A stretch of 64,000 nt of DNA. Source: Felis catus. Lineage: Eukaryota. The notes beneath the pieces are model-generated. The model was given only the letters and a program-made list of their open reading frames with translations. It searched no databases and was not told the origin of the DNA. Each line of letters opens with the position of its first letter. Positions within the stretch are counted from its first letter, which is position 1. The stretch is taken from the NCBI RefSeq assembly GCF_018350175.1, contig NC_058368.1:17424001-17488000 (forward strand). The letters run 5' to 3'. The translations under genes were made by a program, and so were the position numbers. Of this stretch, positions 1-64,000 are shown piece after piece.

Positions 1-24
1 AGTCACAGAGTCTCTGGTGAGGAT
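1..24 (-). CDS. STOML3: STOML3 exon 5, partial (ILTRDSVT...), runs off the window edge
   Basis: Pyrimidine tract plus CAG acceptor (AG at 25-26). ILTRDSVT continues the PPQE motif. Confidence 0.9.
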
Positions 25-1029
25 CTGGAGGGCAAGAACAGGGAAAAGCACGCGTTTACTACGACTTGCACAGCGACTCACAAAGTGCCAGCCAGCCTAA
101 GAGCCCTCTCCACCGGAGGAGAGCGTTAATGATTACGGCTCGTGCCAGCATCACCCAAAATCCGCCCTGGCTTGAGTACAACATCATCGTAGTTGGCGAC
201 AAAAATTCCTATACGTTTGTAGTCCGTCCCCAGCCCCGTAACTTCACCTCGGGGAAGTCTTACACCCCGAGGCCCTTGATTTGCGCTGGTGAGAATCAGC
301 ACTTGTATTTTGCAACGTAGCAAGAGCACCTCTCTGGAATTCTACCCTCTAAACACAGGTAGAACGCTTGTCTCCCTGATGCCTGAAAACTTTTTGGTTT
401 TCAGTTTTTATCACATTTGACGAACAGCAGTGCTTCTTAGAAAACATAGATGTCACCGGAGACCGCGTTCTGCATTCAGACAGAGAGGATGTTCTATAGT
501 CTATATTTTACAGAGGCTCTGCCTTAATCGTTCTGAGTGAGGTGACAAGGGTCTCTGCAGCCACTGAGAGATCTCTGGCACAGGAGCAGAACTTAGGCCT
601 CCCCTCTCCCATCTAGAACTGTTGATGGAAAGGCCCACGATAAGTCGCAAGGCATCCCAAACGCGCTCTCATGACACAGGCCGAATCCCAAAGAAAGGAC
701 TCTTCAGTTCCCACCAGTGGCATGGTGAGAGGATTGCTGGGTCTGGACCGAGTTTCCTGGGCCAGAGAAAACTAACGTTGACTCATAACCCTCTCATCAC
801 CTCTGCCCTCCCACACTGTAGGTCCCACTCCCATTTTCTTTCCTCTTCGTGAATCCTTCTGGTTATCAGTAACTCTGTTTCTCCTCCCTTTTCGCCCAGT
901 TACTGGTCTTGGATATTTATTTACGGTGCTTTAAGAACTGAAAATAGTTATTTGAAATCCAAATGCCAGTGGGCTCTGTGCAATGTCTGTTCTTTCCCCA
1001 GGCCCAGCCACTGTGCTGTATCCACTCAC

Positions 1030-1112
1030 TATATATATATATAGATATATATATAGATATATATATAGATATATATATAGATATATATATAGATATATAT
1101 ATAGATATATAT
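1030..1112. repeat. Tandem repeat of ATATATATATAG (12-bp unit, ~6-7 copies)
   Basis: Read directly from the sequence. Confidence 0.95.
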
Positions 1113-1493
1113 CACCTTCTGGAAAGATGACAGCAAGGATAATATCATAACCAAACCCTGCCCTCCACCAAATTAAATTTAGCTCCTTTATACAACTTAC
1201 CTGACTCTTCCGAGCATCTTGTCTATTGTTCCCCACCCCAGATTCTCTGCCAACTGTACCTTTTCTCTCTGTCCTCTGGCACTTTCCCCTCCTAGCCATT
1301 CCAAGGCTTAGAGCAATCCAACCCTTGCCCTTGGCTTTATTCTCAAAGCAAAGCCCAGTGGTTTTAGGACCCACCCACGGCTTCTCAAGCAGGCCTCCTA
1401 TAGTTTGAAAACGAACTGTAAAATGTCAACTGGCCATGTAATGGGGAAGATACAGGTTTTAGTTCTAGTTGATTTAGCTTTAACCAGCGTTAC

Positions 1494-1576
1494 CTCTTGT
1501 GGAGGAATGTTGCAGGTAACAGTTCGGAGATCAACTTTGACAAACACATCGATGCAGGGCAGGACCAGGATCAAGC
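1494..1576 (-). CDS. STOML3: STOML3 exon 4 (GLILVLPCIDVFVKVDLRTVTCNIPPQE)
   Basis: AG/GT boundaries, 83 nt. SPFH motifs LPCID and VDLRT; phases consistent. Confidence 0.96.
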
Positions 1577-1685
1577 CTAAGAAAATGAAAATATAGCTTA
1601 AAATCTTACCTTATGGTAAAGAACTGCAACAAATCATATCCCAGTTATGTGATACATTATTTTTAAGGATTTCTGTTTTAGTTTA

Positions 1686-2036
1686 TTTATGTATTTTGAG
1701 AGGGAGACAGAGAGAGAGAGGGAAAGAGCATGCTTGTGATCAGGGGAGGGTAAGCGAGAGGGAGAGAGATTCCCAAGAGGCTCTGCATTGTCAGCACTGA
1801 GCCTGACCTGGGGCTCCAGCTCGTGAACTGCGAGATCATGACCATGAGATCATGACCTGAGCCGAAATCAAGAGTTGGACGTTTAACCGATTAAGCCACC
1901 CGGGTGCCCTACAAGTGTCTTGACCCAAATACACCTCTAGGACAATGCTAGGCAGTGTGTTGGTTGGTTAGAGGGCCTCCTGATACGGCTAATATCCTTT
2001 ACATGTAACTTAATCCGCACAACTAGTTATTATTGT
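1686..2036 (-). repeat. Inverted duplicate of 10305-10655 (SINE plus ~125 bp of its 5' flank)
   Basis: Hand alignment: 351 bp, 9 mismatches, no gaps. Confidence 0.95.
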
Positions 2037-2037
2037 T

Positions 2038-2219
2038 AGGTTAGAGAGGGAGGGAACCAAACCATAAGAGACTCTTAAAAACTGAGAATAAACTGAGGGT
2101 TGATAGGGGATGGGAAGGAGGGGAAAGTGGATGATGGGCATTGAGGAGGGCACCTATTGGGATGAGCACTGGGTGTTGTATGGAAACCAATGTGACAATA
2201 AATTTCATATAAAAAAAAA
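2038..2219 (+). mobile_element. 5'-truncated felid/carnivore L1 3' end with poly-A
   Basis: Carnivore L1 3'UTR motif GATGAGCACTGGGTGTTGTATGGAAACCAA...AATAAATTTCATAT followed by an A tail. Confidence 0.85.
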
Positions 2220-3717
2220 GAATTGGCAAAACTTATTATTAATACTTGCATTATTAAAGCATAATGGACAACTTACAAAAGTGAAGAGGTTTTCCATTAG
2301 CAATTTGGCTTGTTTCCCTCTAGTTCTTATGGCTTTCTGAGGTAACTCATTAGCCCCAGAGACACGTATGACGAGAGTAGTTATCCTGGGACATCTGGTG
2401 GTGAAATCTTCTGGGAAAACTCATTTAAGAGAGATACAGTTTTCTCTAGAGTCCTCCAAGTTATCCAACTTTACCCTGCTTATACATTTGGCCGCACCAA
2501 ATGCAACATAACCAACAAGGGGTCAACCTTGGTCTGATACACCTGAGTTGGATGAGTCTAACACTTCTATTTGGACAAACTCATGAGACCATCCATCATA
2601 AATAATTCTTGCATTCTTTCTCTTAGGTCCTTTACAGAGTTACACAAGTAGGATTATACTACTTGAAATGACCAACTGTCTTTAGCAAGCTTCTGCTTTT
2701 GAAATTTCTTATATTTTTTTATGCAACAGGTATCTGAGTGCCTACCATGGTGCATTGTCAAGTGCAGAGCACTTGCAGTATCACGGTGGATAGGAGAGTT
2801 CCTGCCCCCCAGAGGGGTTATAGTCCAGCTGGACAGAGAACGTGTTTACTCACATACATCATAACAAGGAGAAGGAAACAAATGTTATTAGAGAGGTATT
2901 GCAGATAACCCGTCTTTTTCATGTATCCTCTAGGATGCTATTTTTGGTGACCTCTTTTTTCAAAATGTTAGAATTTATCCTATGAAATTGTCATGTTTGA
3001 GAGTCAAAAACAAATATTAGCCACTTCATATAGTTCAACTACATGTAGACCAAGAGAAGTTACGAGAATTAAATCAATATCTAACTTCTAGAGTTTTAGT
3101 ACCTCAGACCTTCTCATGCCCCTTCTCCCAAACCCCATCCTTTTACAACATGAATTTAGAACACTCTTCATTGTACGAGAAAAGATGAAAAGAAATACTA
3201 CCTTTGGCCAAAGGAGTTGTACAATGGCTTCCAGCTCTATATTTCTATTAATCTACTGCCAGAAGAGGAAATTGCCTTTTACTTTTCCATTAGCTCTTTT
3301 CGAAGACTGAGAATCAAAAACCAGCTCCTGGAATATTCTTCCTGAGTAATTTAATCATCTACCTTGGCCATTTACTCCCTCCCCTCATTCTTCTGTCACT
3401 CCTTTAGTGGTCTCGGTAATAAGTGACATCCAGCCAACGTAACAGAGCCACTGTTTGCTCAGGTTCATTGAATCTCTCGGAGGGAAATGTTAAGAGACAG
3501 AACCAGATTTCCAAACTCTCAAACTAATGGTTTAGTGGTCATTCATATTAACTTGCATAACAGAACCACATCCTTCAATTATACAGAGAGGCAAGGGTTC
3601 CAGCTTCCTGTGATTTTTTTTTTCTTCTCAGTAGAAGGTGCCGGGAAAAGTTTTGGTGGCAATAGTCATAGTATTAGGTGCCCCTGATCCTTGTCAGGGG
3701 CACCCACAGTGTCCTAC

Positions 3718-3790
3718 CTGGCCCTCTGGCTTTGTCAGCTTGGATGCGTCCCAGTCGGAATACAACAGCACGTTCATACTCCTTAATGAT
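3718..3790 (-). CDS. STOML3: STOML3 exon 3 (IIKEYERAVVFRLGRIQADKARGP-G)
   Basis: AG/GT boundaries, 73 nt. EYERAVVFRLGR is the start of the SPFH/band-7 domain. Preceded by a 79-bp intron. Confidence 0.96.
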
Positions 3791-3869
3791 CTAAGAGATT
3801 AAGGGAGAGCATTTAGTCTTAATGGTTCATCAGCTCATACAGAGTCCAATTTATTTCCCAGGGTATTAC

Positions 3870-3973
3870 CTTCAAGCACATCCATATGGAGATGGGGAAG
3901 GTAATGATCATCAACAGGACAGAAAGGGAGAACAGGATCCAGCCACAGACACCAAGCCGTTTACTGCTGATGC
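3870..3973 (-). CDS. STOML3: STOML3 exon 2 (GISSKRLGVCGWILFSLSVLLMIITFPISIWMCLK), stomatin hydrophobic hairpin
   Basis: AG/GT boundaries, 104 nt. Typical stomatin-family membrane segment containing FP. Confidence 0.95.
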
Positions 3974-4123
3974 CTAGAAAATGAGGAGGAAGCAAGCCTG
4001 TAATTTATGTGGTTCTTAGAAAAAGCCATTCAGCTGCATGAGTAAGGATACTACCCAGATGGCTGGCCATGCCTGATGGCACTGAGGCGGAGATCTAAAT
4101 CCATGCACACCTACAAATGCAGT

Positions 4124-4125
<2 letters not shown>

Positions 4126-4163
<38 letters not shown>
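4126..4163. repeat. (CA)n microsatellite
   Basis: Read directly from the sequence. Confidence 0.95.
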
Positions 4164-4165
<2 letters not shown>

Positions 4166-5763
4166 TTCACTCAGGGCTTTAGACTGAAATTGACCTGTCC
4201 CTTCCAAGCAAACTCTCATAGCAATCAGTAATAATAACTACCATTCTATTTGGTAGGATTGACATGGTTTATAATCCTCAAAACATATAAAACACGGTTG
4301 CCCAGAGTATGGACTACCTACATCAGAATCACTAGGGTACCATTTTAAAAGACAACTTCCTTTGCCCCCAGGGTTCTCCAGGTTGAAATTCAAGACAATC
4401 TTTTAGGGAGACAGGTAGGTATCATTACCCCCAAAGGGAGACAGTGTGGCAGGAAAACCATTTTGAAGAGCCCAAGGTATGAGTTTCTACGAGAGATCTC
4501 TCACCTTCCGGTGCTGAGGTCTTAGGCAAGGCACTCAATCTTTCTAAGCCTCCACTTCCTCATCTATAGGCTGGGGATGGCAGTCAACTAGCTTGAAGGA
4601 TTTGATGAGGACTAAATGAAACAATTCTTATCTGGCACTTGACCCATACATTAACATCTACATTAGTAAATATATATTATTACTCTTATTCTCATTTTAC
4701 AGATATTACAGGGACTTGTCAGCCACTGGTATTTGACATTTCTGACTTTTCACAGAATCTTGTTACACTGACTCATTACATTGGATGTCTTTTTGCTAAT
4801 CCCACGTTATGATAACAGGGCCATTTTGGCTTAAAGACTATGGCCCTACAACGCTAACTTCAAATCAGACTCCAATCTCTTAAAACTTGGTAGCTTTCAC
4901 CACTTCAATTACATAATTTCTCAGGTTTTCGAGCTCATGTTTGTAAGACCCACAGGTCTGGCTGACCCTGTATGCTTATTTTATTGTTTATATTCACTAT
5001 TGCACCCTCTTTTTCATTCTCATTCCTTCTCCCTCTCCTCTTCTTGACGACCGCCCCACCTCACCCCACACTTCCTCCAACTGAGTCCTATTCTCCACAC
5101 AAGCACCCGAATTAACTGCACATACTAGATGCCTTCCCCCAGATAATTCCACAAACAACATGCACTATCTCTAGCTCCATTAATGCCTAAACCATGCACC
5201 TTATTGTCCACGTTAGAGACACAGGGTTATCGCTGCCCCTTCCCTGTTCAGCCGTGGAAGTCACTAGGTCTAACTGATGCCACCTCAAAAGCATCCTCAC
5301 TTATCCACTTTACTGTTACTGGCTCGTCAGTGCCCACGCCAGAAGCGTATGAACATTCAGGAGAGTTCTAGGATTTCGCGCTTACAAACAATCTTGTGAT
5401 GAGTGCTTTCTAATATGTGTTTTTACACACTTTATGTAGGGTAAATGCCTGGCAGTGAAAGCGTTAGGTCAAAGAGATGAGTATTTACAATTTTGTTAAG
5501 CGGTAAGTGCCCTTCAAAGACTTCAGACCACCCCACACTGTCATCAATGGCACACTGTGACACCGTGGCTATTTCCACATGCTTCTCCTCACCAGATATT
5601 TTGAGTCTTCTCAATTATGACATTCCGACAGATGAGAAGCATCTAAGTTTTAGACACATATTTAGTATTAAAAACTTGGGGCAAATGCCCTTTAATAGGC
5701 TCTAGACACATATAAAGATATACTCAATAGCAATAACGGCTGGCCTGCATACCCAAAGTTTAC

Positions 5764-5880
5764 CCAGGCTCTGAGCTGTCAGCACAGAGACCCACGCGGG
5801 GCTCGAACTCACGGACTGTGAGATCATGACCTGAGCTGAAGTCGGATCGGACACTTAACCAACTGAGCCACCCAGGAGCC
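5764..5880 (-). mobile_element. Carnivore SINE, 3'-truncated (tailless), with 12-bp flanking direct repeat
   Basis: tRNA-derived head only; CCCAAAGTTTAC on both sides. Confidence 0.85.
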
Positions 5881-6240
5881 CCCAAAGTTTACATTTTTAA
5901 AATATCACCTTCCAAAGCCTCGGACCACACTGAAGTGGATTCGACTATCATTATGCAGGCTAAAAAGACATTTTGTACATTCTAATAGAATCTTTGCTGC
6001 ATTTTGCTTATTAGCGCTTTTTAAACTATTATTGACACAGCCTGTTTATAAACATTCTCATTGTAAAAAAAAAAAAAAAATCCAAAGCAACATGGATAAA
6101 ACCAAAGTCCCCCTGACCGTCCTCCCCTTAGTCCACTTTTATCTAGAATGGTCCCATAGTTGTTGATTTGGTGCGTTTCATTATAGACCGATTCAATGTA
6201 TTTATATACATGTAACTATCATTAGAAAACATTTGGCTTC

Positions 6241-6456
6241 GGGGCCACTGGGTGGCTCAGTCAGTTAAGCATCCAACTTCAGATCAGGTCATGATCTCAC
6301 AGTTCATGAGTTCAAGTCTGGCATTGGGCTCTGGGCTGACAGCTCAGAGCCTGGAGCCTGCTGCAGATTTTGTGTGTCTCTCTCTCTGCCCCTCCCCTGC
6401 TTGTGCTCTCTCTCTCTCTCTCTCTTTCTCAAAAATAAATAAACAAGCATTAAAAA
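6241..6456 (+). mobile_element. Carnivore SINE (SINEC_Fc-like)
   Basis: tRNA-derived head, (CT)n tract, A-rich tail. Confidence 0.9.
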
Positions 6457-8469
6457 TGCTTACATTTGTAGATTTGGTGAGCTGTGGCACCACACTAAAC
6501 TCCGTTTTTAAAAACCGAACGTATCTTAGAGATGCTTCATGTCAGCACGTGCAGATCGACCTCATTCTTCGTAATTACCGCACACTGTCCCCCCCTCCCC
6601 CCCCCCCCGCCCCCGAACCCGTGCTCGTACACGTTCTCTCGGGGACAAGTTGCACTTCCCTGGAATCTCGGTGACGGTCGTTGCTATTCAGGCCCCTTGG
6701 GGTGTCCCGGGGCTGTGACTCCAGCAGGGCAAGGCACACAGGCAGCTGGGCTCCAACAAGGACACCAGCTACACTCTGTGCCCTGAGGGAGCGCTAGACG
6801 TTTCCAGACCAGCTACGCTCTGAACACCACGCTGCGTGAGCAAGTGTCTGCGGCGGAGAACCAGGCCCATCCCCCCCAACCGTCGGCATGCCTCCGGAGC
6901 CCCATCAAGCCCTTGCCTCACCAGCTGCCAGTGAGGCTCTGTTAGGTACTAAACGTGCTGAGAGACACAACAGATGAGAGTGTGATTAATCTGCCCAGAT
7001 TTACCCTTGAGCATTAGCATCCCCCAGGCCACTACCGCTGGGAGAATTGCGGAGCCCGGGGGTGTCATTAGCCGTCCTTAAAGTGGGGCTGGGAGCACAG
7101 TTACCCAGCTTCCCTGCAGGCCCAGCAGCCAGCCTGGCCAGCCAGCTGTACAGGCTTTGAGCAGAGGCGATCTTCCAGCCTCCCCTTCACAGAGAACCCA
7201 CGAAGCAAGTGTTGGGAAGCGGGACCCAGGCTCCCCATTCTGACTGAGAAGATGGGCAGGGATTGCGTTACCAAGGATCTTCAAGAACCTCCACCTTGCC
7301 TCCATTGCAACCTCCACAAGGTTGCTGCAGGAGCCTTCCTGATGGAAGGAAAAGGCCCCATACAACCTGGGCATTAACCCGCTAAGCTCGCGGCACGCCT
7401 AATTCTCTCCCGCTTCCTCCAAATCCACGGAGGTGTCTTTTCTGTAATTGTCACAATATCACATGGCCATCCTCGTACGCCCACTGCCCCGCAGAGAACT
7501 GCGTTTTGCCACCCCCAACAAATTCCTCTCGATTTCTCATCCCTCCGTTGAGCAGTATTTTCCCAGTTCTAGACCAGGCATCATGCCCGAGGATACAAAG
7601 GAGGAGAAGATGGGGAACTTGCCAGCAAGGGTTCATGTCTGCAGGAGAGAGACAGGAGAGACAAGTCACAGGGTCGGGTTTTTGCTGTGCTGCCTTGTAG
7701 GAAATGTCCCCCTGGCAATGTAAGTGGCGATTCCCTCCTGTATGTGGCTGTGACAAAGAACAGCAGTATGTTCAGTCACTACACTTCCTTCGAGCTGGAA
7801 AGAGAAAGGCAGAGCCGTGACGCACAGAACCCGAGACCCTGCACTGCTGACCCTGGGGGGAAGGACCCCGGGACTTCAGTTGGAAGGACTTCAGGGATAA
7901 CGGAGGCCCAGCCTTCATTTTGCAGCCCGAAAACTTCCTGGTTAGTGGTGTCATCATCATCTTAATCTCTTTTTAGGCAAACTGGGACCCACACGTCTCC
8001 CAAACAGACAGTAATTCCTGTGTGCCTTTAATGATTTAGGCAATGAGGCAAAACGGAGCCTCACTTACAGAGGCATGCCTCCGGGGCTTTGTTTCTGCAT
8101 TTAGCCCCGGCCTGTAGCACCAGAGGAAACTTACATAACCTTTAGGACTAGGGGTAAACGCTTAAAGCAAGATTGATAACTTACTTGGGTGAGGCCAGGA
8201 AGTAAGGGAGATTATTCCAAATCCCCACTTATATGGCACTCGAAGTAGAAACGAATTTTAGTAAAGCAGGCGAGGTGACTTGGTTGCTTATTTCTTACTT
8301 TGGCTCGGTCAATAGTATTTAAATATCAGGTCAATACTACCTACGACCTTTGCCCGCAGATCCGTGTTACTACAAAACAGTTATTTCTTCTCTAAGCAGA
8401 AATAGCTGTTTGGGTTTTTGTGACATTGTTTCAAAACACCAGGACAGAAGGACATACACTACACATCAG

Positions 8470-9210
8470 GAAAATGAAAAGCAAAACCACAATGAGATAA
8501 TAATACACCGCTTCCAGAGAGGCAAGTGTTAAGGACAGACAATACCACATTGTGGCAAGGTTGTGCGCAGCGAACCCCCAGGTATGCAAATTGACACGAT
8601 CAGCTTGAAAAACTATTTGAAAATATCTACTAAAGTTAAACACACTGGCTCTATGACTCAGTCTTCAACTTCTAAGTAATACTTAAGAGAAATGAGAGGT
8701 AATGACAGTGAAAACACGTTCAAGAATGGTCACTGCAATTTTATTCATAAAATTCAAGAAATGTAGAACCACCCTAACCCATCAATAGTAAAAATGAATA
8801 AATAAAATTGTGGCATACTCATATAAAGGAGTACTACCCAGAAAGAAAAAAAGACAAAGCTACCACCATATGCAAAATACAGATGAATCTCAAAACAAAA
8901 TATTGAGCAAAATAAGCCGGACCCAAGAGGGCATGTGTTTTGATCCCATGTGTAATATACTTATTATATTATACTTATATATATTCTTACCCTATGTATA
9001 GGAATATATACTGTAAGATCTCACTTATTTTGCATCATCTCATTCAAAAACAAGCAAAACTAATGTATTAGGTTTGAATTCAGAGTAGTAGCTGTCTCTA
9101 ATTAATGGGGTTGGGTATTTTCTGGGAAGGGATGAGGAAACTTTCTAGGTGCTGTTATTCTCCATATCTCGATCAGGGTGGTGATCGCAGAGACTTACAC
9201 ATATCAAGGC
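8470..9210 (+). mobile_element. Old L1 3' region (L1M-type), degraded
   Basis: Resembles L1 ORF2 C-terminal and 3'UTR sequence (AAAACCACAATGAGATA; ATGAATCTCAAAA...TTGAG). The tail appears to resume near 9756 after an inserted element. Confidence 0.6.
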
Positions 9211-9755
9211 TGTGGAAATACACAAAGACCAGTCAAATGAGAACAGCAAAGTTTCTTTATCCAGAGCCTTGCTATCTGGCACAAGAGTCAGCCTCTGTCA
9301 CTTGAGTTTTGTCAGAGACTGAAAGGCGGACAGAGGAGTCGGGGGGCTTCATGGTGGAAAAGGGGGAAGGCTTCACGCGACTGGAGGCTGTTGGCATGGG
9401 GAAGCTATAGCTGGGCTCCCTGGAAGCTGGGCATCCCCTGTGATTGGGTAAAGGAGCAGACTTGGCTTTCGTTAGTTGGTCCTAAGTTGGAGGCAGGGAC
9501 AAAAAGTAGAGAAGCTGTCAGTTATTTAGGCCCTTTGGTACTGATAGTTACAGAAGTTACTGTTTAGCTTCCTGAGTTGTCACTAGAGATAATCTAGTTT
9601 CTTGCAAGACTGACTTCCTGACAGGCTGGCTTCCTGGGCTCGTTCTTACAGACAAAGGGGGTTGTTTTGGGGGACAGGCGGCTACAGGCTGTTCCTCAGA
9701 GTTCTATTTTTATATATGGTCCAGCCATTGTCTGTTTGTCTATTCAGTCTCTCCA
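9211..9755 (-). mobile_element. Probable solo ERV LTR inserted in the L1
   Basis: TG...CA termini, abrupt change in composition, interrupts the L1 tail. Family not determined. Confidence 0.5.
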
Positions 9756-9820
9756 GATAAACACTTAAGACTTGTGCACTTATGTGTATGTATCTCACAC
9801 TTCAATAAATAGTTCAAACA

Positions 9821-10042
9821 GGGGTGCCTGGGTGGCTCAGTCGGTCAAGCGTCTGACTTCGGCTCAGGTCATGATCTCGAGGTCCGTGAGTTCGAGCCCC
9901 TTGTCGGGCTCTGTGCTGACAGCTCGAAGCCTGGAGCCTGCTTCGGATTCTGCGTCTCCCTCTCTCTCTGCCCCTCCCCCGCTCACACTCTATTTCTCAA
10001 AAATAAATAAATATTAAAAATCGATCAATCAATCAAATAAAA
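9821..10042 (+). mobile_element. Carnivore SINE (SINEC_Fc-like)
   Basis: GGGGTGCCTGGGTGGCTCAG head, CT tract, A tail. Confidence 0.9.
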
Positions 10043-10430
10043 ACCAGAGGATATAAGGTCAGGCTAGTATTGAGGATGGAAAACTCACTGCTTACTCTGC
10101 ATTCTCAGAGAGAGGACAGACAGAATGGGAAACCTTCAGCAAAGCCAGCCTGTGGACAGATGGACACAGTGCCCGGCCCCGATGAGCAGTGGAGGCCCTG
10201 AGTCATTCACCACACATTCTAATTGAGACGCCTTCACGTGAAAGTTGGATGACATCCTACTCACCACGCAAGCCACTTAAGTCTTAGTTTCCTCCTCTGT
10301 TAACACAATAATAACTAGTTGCGCGGATTAGGTTACATGTAAAGGATATTAGCCGTATCAGGAGGCCCTCTAACCAACCAACACGCTGCCTAGCATTGTC
10401 CTAGAGGTGTATTTGGGTCAAGACACTTGT

Positions 10431-10672
10431 AGGGCACCTGGGTGGCTTAATTGGTTAAAAGTCCAACTCTTGATTTCGGCTCAGGTCATGATCTCATGGT
10501 CATGATCTTGCTGTTCATGAGCTGGAGCCCCAGGTCAGGCTCAGTGCTGACAATGCAGAGCCTCTTGGGAATCTCTCTCCCTCTCGCTTACCCTCCCCTG
10601 ATCACAAGCATGCTCTTTCCCTCTCTCTCTCTGTCTCCCTCTCAAAATACATAAACTTAAAAAAAAAAAAAA
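10431..10672 (+). mobile_element. Carnivore SINE with an internal 14-bp duplication; donor of the inverted copy
   Basis: SINE head and tail; AAGACACT on both flanks (TSD remnant). Confidence 0.9.
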
Positions 10673-10819
10673 GACACTCTTAACATTTCCATCAGATTGA
10701 CTAAACATTAAACAGAGTTTTATAGATTCTTGGCCCCTAGAATCTCTGTTTTCTTAGAGCATTTTCTTTAGAAACACTTATGGTAAGTTCTTTCTCTGCC
10801 CCTTCAAGACATAAATCTT

Positions 10820-11063
10820 CTTTTTTTTTTTTTTTTATGTTTGTATGTTTGTTTGTTTGCTTGTTTTGAGAGAGAGAGATCAGTGGAGGGACAGAGAGAC
10901 AGGGAGACAGAGAATCCGGAGCAGGCTCTGTGCTGACAGCACAGAGCTTGACACGGGGCTTGAACCCACAAGCCCCCTGTGAGATCATGACCTAAGCCCA
11001 GATCATGACCTGAGCCGAAATCAAGAGTCTGACACTTAACCAACTGAGCCAACCAGGCACCCC
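10820..11063 (-). mobile_element. Carnivore SINE
   Basis: TSD AAGACATAAATCTT; sits inside an LTR-like stretch (~10700-11445). Confidence 0.9.
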
Positions 11064-12889
11064 AAGACATAAATCTTTTTTAAGAAGATTTTTAAAAGTC
11101 TCTTGCTAGGATTATTTTCTCAAGCACCTGGGAGCCCTTCTTTTGAAATGTAATCCTCTAAGAAGGTAGCACTCCCAATGTTTTGTGGGGTGCGGGAGCC
11201 TGACTGCCGTGGGCACCTCACTGCAAGGTGTAAATATGCCGCCTGTCAGAAAGATGAGAGAAGGGTATTAGCAAACACCGATGGCCTCTGACCATCTCCT
11301 AAGCTCCCCCACTCGTTTTCCAGTAGCTCGCTCCAGGCTTTAGAAACCCTATTCGCCTTTGTTTCAACAGTTGGTTCACACTGAGTTGTGGCCTCTCTCT
11401 TCTATTGCAATAGTCTTCACTAAGTCTTTTAACTTTGGTGCATTTGTTACGCTGAGCACTTACATAATATTTTATTTATTTATCTATTTATTTATTTGGT
11501 AATTTGCTTTCTTTTACCAGATAAGATTCTACATATACATTGTGGATATTCTGGTCCGTCCAGATGATGGCCCCTCTATGTGGGCAAGAACGACATTTTC
11601 AAGAATGTACAATAAATCCCTACCCCTGAATGTATCTGCCTCCTAAAGCAATGGAGCCCCTGACTGTAAGTTCTTACTTAAAGAAAGAGAGAGAGACCAG
11701 ATCTTCAGTGCAAAACTACTAAATCAGAGCTAGGTGGTGATCTTATCGTCGCTACACCTATGATTACCACATTTCATAACCATGAGGGTTCTCTAAAATG
11801 TGATAATTACGTCTCACCTACAGAACGATGATCGGTGCTGAATAGTTACGTGAACCTGATGACACACGTATACTGATTTCCTTTGTGCCGTGGGGTCTCT
11901 TATAGAAATATGGAAGACATATTTTGAAATAGAATGTTTAAACGTTCAAGAAGGTGTAAAAATAACTGCTTCTAACGCCTTATGCCCTCCCACCTTCAGC
12001 TTAAGAATTCAAGCACAGCCAACCCAAGGGAAGCCCCTCGTGTGGCCCGTGTCATGACCTCCCCCAGAGGAACCTTGCCTGCAGCCTCCTCACGATGAGT
12101 TCCAATGAGCCTTCATCCCATCAGTCAAATGCAGCAACACCCAAGCGCGCATTAGGAGACCAGGCTGACACACGGGCTCTGAGGAAATCTTCAATTCAGT
12201 TTTTCAGGTGGCAGGGCTTTGGTCTGTCACCTCTGGGTCTAGCTGACTAAGCCACATACTAACACCTGTATTAGAGTTAAGCACAAGTGTCCTCACACAT
12301 CTTTGTGCCTCTGCGTGGGCCTTTGTGGCCCCCAGCCCCCCTTCACGTCCCCCATTCTCCTCTCCCTCACCTGGCCACACCGCTCCCCTCACTCGTCACC
12401 TCTTCTAGGAAGAGTCTTCTCTCTCACCCCCACCTTTGGGCGCTCCTCTTCTGACTCTCTCGTACACCCTCCATCGTGGCTTTTCATAGGATGTTGTAAT
12501 TTTCAGCTAACTCGTGTGCCTTGCCTGGAGATTTGTGGGGCTTTGAGAGCAGGCATTTTATTTTTAGGTCTCCATCTCCTGACACACGGTAGATTTTAAA
12601 TTCATTCATCAAACGAATGAGGTGAATGGCAACCAAATGCACCGAATGATCAAAAATGATGCTCAAAAACAAACAAACAAAAAGGATGATGTTCAGCAGC
12701 ACAATAGATTTAGTGATCAGTTTGACGCCTCTTGTCTGGAAATAATGATCCATCGGAAGAGATTCTGCCTGCTCTCCAGAGAGGCAATTAAACTGAGAAC
12801 CATCTGGCCTCACATTTTGTCCTTCACGCTACTGCTGTACCAAACCCCCAAACCATTATGAGAAGAAAACGAAGAACATGTTTTCCTTA

Positions 12890-13342
12890 TGAAGGCGTCC
12901 AGAATGAGCCTCCCCAGAACGGGCTGCTTTGGCACACGGATTATTCTGAACTGCAGGTATGCAAGGCCCAAAAGACTCAAGAAGAGCTTTTGGTCCAGGA
13001 AGAGATCATCGGAGATCATTACAAAGGGTGTGGTTAGCCAAGGGGAGATGGGCAGGACCTGTTCGTTTAAATTCCTCTCCGAGTCCCACGGTTTCTGTGG
13101 TATGACAAACATTTATTTACCAAACGTTTGCCCTTCTCCCCTTCCTGTGTGTTGGAAGCCCCAGCCCACCGCCCCCTTCTTCTTAGCTCAGGATGGCACA
13201 TAACCCTCAATTGCCTGACTGTTGTAGAGCCTCTCACGTTCACGCGAGGTGTTTTTCTCCCGCGAGGTGTCTTACGTTCATTTAATTAGTAGACCCGCCA
13301 AGAACCTAAAAGGGTAGAGAAAAGGTTTGTCTTCTCCCCTGC
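12890..13342 (+). mobile_element. ERV1-class solo LTR (MER34-like)
   Basis: Starts TGAAGG..CAGAA; contains CTCAGGATGGCA.ATAA; ends GGGTAGAG..TTCTCCCC. Family call from recall. Confidence 0.55.
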
Positions 13343-13746
13343 TTGCGTCATTCTTCTGTCTCCTCAACCTCCCTTTTCTGTATGAAATAACAGCATGGCC
13401 AACAGCAACAACAGATACTTTGTCCTTAAGATTTAGGTGCAGTCTCGTGATAGTGTTATTTATGACACAGGTAAGTAAAAAACTCTCTGAGAGTCCAGTG
13501 GAGAGATAATGAAGCAAACCACCACATACCCACACAATATCACATCACGGATATTTTTGTAAACAATTTATGAAAACATGAAAATGCCTATGGTATGATG
13601 TTAAAAGAAAAAAGCAGAAGGAAAAATTCTATGGACGATATGATCCCAATCAGCACAAAATACACGCATGGAAAAATATTGGAAGAAACTGACCCAAATA
13701 TTAACAGTGGTTAATTCTGAACAGTACGAGTATGATCGGTTTATAC

Positions 13747-14216
13747 TGAAGGGGGTCAGAACAAATCTCCCTAAAGTGGGCTTTGGCATGTGAGTATTTG
13801 GAGGAGAAATCAAGACCCAGTGAGCTCAAGAGAGATCTTTGCTCCTCCCTTAACTACCTAGAAGAACTTAAATCGGGGGTTTTCCCAGAATGAGAGTTCT
13901 TACCAGAGATGAATTTTCTCTAAGTGACCCATCTCTGTGGCCGAGCAAACATGTAATTACCAAGCACCTGCTCTTATTGCCCTGAGAATTGCCCTCCTCC
14001 CCTTTGGGGCCCCAGGGCGCTGGCCCATTCCGTAGGTCAGGATGACATATGTACCCCATTTTATCTTTCTGTCTTTGAACCTCTTATGCATGTGGGGTTC
14101 CTGTTTGTACACAATTAGATTTGATTATCTCCCGTTAGTCAGTCTCAGGTCAATTTAATTCCGAGGCCAGCCAGAAGAGTCTTTGAAGGGTAAGGGGAAA
14201 TTTTTCTTCCTCCGCA
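13747..14216 (+). mobile_element. ERV1-class solo LTR (MER34-like)
   Basis: TGAAGGGGGTCAGAA...TTCTTCCTCCGCA; same layout as the LTR at 12890. Confidence 0.6.
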
Positions 14217-15412
14217 AGACTGTCCTAAGTTTTCTTAATTTTTGATACCTTTATAATATTAAAAGTGGATCTTTAAATAAGAAACTTAATCACATCAAGT
14301 AAAAAAAGAAAAAAGTCCTTTCTGTTTCCACAGCAGGAAAACCTGGATGCCTCCCAGGGGAAAAATAAAAAGTGTGTTGATCGAGATCACCTTCCCTGGG
14401 CCTGGGGATGTAGAGTTACAAGTTCTTCCTCTTTCTATTCATTTCCAATCCTGTGGAGATACAGTCAGTGAAGTACAGTCTCAGCACCTTCCTGGTTCTT
14501 TCTTCAGAGAATCAAAGATTTTAGGTGCCCGACATAAAATCTGAAGTGAACCCCTCCTGGTAAATACTATCTTTTCATCACCTGTAAGTCATTTTTCCTC
14601 CTGCCTGTTTCTCTGAAATGTGTACCCAGCTTGCATCAAAGGATATTCTTCAGGGAAAACACAGAATTGCTAGAAAGAAATCTTGTGCTACTCGAAGTGT
14701 GGTCTCAGCCTGGCAACCTCACCAGCTTGCAACTTCCTTGGATGCAAAATCGTGAGCCCATCCCAGAACTAGAGTACCAGGCCTTCCAGGGATAAGGACC
14801 AAAGCCCCCTGTGTTGCAAAAAACTCCCTGGGAAAAATTTTTTTTCATATTAACATGGAGAAGAAAGTCCAAGATTTGGATGATTAAGATTCCAATTGGC
14901 TTCACTTTAATTCTTAAAGAGAAAAGGAACAAAATAAGGAGTGTGAGAGAAGCCAACGGCTAATGAGTAGTGTCGTCCTGAGTTACATGAGTACGTTACA
15001 TGAGTACGTGTAAACACGTTACAGGAGTACGTGTTTAACAACCAGGTGGAGGGGGGGAGGGAGCCCTAATTTATAGCACTTTATAGATTTGATCTCCCCT
15101 GTGATGTCACTGAGCTTGGAGTTGGGAAGAGATGCACACTGGTGGCTTCCGGACGTTTGTGCCACAAGCTAGTGGCACAGTACCGCAGAAGTCTCCTGCT
15201 GGAGGTGACAACAAGGGCTCAATCACTCATTTAATTCCCTCCACATTTGTAAGTGGAAATTTCCGCACAGTTTGAAACACTGACTAAGGTCAGCTCCTTG
15301 ACGTATCCAAGATGGAGGAGGGCAAGGGCGAACTCACCCCCCCAATCTCCAGAGAATGACCGATGCCACATCTCTCATAAACTGCCAAAAGCATATGAAA
15401 TCAGAAGTTGTG

Positions 15413-15698
15413 CCCTCCCCCGTTCATGCTCTGTCTCTCTCTGTCCCAAAAAAATAAATAAACGTTGAAAAAAAAAAAGGGGGGGGGGCGCCTGGGTGGC
15501 GCAGTCGGTTAAGCGTCCGACTTCAGCCAGGTCACAATCTCGCGGTCCGTGAGTTTGAGCCCCGCGTCGGGCTCTGGGCTGATGGCTCGGAGCCTGGAGC
15601 CTGTTTCCGATTCTGTGTCTCCCTCTCTCTCTGCCCCTCCCCCGTTCATGCTCTGTCTCTCTCTGTCCCCCAAAAAATAAATAAACGTTGAAAAAAAA
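15413..15698 (+). mobile_element. Young SINEC_Fc: truncated 3' unit followed by a full-length unit
   Basis: Single TSD AGAAGTTGTG at 15403-15412 and 15699-15708. Confidence 0.9.
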
Positions 15699-16265
15699 AG
15701 AAGTTGTGACATAGAAGCTCCATCTCGGTTTGCACTGTGATAGTGCAGGGTTTTCACTATATTTAAAAAATACCAAAACCGAGTAACCCTGTGGACAGTT
15801 TTAAATATCTCACGGGTCTGGAGCTCCAGCCATACCATTTTCCCAGCTGCTGCTTTCTCTTGTTGATTGGAAGCTAAAATGTCTCAGCAAACTTCTTGGT
15901 TAAAAAGATAATGGAAGGTATTCTCGAGAGACCTCCCTCTTAGCTTCCAAGGGATATTTACTGCCTCCAACATATCGATGTAGATAAATATCTCTACACG
16001 TATACTTTTCCTTTTACAAATCGATAATGCCCAATGTGTTCTCTATGTCTAGCTTTCATTGGGACTTCTTCAGCAGCATAAAGTATAGGGAGGGTGGGTA
16101 AGGACCCCCTCTCCCTCCTCACACATATGCACATACCTACACATGTGTATCATCACTTTCTGGAAGTTCAACAAGTTTTTAAGCTCCCCCAAACTCAGTT
16201 TTCTCCCTCATAAAATGAGATCATGCAAGAAGCTACCTCAAAATTATTGTAGGATTTAAAAATCT

Positions 16266-16484
16266 GGGGCACCTGGGCGGCTCAGTCGGTTGAGCGTCTG
16301 ACTTCGGCTCAGGTCATGATCTCACGGTTCGTGAGTTCGAGCCCCGCGTCGGGCTCTGTGCTGACAGCTCAGGGACTGGAGCCTGCTTCAGATTCTGTGT
16401 CTCCCTCTCGCTCTGCCCCTGCCCTGCTCGCACTCTGTCTCTGTCTCTCAAAAAGTGAATACACGTTAAAAAAAATATTTAAAA
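16266..16484 (+). mobile_element. Carnivore SINE
   Basis: Consensus head, CT tract, tail. Confidence 0.9.
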
Positions 16485-16954
16485 ATATAATGCAAGCAAA
16501 ATGCTTCATAATACCGACGTGCCGTTCAAGGTAGTAGCGCTTATGGCCTAAGTTTTTATTTTCCTCAACTTTCCTCCATGTACCAAACATGATGCAGCTC
16601 ACATCAACTTTTCTTTTTAATCACAGCATCACCAGCTGATAGTTGAAAACGGATACATTTCAGCCTGGGGTCTTTGCTATGTAATGCAAAAAAAGAAAAA
16701 CAAAGAATGTAAAGACAAACACAAATTCTAGCTAACATTGAAGAAAAGAGCAGATGATAGACTGCAGTTTGAGAAGAAAAAACAAAGCCACAAAAAGCAA
16801 TGAATCCAAAATCCTGGGCTCCAACTGGAATTGACGCCAGTCCCGATATGTATCAATCCCCTTCATGGGTAACCCTGTAACTCTCACAAACGCCACGGCT
16901 CTCGCTCTGCTTAACGTACAAAAAACAAGCTTAGGGCAGAAAAGAGGGACTTAC

Positions 16955-17006
16955 CCACTAAATTCTCTTTATCCAGCTTCTCGGGGGAAGATGCCCCAGG
17001 ATCCAT
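16955..17006 (-). CDS. STOML3: Stomatin-like protein 3, coding exon 1 (MDPGASSPEKLDKENLV-G)
   Basis: ATG at 17004-17006 in gagATGG context, GT donor at 16953-16954, 52 nt (phase 1). Peptide resembles the recalled STOML3 N-terminus and joins exon 2 in frame. Confidence 0.9.
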
Positions 17007-17429
17007 CTCATTCTTGAGAAGCTTTTATGCTCGGCCAATTTTCACGGGTTTGGAGCCAGGCCTGGGCTCCAGGCAGCACCCCGATGTGCTTGGGAGAGGG
17101 AAAGGAGACAGAGACGGAATGAGCGCGAGAGAGAAGTCCCTCGTCTTTCTGGAGCACCCCAAGGAGCAGTTTCCCTGGTGAAGGAAGCCCGTTACCATAA
17201 ACAAAACGATTTCTTTCATGAATTCAGACTGCCTTTGTTCATAGAGAACATTCAAAAGAACATGACCTTTGCTTCCTGTCAAACAGCTCTAGGTAATCCT
17301 CTACATCGTTTATATTTCATAACACACTTTTATGCACCTTGTGTGATTTGTTCACCACCATGAACTGTTGATATAGTTTACCTATTCTTATGTTTCAGAT
17401 GAGATTTCATTCAATTCAATCTATACACT

Positions 17430-17730
17430 GTAGTGAGTGATCTTTTAAAACCTGAATCTGATCATGTTACCATCCTGCTTAAAGGAATCCAATGACTGCC
17501 AACTGTTAGTATGGCAAAGACTAAAATTTTAAGTGCCCCCAGAGTTCCTGCTAGTCTGCCCCTCTCTCCCTTTCCTGTCTCACTCACATGGTAATCCCCT
17601 CACTCACTTGGCAAATAGCCACACTGACCTTCTATGAACCCCACTAAAGCTATCTGTGTCCTCTGTGCCACAGGGCCTTTGCATATGTTGCCACATGCAC
17701 ACTTATCTGGTTGATACTTGCTTCTTCCTC
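17430..17730 (+). mobile_element. L2 fragment
   Basis: L2-like motifs TCTGATCATGTTACC..CCTGCTTAAA and CAGGGCCTTTGCA.ATG.TG. Confidence 0.55.
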
Positions 17731-17735
17731 TAGAC

Positions 17736-17955
17736 TAGGCGTTGGCTAACCACAGCCTGCTAGCCAAATTTGGTCTGCCACCGATTTTTGTAAATAAAGT
17801 GTTACTGGAACACAGCCACATCCATTTGTTTCTGTGTTGGCTGTGGCCACTTTTGTACCACACCTGCATAGTTGAGTATTTGCTATAGACACCATGCAGC
17901 CTGCAAAGCCTGAAATATTTTCTATCCCTTTACAGAAAATGTTTGATGACCCCTG
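17736..17955 (+). mobile_element. MER58A-like hAT-Charlie DNA transposon
   Basis: TTTTTGTAAATAAAG..TTACTGGAACACAGCCAC core; ends CCCTTTACAGAAAA.GTTTG..GACCCCTG. Confidence 0.75.
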
Positions 17956-18256
17956 AACTATACAATAACTTGCTTAAGGGGTGTGACTAGTTCTTTATTT
18001 TTTTGCCATGGCACCTGCAGCATTAGAACAACCCAGGCACATAGCTGATGCCCAACAGATACATGTAGAATGAATGAATAAGTAATTTGTCAACAATAAC
18101 AGCTCACAAATGGCAACCCTGTTTCTCGAATTCAGGTCCCCAGGCTCCTGTCTCAGGAGTGCTTCTTTCATCATACCACTTACGGTCAAGGACAATGTAG
18201 GTCTTCCTCCACTACAGAAAGAGCAATCTTCTACTTTAATGATGTTCATCTTTCTT

Positions 18257-18470
18257 TTTTTTTTTTTTAATGTTTTATTTATTTTTGACAGAGAGAGACA
18301 GAGCATGAGCGGGGGAGGGTCAGAGAGAAAGGGAGACACAGAATCCGAAGCAGGCTCCAGGCTCTGAGCCATCAGCACAGAGCCCGATGCGGGGCTCGAA
18401 CTCACAGACTGCGAGATCATGACCTGAGCCGAAATCGGACGCTCAACCGACTGAGCCACCCAGGCACCCC
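18257..18470 (-). mobile_element. Carnivore SINE
   Basis: TSD GATGTTCATCTTTCTT. Confidence 0.92.
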
Positions 18471-20459
18471 GATGTTCATCTTTCTTATATCAATATTCCA
18501 AACGATATTTTGTTTCCCAGGTGTGAAAACAAAGCGATAAAGAACAAACTCGGATCTTTCCCAGGTCATCCTGTCTTTTCCGGTCTTTCTTCCCCAACTA
18601 TCTAGCTATTGTCTTCTCCCAGATTGTGGGGTACTTTTGCCAACTACTCGATACTCTTAATTGCCTCCTCTACAAACTCAAATTACAGTAATAGCAAAAA
18701 CTGTCATGCACAGTTTGTAATTATAAGAATTAATATGGAATATTAGAACTTTGGGAAAGGACGCCAGGGACCAGAAACTCAGATTAAAACAGATACGTGT
18801 GCACAGAGTTCGTGTGTCTGCTGTAGAATACTTTTCTCTGCATTGTGCCCATACATCCTTGGTTATGGCTTGATGTGGAAATCACGCCAGAGGCACAGTG
18901 GATAAGAAAGCAGGCCCTGGGCTCGCACCGCCTGGGTATAAAGAAGTCTTGGCTCTCCTACAAACTGGTCATGTGACACTGGGTAACTCATTTACCAACC
19001 ACCCCCCCCTTCATGTTGTGTTTTATTTTAATCTGTAAAATGGGTTTGATAATGGTCTCTATCAGAGCTGTCTGCATGAGAAGTATATGAAATGTTCCGT
19101 GTAAAATACTCATTATGTTATCAAATAATTACCATTGGATTAATACCATGAATAAATGGTGACTATTATTACCGTCGATGACAGCTGAGCTGCATTTCTC
19201 GGAAGTCAGTTCTCTTTCTGAAATGAGGATGTTGGGCTAACCTTCACAGTACTCTTTCATCCTTGCTTCCAGCAAATGTATGCTTGAGTAGGGATTGATT
19301 AGGTGAATCAAAGCACTCCCCACCTCTCGCTTGCCTAAGGCTTCTCCAACTTGCTGCAAATTTGAAAACTGGGGGTCCGCCCCCAGTTCCCGGCTCTGTG
19401 AATCCGTGCATTCCACTCTTTCTTCCTGGCCTCTGCTTAATCACTGCGTCATCGTCACTTTGGGACTAACCTCTCATGGAAAAGAGCAACAGGAAAACTT
19501 CCTATTTCCATCATTTCTTGCGACTCGGTCACGGACTCTCCTTGCCTGGCACAGGAAGCCCCTCGCCCTTCGAATCGGACGACCCTCCACAGTCATGCTG
19601 CAAAATGGGAAGTACGAGTTCAGGTCATTTCTAAATACCGCCCTTACTATTCGCCAAATAGCACTTAACGCCAGCGCTGCCCATCACGCAGGCGCAACGC
19701 TCAAAACAACAGGAGCAGTAATTGTTCCCTGGTGGCGGCTGGCGGGAGCCCGCAGCGCGCTTGCGACACATGCATCCCTGTGGAAGATGACTAAGCAACT
19801 GTTTTTCTTCTTCCTGCAAAACGTTGTAAGTATCTCAGCCTAGAAAGCAAGACTGATTGCACCAAGCAAGGAACAACCGGGCCTCCGGGGATGAATGAAA
19901 CACGGGATCCTTTTCTAGGTTTCCTCCTCTCTTGTCTCAAGTATAAACCGTCGTGGGCCCCGTTACTGGAATTTTCTCCCCCCCCCCATCGTGGGGGAGT
20001 GGTGAAGGTGGGGGAATGAAGCGGGTCAGGAATTGCTGGAATGTACTCCCAATGGGCATTTTCCCGTGTGTTTCTACGTTTTCATTCTGTCAAGTACCGA
20101 ACTAGGGCAAAGTCCTGAGTAAGGACAGTTGTTTGGTTTTTGTTTGTTTACTTGTTTGTTTGTTTTCGGACAGCTATGTGTTTAGAAGCCCTAATTCCAT
20201 TCCAGCTCCTGATATCTAACTGATCTTCCGTGCCAGTTGTTATAAATTAGTTCCCTACGAGTGGGTTTTCATGGTTTCCTTATTATATTCCACTATCATT
20301 TTGGTTATCTCCAATGAATTCTTCATTGTCTTAGTTTCTAAGGCCCAATAAGTCTTGGTGTTTCGTAGAGCAGGTTCTTCATGGTCTTGAGAAGAGTATG
20401 TATTATTTGTAACCATGATGATTGTGGATCCTCCATTTAAATAGTTTCTCTTTAATGAC

Positions 20460-21390
20460 TGTCATATAGTTAAAAAAAAAAATTCTCCGTACTCATTACA
20501 GTTTGCATCAGGATTCACTCTTGATGTACATTCTGCGAGTTTGCAAAAATGTATACTATCAGGAGGATGTCATCCATCGCTATAGTATCATACAGACTAC
20601 TTTCACTGCCCTAAAAAATCCTCTTCCCTCCACCTCTGCATCCTTCCCTGCCCCCCCCCCCCAAACTCTAGCAACCACGGGCCTTTCCAGTCTGTCCATG
20701 GTTTTCTTTTCCTTTTCCAGAATGTCACTTAGGTAGAATCATAGGGAAGCTTTTTCAGATTGGCTTTTCACTTAGTATTATACATTAAAAGTTCCACTGT
20801 GTCTTTTAATAGCCTGACACCTCCTCTTTTTTTTCAGTGCTGAGTAGTATTCCATTGCCTGGTGTTTCCCTTTGTTTGAATGGCATTTTTTGCTGTTCCT
20901 CATATTTGAAAATGCAACTGACTTTTGAATATATATTTTTAAATCTCACTAAGCTTTATATCTTCTTTTCCAGTTATGTTTTATTTCTTTTTTGTACCTT
21001 AGCACATTAGAGTGTGTAGTACAATGCTGAATTACGTTTTACTTGACCAGTCTCTGATTTTAAAGGGATTTTTATAAAATTCCAGTTATGAATAATGTGT
21101 GCTCTATTTTTATAGATTTCCTTACCTGATAAAGCTTCCTTCTTTTCCTGGTTTGCTAAGTGTATGTTTTTTAACCATTATTGTGATTGAGTTTCATTAA
21201 CCATTTTTTATAGACTGAGAAAATGGTTTCTCTCCATTTGTTAGTGATGACTGAACATTTAATTTTATCTTTGCTTTACTGCTAATAAATCTATCCCTTA
21301 CCCCTGGCGCAAATCCAACTTGATTATGGTGTATCATTTCTTAGGAATAAATTTGTGCTAGTATTTTATATTTCACTATTTTCTTGAGTA
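20460..21390 (-). mobile_element. Degraded L1 fragments (L1MC-like)
   Basis: Antisense L1 3' motifs such as TATAGTATCATACAGA.TA.TTTCACTGCCCTAAAAA and CCTTTTCCAGAATGTCA. Confidence 0.6.
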
Positions 21391-21414
21391 AAGTTGACTT
21401 GCATTTTTTTCTTT

Positions 21415-21631
21415 AAAAAAATTTTTTTTAATGTTTACTTATGACAGAGAGAGAGAGACAGAGCATGAGCAGGGGAGGGGCAGAGAGAGAGAGGGAGACA
21501 GAGAATCCGAAGCAGGCTTCAAGCTCCCAGCTGTCAGCAGAGAGCCCGACACAGGGCTCGAACTCGCAGACCGCCAGACCATGACCTGGGCAGAAGTCGG
21601 ACGCTCAACTGACTGAGCCACCCAGGCGCCC
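21415..21631 (-). mobile_element. Carnivore SINE
   Basis: TSD TGACTTGCATTTTTT. Confidence 0.92.
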
Positions 21632-21928
21632 TGACTTGCATTTTTTCTTTCTCATACTACGCTTGTCTGAGTTTTAGTATTAAATTGGTCTGTAAGAGTG
21701 AGTTGAGGAACGTTTCCTCATAGTCTCTTGGAAGAGTCTATGCAGTAGAATGAGGCTAAAAAGCCTTCTGAGACTCCTGCCTCCTTTCCATTTCCAAGTG
21801 TTGTGAAACCAACATACAGTATGACATCTCCCCATGTGCTTGTTTCTTCCACTTTTCTGTGCCTTGTTCTTGGTGTTTTATCTTCCTCCACTTTCCCTCT
21901 GTACCAATTAGTTAAAAACACCAATGGC

Positions 21929-22140
21929 GGGGCGCTTGGGTGGCTCAGTCGGTTAAGCGTCCGACTTTGACTCAGGTCATGATCTCGCGGTCCCTGAGCT
22001 CGAGCCCCGCGTAGGGCTCTGGGCTGATGGCTCAGAGCCTGGAGCCTGCTGCGGATTCTGTGTCTCCCTCTCTCTGCCCCTCCCCCGTTCATGCTCTGTC
22101 TCTCTCTGTCTCAAAAATAAATGTTAAAAAAATAAAAATA
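21929..22140 (+). mobile_element. Carnivore SINE
   Basis: TSD AAAAACACCAATGGC. Confidence 0.92.
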
Positions 22141-22510
22141 AAAACACCAATGGCTTTTAACTCGTACTATAAAACTTTTACCAGATATAAATTAAATTAG
22201 AAATTTAAATATTTACTTAGTGTCAAAATGCCCCTCCTGAATACAAGGACCTGGGAATACTTTAATTTTGATCTCCTTTCGCAACTGACTTGCCAGTGTT
22301 GCCCAATATTTTATCTCTTAACTGACCCAAATGGGACATTTGTTTACTAGTCTTGTGTCATCTTTAGGAACAACAAAGGCTCATTAAATTTGATTTGAAG
22401 TCTTTTTAAGTCAATAAATTTTACTTTAAGGAATTTCACATGTGATTCCTCCTACTACCAATCGCCTTAGTTCCTCCAAGGTCTGTCATAATCTTCAAGG
22501 TAGCCCTTTT

Positions 22511-22712
22511 TATTATTTTATTATTTTTTTAGAGAGAAGGACAGGGAGTGAGTACGAGCAGAGGGGACGCCGAGAAAGAGGAAGAGGACCCCAAGCAGGC
22601 TCCACAGTCACCGCAGACCCTGACCCAGGGCTCAATCTCATGATCCTGAGATCATGACCTGAGCCGAAACCAAGAGTCAGATGCTTAACCAACTGTGCCA
22701 CCCAGGTGCCCC
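22511..22712 (-). mobile_element. Carnivore SINE
   Basis: TSD CAAGGTAGCC. Confidence 0.88.
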
Positions 22713-23700
22713 AAGGTAGCCTTTTTTAAAAACAACTTTGGTTCAACCCACAGTTGTCATGGTCAGTCAGTCCATAATTCTTTCAGTTGGACTTCTTTGA
22801 TCTCCACTTGAATATGGACATATGTCACAAAGTCCCCACCAGTAATCTTTGGAATCCAATTTCTTCAAGCAATTGGCTGTAGGGCCCTAGAAGTTAAATT
22901 CTAGAAAGTTCATTGATTTTTATTTTTTCAAGTGATGTAAAAGATAGTATTCCTTAATTGTTTCTAATATTGAAAAGTCTTGTTCCATCCACTTTGAACT
23001 CATGAGCCTACAAGAAATGGTGCAGGTCTCACCGTCACCCCTGCAATACACTTGTGATGGGAGCATAACCTGTGCCTCAATGTAGCCACACTGACAATCT
23101 GTGGACACCACAAACAACAATGCCCGTTCTCATCTAGGATGAGGCTTGGAGGGAATAAAGTCTTGACTAGATTCACCAAGTCAAGTGTTAAGGCTTAAAA
23201 TTAAGGTTAACTGATTATATGAATTAACAGTGTTTGCAAATCCCACAGAGACTGTGGGGCTTTATGGAAAGAGAATGAAGAGGTACATTTCCTTACGTTC
23301 AAGGGCACATTAATCCCTTTCCATAATGCAGATCTTCATCATCTTCGTTTTTAGATTTCTGTAAAAACCACCCAGTGTTCTACCTCTAATCCAACCTCCG
23401 TGCTGCAGCCTAAGTGATTTTTTGCAAAGTGCTTTCTATTTCAAACTGCTGACCCCTAACAAAGGCCCAGACCCTTAGCATGGTTTACAATCAGGCCCCT
23501 TGCTTTTTCGAGTCTCCCAAACTACAAACTTCATTCAAACTCCGTCCAGTTACAAGATGATATTGTTGTCCTAGTCTGTCACACTGGGCCTCCATGAGGG
23601 ATATTATTTCTTACTCATCCTAAGACTTTTTAGGTCACTAAGAAGGCTTTCTGGACTCCCTCAGGCAGAAAGGTACTCACCTTCTCTCCTAAATAGTTAT

Positions 23701-23893
23701 TTGAAATCTTATTTATTTTGAGAGAGAGAGAGACAGAGAAGGAGCACAAGTGGGGGAAGGGCAGAGAAGAGAGAGAGAAAATCTCAAGCAGGCGCAGAGC
23801 CTGACACGGGGCTCAAACTCACGAACTGTGAGATCTTGGTCTGAGCCGAAATCAAGAGTCAATGCCTAACCCACTGAGCCACCCCGGCGCCCC
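23701..23893 (-). mobile_element. Carnivore SINE
   Basis: Antisense head and (GA)n tract. Confidence 0.85.
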
Positions 23894-24614
23894 TCTCCTA
23901 TGTATTTTCAAAGCACTTGGTAGTACAAGTACCCTCGTATTGGTATTAAATGCGTGGTTCAAATTTACCATTTACTCGCTGTTGGACTTACATCTTGTCT
24001 TATTTACCTGGTTAATTAAGTTGCTAGTACTTCCTTCAGAGGGTTATGAGATACATAAACCCAGACCCCAGTCATTATTACAAGTGCTCCAGAAATGTTC
24101 TCTCCATTTTTATATAAACCTTGAAGTGCCTGATATGCACAAGAGGCCAGGAATGCATCTGAAAGATGAACAGGACATAGCTCCTTTGCTGTGAGAATAG
24201 GGGCTCGTTGGATGGTAAACTAAACCTGGCAGCAGGAAGCACTAAAGAGCGATTACTCATTCAGTAAATTTTTGGGGGTGGTCAACATATAAAAAAAAAT
24301 ATAATCTTTAAAAATTTTTATAAGTGTAAACTTAGAACAAATGACAACTTCCAGCAACTGGCATCGGAGTAACTATGCAGTTACATTCTTTGTTTGCAGA
24401 TAATTTAAGGCATCAATAGCTTGTTTCTAGTGTTGGTTATAATAGAACTTTCACGTAAGATACCATTTAAAGGACTGAGCAATCAGTAGTCTATGCGGAG
24501 TTTCAACTGAATTTGGATAAAATTATGCTCTATGTATTAGCGTATATGAACAATTAAAAAGCCTGTCAAAGCACTTAATAAAACACTTATAAAATATTTG
24601 TCATATCCATAAAG

Positions 24615-24661
24615 TTTATTTTAAAAAATTGTTAAAAACTAACCATACAGGAATATTTATT
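24615..24661 (-). terminator. Candidate PROSER1 polyadenylation signals (AATAAA at 24656-24661 and 24615-24620)
   Basis: Two AATAAA hexamers on the minus strand about 1.2 kb past the stop codon, with T-rich sequence downstream. Confidence 0.55.
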
Positions 24662-25838
24662 AATATACTTAAAAAGTTTGTTCCCCGTGTTGAAGGAAAA
24701 TACATTAGCAACATCTTCCAGACACCATCTTTATAAAAGTAAAACTTCTAGATGCTGAAATGTACTACAGTAGATTCTATAGTTTACACTTTTAAGATTG
24801 AAAATCATTCTCCCTACTACTCCCCACCCCCGCCCCCCTGAATGTGGCAGTTCTTCCCGTTAATGAATGACATTCACTCACATTCGATGCTACCACAGAC
24901 CCTTAGAGCACACACTTCATGTTTACTAACAACAAGTCTTCTCTATTGGTTGTCACATCAGACTTTTGGAGAAGCGTTGGACTTGAAGTACAAATAGAAA
25001 TACTATGTCCCGTGATTGTAAACATTCACCAAGAGCTTCCGGAGTACAATGAGTAATAGAGGTGGCCCTATGGTCAGTCAAATGTCCCTCACTCGCTCGG
25101 ATACTGCTGAGATTAAGAAATAAGTGTCGAAGGCCAATCATCACAAGCCTTACTTGCGTTTCTGTAAGAAAGTAGTTCTGGATACATTTTTAGTCGAAAA
25201 CACCTGAAAGTCATTCTAAAGACTATATTAAGCACCATTTTCACTTACCTGAAATATATTAAGTTAAATTCAGCAGTAAATGTTTGCGCATAAATGTCAA
25301 AAGTTAGAAATAACGGTGGGTTTCAAGTTCCCTTCTGTGGCTACATACGGAGTACTGCGTTCCAACGATGCTAACGGGAACCACTCATGCATTCCAAGGG
25401 CAGTAATGCCCCCAGGGCCAAATGCAACCCATGAGTCTGAGGCACAACTATTACTTCTGTCAGTGGATGCTATACAAGCAGATTTAAGGCTGTATTCGGC
25501 TATAAAGAGTTCAACCTCCTCTTTAGTATTCTTCCCACACAGATCACATACATGACTCAAAATTTCATAGGGTGGGAGATGAAAAGTCCCCGAACACCTT
25601 TTTAATACTATTCTCCGTACAGTTCGTCATCAGCATATTTACATAGGGGAGTGTTCATACTTAAAACCATTAAAAAATGCAATCGTCACTGTTTTAAACT
25701 CTTATCCCAATTTCCCCAAGATTATCCTCATTCTCATTTTCTGAGAATGTCAGCCAACCTCGCATTAGTCAGATTGTTCACTGCAGTCCTTAGGCATATC
25801 CGATGTCGCTCCGGAGGAGAATACAAATGAAAATATAT

Positions 25839-25982
<144 letters not shown>

Positions 25983-26061
25983 TTAGCAAGTGCCAAATTC
26001 ATTCCAGTCTGTACCTGCTTTTGCTTACACCCCACCACAGAGATTTAGAATGGGAAAGAAC

Positions 26062-26092
<31 letters not shown>

Positions 26093-26436
26093 CACTGGGG
26101 CAAGATTAAGTCTGCTTCTTCTCCCGAAATTTTTAAGAAACGTTCAAAATACCTCAGATGCTGGAGGCAATGCGAGATGCCACTGAAATACTTCATATTC
26201 TTTCCAAAAAGTAAGTTTTCTAGAGAAAATATGCTTTAATGGTCCATTATTTCAGCTTAAATTATAAAAGACCAGCTCAAATTTAACGGACACATATGAA
26301 GACTCCATTTGTAAGCTCTAAACTAAGATCTGAAAGCCTCAAAGCGGGAAAAGAATTCATACAGACGAATAGACCCCAGCACCTTTGTTACTCTCCTGAA
26401 GGAGGACGAGGATAATCTGCACATTTGGGGAGATTA

Positions 26437-26847
<411 letters not shown>

Positions 26848-26912
26848 CTAAAAGTCAGCCACTCACTGAAGCAAATGTACTTTCTCGTACACAGTATGTT
26901 ATTCTGAATTCA

Positions 26913-29003
<2,091 letters not shown>

Positions 29004-30189
29004 TCAAACTGTAACCCAAGAGAAATAGCAAAATGTCTGTAACATTTAACAAACACAAAGAAAACCAGTGACAGGTGTAAGGGGCTATTCTGGCACCCAC
29101 GATGCTTGACTCTACGACCCTGATCTGCACTGCGGAGCCTCCGTTAGAGCTAGCTGTCTTCCATCTAGACTCTGCTCAGAAGAGCCCTCCGATGCACACG
29201 GAGAAAGCCTTGAGAAATTAGCAAATTCTCTTTTCATATTTTCCCAATTTTTAAAAATTAAAAATTTATTTTGTGGTTAGTGTTGGTGTACTGACTTTAC
29301 CTTTCATTCTTTCAAACCACTTACCTAGAGTAATAACAAGTCATTGCCCCTCTTAGGAGCTTTTGGGACATCACTTTCCTTGTAGGCCTTCCAGGATTCA
29401 TGCCTATTTCTCCAGTATTATGGCCACTCGGTGAGTTGAACTTGATATTCCAGTTTATAACCTATACAGCTTTTTCTCCCAAGCATTTTCTCATACTGCC
29501 TCCTCTCCTCTACGCAATCTCAACCTCTAATATTTGCTTTGTCCTAGGAGCTCCCTTAGGGGCAAAAGCCGTATCTAATTCATCTTTAGAGCCTTAGCAC
29601 CTGGCGCTGTGCATGGCATCTAATAAATGTTTGCCACACTAGATATATCACCATTACCTCAACTATAGTTACCAGACCCATCCAAGGACTTACTCTGAAG
29701 AACTGTACTATAGTTGGCTCTCACATTTTTATTCTGATAAACTCTACGAATAATTACTGTAAGTATTTTGGGGGATGATCTGTGCTTTCTCCCTGAATCA
29801 ATTTAGTGACAATGTTAGCCTTTGACGATCTTGTTAGTGTCAAGTGGAAAGCATGACTTAGGTTGCTGAAGTCCTAATGACAACTATCTTCTGCTGCCAC
29901 GCTCGTATCGAAGTCTGTTTCAGTTATAGGCAGAGAATGTTCCTTTTGCAGTGATAATCAACTGAAAGATATTTTCATGGGCTAAAATTCAAGTTTCTAA
30001 GTTTATGCATAATAAAGACTCTTACATAAAAAGGTTGACATGGTCAATGAAGTAATGTACTATACGAATCATGGTGGGGAAGGGACCATAGGAAAAGAAT
30101 GGAAGAAAATAACATACACATAATCCATTCGTACTAAGAGACGGCCAAAAGATGCTATATTGGGCTGAACAAATTTACAGTAGTTTCAA

Positions 30190-30408
30190 TTTTTTTTTTT
30201 TTGAACGTTTTTTATTTATTTTTGGGACAGAGAGAGACAGAGCATGAACGGGGGAGGGGCAGAGAGAGAGGGAGACACAGAATCGGAAACAGGCTCCAGG
30301 CTCGGAGCCATCAGCCCAGAGCCTGACGTGGGGCTCGAACTCACGGACCGCGAGATCGTGACCTGGCTGAAGTCGGACGCTTAACCGACTGCGCCACCCA
30401 GGCGCCCC
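30190..30408 (-). mobile_element. Young SINEC_Fc
   Basis: Perfect TSD TACAGTAGTTTCAA; CpGs largely intact. Confidence 0.93.
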
Positions 30409-30427
30409 TACAGTAGTTTCAAAAAGA

Positions 30428-30638
30428 GGGCCACCTGGGTGGCTCAGTTACTTAAGTGTCCGACTCTTGATTTCAGCTCAGGTCATGACCTCACAGTTTG
30501 GTGAGTTCGAGACCCACATGGGGCTCCATGCTGACAGCACAGAGCCTGCTTTGGATTCTCTCTCTCTCCCTCTCTCTCTGCCCCTACACCACTCACGTGC
30601 TCTCTCTCTCTCTCAAAAATAAACTTTTTTTAAAAAAA
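30428..30638 (+). mobile_element. Carnivore SINE (older subfamily)
   Basis: Head containing CTCTTGATTTCAGCTCAGG, CT tract, tail. Confidence 0.88.
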
Positions 30639-31350
30639 GGAAAAATGGCAGAATTGACAAACAGTAATATATATAAACACATACACTTCAAACCAAGAGG
30701 CCTGTACCATATTCATGTCATTGCCAGTAATTTCATTTCAAGAAAAGAAAGCCTAGCTATTTTAAATTTAGAGAACATATGAAAAATGGATTTGTACTTT
30801 TGTTGGCATTTGTTTCATGAGCAGAAGCTCAAGGAATATATACCTAGTTTTGTACTAAATAATGTACTAAAAATTTATTTAGGTCAACATTGGTTGGGAA
30901 ATATTTGAGAATTCACTATTTTATACAATGACATGCTGAGGACCATGCAGTTAATGACTGATCATAAGATAAGACCAAACTGTCCCACAGCATTCTTTAT
31001 AGCAGCCTCCAAAAGACTGGAGATCTTTTTATATAACAGAGCAAAAGTCATGCACTGTTGATCGTAGTGCCTACAGTTAAAATGTGACAAAACAACAAAT
31101 CGAAAAAACTCCCAAAATATACCATGATAAATACTACTTTCCTGTCACGTAATTTGGGTGTCAACCAGAAAACAGTAGATACTGTGCCAAGTACTTTATG
31201 TCTGTCATTTCATTTGTCCTCACAGAACCCTCTGAGATAGGTACTAAAAACCCCATCTTACAGACGGGCAACCTGCAGCTTGGTGTGGTTAAAGCAATTT
31301 GTTAGAAGATCATATAGCTATTAAGTAGTTTTCAAAGGGAATTAAGGTTC

Positions 31351-31566
31351 AGGGCACCTGGGTGGCTCAGTCGGTTGGGTGTCCGACTCTTATCTTGGCT
31401 CAGGTCATGATCTCATGGTTCATGAGTTCAAGCCCCGTGCCCAGGATCTGCACAACAGCATGGAGCCTGTCTGGGATTCTCTCTCCCTCTCTCTCTGCCC
31501 CTCACCCGCTCCCGTGGACACATGCGTGCCCTCTCCCTCTCAAAATAAGTTAGTAAACTTAAAAAG
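31351..31566 (+). mobile_element. Carnivore SINE
   Basis: Head and tail; an L1MA-like 3' fragment follows (~31575-31720). Confidence 0.88.
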
Positions 31567-32294
31567 ATAGGGAATAAAGTTTCAGTTATGCAAGCTAATA
31601 AATAAATTCCAGAAATCTGTTGTATGACACTATGCCTACAGTTAACAATGCTGTATTGTGTACTAAAAAATTTAAGAGGGTAGATCTCTTTGAGATCTTA
31701 TCATAATAATAATTTTAAAAGGGCCATGCAGCTATTAAGTGATAGAACCAAAATTTGAACCCCAGACCCACATCCTTGACCACTATCCTAGTTTATCTTT
31801 TCGTTTCTTGATATCATTCAAAAGGCAAATAAAATCTTAATATCATGCTAACATTCACAACATAGGAAATCAAGGTATGCCATTCCTAACGTTGGTTCTT
31901 ATGCCTCTTAACTCCCTTCAAAAATAGATTAGTGAAGCTGAACATTAAGGCTCAAGTTTCCTTAACCTCCATTTCATAGAAGGTAAATGACATGGTCACA
32001 AAGCTAGGCAGCACCAGAGCCAGGACAAGAAAACGATGTCCTGACATCTCAGGGTTTTCCAGCCCATTATGCTACCTCCTTTAGAAGCCACAGCTAAAAA
32101 GCCCTGTTTAGGCACCCCGCTCAGGGGCGAGAACTCTCCCACAGAGGCTCCTAACTATGCCCCATGATGATTAGATTCATGTGCTGCTTTGCTACACAAG
32201 AACCGAGCCCAAGTTTTGTCTCCTACCAGAGGGCTCGCATCTCCTTCCTGACCACAAAGATCCTCATCCAGAGGAAGAAGAAAATGTTGTGGCT

Positions 32295-32313
32295 CTACTG
32301 CCCCCTGCAGGCA
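32295..32313 (-). promoter_or_regulatory. Candidate CTCF site (TGCCTGCAGGGGGCAGTAG)
   Basis: Close match to the CTCF core CCASYAGRKGGCRS; motif only, no binding data. Confidence 0.5.
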
Positions 32314-32829
32314 TCGTGGTGGCGACATTTTCCATCTTCCTTTTTCAATTCCACTTTCTGCTTTGGCAACCCTTACTTTTTGTTCTACACTAAACTACGC
32401 TACCCCTAATACTTATGAAAATAATGAAATCTGAAACGAGTACTTAAAATAGCTTTTGGAAAACAGGGTTTTTATCAAAAACCTTATGTGTTTCTATCAA
32501 AACAAAAATGAGGTTTCTAATATTACATAATGTAAAGTGAATGTGGAACGTAATGCCACATAGCACTCCCGTTATATTGCAAGTTTTTCACATAAGACAC
32601 AAGGGCATATGGTTAATTTTAAACCCAGTTAATATGTACGTTTCCTTGTGTATATAATGTACCACTATCAAGCAACTTTTAGCGAGTATTGATTAAATTC
32701 GTTAATTAAGTAGGAACTTTCCCCAAAGCATAGATTCCAGATACATTCAATTCAAACTGTTGTCAGTGGGTAATGGAGCAGAAAACCGGGACAGACTTCA
32801 GCTATGTCTGGAGCAAATTTGGCACTTAC

Positions 32830-32874
32830 TTTGATTCTGTGTAGGTTTTGACTGACTGGAAAGGTCTTCATTTT
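32830..32874 (-). CDS. PROSER1: PROSER1 exon 10 (ENEDLSSQSKPTQNQ-T)
   Basis: AG/GT boundaries, 45 nt, phase 1 to phase 1. Confidence 0.9.
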
Positions 32875-33599
32875 CTATATGAAAATAAATAAATAAAAAG
32901 GTTGATTTCAAGTTTTATTCAAGTTAATCACCACCATAATAACCAGAGATTGGCATCAAAAAAAGACAAGCTCAGGATGTGGATGCCTTCTATGTTAGGA
33001 AAAACAACGTACGCTTATAGAGAGAGAAAGGAAATGGAGACAAAGGTAGTAACTATAGTGAAGATTGACAGCATCCTGAGCAACTGACCCCTAACCTCCG
33101 CCCCCACCACTACTCCTTAACTTATCGGGCTTTAAATCACCATTGATATTTTGCAGACATATTTAAAAACACTTTCCGGAAAGGTGATGGCCTGAGACTG
33201 CCACCCAGGAGCAAGTGCAGGAGGACTTAGAGGTGGGAAACGGATGCCGAGCACAGAATCCACTGCCACCTGAGGGAGCGATCTCACAGGCCGTGTGACG
33301 ATCCAAGCAAACAGAAAGAAAGGGGCCCTGCTTTCCTGTTGCTCTCACACTTCTGCAAAAGGCCCTATGCTAGGAGCTGCCGAGAACCACCCTAATGGAG
33401 GTAGACTTGAAGCCTGTGACACGGACCCAAGAGCACACTCCCCCCCCCTCCACACCCCCGGGAAAGGACCTAACTAGACCATCAGTCAAAGATTCAACGG
33501 GAAGAAAATTACCTCATAGCTTGACAGTAAATGCCCAAGAAACAAACAGTGGGACAGATGCAAGGCGCAGAAGGAACCTGCAAGCTCTGACGTGGTGAG

Positions 33600-36250
33600 C
33601 AAAAAAAAGATCATAGCTTGTCTAAGGAACCTGGTACAAATAAACAACCACAACATATGGTGTCTATCAATAAAGATTCAATGAAAGGAAAAAAATCTTT
33701 AAAAACTTGTAATGCAAACTGAGAACACATACACACATACACATAATATGCAAGAAAATATAAGCAGGGAAGGTGAACGTTTAGATATAGAAATCTGATT
33801 CCAAATCAATAGATGTGAAGAATGGTGAAGATTAGAAATAACATTATAAAAGCTAAATTGCTTAGTTGGGAGTAAGAAACAACAACAAAATCACACTTAA
33901 AATGGTAAAAATACAACAAAAAAAGAGGATATATAAATAAATAGGTAAGAGACTTAGAAAACAAACACAGTGCAAAATAAAAGTACCAGAAGGAGAAAGA
34001 AAGAACAGATGAAAAAGCAGTAACTAATGGAATAATGAAAACAACATTTTCCTAAGCTTTAAAGACTTGAATTTTCATATCTAAAGGGCTTACAGAGTTC
34101 TGTGAAAGATTAATGCTAAGATCCACACCTAGACATCCTGACGAAATAGCTGAACTCCAAGATCAAAGACACTTCTGAATTTGAAAGATAAGGAATATTT
34201 TCTTTGTAAGCTTACAGAAGGAGACTGAGGTTCTAATAAAGAAGAGCAAGTTAACTGGAATTGGGTTTTTCATCTACAACTCTGTATATGTGCCCTTTTT
34301 AAAAAGTACTTAGAGAAATTTTCTGCTCACAGAAAAGCACAATGAGCACATCAGGACCGAGGATCAGAGAACAGAGGAAGTAGTAAGAGGCCGTTAAGTT
34401 CAGAGGCCCAGAAGGAAACACGTATGGTATTCCAACAAAACACACATATTGATGAAAAAGGAGAGTGAGAGTGAAGTCAGTGGAGCAGGGAGCAGCTTTC
34501 TTAAGTTTTTGTATACTGACAACCATTAACAATACAAAGTAATCACCAGTGATCAAAAGTTCTAAGTTTGGGTGGGGTAAGGTGAGAGGAGCTATTAAAA
34601 ATAAAACAGCAGTGTGACCAATACAAGTAAACAAAAGTAAGGGAAATGAAAAACTGGGACAAAAGATTAATAATGAATACAAAAATAAAATGGAAGGACT
34701 AAGAACAAATATGCAATTTTTATGATGACTGAAAATGCCTATTAAGCCTCATTCCCACTGGTTTAAAAATCAGAATCCAGCTATATGTAATCTATAAACC
34801 AACTAACCTAACAACAAAATAAAACCCTAAAATAAAAATTAAAAGTAAACATAAAATCAAATAACGTTATTTCTACAATATGAAAACAAAAAGGACAATA
34901 CCCAATAACACCACGCAAGAAAGAACTATCTTAAAGTATAACTCAGCTGACATTTTTTTATACCTAGAAAACTCAAGAGACTTTCAAGAAAAAAAAGTAG
35001 AATAATTAGTAATAAGCACGTACAAATGAAATATTCTATTTATAATTTTAATAAAAAATACCTTTAAAATCCCTAGAGACAAACCTAAGGCAAAGAACCC
35101 ATATAAAGAAAACTATAAAATCTTCAAAGAGATAAAATATGCCCTGGGGGAAAATCACTACCATCTGACATAACACAGACACAGGATTGAATAGTAAGAC
35201 AATATCATAAAAATGTCAGATCTCTCTAAATTTATATAACTGTATATATTCTATAACTACATATTAATTATATGCATAATTAATGATATAAAATTATATA
35301 ACATTAATATCTGTAACTATAAATATATATATATATATACATGTACACATACATTCAACTGTTTTTAACTGCATAAAATGATCTTCATGTTCAGATAGAA
35401 AAAAAAATTTCCAAATATAGTAAGAAAAATAGAAAATATAGTAAGAGAAAGCTAGCCTTACCAGATATCAGAACACACTATAAATCTGCTAATCAAATCA
35501 ACATATCATCATAACATAAAATAACTAGACTGGAACAGAATAAAGAATCCAGAATTAGAACCACATGTGTATATGAAAACTTATGACAAATGCATCTTTC
35601 AAATCAATGGGGAACACAGATTAGTTAATAAATGGTGCTGGCATGACGGGCTACTCTCTGGAAAAAAATTAAGAAGACCCTCTATTTCACCCCTACATGA
35701 AAATAAATTCCAGATGCCGTAAGTCTTACAAGACCCGGATAACTTGGACTGCCTAGGGTTAAGAAGATCTGAAACAAGATAAAACAGTTCCAGCTTTTCT
35801 TTCCTAGCTTCTCTGTCTATGCAAAAATACAAAACTCTAAAGGCTAAAGGTACCATAAACAAGGGTGAGAAATAAAATGATAATTTTGGAAAAAACTGTT
35901 TAGCAACTCTCATCGGAGTACCTGCCTGCAAACAACAGAATCACTCTAGTGATTAAAAAAGAATTTGTTAATAAATGGTATTAAGTAACTCTGGGTCTCT
36001 GAGAAGGATAGAAAAAAAAGTTAAGTTCTATCCCTACCCTACACATATCTAGAAATAAATCGTGAGTAGATTAAAAGCTATATGTTAAGAAAGAATCCCT
36101 ATAAAAGTAATTAGCGAATACAGATGACATTTTCATACTGCTGGGATGGGGAAGGGTTTCCTTAGCAAGACAAAACTCAGAGGAGTCAAATAAACAATAC
36201 CTAAGTGAAATATTACATTTTTGTGAAAGAACACAAATGAAAATATAGGC
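33600..36250 (+). mobile_element. Highly degraded L1 (ORF1/ORF2 remnants)
   Basis: Long A-rich stretch with L1 ORF2-like motifs (CTAGCCTTACCAGATATCA; TGGAACAGAATAAAGAATCCAGAA; AATAAATGGTGCTGG). Confidence 0.65.
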
Positions 36251-36388
36251 TAAATCCCATGTTCCCTACAGACTCGAAGGAAAATGGTGAACTGAAAACC
36301 CAGGGGAGGCTTAAGTCCCTCTGAGCACCTTCTTACAAGCTTTTCCTCCCCACATAGGAGTGATGTGCCCAAATGGTAATACTCATTA

Positions 36389-36778
<390 letters not shown>

Positions 36779-37272
36779 TTAGTATCATTCTGTGGCCACG
36801 AGTTCAAACCGTATTAACACAGCTATCTAATCTTCAAAACTGTTACGTAATAGAGTTGCCTTTTACGTGGAGGTTTGCGTCTACTGTTAGGAGAAAGCTG
36901 AGATCACATGAGACAACTGGAGACTGTGATTTCCCACTGCAGGCTCATTCCGGACATGAGCTCACTGAACGGCATGGCGGGCAGATCCCGCCGTACTTAA
37001 ATGATCTGCCTCTTCTGTCAAGCACACACAGTTGAGGATACCTTTGAAAACCAACTACTGAAATGGGATTCAAGACGATTCACCAAAGCAAAAACTCATA
37101 ATGATTAAAAAGAATCTATAATTAATTTACCAAAAAGTAAATGCCCTAAACTAAACTGGCTGCTGCGCGGCTGTAGACCAAGGCACTGTGGGCAGAATGA
37201 GACTCATCAGAGCGTATTTCAGAAGTGCTCCAATTTTCCCAAGTACATACACCAACATTTACTTTCAACTTA

Positions 37273-37404
<132 letters not shown>

Positions 37405-38742
37405 CTAGACGAAGGGGAAGTACAGCAGTTAGAAGAAAACTAAGTCAGGAGCCTCCCTGCAAAACAAAATACAACTCGTCTTTTGACATATTTAGTACTA
37501 AGAGGCTAAAAATGCTCCAGCATATCAAAGGCTACTGGAGCGACACGCGGCACAAAATCAGGGAAATGTCTTTGCTCTAATAAATGTGGTTCCTATAACT
37601 TCCAAAGGCAGATGCTGCCAAAGACTGCTGTAGAGGTGTTTTTTATTTCTGTGTTAAATCCTCTCTCATGAAGCGTCAGATCTTCTCCAAAATAGCAAAC
37701 TCCTCTCTGACCCAGTAGAGGTTAATGTGAGAATTCCTAGCTCCTCTTCTGTCACACCAGAATTCCGCTAGGTTTTGGAGCCTTGGCTACCCAAGAACTT
37801 CCAACATCCTCCTAAACTCATCAGAGATTCATGTTATCATTCTTACCCTCTTGTCACCTTGGGAAAAAAAAGCACCATATCCGTTAGCATTCAGCACTCT
37901 GGCAACTCCAGGAGAACGTGGATTGGGGGCGGGGGGGGGGGGGGACTATGAATTCGGTGTTTTGGTCTTCTTGCCTTTTGAAATCCTCAACTCTTTTATT
38001 TTACAGTTCAGCTGGTCTCTAGAAAGCCAGAGGTATCTGAAGCTACGCCAAACGTTGTATTTTTCACTACAGTGAGCGAGAGAGGGACCCCACTTCGGGG
38101 AATCTAGCACTCATGCTCTTGAGGCAGAGGGCATCCACTGGTAGTAAAAGACCTAGATTCGTTCTAGCTCTCATACACGGCAGCCCAGTAAGATGCACTA
38201 GTCTTGTGCAAGGACTATGATCTGTGACTGTTTTGCTATAAACAACTGCCACTGGAATTCGTGTCATGTAAACAAGCAGGGACCGCAAGACAGCTGTGTA
38301 AAGGCCTCAGCCACTTCAACTCGAACAATCCTTCAACCTGCAGGGTCATCTGTGGGTTTAGTTTATATCCTAACCAATCATTAAAATCACTCCCTTAAAA
38401 ATACCCTCAGCCTCCTGGCTCCGCTCTTGCTTCACCAGTAACACTCATTTGGCCACAACCTTAAAGGTCTCCAGACTCCACTCCTGCAAGGGAACAGCTG
38501 AATAGGGACGGCGAAACAAAACAAAACAAAACAAATTTGACTGGTCTCGCTTTGAAATAAAACATGGAACCTCAGAATGGCCCTTAACACTGTTAACTAA
38601 TTATGCTTTTTTATTTCCCTAGACCCTTCACTTTCCTGGAGTTTCTGGTACACTCTAAACTTTACAACACAAAAACAGAATTTATGCTGTCTGCTGTGGA
38701 CAGACAGAAAACTACATGTAAGAGTTAAGACCTGTTTCATCA

Positions 38743-38844
<102 letters not shown>

Positions 38845-39444
38845 CTATTTAAATAAATACGTAAATATGTAAATAAATATGTATGTATGTATGTAAGTAA
38901 GCAAATAAATAAGTAGAAAAGAATTGAGACTTAAAAAGAAAAAATCACCTCAAAGCAAAACCAAAACAAATCCCTCACAGTATTACACTGAAGAAAAGGT
39001 TTGAACACGGTAGGGGGTTAAGGACCTGGAGTCCAGATCCAATCCTGACTTGGCTTTAAGACCCTGTTAAGGTCCTCAGCCTTCCTCTGCCATAGAACCC
39101 TCACAACACGTACAGGCACCCAGAAGCACGCAATACACATGCGGATGACAGGAGAGCAGAATGAAGTAGGTTTTAATTTTTCCCCTCCACAACTGGAGCA
39201 ACCAGAAACAAGACTTCCATGCCTAGGTATGTGGAACGGTCAAAGGATCAAAAAGAGTACCTATATTACAATCAAAAATAGATGATAAAAAATGATGTTC
39301 TCAGTAAGCATTAAGTGTGATAGTTTATATTACGCAAGAATAAGTGAGACCTCATTCAAGACTGCTATTATTAACAGATCAGAATGAGCTGACAGACTAT
39401 TACGATGCATCCTCCTAAGGGTGTGTCCCTAAATGGTACATACT

Positions 39445-39920
39445 AGTAAGGAAGCCAACTTCCAAGATGGCTCCCAGAGGTCCCCACATCCTGTATGCCC
39501 TTGTGAAGTTCCCTTCCAGAATGAACAGAGCTGACCTGTGTAACAAATAGGGTATTCCAGCAATGATGGCAATTTGACTTCCAAGACTATGTCCTAAGAG
39601 ATATCACAGCTTCCACTTGCTTTCTCCTGGATTATTTGCTCTGATGGAAGTCAGCTACCAGGTCATGAGGTATTCAAGCAGCGCTACAGGAAAGTCCTTA
39701 GGGTAAGGAACAAAGACCCCCACCAACGACCAACACTAACTTGCCAGGCATGTACACGAATCCCCTTGGGAGCAGAGTTTCAAGCTCTAATGGAGTCTTC
39801 TGATGACTATATCCTCATGAGAAACTCTGAGCCAGAACCAATCTATGCCTCTCCCCACTGAGAGAGGCTGTTTTAATCCACTGAGTTTTAGGGTTATTTG
39901 TTATAGCACAAAAAATACAT
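39445..39920 (+). mobile_element. MaLR LTR (MLT1F-like)
   Basis: AAGATGGCTCCCA..GTCCCCACATCCTG start; GAGAAACTCTGAGCCAGAACCA; TTTAGGGTTATTTGTTATAGCA end. Confidence 0.65.
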
Positions 39921-40363
39921 ACCATTCTTTGAAAAGATTATCTTATAAAGACATTTGAGGAACACTGGTTGGTATCAAAACAAATTTTTTTCCTACAGGA
40001 CTTCTCAGAGCCTTTAGCATGCAGTGTGACTCTCTAGGAAGGAAACACTGCACATAATTTTCCAAACACACTTAATTGTGAAACTGAGGAACACTGAGAA
40101 TATGAGAAATGGTCCTTTATTAAGTGCAAATAAGTGCTTCTAACAAAACAAACTCATCCTCTTTTCTGTTTGGCTTGTTTTCTATACATTTGACACGCGT
40201 ACTTTAACGTAGTCTGAACTTTCAATCAGTAAGGAATCCATGAATTAAGCTGCCAACGTAATAAATTTCCTTTCCTTCATAGAAGCATCATCAACTGGTA
40301 TTTTCTTTAAATATCTTAACCGTGCTAAATTTCATACTTAGCCACAAGAAGTTTCCATAGTCA

Positions 40364-40732
<369 letters not shown>

Positions 40733-42243
40733 AAAAAAAGAGGGTAGTTAAAAAACAAAAAACAAACAACAAACTCATAGGCTAAGTATTCTGGGTATTA
40801 GGAAGACCCGTTAAAAAACATGAACTGAGGAACAGCATTAATCTGTTCATACATTCATCAGCACTTACAGTAGGGAACATGACCAAAATTCTTTAGTAAA
40901 ATCATTTTATTTCAATGGAATTACTCAGGCGGTAACATGTGTTTAATTAGCTTTCTATTGGTCACAACGAACAGACTCCTACACAAAGATATCTCCACAG
41001 GTTTTGCAAATTGTGCGCAAAAAAGTTCATTTACTATTTAACGTGTCCCATTCCTCCAATGACCAAGAAATAACATCGTCCAACTCTACAAATGCCAAGC
41101 TTATGTTACAGGCGAGGCAAAGAGAGCAACAGACGACACGGACATGGGTCTGCTCTGAAGACACGTGTAACTTGGTGGAGAAAACACAAGCAAGTAACAT
41201 GGGAGGGACACTGGGTATCCAAAGAGCTGTACTGTTGAAAAAGCAAGAGATATCTGGGCAAACTGCATTCATCATAGTGTTCCATAGTCATGAGACACAA
41301 TGAGGGATGTTCTGGCTTATTACTGCATTCTCAGCTTCTACAATGGTACACTAACCAGTCTTGAACTCATACTCAATAAATATTAATGAGTGAGAAACAC
41401 TACATTAGGCGACATATATCCCAATAGACCCATATTACGTTACAGGGGTATGAAGTTATATATGGCTGTATTTTACAGCTACGCACGATGTCACATATTC
41501 TGTTGCAGAAGTATATTGGTTTTATAAATTCACTCACAACACATACAATTGGCTATATAATCCCACCCTAAAAATTATCTCAATTTTTGCTTTTTATAAA
41601 TAGTACCAGGGTAAATACCCTTATATACAAATTGGTATATATTTATTTCCTTGGAATAAATTCCTAGTAATAGAGTTTTGGGGTCAAAAGGCATGAACAC
41701 TTTAAGGCTCTCCTAGTTTACCTTCCAGAGAAGTTGTACTAACTTACATTGACTAGACAGCCTATTCCACAGAATACTCAGGCCCATGTTACTTCTGAGG
41801 AGGAAAAGTGACCTGATCAGAATGCTTTATATGGAAGAAAACAACAGCAGGAAATGCAGCGTGCCTTAAAGAATTTCGTCAAGAGAACCGATGAACAAGC
41901 TATTAACATTACAACTGTGGGCTCAGATCTTGCTTCTGCTCCAATAGTTCATGAGTAAGGTGAAGTTTTCTGCTGGCTCTGAGCTTAGCAGAGGCTGCAA
42001 GATTTAATGTGCCTCGGCAGTCAGGCCCCAGGAGAGGAGTCTGCATCTTCCTCAAGCGGGTTTTTAGTCATTAATTCAGTTTCCAGCCATCACGATCTTA
42101 AGAAACAAATACCTTAAGTAACAAATCAAGTAGGTTTCAGTAAGTACTACTTCTTCCATTCTTGAGATTTTAAAGCAGTAAACTGGAATTCTGCCTCATT
42201 ATCTATCTCTTAGATCTGATTAATGTAAGACTGATGACAATGA

Positions 42244-42488
42244 GGGGCGCCTGGGTGGCTCAGTCGGTTAATCTTCTGACATTGGCTCAGGTCAAGACCC
42301 CGTGGTTTGTGGGTTCAAGGCCTGCGTCGGGCTCTGTGCTGATGGCTCCGAGCCTGGAGCCTGTTCAGATTCTGTGTCTCCCTCTCTCTCTGTGCCCTCC
42401 CACCCCTCCCCAACTCGTGCTCTGTCCCTCTCTTTCTCAAAAATAAATAAACATTAAAAAAATTTTTTCTTTAAAGTTAAAAAAAAAG
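42244..42488 (+). mobile_element. Carnivore SINE
   Basis: Degenerate TSD AAGAC(T/C)GAT(G/A)ACAAT. Confidence 0.9.
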
Positions 42489-42801
42489 ACCGATAACAAT
42501 ACAAATTTAAAACATCACATTCACAATTACAGAAGATTAAAGGCAAAAGCTTGGAGGCATGGCAAAGCTACTAGGGGATGGAGAATAAATACCGACTGAG
42601 GCTTAAGCTGAGGAGCTGAATAGGTCACTCTCAAGCCATTTCCTCATCCGCCAGTACCCCCTTCACCCAGCTCTCATCCTCCACGGACTGTAGGGCTGTC
42701 ATTCTTGACCCATCGCACAAGAGCAGTCAGGTCATTTGTCACAGAAACACGGGAATAAGACTGTACTTTTTCATCAACGTTCAGAAGAACCCAGTGTTCT
42801 A

Positions 42802-42984
<183 letters not shown>

Positions 42985-43949
42985 TTACCATACAACTCTA
43001 CCTGGGTAAGCGTCTCCCCAATGACACAGGGAGAAAAGTGATTATTTCGTTTTAATTGGTGAATATAAACAACATGCTTACATAAAATTGATAAATATAA
43101 CTGAGCTGAGGCTCATCTGGTTACCTAAAAGTAACAAAGTAATTCAATAAAGAGCACCATTCTGAGATTCTTTGAAAACGTCCCCTCACAAGGAGTAGCA
43201 GGAGATCTAAGGCAATAGAAAAAAAAAAAAAACCTATGTGGCCAAATGCATAAGAGTCATGGTTGATCTAAAACTGAAGCTTACCTTGTGCTTTAATTTT
43301 GTATTTTTGTGCACATCTACAAAACACTTGTAGGTTGTAAGTCCCATATGTTATATGGTATATAAGTCCCTTATAGCACTTCAAAATGCAGGTGCTTGAA
43401 ATAAACAGCAACCTACAGACTGTTCCATCCTGCAGAGCAGGCTCTTTTCTCCTTGAGCTGACATTCATCACAGTCACTTACTCCATGCAGCGCTGAGTGC
43501 TTTCACATATCTTACAGTATCAAAAGTTCACATATCCTACCGAGTAGGTGAGATCCTTATCTTTACACCCGAGGAAAATAAGGTCCATAAAGAGTAAGTA
43601 CATATCAAGCCAAAAACAACATGTTGATCAGAATGTGGCAGAACCTAACCACAAACCCGTAGCTTTCTCAATAAGCCTTTCAAACTATTCAGAGTAGGAA
43701 GGCAATGGAAGTCACTGAAATGCGGACAAACCAAACAAATAATCTCAGTATGGCCTGTTATTCTCTAAGGTATAACCACGTGTAATAAGTACACTAGATA
43801 TTTAGATATAAAAATTCAGTCTACACGTTCACAGATTTTATTAGAGTTCCATTTGCTAATAAAATTCTAACACACACTAATGAGTTAAAAAAGATTTAAA
43901 AAGTTTTCCAAATTTTCTCCAATGAAGTGACAAGAAAATGAAATACTTA

Positions 43950-44045
<96 letters not shown>

Positions 44046-44508
44046 CTATTAATATAAAAAATAATGTTGTTTTCAACATGACAAGTTTTCATGCCAGAAA
44101 TTGCCTTTTTTAGGGAAACATGGTTAAATGTTCTTAATGTAAATATTTGAGGTAAAACTGCTTACTAAAAGTAAGCCCTAACAACCATGTGACTTCAACT
44201 CAGGCTTTTTCTACATAACCATTTCAGTTGAAGACCTAAGTTCCCCATGCACTCTTTCTTATCATTTCTCAGTGGATTCATTTATAGAAAAAAATACTTA
44301 CATATACTACTTTTCTCAGAAAGGTCATAAAAAAGGGGGTATTTATAAATATGGGAAATACTTGGCTTGAGAAGTTAGAAAAAAAAACTACATTCCTCAG
44401 CTAGAAGACCAAGTAGTCTATAATCAGGGATTCCTAAAGTGATGTCCACGTGCTGAATACTGTTACTAAGATAGGGTGACAGCAGAGTCACCTCAGGTAG
44501 GGAAAGGA

Positions 44509-44685
44509 CAGATTAAACAGTACGAGTGTGCACGTGTGTGAGCAGGGGGAGGGGTAGACAGAGAGGGAGAGAGAGAATCCCAAACAGGGACTGTCAGCGC
44601 AGAGCCCTGCTCGGGACTTGACCCCATGAACCGTGGCATCATGATGTGAGCCTAAATCAAGAGTCAGATGCCACCCAGGCACCCC
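44509..44685 (-). mobile_element. Carnivore SINE (degraded)
   Basis: Antisense head CCACCCAGGCACCCC; TAAACAG on both flanks. Confidence 0.8.
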
Positions 44686-44907
44686 TAAACAGAACTTTAC
44701 TGCAGAACTTTCTTAGGAGTCTTATAATAACGTGCACTGTGACACTCCAAGGTTGTGTGCAATGTTACATAATTTGACTAGGGTACTTTTGTTTTTGAAG
44801 ATAAGATTCAGACAATTTACAGATTTATGTTAACAGTGGATGGAATTCAAAGGAAAGTCAATGCCAGATCATTTAGAATCACTGCCCAATAGATTCCTAC
44901 AATTTAA

Positions 44908-45120
44908 ATTTTTTTTTTTTACATTTCTTTATTTTTGAGAGACAGAGAGAGAGCGTGAGTGAGGGAGGGGCAGATAGAGAGGGAGACACAGAATCCAAAG
45001 CAGGCTCCAGGCTCTGAGTTGTCAGCACAGAGCCCGACGCGGGGCTCGAACCCACAAACCGCAAGATCATGACTTGAACCGAAGTCGGACGCTCAACCGA
45101 CTGAGCCAGCCAGGAGCCCC
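44908..45120 (-). mobile_element. Carnivore SINE
   Basis: TSD TAGATTCCTACAATTTA. Confidence 0.92.
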
Positions 45121-45868
45121 TAGATTCCTACAATTTAGAGCAGTGGTTTTCAGACAATTTTATCCAGGTTAGCACCAAGAGAATTGGTTTAACTATATAC
45201 CCTTTTGCAAGTCTTTAAATGGACATCTAAAAACTATGCTACAAGTTTAAATATTTACAAAAATTGATTTATCTTTGTTATATATTTGTAAAAACTTTGG
45301 AACTACTGATTTAGTTCACTTCATTTATGAAAATGTCTATTGTATAACCTAATTGTCAAGATTAGTCCTCTGTGAAAACAACCAAATCAGACTGACTTTA
45401 TCAGAAAAGGCTGGACTCATTAAGTTGTGCCCATGCTAGCCTTTTGCCTCTAAATACCTTAGAATTTTAACTTTAAGGTAGGTCCAAGTAAGCAGGCCTC
45501 AGAGCTTTGTCATGAATTTTTCGTCTTAATAAAATAAGGTGAGGTCCCCATCAGTATTTCTTACAAAACCTCTCTGCTTTGGTCTCCCTCTTAGGAAATT
45601 ACTGGTCTCTTGGGTCCTTGGGGAAAAGATTTTCACCCTGGGGTGATGGGTGGATGGGTGAGATAACCTTTTTTTTTTTATAAAGTTAAAAAAAAAATTG
45701 TTAAAGAGGAGAAACACTAACACATCCAGACACTTTCTTTGCCAAATTAGTTTAGGAAGCTAAGGATCTGTAGATTTCCTTAAAGCTATCTGTGCCTGAT
45801 CCTCCAAGGAGAATCTTCCTACATAGCCAGATACTGTTTGACTTAAATGTCTCCTTTAATTTAGGCTC

Positions 45869-46057
45869 CAGCACTGTGCTGGCCATACAGTAGCACATGT
45901 GTCTATTTAAATTAAAATGAAAGAAATAATACAGTTCCACAGGCAGACCAGACACATTAGGTGCTCAAAAGCCACATGTGGTCAGTGGTTACCAGACTGG
46001 ACAGCAGAGATACAGAACTCTTCCATCATCGCTGGAAGTTCCATTTGGACAGTGTTG
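45869..46057 (+). mobile_element. MER3-like DNA transposon
   Basis: GTGCTCAA.AGCCACATGTGG..AGTGG.TACC and TTCCATCATCGC.GGAAGTTC..TTGGACAG motifs. Confidence 0.7.
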
Positions 46058-46175
46058 GTCTAAAGAATTATAAATATAAACCCAACTGACTACTGTTCTA
46101 AAACTAAATATAAAAGGATAAAGATATCAAAAATTTGAAGGACGCACACAAAAACACTTAAGAATTCAAATTCTA

Positions 46176-46520
46176 GGGGTGCCTGGGTGGCTCAGTCGGT
46201 TAAGCGGCCGGGTCATAATCTTGTGGTTCATGAGTTTGAGCCCCAAGCCAGGTTCTGTGTTGACAGCTCAGAGCCTGGAGCCTGCTTTAGATTCTGTGTC
46301 TCCCTTTCTCTCTGCCTCTCCCCCACTCACGCTCTGTCTCTCTCTCTCAAAAAAATAAATAAGCTTTAAGAAAAATAAGAATTCAAATTCTAGGGGCCAC
46401 TAGGATGGCTCAGTCGGTTAAGCGTCCAACTCTTGGTTTTGGCTCAGGTCATGATTTCAGTTTATTGAGTTTAAGCCCTGCACTGCGCTCCAGGCTGACA
46501 GCAGGGGGGGCCTGCTCGAG

Positions 46521-46566
<46 letters not shown>

Positions 46567-46630
46567 CCTTTCTCTCTGCCCCTCCCCTGCTTGCACTCTC
46601 TCTCTCAAAAGAAATAAACTATAAAAGAAA
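46176..46630 (+). mobile_element. Two tandem carnivore SINEs (46176-46376 and 46393-46630)
   Basis: Two heads and two tails; AATTCAAATTCTA occurs three times. Confidence 0.9.
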
Positions 46631-46883
46631 ATTCAAATTCTATGTTTTGTTTGCCTATAAATATTTTCTCTTCCAATCTGCCAATTAGGATCCTATGGTT
46701 CACAACTTAATAAGGTACATACAATTTAAATTCACAGTTTGGGGAGTCTTAATTTTTTTTAACAATTATTTGATTAATCAAAGTATAATAAAACTTAGGA
46801 TTAGTTTTTCTAATGCAAACAAATTACAACCTGAGATCAATTATAGAAAACAAGGGGAGAATTCAAGATACTTAAATTCTTCA

Positions 46884-46994
<111 letters not shown>

Positions 46995-48782
46995 TTAGCT
47001 CTAATGATATGTATTCGCCAACATTTCTACAAGATTTGTTTCAGTACTATGAATTACTATCCGGTCCCTTACTGGCACAAATCACAATTTAAGTGCTCAA
47101 TGGCCATCTGAAGTAGGTAGTTACCACGAGGAATAGTGCAAAAAGAGAACATTTTGATCATCACAGAGACTGGGGCAGCACTGCTACAGAAATAAACAAA
47201 AAGTATAAAATACAGGAAAAACAAAGTACCTAAAGTAAAGAGAATGAAAAAGTACTAGATGGAGATAAATGTCAGCTGTATTACGAATGGAAAACTCTAA
47301 AAATTTAGTGGAGAGTGACAGTTTTAATCAATCACAAAAGGGTGTTCACTGGTGTAGTTTAGAATAGGTCTGCTATCTCCTGCACTTTTCCTTGAATCTC
47401 CAGGGCACGGATCTCGTATTTACACCACAGATGTATTCCCTAAAAGTCTAAGAAGCACCATGAGTTACTCCAGCAATTTGTAAACAGTAGGGCATTTGGG
47501 GAACACAGTTAGCCAGGCTCTCCCACCACTACTGCCACCAGCGAATTTCAAATGAATGAGGGAGATACTAGGAGATCTCTTATAAAAGATGAGGAGGGCA
47601 TCAAGGTCACAACACTGAAGTTCCTGCATAGTCACCACCACCCTTTTCACTACCTCCAAGGGAAATCCAAAAGAGACTCAAAGAGGGAGTAATAAAATCT
47701 GGGTTAGAGAATTAATGTGTTAAGGTTTCAATTATTCTACAAAGCAAAATTAATGCTAGAGACTGGAGTGGCATATGAAGAGCAGAAAATACTTTCACTC
47801 CTTATAAAGTGACGTGTATGCTGCAAATGAGTATTATGCATATGTTCTTTACTATTATGGGAATAATGGTTTTACTATACATACACGTAGAAAATGCTAC
47901 CTGCCCCTTTACCAACCAAAAAAACGTCACTATCACGTCTGAGATAGGAAGTAAAACCTTCAATACAATAAGGAGGCTTAGAAGGTCATACTTAAAAAAT
48001 AGCTTTTAGTTTTTTAAAGTTTTTGATGACTTTAGCAAAGTGGAATAACCACCAAGGGAAGTTTTCTACAAAATTTCACACACACACATATACTCGAAGG
48101 AAGAAAAGTTATTATCTATGAGATATTATAAATCTTTGTAAAACATTTAAATTAAGGTGATTTTGAAAAGTAATGGGACAGCTGAAAAACACTCACTAAG
48201 TAGACAGCAATACAATGCATGCAATTTGTAAAGTAGCTTTTAGGCATTTAAGAGTCAAAACCTCTGTAGGCTTAAAGTGATCCAAACCTCAAGTTTTAAA
48301 AATCTTGAGATAACAGATGAGAAGTTGGAGCATTTACTAACTCCACCTACAGATTCATCCACTGTCTACCCTCTCCACATGCTTACCCTTTCCCAGAACT
48401 CTTCTCCAGAGGCACATTTCTCTTTCTGCCCTATTTCTCTATCAAGTGTTTTTTAAGTATTCCTCAGAAATCAGGCCTCTTTATGTATGTTGTGGGTATG
48501 CATACATATGCATACACTTTTTAAATTAGCCAACTCCCCCTAAAGCTGCATGAGTTTTCATTAAACTACTATGCTTAAAACATTCTTTGTCTGGCAGTGA
48601 CAGAAACTACTTATTAAACACCACATTTTGTTTTAACATGTAGTCAATTTTGTAATTACTGACTTATAAATACTGTACAAATTTGGGTATGTTTACCATT
48701 AGAAATCTATAAATTCATGATGCTGTGCTCAGAATAAATATTTGAAAACTGGTCTTGGACACTGAATTTTAAAATGTTACCA

Positions 48783-49255
48783 GGGGCACCTGGGTGGCTT
48801 AGTTGGTTAAGTCTGACTCTTGGTTTCGGCTCAGATCACGATCTCACAGTTCGTGAGTTTGAGCTCCATGTCAGGCTTTATGCTGACAGCTGCGGAGCCT
48901 GCTTGAGATTCTCGGTCTCCCTCTCTCTCTGCTCGTCCCCCACTTGCTATCTGTCTCTCTAAATAAACATAAATAAAATAAAATAAAAAATAAAATAAAA
49001 TAAAATAAAATAAAATAAAATAAAATAAAATAAAATAAAAATGTTAACACAGGTGCCCAGGTGGCTGAGTCAGTTGAATGTCTGACTCTTGATTTCAGCT
49101 CAGGTCATGATCCCAGGGTCCTGGGATTGAGCCCCTCATTGGACTCCACACTGAGTCTGGAGCCTGTTTAAGATTCACTCATTCTCTCTGCCTCTCTGTC
49201 TCTCTCTGCCCTTCTCCCCGGCTCGTGCTCTCTAAAACAAAAAATAAAATAAAGT
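48783..49255 (+). mobile_element. Two tandem carnivore SINEs (48783-49040 with (TAAAA)n tail; 49051-49255)
   Basis: Two heads and two tails; AAAATGTTA precedes both heads. Confidence 0.87.
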
Positions 49256-49377
49256 TAATATATGATATTGCAGTGAAAGTAGGTATGTTTGTAAAACACT
49301 CTAACTATACACTAGGTAAAATTTTCTTCCCAAATGGAAAGCTTCTAAAGTTTCTGAATAAATACAGCAACAAACTA

Positions 49378-49527
<150 letters not shown>

Positions 49528-50802
49528 CTAAGAAAGGAAAAAGAAAAACAGCATTAGCATATGTAAGCTAAATAGTAACATGCAGACGTCAAAAGTGCCT
49601 AAGCAACATGGCAGCCCTTCTTCAGCCCCAGCACAGGCAGCGAAAGTCACTGGGGTGACGTGACATTCTACCTTCCAGGTTCCGTGCAGTAAGGGATACA
49701 TTGAGACAGCAGGAAAACCTCCTGAGTCTCCCTACTCACTCCTACCAGGAAAAGGAACAAAGCTGTAAGAGGCAAGCGTTGACATTAATAGAAATTCCAT
49801 ACAGAATTCTTGTTAATGTTATTAGAGTTTCAGAACATCCCCAATTCAACCAAACTGTCATTTTTAAGAAGCCTAATTATATCAAACATTATTCACGCAT
49901 TCATGCATCAATTATTGAGCAGCTATTATGTGCTGAGTGATAGAGAAACATGAATGACAAGGTCTGGTCAGGTTCTCAGTACTTCCACTGGAATGTTAAG
50001 ACCCCAAGGAGCCAAAAAGGGCCCTCAATTCAATCTGTGTGCCTGCTACTAACTGGCCTTGTGGCCTCTGAAAGGCATTTTAATTAGCTTGAGAACCTTT
50101 TTAACCATAAAAAGGGAACAACATTCACTACCCACCTCAGAGTTACTGTGAAAATTAAAATAGTCAATAGTAGATCTGACACATAATAGTACTAAGTTAT
50201 GGTTCCTTTCCTCACAGGGCCTCTATCAATGGGAAGTTCAGAGAGAAAGTATGGTGGTCTTGACCCAGCACTATTCAGAACCAGCTAAAATCACATATGT
50301 TGTCCTTGCAACTGTTTGCCAAATTTAGAGATGGAAACAACCATAATTTGGTAGCTACTAATCATTAAAAATCAACTAAACCCTTTGTACTACAAAACAA
50401 TATTTGTATTTGGTATATATATCATTTTGCTAGGAGAAAACATGACCAGTTTACTGAAAGAAACATCCAGGTTGCCCAGTAGTTTTTCACTGAAAAGGGA
50501 AGTGAGGAAGAGAGAATGGGACTCTGGGTAAGGTACTCTTACTGTTGAGATGTAATCTCGGGAAGCGATTACCTGGTTTAAACCAATTTATATCTACAAA
50601 GTCTGAAAGCAATTTTTTTAAAAAACAATAGTAATTCTCATTTAGATATGCCTACGTTTTTATCCCATTTTAACAGACTTAAGACAATGCTGATATATCT
50701 AATTTGCTTGCAGACCAAAAATAAGGATTTAAATAAGAAAGTAAATTGCTATCTCATGTATGACTTTGATCTCTGGAAAATATCCTATTCCCCTCATTAG
50801 TA

Positions 50803-50804
<2 letters not shown>

Positions 50805-50840
<36 letters not shown>
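50805..50840. repeat. (TG)n microsatellite
   Basis: Read directly from the sequence. Confidence 0.95.
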
Positions 50841-50841
<1 letters not shown>

Positions 50842-52022
50842 TCTTTTCACAACATAGAAGGGAGAGATTTTGCAAATTGCAACCTATAACTTCCAAAAGT
50901 AGAAATCTCCTTGGTCTACTTGAACCCACAAATTACTTCCTCATAAACAGTAAATATCAGCTCGTAAACAAATTGTTACAAATTCTATACATATAGTTGA
51001 CAACCTGACATTTTAATGCAAATTTTAATTGGACAAGCTGGATTTGCAAAAGCTGAAATTTTGACCAAAAACAACATTCAATATCACCCAACATGTAAAT
51101 TTAACCTAATATGCGAATTTGAAAAACAGTTTTAGGACAGATGAAGAAAACCAACACTTTGCTTTATAGAAAATGCAGAAAAACAGCATGTCTACAGGCA
51201 ATTTCATTCATCTCATAAGCTGAAATAAATCAATCACCAGAGCATAAAGTAACAAATCCTACCCTGTCAGTCAAGGGTCTTAAAGGTTTGGAAATGGCCA
51301 CAAGTTCTAAGCAAAACACTCAGTATTAGCATACTAATGGTACAGATGGTCCTTCCAGATCTAATTATGTAAACACTTTGGTGCTTTAAGTATTTACTGG
51401 GCTCAAGGCTACATTCCAAATATTTTTGCTGTTTGGTTCATTCTGGGGAGGTCGGTTACATACAACAGCCTCGAAAAGAAGCAAAAACTTAGAAAACAGG
51501 AAGAAAAAAAGTGTTGAAATTCAAGTTATTGAAGCCCATTCCTAAGAATATGACTTTAAACCTAATACATTTGGACATTGTGTCCGTCCAGGCAACACAT
51601 AGCCTATCTTCAGATTTGAAAAACCTGCCATGAGAATTCCCATTAAAGAAATTTTATACGTATTATCTCTTAATTGTCAGTCTCAGGTTACTGAAAGATG
51701 AGATAAAAACTTAAATATTAAATCACTTTTCCGCCAAGTACAGAGCTATTAGATTTGTAGAGCCGGCTTCCGAACGAGTATTCTTTGAATATATTTTCCA
51801 CAATACCGCACTGATCGTCAAATTTAGCATTAACAACTTAATTTCTATTTGTATCGTGAAATATATCGCGATACAAGCTCCCGCAGTGTACATTAAAAAT
51901 TCCCACCAATTTTGCAATCCTAAAAACTCGCATTTTGCACCATCGGCACGCGGTCCTTCAAAGAGAATTAACTACGAGAATTCGTAGCTCATAGATTGAT
52001 TTAAGGCATTAAGTGAAATTAC

Positions 52023-52067
52023 CTTTCTAATTTCATCCAACACCGTTTCAAAGGACTTTTTGTCCAT
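52023..52067 (-). CDS. PROSER1: Proline and serine-rich protein 1, coding exon 1 (MDKKSFETVLDEIRK)
   Basis: aagATGG start, GT donor at 52021-52022, 45 nt. Matches the recalled PROSER1 N-terminus. Confidence 0.93.
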
Positions 52068-52299
52068 CTTGGTTAGTTTCGACGTGGTTTTACACAGTTG
52101 CACTTTCAATCACAAAATGTTCATCCCTGGTCTGCTCTTATAGTAAAAACGTTTATAGCTGAGGAGGAAAGACTCCAGGAGCAAGAAAAAGGATGCAAAG
52201 AGGTAGAGAGTACTTCAAACTCTGCAAAAATTTCTAAAAATGGACACTTATAAAAACTTTTTATTAAAAGCAAAAACCGCCAGACTTTCTCAGCTTCAG

Positions 52300-53650
52300 G
52301 ACACCTCGGGGAAGAGTCCGGTGCTCTCGGAGTCCTGCAAAGAAGCCCAGGGCTTGGCAGCCGGAGCTGAGCTTCGGTCCCCTGCAACTGAAGGCCAGGC
52401 GCCGCCGGGGAAAGGTCGTGAAGCCGCTCTCCCGAGTGGAGCGGCCGGGAGAGCAGATGCACCTGCGCCCCGGATCCTGCGGGCGGCGAAGAAGGAGGTA
52501 CCGGCCTCTCAACCCGCACCGGCGCCTAGGCCGCCGGCCGCCGCCCCTCACCGCGGCGCATGGCCCGACTTGCGTTCAACCCCAGCAGCTGCGCTGGCTC
52601 CTGGGTCCCGTAGCCCGGGCAGCGGAGGCCGGGCAGGCTCTTTGTTACCAGCTGCCACGGCTTCCGGGAGCGGGCCGGCAGCCGGAGAGCACCGGGAGCC
52701 GGGCGAGGGGGCCCACACTCTCCGGTAGGGGGACTCCCGAATACCGCGGCGCCCACGGCGTCTAGAGCCCTTCCTGGTTACCCCTACAGCTCCCACCGGC
52801 TCCTGGGGGCCTTTAAAGAAGCTCGTCGCGCCCCTGTAAACCCAACTCTGCGCCGAGAACTTAGGCCTCTCTTTCCCGAAAGCCAAAGGAGGGGTCCTGG
52901 TGTGGGAACGTAGGTGTCTACAGCAAATGCCTGGATTCCTCAGAATCGGAGGTAGCAGAAATCTTTCTCAGAGCTTGAAAATCATTTTTTGAGAGCCACA
53001 TTTCTATTTTGCGGGTTTGCATGTGTTAGGTTGTGATTTTTCAATCTTAATTAAAAAAAAATGAACGTAGAGAGGTTAAGGCATATCTATGGATACCCTT
53101 ATTTTTGGCTGACGGGCGAAGTCCGCAGTGTGGACCGCCCCAAGGGGCGGAAAAGGGTGGTCAGTGGGTCAGCCCGAGCCGTGTGACCTGGGGGCGTGGA
53201 CCCCGAACGCACCAGGAAACCGCTACCCGAGATCTGATTTTCTCTCACCCCGATCTGTGCTCTCCTCTGGGTTTTCAAAACCCGCGCATCCAGGAAGAGG
53301 GAATTGGAGATAGGAGCTTCGACCCCGAGGTTGGGCCGACGCCCTATGCGGCGACGAACGGCGTGGACCTGAGAGCGTTCGGTGGCCCCCAGCCGCCTGC
53401 GGACCCTTCCGTCTCGTCATGGCGAGATTATGGGTCGGCCTGGCAGGCGCTGGCTTCTTTCTTGCATTACTGGTTTTGCATTCGCGTTTTTGTGGCTCAC
53501 CGGTGAGTTGAGCAGTGAAGACGTGTCGGGTGTGTGGACGGCACCGTTGAGAGGCGACGCCGCTGTTGGGTGGAGGTGGCGGGCCCTGGCTCCCGCACTG
53601 GCTTGTCTCAAAACCCCCACCCGGGCCGAACTGCCGACGTCCTGCTTTGT
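52300..53650. promoter_or_regulatory. CpG island / bidirectional promoter shared by PROSER1 and NHLRC3
   Basis: GC- and CpG-dense sequence between two divergent ATGs 1351 bp apart. GC boxes GGGGCGG (~53144) and GGGGCGTGG (~53191); ETS-like CTTCCG. Confidence 0.85.
53419..53502 (+). CDS. NHLRC3: NHL repeat-containing protein 3, exon 1 ([28 protein letters not shown]), signal peptide-like
   Basis: gtcATGG start, hydrophobic leader, gtgagt donor at 53503, 84 nt. Confidence 0.92.
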
Positions 53651-53863
53651 CTCTTCGGGTTTAAAAGTTTGTATATGATGCATCGCCGTTTCTCTGTGTT
53701 CTTTTTTTCCCCAGACCCCACTACGTCTCCAAATAATTTGCAGGTTTGTATTGTGGCCCCCTTGGTCTTTCGACGTATAAACCCATTCCCCAATCATTTC
53801 TGTCCAGCAGCCTCAACACCTCTGTATCAGGTGTCAAGGCATGCTTAAAAATAAACATTTATT

Positions 53864-54085
53864 GGGGCGCCTGGGTGGCTCATTCGGTTGAGCGTCCGAC
53901 TTCGGCTCAGGTCATGATCTCATGGTCCGTGAGTTCCAGCCCCGCGTGGGGCTCTGTGCTGATGGCTCAGAGCCTGGAGCCTGTTTCAGATTCTGTGTCT
54001 CCCTCTCTCTCTGCCCCTCCCCCGTTCATGCTCTGTCTCTCTCAGTCTCAAAAATAAATAAACGTTAAAAAAAAATTTTTTTTTG
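53864..54085 (+). mobile_element. Carnivore SINE in NHLRC3 intron 1
   Basis: TSD AAATAAACATTTATT. Confidence 0.93.
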
Positions 54086-54145
54086 AAATAAACATTTATT
54101 TATTTATTTTTTTAACCTAGAGAGTGAACTGAATCTTAATCTTCT

Positions 54146-54181
<36 letters not shown>

Positions 54182-54334
54182 GTTTTAAGGAAATTTGCTT
54201 TTCAAGTTTCCTGGACAACCAAGGAAATTCTTTACCGGCTGGATGTGGGATGGCCTAATCGTCCAGAATACTTTACTGGAACAACATTTTGTGTTGCAGT
54301 TGACTCCCTCAGCGGATTGGTTTACGTAGCCCAG
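54182..54334 (+). CDS. NHLRC3: NHLRC3 exon 2 ([25 protein letters not shown]...GLVYVAQ)
   Basis: Poly-T tract plus AAG acceptor, gttagt donor, 153 nt. Confidence 0.93.
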
Positions 54335-54637
54335 GTTAGTAAAATTGGGATTAAAAAAAAAAAATTATGAATACAAAGGAAACAGCTTCTTGATTTGCTG
54401 CACTAAGTAACCATGTATGTTTACATTACGGTAATCGTGAAATTTGGTTTTTTTGGATTGGTTTTGAGTAAATATTTTGGTTTTGAATGTAATAGTTAAT
54501 ACTGTTAGGTTTTGAAGATGGTTTTTAAACATTATTAATTTCTCAATTAACCTTTAATTGTTGTTTTTCTCTACCAAAATAAAGATTACTTTCTAAAAAA
54601 TAATCTTATCTAAGCAGTTATTTTTATATACCTTCAG

Positions 54638-54785
54638 AGAGGGGATAACATCCCAAAGGTATTAGTGTTCACAGAGGATGGATATTTCCTACGATCCTGG
54701 AATTACACAGTTGACACACCTCATGGTATATTTGCAGCCAGTACACTACATGAACAGTCTGTCTGGATCACGGATGTAGGAAGTG
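54638..54785 (+). CDS. NHLRC3: NHLRC3 exon 3 ([32 protein letters not shown]...WITDVGS-G)
   Basis: CAG/gtatgt boundaries, 148 nt. NHL-repeat motifs PHG and WITD. Confidence 0.94.
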
Positions 54786-55441
54786 GTATGTGTAGTAATA
54801 TCTATTAAATTGTCTTGCTAGAAATCATATTTTTGCCCATGTTCTTGCTTGTATGCTTTAAAATCAAGAGTTGCTAAATATAAGTTCTTTAATGACTTAT
54901 GAAATCACTTCTTTCTAAAAATCTTTATATTGTACTTCCGTAGAGTCGAGACATTTAATAAGAAGGCTACCGTTGTGATTTTTCCATTAACTTGTCAAGG
55001 GACTTTTCCTCTTTGTAGCGCCAGTTGTGAGACTATACTTTCAGGGATCCTTTTTTATAGTTTTTAAAACATCAGCTGCTCCTCCCAGGTTAAATGTAAA
55101 CCTCTTGTGTGAAGCCACAGAACTAACAATCTCTGAGAGTTAGTAAAATCCCTGTCTCGTTTTCCTTTACCAGTTCTCTTTCAGAAGAGATTGTGCTAAG
55201 AAACCAGAACTGCTTTGTTGCCCAAAATGCAAGATTTGCAGAAACTGCTGGTGTTAATGTTTCTGAAATCCTACCTACTGCAGCATGTCTGAAATTTTCC
55301 TTCCAAAAAACATTTTTAGTAGAGTATGTTGTAAATCAAGCACAGTTGAATTTATAGCTGTGAATGGTTTCATTGATAACTGTTTGCGTATTATTGTGGC
55401 TTAAGACAAGATAGTACCAGAGATGACTTGTGATTATAATT

Positions 55442-55547
55442 TCAGGATCTCAAGAATGAATGGGATCATAAAGACAGTATTTCTAGATAACCTGGCATTA
55501 TGTCAGGATCTCAGGAATGAATGGGATCATAAAGACAGTGTTTCTAG
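55442..55547. repeat. 45-bp direct repeat, 2 copies, 16-bp spacer
   Basis: 55442-55486 vs 55503-55547, 2 mismatches. Confidence 0.92.
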
Positions 55548-56949
55548 TATTCTTTGGCCCAGTTACATTCATGGCTTGAAGGACATCCTGTTTCTTCACT
55601 TCTGGCTAGTTCAGATGCCATTTTGGAATTAGTGAACTCTCAGTTTTTGTTAGAAGTGCTGTTACCATTTGTTCTCAGAACCCAAGAGATTTCTGAGCTT
55701 CAGCTGATAATCCATTCGTTTCAAAATGTAGTTTGGATTGTAAGATTTTGGTTAAAAAAAAAATCTGGACTGCATCTGATTTCATTGTAATACTGTAATG
55801 AAATATGGCTCTTTTCTCTCTTTTTTTCAGAATTTACTGTTAAAAGCCTTTAGTTTTTCATTTATTCCATTCATGTGATCCTTTTTTATAAAATACTTCA
55901 TTGATTCCCACAAATAAAAAGAACACACATGACCTCTTCATTCTTTCCATTATAGCTGGGTTTTTTTCATGCACAAATATGGAGACACTTTATATTCCTT
56001 CCCATTTTTTGAAGAAATACATTCCTTTAATAAAAATATGGCTGTAAATGAGCCTATAAAAAAAAAAAACCCACAAGAATGTTTTCCACTGGTAGTCTGT
56101 GTCCTTTGCCAATTTTTTAGGAACTTTGAAGGTTGCATTCTGTAATAATATTATGTTCTCTTATTATTGCTACAGACTAACTCAAGCTTTCAAATGAGGC
56201 ATAATAATAAATACACTTTTTAAGTTAGAATTGTAATGCAAGTTTGATTCACTTTATTTCCAGTAAGCTCAGTGTGTCCGATTTATCTTTTGAATGCCTA
56301 ACAGTTAGTTTCGTCTTGGTATGCCTTCAAATTGATTTCTCTTAACTACTTTATGGTTTTTTCCTATTTGTTAATACTTTATATTTTTGCTTGTAAGGAA
56401 TTTTCACTCAAAGAAGTCTTGATGTAAGTGAAAGGATATGATACTAACAATTTGGGAAGATTTATTCCCTTCTTAGGAAAAAAATGTTAATGGGTTGAAT
56501 TTGAACTTGTTTCCACTAGGAGAAAGGGTAGTTTTAAAATTTGTATTATAGTGCACTTTTTGCGCTATACTACTAAAATTTGAGTGCATATGATTGAAAT
56601 AATGATTTTCAAATATAAGTTCCTTTTCCAGTTCCTTTTTGGTTTCTTTTTGCAAGGAATGCTCCTTCAAGGTTGTATTTATGATAAAAAAGAAAATGAC
56701 CTACCTATAATTTAGCATCACAAGCTTCCTGTATAAGGAGCCAATTGTTTTGGTTTGATTTACTTGAATTTAGAATCTTACTTATTTAGGAGTACCTGAG
56801 ATTTTAATTCATAATAAGTTTGGTTGTAACTAATGAAGAAGCTCAATTAACTGTTTAATTCTAGTACATTTTTGCTCCCTGCTTACTTGAAAAACGTGGA
56901 TGTTTGGACAGTGGTTGTATTTGTGAAGTGTGTGTGTTTATCTTTATAG

Positions 56950-57150
56950 GATCCTATGGTCATACTATTAAAAAATACAATTCCTTTGGTGATCTTGTTC
57001 AAGTGTTGGGTACCCCAGGCAAGAAAGGCACTGGTTTGACTCCCCTACAGTTTGATAACCCCGCAGAATTGTATGTAGACGACACAGGAGATATTTACAT
57101 CGTGGATGGAGACGGAGGATTGAATAACAGATTGATCAAATTGTCCCAAG
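56950..57150 (+). CDS. NHLRC3: NHLRC3 exon 4 ([26 protein letters not shown]...[10 protein letters not shown])
   Basis: TAG/GT boundaries, 201 nt; lies inside ORF 56904..57197; NHL repeat. Confidence 0.95.
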
Positions 57151-58099
57151 GTACCTGGCTTAGCTTTGCATGGCATTATAAGAATGTTATTCAATAAGTT
57201 GCATTGCTTTAGTTTGCTTGATACTTGGTAAATATCATAACTGTTGCATGTTGTATATGAAGCTGTGTGTAAAGGGCTCAAGTGAGATGTGTGGGATGGC
57301 CAATAATAAATGGTGCTGATGATAGGCTTGCTTAATTCTCAAAAGGTAGGCGTTTGCTTTGAATGAAACTGGAAGCACTTTGGGGATTTATAGTGGGCTC
57401 AAGAAGTAAGTGGTTATCCTGTCCAGTTCCGAATAAGGAGATTGGGAACCTGACATCCCAGAGCTGAGGTATCCTTCAGTTTGATCAGCTAAAGTTTGTG
57501 TTTGTATTTTACTGTTGTTGTGTCCTCAGTCGTATTCTAGGTGCAGGTCTATTTCAGATGAAACCGTTAAATGGTACTCTGCGGTATTGATAAAGTAAAA
57601 TGAGACTAGGAGGAGAAACTTCTGTTGACTGGAGAAGTAGGGCAAGGGTTCCTAAAAGAAGTAGTTCTTGAACTACACTGATTTTGGTGGGAGGAGAAGG
57701 GAGATGGGAGGAACGTTCACCAAGGTCTACAAGTGGTAATTAGCAAGTTTTCCAGGAAAGGAGCTTAGGATGTAATTTTTGAATAGTAGAAAGTACGATT
57801 TGGGATGTTGAAGGCTTATCAAAGAATTTTGAAGCCATAATTTTGCCTTTAAAATGTCTGAGGTTTTTTAGTGGGAAGGTGATGTTACAGAAGCAGTGTT
57901 TACAATAGACACTGTACCGAGATATATTTGCAGTAAGCGCTGTCATTTGGACACGATATAAACCCCTACATGGAAGCTGTGTAGTCAGCTTATCACCCAG
58001 TAACTGAGTTTGGTTGGTGATAGTTAAAGGGAGGTGACGTAGGGATAAAGCAAGACTCAAAAAATTCTATGAAAGAAACAACCAAACTCAGGAGACAGA

Positions 58100-58750
58100 T
58101 TGAATGGCTGTGATAAAAAAAATTGCCACAGGGGCACCTGGGTCGCTCGGTCGGTTAAGCATCTGACTTCGGCTCAGGTCACGATCTCGAGGTTTATGAG
58201 TTTGAGCCCTTTTGGGGCTGCTGCTGTCAGCACAGAGCCCACTTTGGATCCTCTGTCCACCTCTTCTCCACCCCTCCCCCACTTGCGCTCGTGCACTCTC
58301 TCCTTCTCTCTCTCTCAAAACTAAATATCTTTTTAAAAAAATCGCCACAAACTAAATGGCTTAAATGGAAATGTTTTCTCTCGTAGTTTTGGAATCCAGA
58401 AGTCTGAATCTAATGGGCAGGCCATGCTCCCTCTAATGGCACGAGAGGAGAATCCCTCTTTGCCTCTCCGGCTTCCCGTGGCTCCAGACATTCCTTGGCT
58501 TGGGGCAGCATATCTCCAGTCTCTGCCTCTGTCTTCAGATGGCTTTCTTTTCTGTGTGTGTCTGTGTCTCAAATCTCCCTCTCCTTTCTCTTACAAGGAC
58601 ACTAGTCATTGGATTTAGGGTCCACCCTAAATCTAGGATCATCTCTTCACAAGATCCCTAACTTCATTGTATCTCCAAGACTCTGTGTCCAATAAAGTCA
58701 CATTTACAGATACAGGAGTACCTGTGACTCGGGCTTGGGCATATCTTTAG
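58100..58750 (-). mobile_element. MaLR LTR (MLT1-like) interrupted by a plus-strand SINE (58131-58341)
   Basis: CCACAAACT..TGGCTTAAA and AAGGACACTAGTCATTGGATTTAGGG motifs; SINE TSD AAAAAAAT(T/C)GCCACA. Confidence 0.7.
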
Positions 58751-59162
58751 GGGTAGAGGTAATAGGGGTAGAGGTAATAAAGGAGACAGACTATGAAAAC
58801 AATGTGAATTTTTAAGCTCAGAGGAATTGTAATACCAAATAACTGATTAGTTAGGAAGGGGTATCAGTTTGAGGGAGATGTTGACATGAATCACAGCAGT
58901 GGTTTTGAGTGGTAAAAGATTCAAGTGGAGATAGTCATTAAAGAAGTCGATTAATTGCTTGAAACAGAGAAGGAATTTTTTTTTCTGGTAAAGCATAAGA
59001 ATTAAACAAAGTGGTACACAAACAGAAAGCCAGTAAAGCATAATCAATTGGAGGTATAATTGAAGAGTTTGTTTGCAACTTAAGACATAAAATATAACAT
59101 GCAAATGTGTCAGGTATTCTATATGTTGCTCTGACCAACTAACTATGTTTACCACTGTCCAG

Positions 59163-59254
59163 ATTTTATGATACTTTGGCTGCATGGAGAACGGGGGACA
59201 GGGCCTGCCAAGTTCAACATACCTCACAGCGTTACAGTTGATTCGGCTGGTCGG
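59163..59254 (+). CDS. NHLRC3: NHLRC3 exon 5 ([30 protein letters not shown])
   Basis: CAG/GT boundaries, 92 nt. FNIPHS NHL motif. Confidence 0.94.
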
Positions 59255-59297
59255 GTAAAAAATACACTCTCGTTGTATCTGGAACTGTGTATCTAAA

Positions 59298-59327
59298 TGT
59301 GTGTGTGTGTGTGTGGGGGGGTGTATG

Positions 59328-59368
<41 letters not shown>
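59298..59368. repeat. Compound (TG)n and (AT)n microsatellite
   Basis: Read directly from the sequence. Confidence 0.95.
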
Positions 59369-59370
<2 letters not shown>

Positions 59371-61860
59371 TGGTGCACATGTGTGTTTCTGGACGTATAA
59401 ATTACGTATGAATGTTTGTGGTTGTGTGTATCTGGGTATATCTGGGCAGTTCCTGTGGGGCTGGGTATACCCACGTACTCTTACAAATGTTTGGGTCCCA
59501 TACTGGAGAGAGTTCCCCAAATATTTAAAAAGAACAAAATAGATTTTCTATGTCACTTAAAGGTAGAAGGAACAAATAAAGGAATAGAACATAAGTAACC
59601 TGAAGAAGAAATGAGTCACCCTCCCACTAAGAAAACTACGATGTGTTTGAATATATTTTTAACTTGAGAATTCAATTCATTCTAGAATATGTTGACCAAA
59701 AGGGAGAAGGGAGAGCTTAACCTTGGAAGCTTGAAAACAAGAGCCACCTTGGCAAGCTCTGTTCTCACTAGCTCCAGTGTGGGGAACAGAACACTTTAAC
59801 TGATGCATTTCAACCCATTTCTTTTTCCCACCCGTCTCTTTTGCACACCGTTAAGCATACATACCACTTCTTTGGGGTTACTTTCCCCAAACCAAACCCC
59901 ACCCAAAATGTTACCTTAGTTTTTCCTGTTTTCCTATAGTGGCCTGTACTTCCCCCATTATAGTAACTGTCACACTATCGTATCAATTCACTGTCTCCCT
60001 TGACAGCGTGTAGGCTGTATGAGGGCACGTACTGAGTCTCTTTTGCTTTATATCTGGGCGTCTGGCACATACTGGTCATCTTACATGTAACTGAAGTGAC
60101 TAAAGGACTTACTACACACACAATAGATGCATCAGACAATCTTGGCTTCATACCGTTAGAAATTTAATCCGTTTCCACTTCTGGCTCTGTGTTTAGCACG
60201 CAACCTTCTGATTGTGATTTGGCTTCCTGTGTAGACAAAATGAGAATGTTTTAATCATAAAATCTTCAGGTAGTTCTCAGTGTAGATAGGAAGATAACTG
60301 AACATGTGAATTTTGTCTGTAAATGGGGAGCTAGAAAGTTGGAATTCTGGTTTTAAACACATTACCCTGCTGAGCCTGGTTAACTTCTCCCTTTGTGGGA
60401 TAAGAACAAGATCAAGTTTCTGAGCAGGCAAGACTTAGACCCTGGTAAATCCTCCACAGTGATAAGTGCCCTTTTGAGAGGCCTTGGAGAACATTTGATG
60501 GACATCCTCTGGCATTACTGAATGATGAGAAATGAGAATGTTCATTTCCGCACACTTGTGTTTTAACCACAGTCATGCTGTTCTGAACGTTTTATGTGAT
60601 TGACTCAGTCATCATCCAAGCCTATGTGAAAAGTTCATTAGGTCCAGAGTTAAACTTGCCGGTGTTTCTTAAACAAGATTTCTCAGATTTTGTTCACTAG
60701 GAAAGATAACGCTAACAATCTAAAGTATTATTCAGTCTTATGACCTAAACTGTATTTCTTCCTTGGTCACTCATCTAAGACAGTAATCCCAAAATCTTTA
60801 AGGAAATCCATCCTTACTAAAGAATCACGAATCAGGAAAAGGTCTTGAGAAATTGCCTTACATAGAGATCAACAACCTCTCTAAAGTGAAACAGTTTATT
60901 TGTGTCTTATTGTAGATGAATTTAGTGGCTACTGAAACTCAAACATACTGACAAATACATAGTTAGGGTTACCTTGAAGAAACAGTCCCTGAATCCACAA
61001 AGCCAAGATCCTGAAAGGAGAAGAAGGTAGAGGTCAGTGGGGCAGGCCCATACTTCCAGTCCAGTGTTACATACCCCTCTATAATCCTAGCTGCATGTCA
61101 TAAAATGATTTCGCTGTATGTATGCTGTAGGTTGCATGTATCAGATATAGTACGTGAGATGCCATTTAACGTGAATCTACTCTCCTGTTTTATGACAGTA
61201 GTTTCCTTAGTAACTCATACCACCCTATAGCAAAACGGAATTAAACCTGTCGTTAGCCTACTGTCATTCTTAAAAGTTACTGAAGTCTTCTAAGCTTCCT
61301 CTTCCAGTGGGTTGGCACTTTGGACATGCCTTGCTAAATAGCAGGTGGATGTTTAGTGATACTGCGAGAGGAATGAATACCCTAGCCTGGGCTCCTGAGG
61401 AACAAGGCTGTGTTTCTTTCTTTTTGTCTTCTAACCTAGCCCTGGAACTGGCAGGGTGGCAGTACTCAGCCGGAAGGTGAATGCCTGTGAGAGGAACGGA
61501 TGAATTCTGTCCCTCCTCAGTGTTGCTCATGTTCCGCATCATGACGGAGGACTCCGGTTTTCTTGTTATTCGGGTGCTTGGTAGAGCGGGCAGAGTACTG
61601 TGTGTGGGATTTGAGTTGAGACAGGTGGCCTAAAGTGGCTCTCCCACGTATTGGAAGCTCACTTCAAACAAGGGATTTAAACTTTCTGAACTTTAATTTC
61701 CTGTCTGAAGATAGGGCTGACCTTCTTTGAGGCCCTCTGAGAACCGCATGAGATGATGTATGGGAAACCAGTAGAAATAAACATCCATCCCGCCCCTCTC
61801 CCTTTTTGTTTTCTCATTATATGTGGATCTTTTCCAAAAAACATTTTTTTGCTTTCTCAG

Positions 61861-61973
61861 GTATGGGTTGCTGACCGAGGAAATAAAAGAATTCAAGTAT
61901 TTGATAAAGACACTGGGGAGTGGTTAGGAGCATGGAATAATTGTTTCACAGAAGAGGGACCTTCTTCAGTCAG
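61861..61973 (+). CDS. NHLRC3: NHLRC3 exon 6 ([38 protein letters not shown])
   Basis: CAG/gtaac boundaries, 113 nt. [12 protein letters not shown] is a canonical NHL motif. Confidence 0.95.
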
Positions 61974-62575
61974 GTAACATTTTCCTTTTTTTTTTTTTTT
62001 TTTTTTTTTTAATGCTTTTTTAAAATCTGATTTATGTTTGCTTCTCTGAAGAGCTAGCTGAAACGTTAAAATATTATTTTCAGAAGGTGGAACAGGAACA
62101 GAAACAAGTTTGCAGAGAATACATAACCATATTTCAGATCCCAAGCAGAGGAAGAAAAGCAGTTAAAGTCCCAGTGCACTGTGGGGTCGGGGTGTCGGAT
62201 AACATATGCTGGACCTCCTACAGCTCTCACCCTCAGGGTACATGTGGTGAATTTTTAAACGTAGAACGAAAATAGAAATCTGGAGTCTGTAGTGTCAGCC
62301 TAGCACCGACTCTCCTGTCCGTTAGTTTCATTTTGTGTGGTTCTCGCGTATTACTTTTTGTTGTTGTTCAGGCTATTCTTTGGCTACGTCTACCCTCACA
62401 AATCTTTATTTCCTCATAAACAGAATTAGACAAACTTAAATTCTCCTCGAAAGCAACCTTCAGCAAGTGTAGGTGCCTATTGTTGTTAAGCGTTGTAGGG
62501 GAGAAAAGTGTTGAAGAAGTCAACATTTATATTGATCTTGCATACATTTATTCTGTAAAATGTCTCTGTCCTTAG

Positions 62576-62831
62576 ATTTACTCCTGACGGGAAGTACGTG
62601 ATCGTAGCCCAGCTGAATCTCAGCAGGGTCTTACTGGTGGCCGCACCCCCAGTGGGAAGCATTGGCAACTGTTCCGTGATCAACACAATCCAACTAGCAG
62701 ACCAGGTTTTACCTCATCTCTTAGATGTCAGCGGGAAGACTGGAGCCATCTATGTAGCAGAAATCGGAGCAAAGCAAGTGCAAAAATATGTCCCAGTGGA
62801 GGGCCATTTTCCTTTGTTCACACATTCATAA
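62576..62831 (+). CDS. NHLRC3: NHLRC3 exon 7, coding part ([16 protein letters not shown]...[13 protein letters not shown])
   Basis: TAG acceptor, 256 nt to TAA. Spliced CDS totals 1047 nt (348 aa). Confidence 0.94.
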
Positions 62832-63749
62832 TGTTTCTTTTCCCAGAGATGTTTCAAGTGGAAGTTCAGATTCTCAAATTCATTGCCATGTCCTTACAAA
62901 TAACGTTCAGGCACCAGTATTTGCTTCTTTATTTTCCCATGATCTAGTGATGAGAAGAATCTGTTCTTATATCCTTCAGAACCATATGTTTTGTTGCTGT
63001 TCTCATGACTTAGTTTTACTTGTAAGTGCATAAGGCTATTTTAACGAAGGAAATGTAATTCTAAAAAATGGGATCTGAAAGAGGGACTAAGACCATAAGG
63101 TAGGTATTTGCCCAGGTAGATTAATCCTCCCTGGGGGGAAGAGGGAAAGGAATAAAAACAGGTTTTGCAGGATATATTGAACTTCACATGAAGGACTACA
63201 GTTTGTTCACCTTATATAAAATGTACCTTTTGAGCGATTAAGTCAGATGGGCTCTTGATCAATGAGTACCCACAGGATGCTAGCTCCTAAAGATTCAGAG
63301 AGGAAGAATCAGGACTTACCTGTGTGAGCCTGTTCAGTAGCATCTAGTCCAGTGGGAGACAAGTGTGCAAACTGATACAAGCGTGTCAGCAGGCCTCAAG
63401 CGTGTCTTGTAGGAACATTACATCTGACAGAGAGAATCCTGGAGATTTTGCGGGGAAAGTCCATTCGAGCTCCCAACTTAAACCAAAGAGGGGAAAACAA
63501 GGTGGTCCACATGGACAAGCTGTAAAAAGTTACAGACTTGCTGAGAACCCTGATAGGCTTTCTTTTAAAAGCCCAGCTTGGCCTGGGTCCTTCAGCTGTA
63601 AGATACTTTGTCTCAGCCTCTAAATGTAGGAATAAAACAGCAGGCATTTAAGCACTTTACTGAAAGGGATCTTTACAAGTACTAACTGGGATGTTTTTTA
63701 ATTAAAGGTACGACTGAAAATAGGGCCCTTCATTCCTTTTTTCCTCCTT

Positions 63750-63792
63750 CCCTCCCTCCCTCCCTCCCTCCCTCCCTCCCTCCCTCCCTCCC
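63750..63792. repeat. (CCCT)n repeat
   Basis: Read directly from the sequence. Confidence 0.95.
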
Positions 63793-64000
63793 TTCCTTAT
63801 CTTCTTTTTTTAAAACATGAACTCAGTTCATTCCTAACATCTGTCTACCTCAAAGAAGTTTTAGAATTGTATATATGGGGATCTGTTAAGGTGAATAATT
63901 TCTTAGCTTTCTATTTCTACGTCTCTCTACCCTTTGGTCTGAATACCGGATGAAAGACCGTCTTTTCGGTTCTAGTTTATTCTAGGTTCTGTTCAGACCT

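Follow-up and report, generated by a model that had tools for sequence, protein, structure and literature searches.

A truncated L1 3' end joined to an inverted copy of STOML3 intron 1 sequence within STOML3 intron 3, tentatively explained by one DNA-templated L1 integration

The window analyzed here, a 64,000-nt stretch of genomic DNA spanning G000:C1:17424001-17488000, contains at its left edge a Band_7 exon on the minus strand, the translation of which is 99% identical to proteins named stomatin-like protein 3 in their sources. Judged by these names, the gene is STOML3, which acts in touch sensation. Using tblastn with three stomatin-like protein 3 sequences, we placed coding exon 4 at about 1494..1576, coding exons 2 and 3 at about 3716..3971 (approximate limits), and coding exon 1, with the start codon region, at 16953..17006, all on the minus strand. 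The exon map and the source names bore out the original prediction that the gene is STOML3 and that a donor sequence in intron 1 has a copy in intron 3. The copy forms part of a composite insert that ends about 96 nt upstream of the splice acceptor of exon 4. Given a minus-strand gene whose introns 1 and 3 hold the donor and the copy, respectively, the plus strand reads, in agreement with the prediction, as a piece in pre-mRNA sense, an L1 in sense orientation, and an A tail. In other mammals, some annotations given by the sources (proteins P0019, P0025, and P0032) fuse PROSER1 with the STOML3 Band_7 domain; these fusions are probably read-through models of neighboring genes.

A repeat search of the window identified an inverted pair with arms at 1670-2036 and 10305-10671, which are 367 nt long, 96% complementary, and spaced 8268 nt apart. 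Gapped local alignment reproduced the predicted core of this pair; positions 1686-2036 are the reverse complement of 10305-10655 in an ungapped block of 351 columns with nine mismatches. Leftward of 1686, the alignment degrades into T-rich sequence. This degenerate left end of the copied segment (1672..1685, plus strand), a low-complexity stretch of uncertain alignment, is a shortened counterpart of the complement of the donor SINE A-run and carries a TTTA insertion. Within the block, the donor SINE at 10432-10655 reappears in antisense, as its reverse complement, at 1686..1909 on the plus strand; the 14-bp internal duplication that both share lies at 1844-1871. The remainder, 1910..2036 on the plus strand, reproduces the 127 nt of non-SINE sequence that flank the donor SINE (10305-10431, reverse-complemented).

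The donor locus in STOML3 intron 1 (10305..10678, plus strand) consists of the flank at 10305-10431, the SINE at about 10428-10658, and an A-run at 10659-10672. The SINE is old and in sense orientation, and it has its own 8-bp target-site duplication at 10420-10427 and 10671-10678; AAGACACT occurs at 10420 and again at 10671, and its complement occurs only once in the copy, at 1914 (1914-1921). Since AAGACACT is found on both sides of the 10.4-kb SINE and on one side in the copy, the 10.4-kb locus is the original and the 1.7-kb locus is the copy, which is the direction that had been proposed. A second SINE, at 11000-11062, is inverted relative to 10432-10494 at a distance of 505 nt and is 86% complementary to it over 63 nt; pairing of this second SINE with the donor SINE is conceivable in the pre-mRNA. 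Young SINE copies that are 94-95% alike are present in the window in both orientations, at 15469-15677, 40497-40705, and 30187-30408.

The nine mismatches are located at positions 1823, 1829, 1832, 1881, 1889, 1902, 1956, 2010, and 2019 of the copy. Transitions at CpG sites account for six of them, the number that had been estimated, and two of the six, at 1823 and 1902, are CpG gains in the copy, the donor having the SINE family state (25 of 27 and 26 of 27 other copies, respectively). At 1832, 1881, and 1889, the donor appears more likely to be the lineage that changed. Both lineages have thus accumulated changes, the copy about five and the donor about four. At the neutral mutation rates of mammals, the pairwise divergence of 2.6% suggests, as a rough estimate, that the duplication is a few to about thirteen million years old.

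SINEs and L1 tails are plentiful and frequently adjacent, and young SINEs inside the window reach 94-95% identity, as might be expected if the composite were nothing special, i.e., the product of SINE family likeness, chance adjacency, or misassembly. A search of the 2.43-Gb genome (71 contigs) with the 126-nt non-SINE flank argued otherwise, as both of its two candidates were the copy itself and the donor; the genome-wide family of SINE-plus-flank units that would have undermined the prediction did not appear. The SINE parts of the copy and the donor are 97% alike, whereas the 38 other genome copies scored (40 of 7119 candidates were scored) are 73-81% alike. We fetched 28 SINE loci, one of which (L048) was left out for want of a BLAST hit at E 1e-15, and the 14-bp duplication was absent from all 27 other copies that were aligned. 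The 351-nt likeness of 97%, flank included, is accordingly not ordinary SINE similarity, as the original prediction had maintained. Public sequencing runs also contain the composite. In 20 of the 24 runs listed, representing 13 studies, 0.94-0.97 of the words sampled from 1100-2900 were present; the remaining four are unindexed raw-read runs. Nearly all of the positive runs bear one organism label, with one bearing a second label (0.95 share) and two unlabelled, and one run is possibly the source of the assembly. The occurrence of the words in 20 runs and 13 studies indicates that the composite is not an artefact of a single assembly. We rejected family likeness, chance adjacency, and misassembly on these four grounds (flank uniqueness, public runs, family identity, and the private duplication) as extremely improbable. 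An apparent resemblance of the flank to an ancient MIR-type repeat found no confirmation in a genome search with 10170-10431, which gave the two copies only.

On its right side, the copy adjoins a truncated L1 3' end with a poly-A tail, as predicted. The L1 3' end extends over 171 nt on the plus strand, from 2040 (give or take 3) to 2210, and is 92-96% identical to 29 other copies in the genome; it is followed by an A9 tail at 2211..2219 on the same strand. The 29 copies align rightwards from 2037-2047, and none extends leftward. The flanks of the composite gave 0 L1 hits, compared with 34 for the fragment. The junction bases TAG (2037..2039, plus strand) are of uncertain origin; since AG precedes GTTAG in 4 of the 29 other copies, only the T is perhaps untemplated. 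In the L1 3' UTR, an internal A-run and a G-rich tract immediately precede the point at which the fragment begins. Upstream of GTTAGAGAGGG, 28 of the 29 copies have the G-rich tract followed by the A-run. Upstream of the breakpoint, 28 of the 29 copies likewise go on as L1, and the other one, an L1 3' end designated L015 (G000:C13:128670293-128673460), is truncated at the identical point. The point 3' of the internal A-run may be a hot spot for 5' truncation. Twin priming from one L1 RNA was rejected because no L1 similarity was found left of 2037. L1 5' transduction was rejected because the L1 part, at about 171-176 nt, is not full-length and because the donor is non-L1 save for a homeology of 31 nt (see below).

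Measured against the column majority of the 29 copies, the fragment differs at 7 of its 171 positions, and the individual copies differ at 2-10. Five of its seven variants are shared by 5-9 other copies, so that the number of private changes lies between 2 and 7. Compared with about 5 of 351 in the lineage of the copy, these 2-7 departures in 171 nt give Fisher P values of 0.067 to 1.0. The L1 departures appear compatible with the age of the duplication, although the upper bound (P 0.067) leans toward an older L1. A 41-nt stretch holding the combination of L1 variants has one other match in the genome within two mismatches. Six of the seven departures are G>A, a change that also makes up 69 of the 163 departures in the 29 L1 3' UTR copies (L004-L032; L1 sense strand). 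The G>A bias is family-wide in a G-rich stretch and not particular to the fragment in the window. APOBEC-type editing of the L1 cDNA was rejected as a special feature in view of the same count of 69/163 in the other copies and of the sharing of the variants, each of which occurs in 1-9 copies (binomial P 0.026).

The whole 546-bp insert (1672-2217) is surrounded by a 7-bp repeat with one mismatch. Its left copy, AAGGATT (1665..1671, plus strand), is preceded by TTTTT, and its right copy, AAGAATT (2218..2224, plus strand), overlaps the A tail; TTTTT and AAGGATT together constitute a partial L1 endonuclease-type site, TT|AA. The chance of a 7-mer with no more than one mismatch was about 0.09 for a 36-nt zone in a test that was anchored on the right flank; a loose test gave 0.44. 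The two 7-mers are a weak candidate for the target-site duplication of the whole composite. The original prediction had reported no clear target-site duplication; it missed this candidate, which is short and imperfect. No repeat was found abutting the L1 alone, the best match being 8 nt with one mismatch, off the borders and within chance.

Homeology is seen at the left junction as well, between the target flank and the part of the donor flank on the far side of the T-run (P about 0.01, for a comparison chosen post hoc). The copied piece is bracketed by a 10-nt direct repeat with one mismatch at 1656-1665 and 2029-2038 (ATTATTTTTA and ATTATTGTTA), a length that is reached in about 1.6% of random zone pairs. 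The junction TAG+G resembles the target TAAGG; this likeness hints at more than one template switch.

The junction between the copy and the L1 part revealed a further homeology. The donor sequence beyond the breakpoint (10274..10304, minus strand), referred to below as the landing pad, shows a homeology of about 74% with the 31 nt that open the L1 fragment, and the BLAST alignment of the donor with the copy runs 29 nt beyond the breakpoint. The anchored score at the breakpoint was 12, which none of 5000 random 31-mers equaled, and in a semi-global test a fraction of 0.0016 of 5000 random 40-mers reached the observed score. When about 128,000 positions on both strands were scanned, 10304 on the minus strand shared the top score with one plus-strand site and was the sole top-scoring position on the minus strand of the window. 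Many SINE-tail sites scored 10-11 against the 12 of the landing pad, a modest margin. Such a match is expected if a 3' end of L1 sequence, complementary to the L1 start, annealed at this site and was then elongated on the donor's minus strand. This homeology is new evidence linking the L1 part to the copy. It implies, as far as sequence can speak, that both parts belong to one molecular act and not to two unrelated insertions, and it would show how the partner site was chosen.

We infer that the L1 part and the inverted copy arrived together. A single L1-coupled event, all templates counted (DNA, pre-mRNA, or a second RNA), is probable. In favor of such an event are the composite flanks devoid of L1 and the absence of a repeat abutting the L1 alone, the 7-bp repeat after TTTTT around the composite (a weak point), an L1 breakpoint at a natural truncation point (L015, 1 of 29 copies), the homeology at the left junction with its post hoc P of about 0.01, and the compatible ages of the L1 (2-7/171) and the copy (about 5/351). 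Against it stand the shortness and imperfection of the 7-bp repeat and the lean of 7/171 versus 5/351 departures toward an older L1 (Fisher P 0.067).

The last two points, together with the homeology at both junctions, would suit a history of two events, in which a 5'-truncated L1 fragment was inserted first and FoSTeS/MMBIR or SDSA later copied 370 nt in inverted orientation from a source 8 kb away, using the L1 start as homeology and possibly with loss of sequence. Small inverted duplications without L1 are indeed common, and 277 events with a median of 284 bp are described in PMC12350158, as far as its available text extends. However, the new segment meets the L1 fragment precisely at its 5' end, to within 3 nt, and the sequence leftward of the segment holds no remnant of L1. 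Without a deletion, this exact placement would be a rare coincidence; with a deletion, the 7-bp repeat with its TTTTT|AA site and the breakpoint at a natural truncation point would both have to be due to chance. We consider two separate events unlikely.

Among the single-event readings, we tentatively favor the DNA-templated form of one L1 integration for the whole 546-bp insert, a reading to which we give somewhat less than an even chance. Target-primed reverse transcription would have started at TT|AAGG and covered the 3'-terminal 171-176 nt of an L1 RNA, coming to a halt at a natural stalling point just short of the A-run and the G-rich tract inside the L1 3' UTR. The freed 3' end of the cDNA would then have annealed to the homeologous 31-nt site 8.3 kb off in cis, a site that belongs to the window's minus strand and lies, relative to the insertion, toward the poly-A end. 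The template would be single-stranded DNA, exposed either by 5' resection of the same broken end, in which case the cDNA would have folded back onto its own strand, or by replication. Extension would have proceeded for about 370 nt via the flank and the old SINE up to the SINE A/T run, whereupon the cDNA would have been released and would have rejoined the upstream end of the target by a second short homeology. Fold-back of the cDNA onto its own resected end would account for three features, namely the inverted orientation of the donor, its position on the poly-A side, and the use of the strand that 5' resection would leave single-stranded; the side and orientation favor DNA over RNA by a factor of about two only. 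No third locus supplied a ready-made chimera, as the genome contains the flank just twice, in the donor and in the copy. Two further points count against this reading. The landing-pad score is barely above those of the SINE-tail sites, and a homeology of about 74% over 31 nt compares poorly with the homology of at least 25 bp, sensitive to mismatches that suppress recombination, that was required in the reporter assays reported in the available text of PMC13526784.

The original prediction proposed one L1 integration that switched template onto the nascent intron of the host gene or onto DNA 8 kb away. The integration with a template switch has gained the junction homeology and the weak 7-bp repeat, and the nascent intron now ranks below DNA in cis. 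In the RNA form of the event, the L1 integration switched to nascent STOML3 pre-mRNA at intron 1. The copied piece is in pre-mRNA sense beside the L1 sense, as template switching requires; the donor and target lie within one transcription unit; and the junction homeology suits annealing to RNA as well as to DNA. The sense orientation, however, has a 1-in-2 chance, the side of the donor is not predicted, and the copied piece has no natural RNA end. The copy also has two private A>G changes on the pre-mRNA-sense strand (1823 and 1902), and these, with the inverted SINE 505 nt from the donor, make RNA editing before copying conceivable. Two A>G among about five changes fall short of significance, and each of the two is preceded by C, an unfavorable neighbor for ADAR. 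We therefore rejected A-to-I editing of an RNA template, as two copy-private A>G changes are too few. A fixed insertion must originate in the germ line or early embryo, and STOML3 expression is restricted to sensory and olfactory neurons; a pre-mRNA template would need transcription of the STOML3 intron in the germ line. The RNA partners of L1 chimeras known from the available text of 10.1101/2025.02.02.635956 are abundant and mostly 5'-complete, or are spliced first exons. A pre-mRNA template is a minority possibility, on a par with the two separate events considered above.

The left end of the copy is relevant to a further RNA-based explanation, a form of twin priming with a second RNA, in which the upstream end of the target served as primer on the A-run of a STOML3-antisense transcript through the donor SINE, and the homeology then allowed this second cDNA to anneal with that of the L1. 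The copy does end at the SINE A/T run beside the left copy of the 7-bp repeat, as a poly-A-primed cDNA would, and annealed products of opposite orientation are described in the portions of PMC11702581 and 10.1101/2025.02.02.635956 that are available. This explanation nevertheless requires a hypothetical STOML3-antisense transcript starting at least 127 nt upstream of the SINE head, since a Pol III transcript of the SINE would exclude the flank, and the left end is TCTGTTTT and not a clean T-run. We regard it as decidedly improbable.

If the favored DNA-templated integration is correct, the composite is a fixed, nucleotide-resolved germ-line example of an L1 intermediate that primed on nearby DNA and took in a local copy; such L1 events have so far been described mainly in cultured cells and tumours. 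The geometry is testable genome-wide, as an inverted donor on the poly-A side can separate DNA fold-back from template switching on RNA. As a single locus, the composite is illustrative and not surprising, a neat but fairly ordinary case, since similar accidents have been described before.

Within one pre-mRNA, STOML3 exons 2-3 lie between the two arms of the inverted pair, for which the predicted duplex has 344 pairs and -704 kcal/mol. The pair is a candidate driver of back-splicing or A-to-I editing, and a strong intragenic inverted repeat around two STOML3 exons may alter RNA processing. The most far-reaching account would join both aspects. In it, a germ-line L1 cDNA would have folded back onto its resected flank and primed at a 31-nt sequence, similar by chance, 8 kb away; about 370 nt would have been copied before the end returned to its target, and the resulting pair could drive circular RNA formation or editing. 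We consider this full account a long shot; if it were true, the 367-nt, 97% complementary pair could drive STOML3 circular RNA or heavy A-to-I editing in the lineage.

Several known kinds of insertion and duplication resemble the composite in part. Twin priming was reportedly described by Ostertag and Kazazian in 2001. As in twin priming, two head-to-head segments with tails outward lie inside one pair of flanking repeats, here the weak 7-bp candidate; in twin priming, however, both segments come from the same L1 RNA, whereas the inverted part here is non-L1.

Chimeric retrocopies of the U6/L1 type are said to have been reported by Buzdin (2002-2003) and Gilbert (2005). The composite shares with the U6/L1 chimeras described in the available text of 10.1101/2025.02.02.635956 and PMC4476161 a foreign 5' part and a 5'-truncated L1 in the same orientation, a single poly-A, and a repeat around the whole, which is a weak candidate here. 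Both parts of the composite read in one transcriptional sense and have one 3' poly-A. In those chimeras, as far as the same sources describe them, the 5' part is an abundant small RNA or a spliced first exon; it is usually a discrete cellular RNA with a complete 5' end. In contrast, the 5' part here is an internal intron piece of the gene that was hit (10305 to about 10676, internal to intron 1) without a natural RNA 5' end; the copied piece starts in the SINE tail and ends within the flank.

The small inverted duplications of replicative origin in PMC12350158, which in its available text mostly show microhomology of 1-15 bp, are similarly local and inverted, with short junction homology and a median length of 284 bp compared with 367 nt here. 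What sets the composite apart from these duplications is that one border of the copied segment coincides with the start of an L1 tail and that L1 sequence provides the homology.

The closest likeness is to complex L1 insertions. The available text of PMC11702581 describes self-annealing of a cDNA 3' end after resection of 6271 bp and lists templated insertions and inverted duplications at L1 insertion sites, and that of PMC13526784 reports that homology promotes the recombination of L1 cDNA with resected DNA. As in these insertions, an L1 tail with poly-A is joined to an inverted segment of cis DNA, the cDNA end is homologous to its partner, and the distance is in the kilobase range (6271 bp there and 8.3 kb here). 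The cases in these texts are somatic ones, observed in cell culture or cancer, with fold-back chromosomes or translocations as their outcome. In the present case, by contrast, synthesis would have ended after about 370 nt with the end returning to its own target, leaving a small, clean insertion present in all 20 indexed runs. With an L1 3' end and A9, a nearby segment copied in inverted orientation, and homology at the junction, the composite belongs among the complex L1 insertions with a local templated inverted copy, a known kind.
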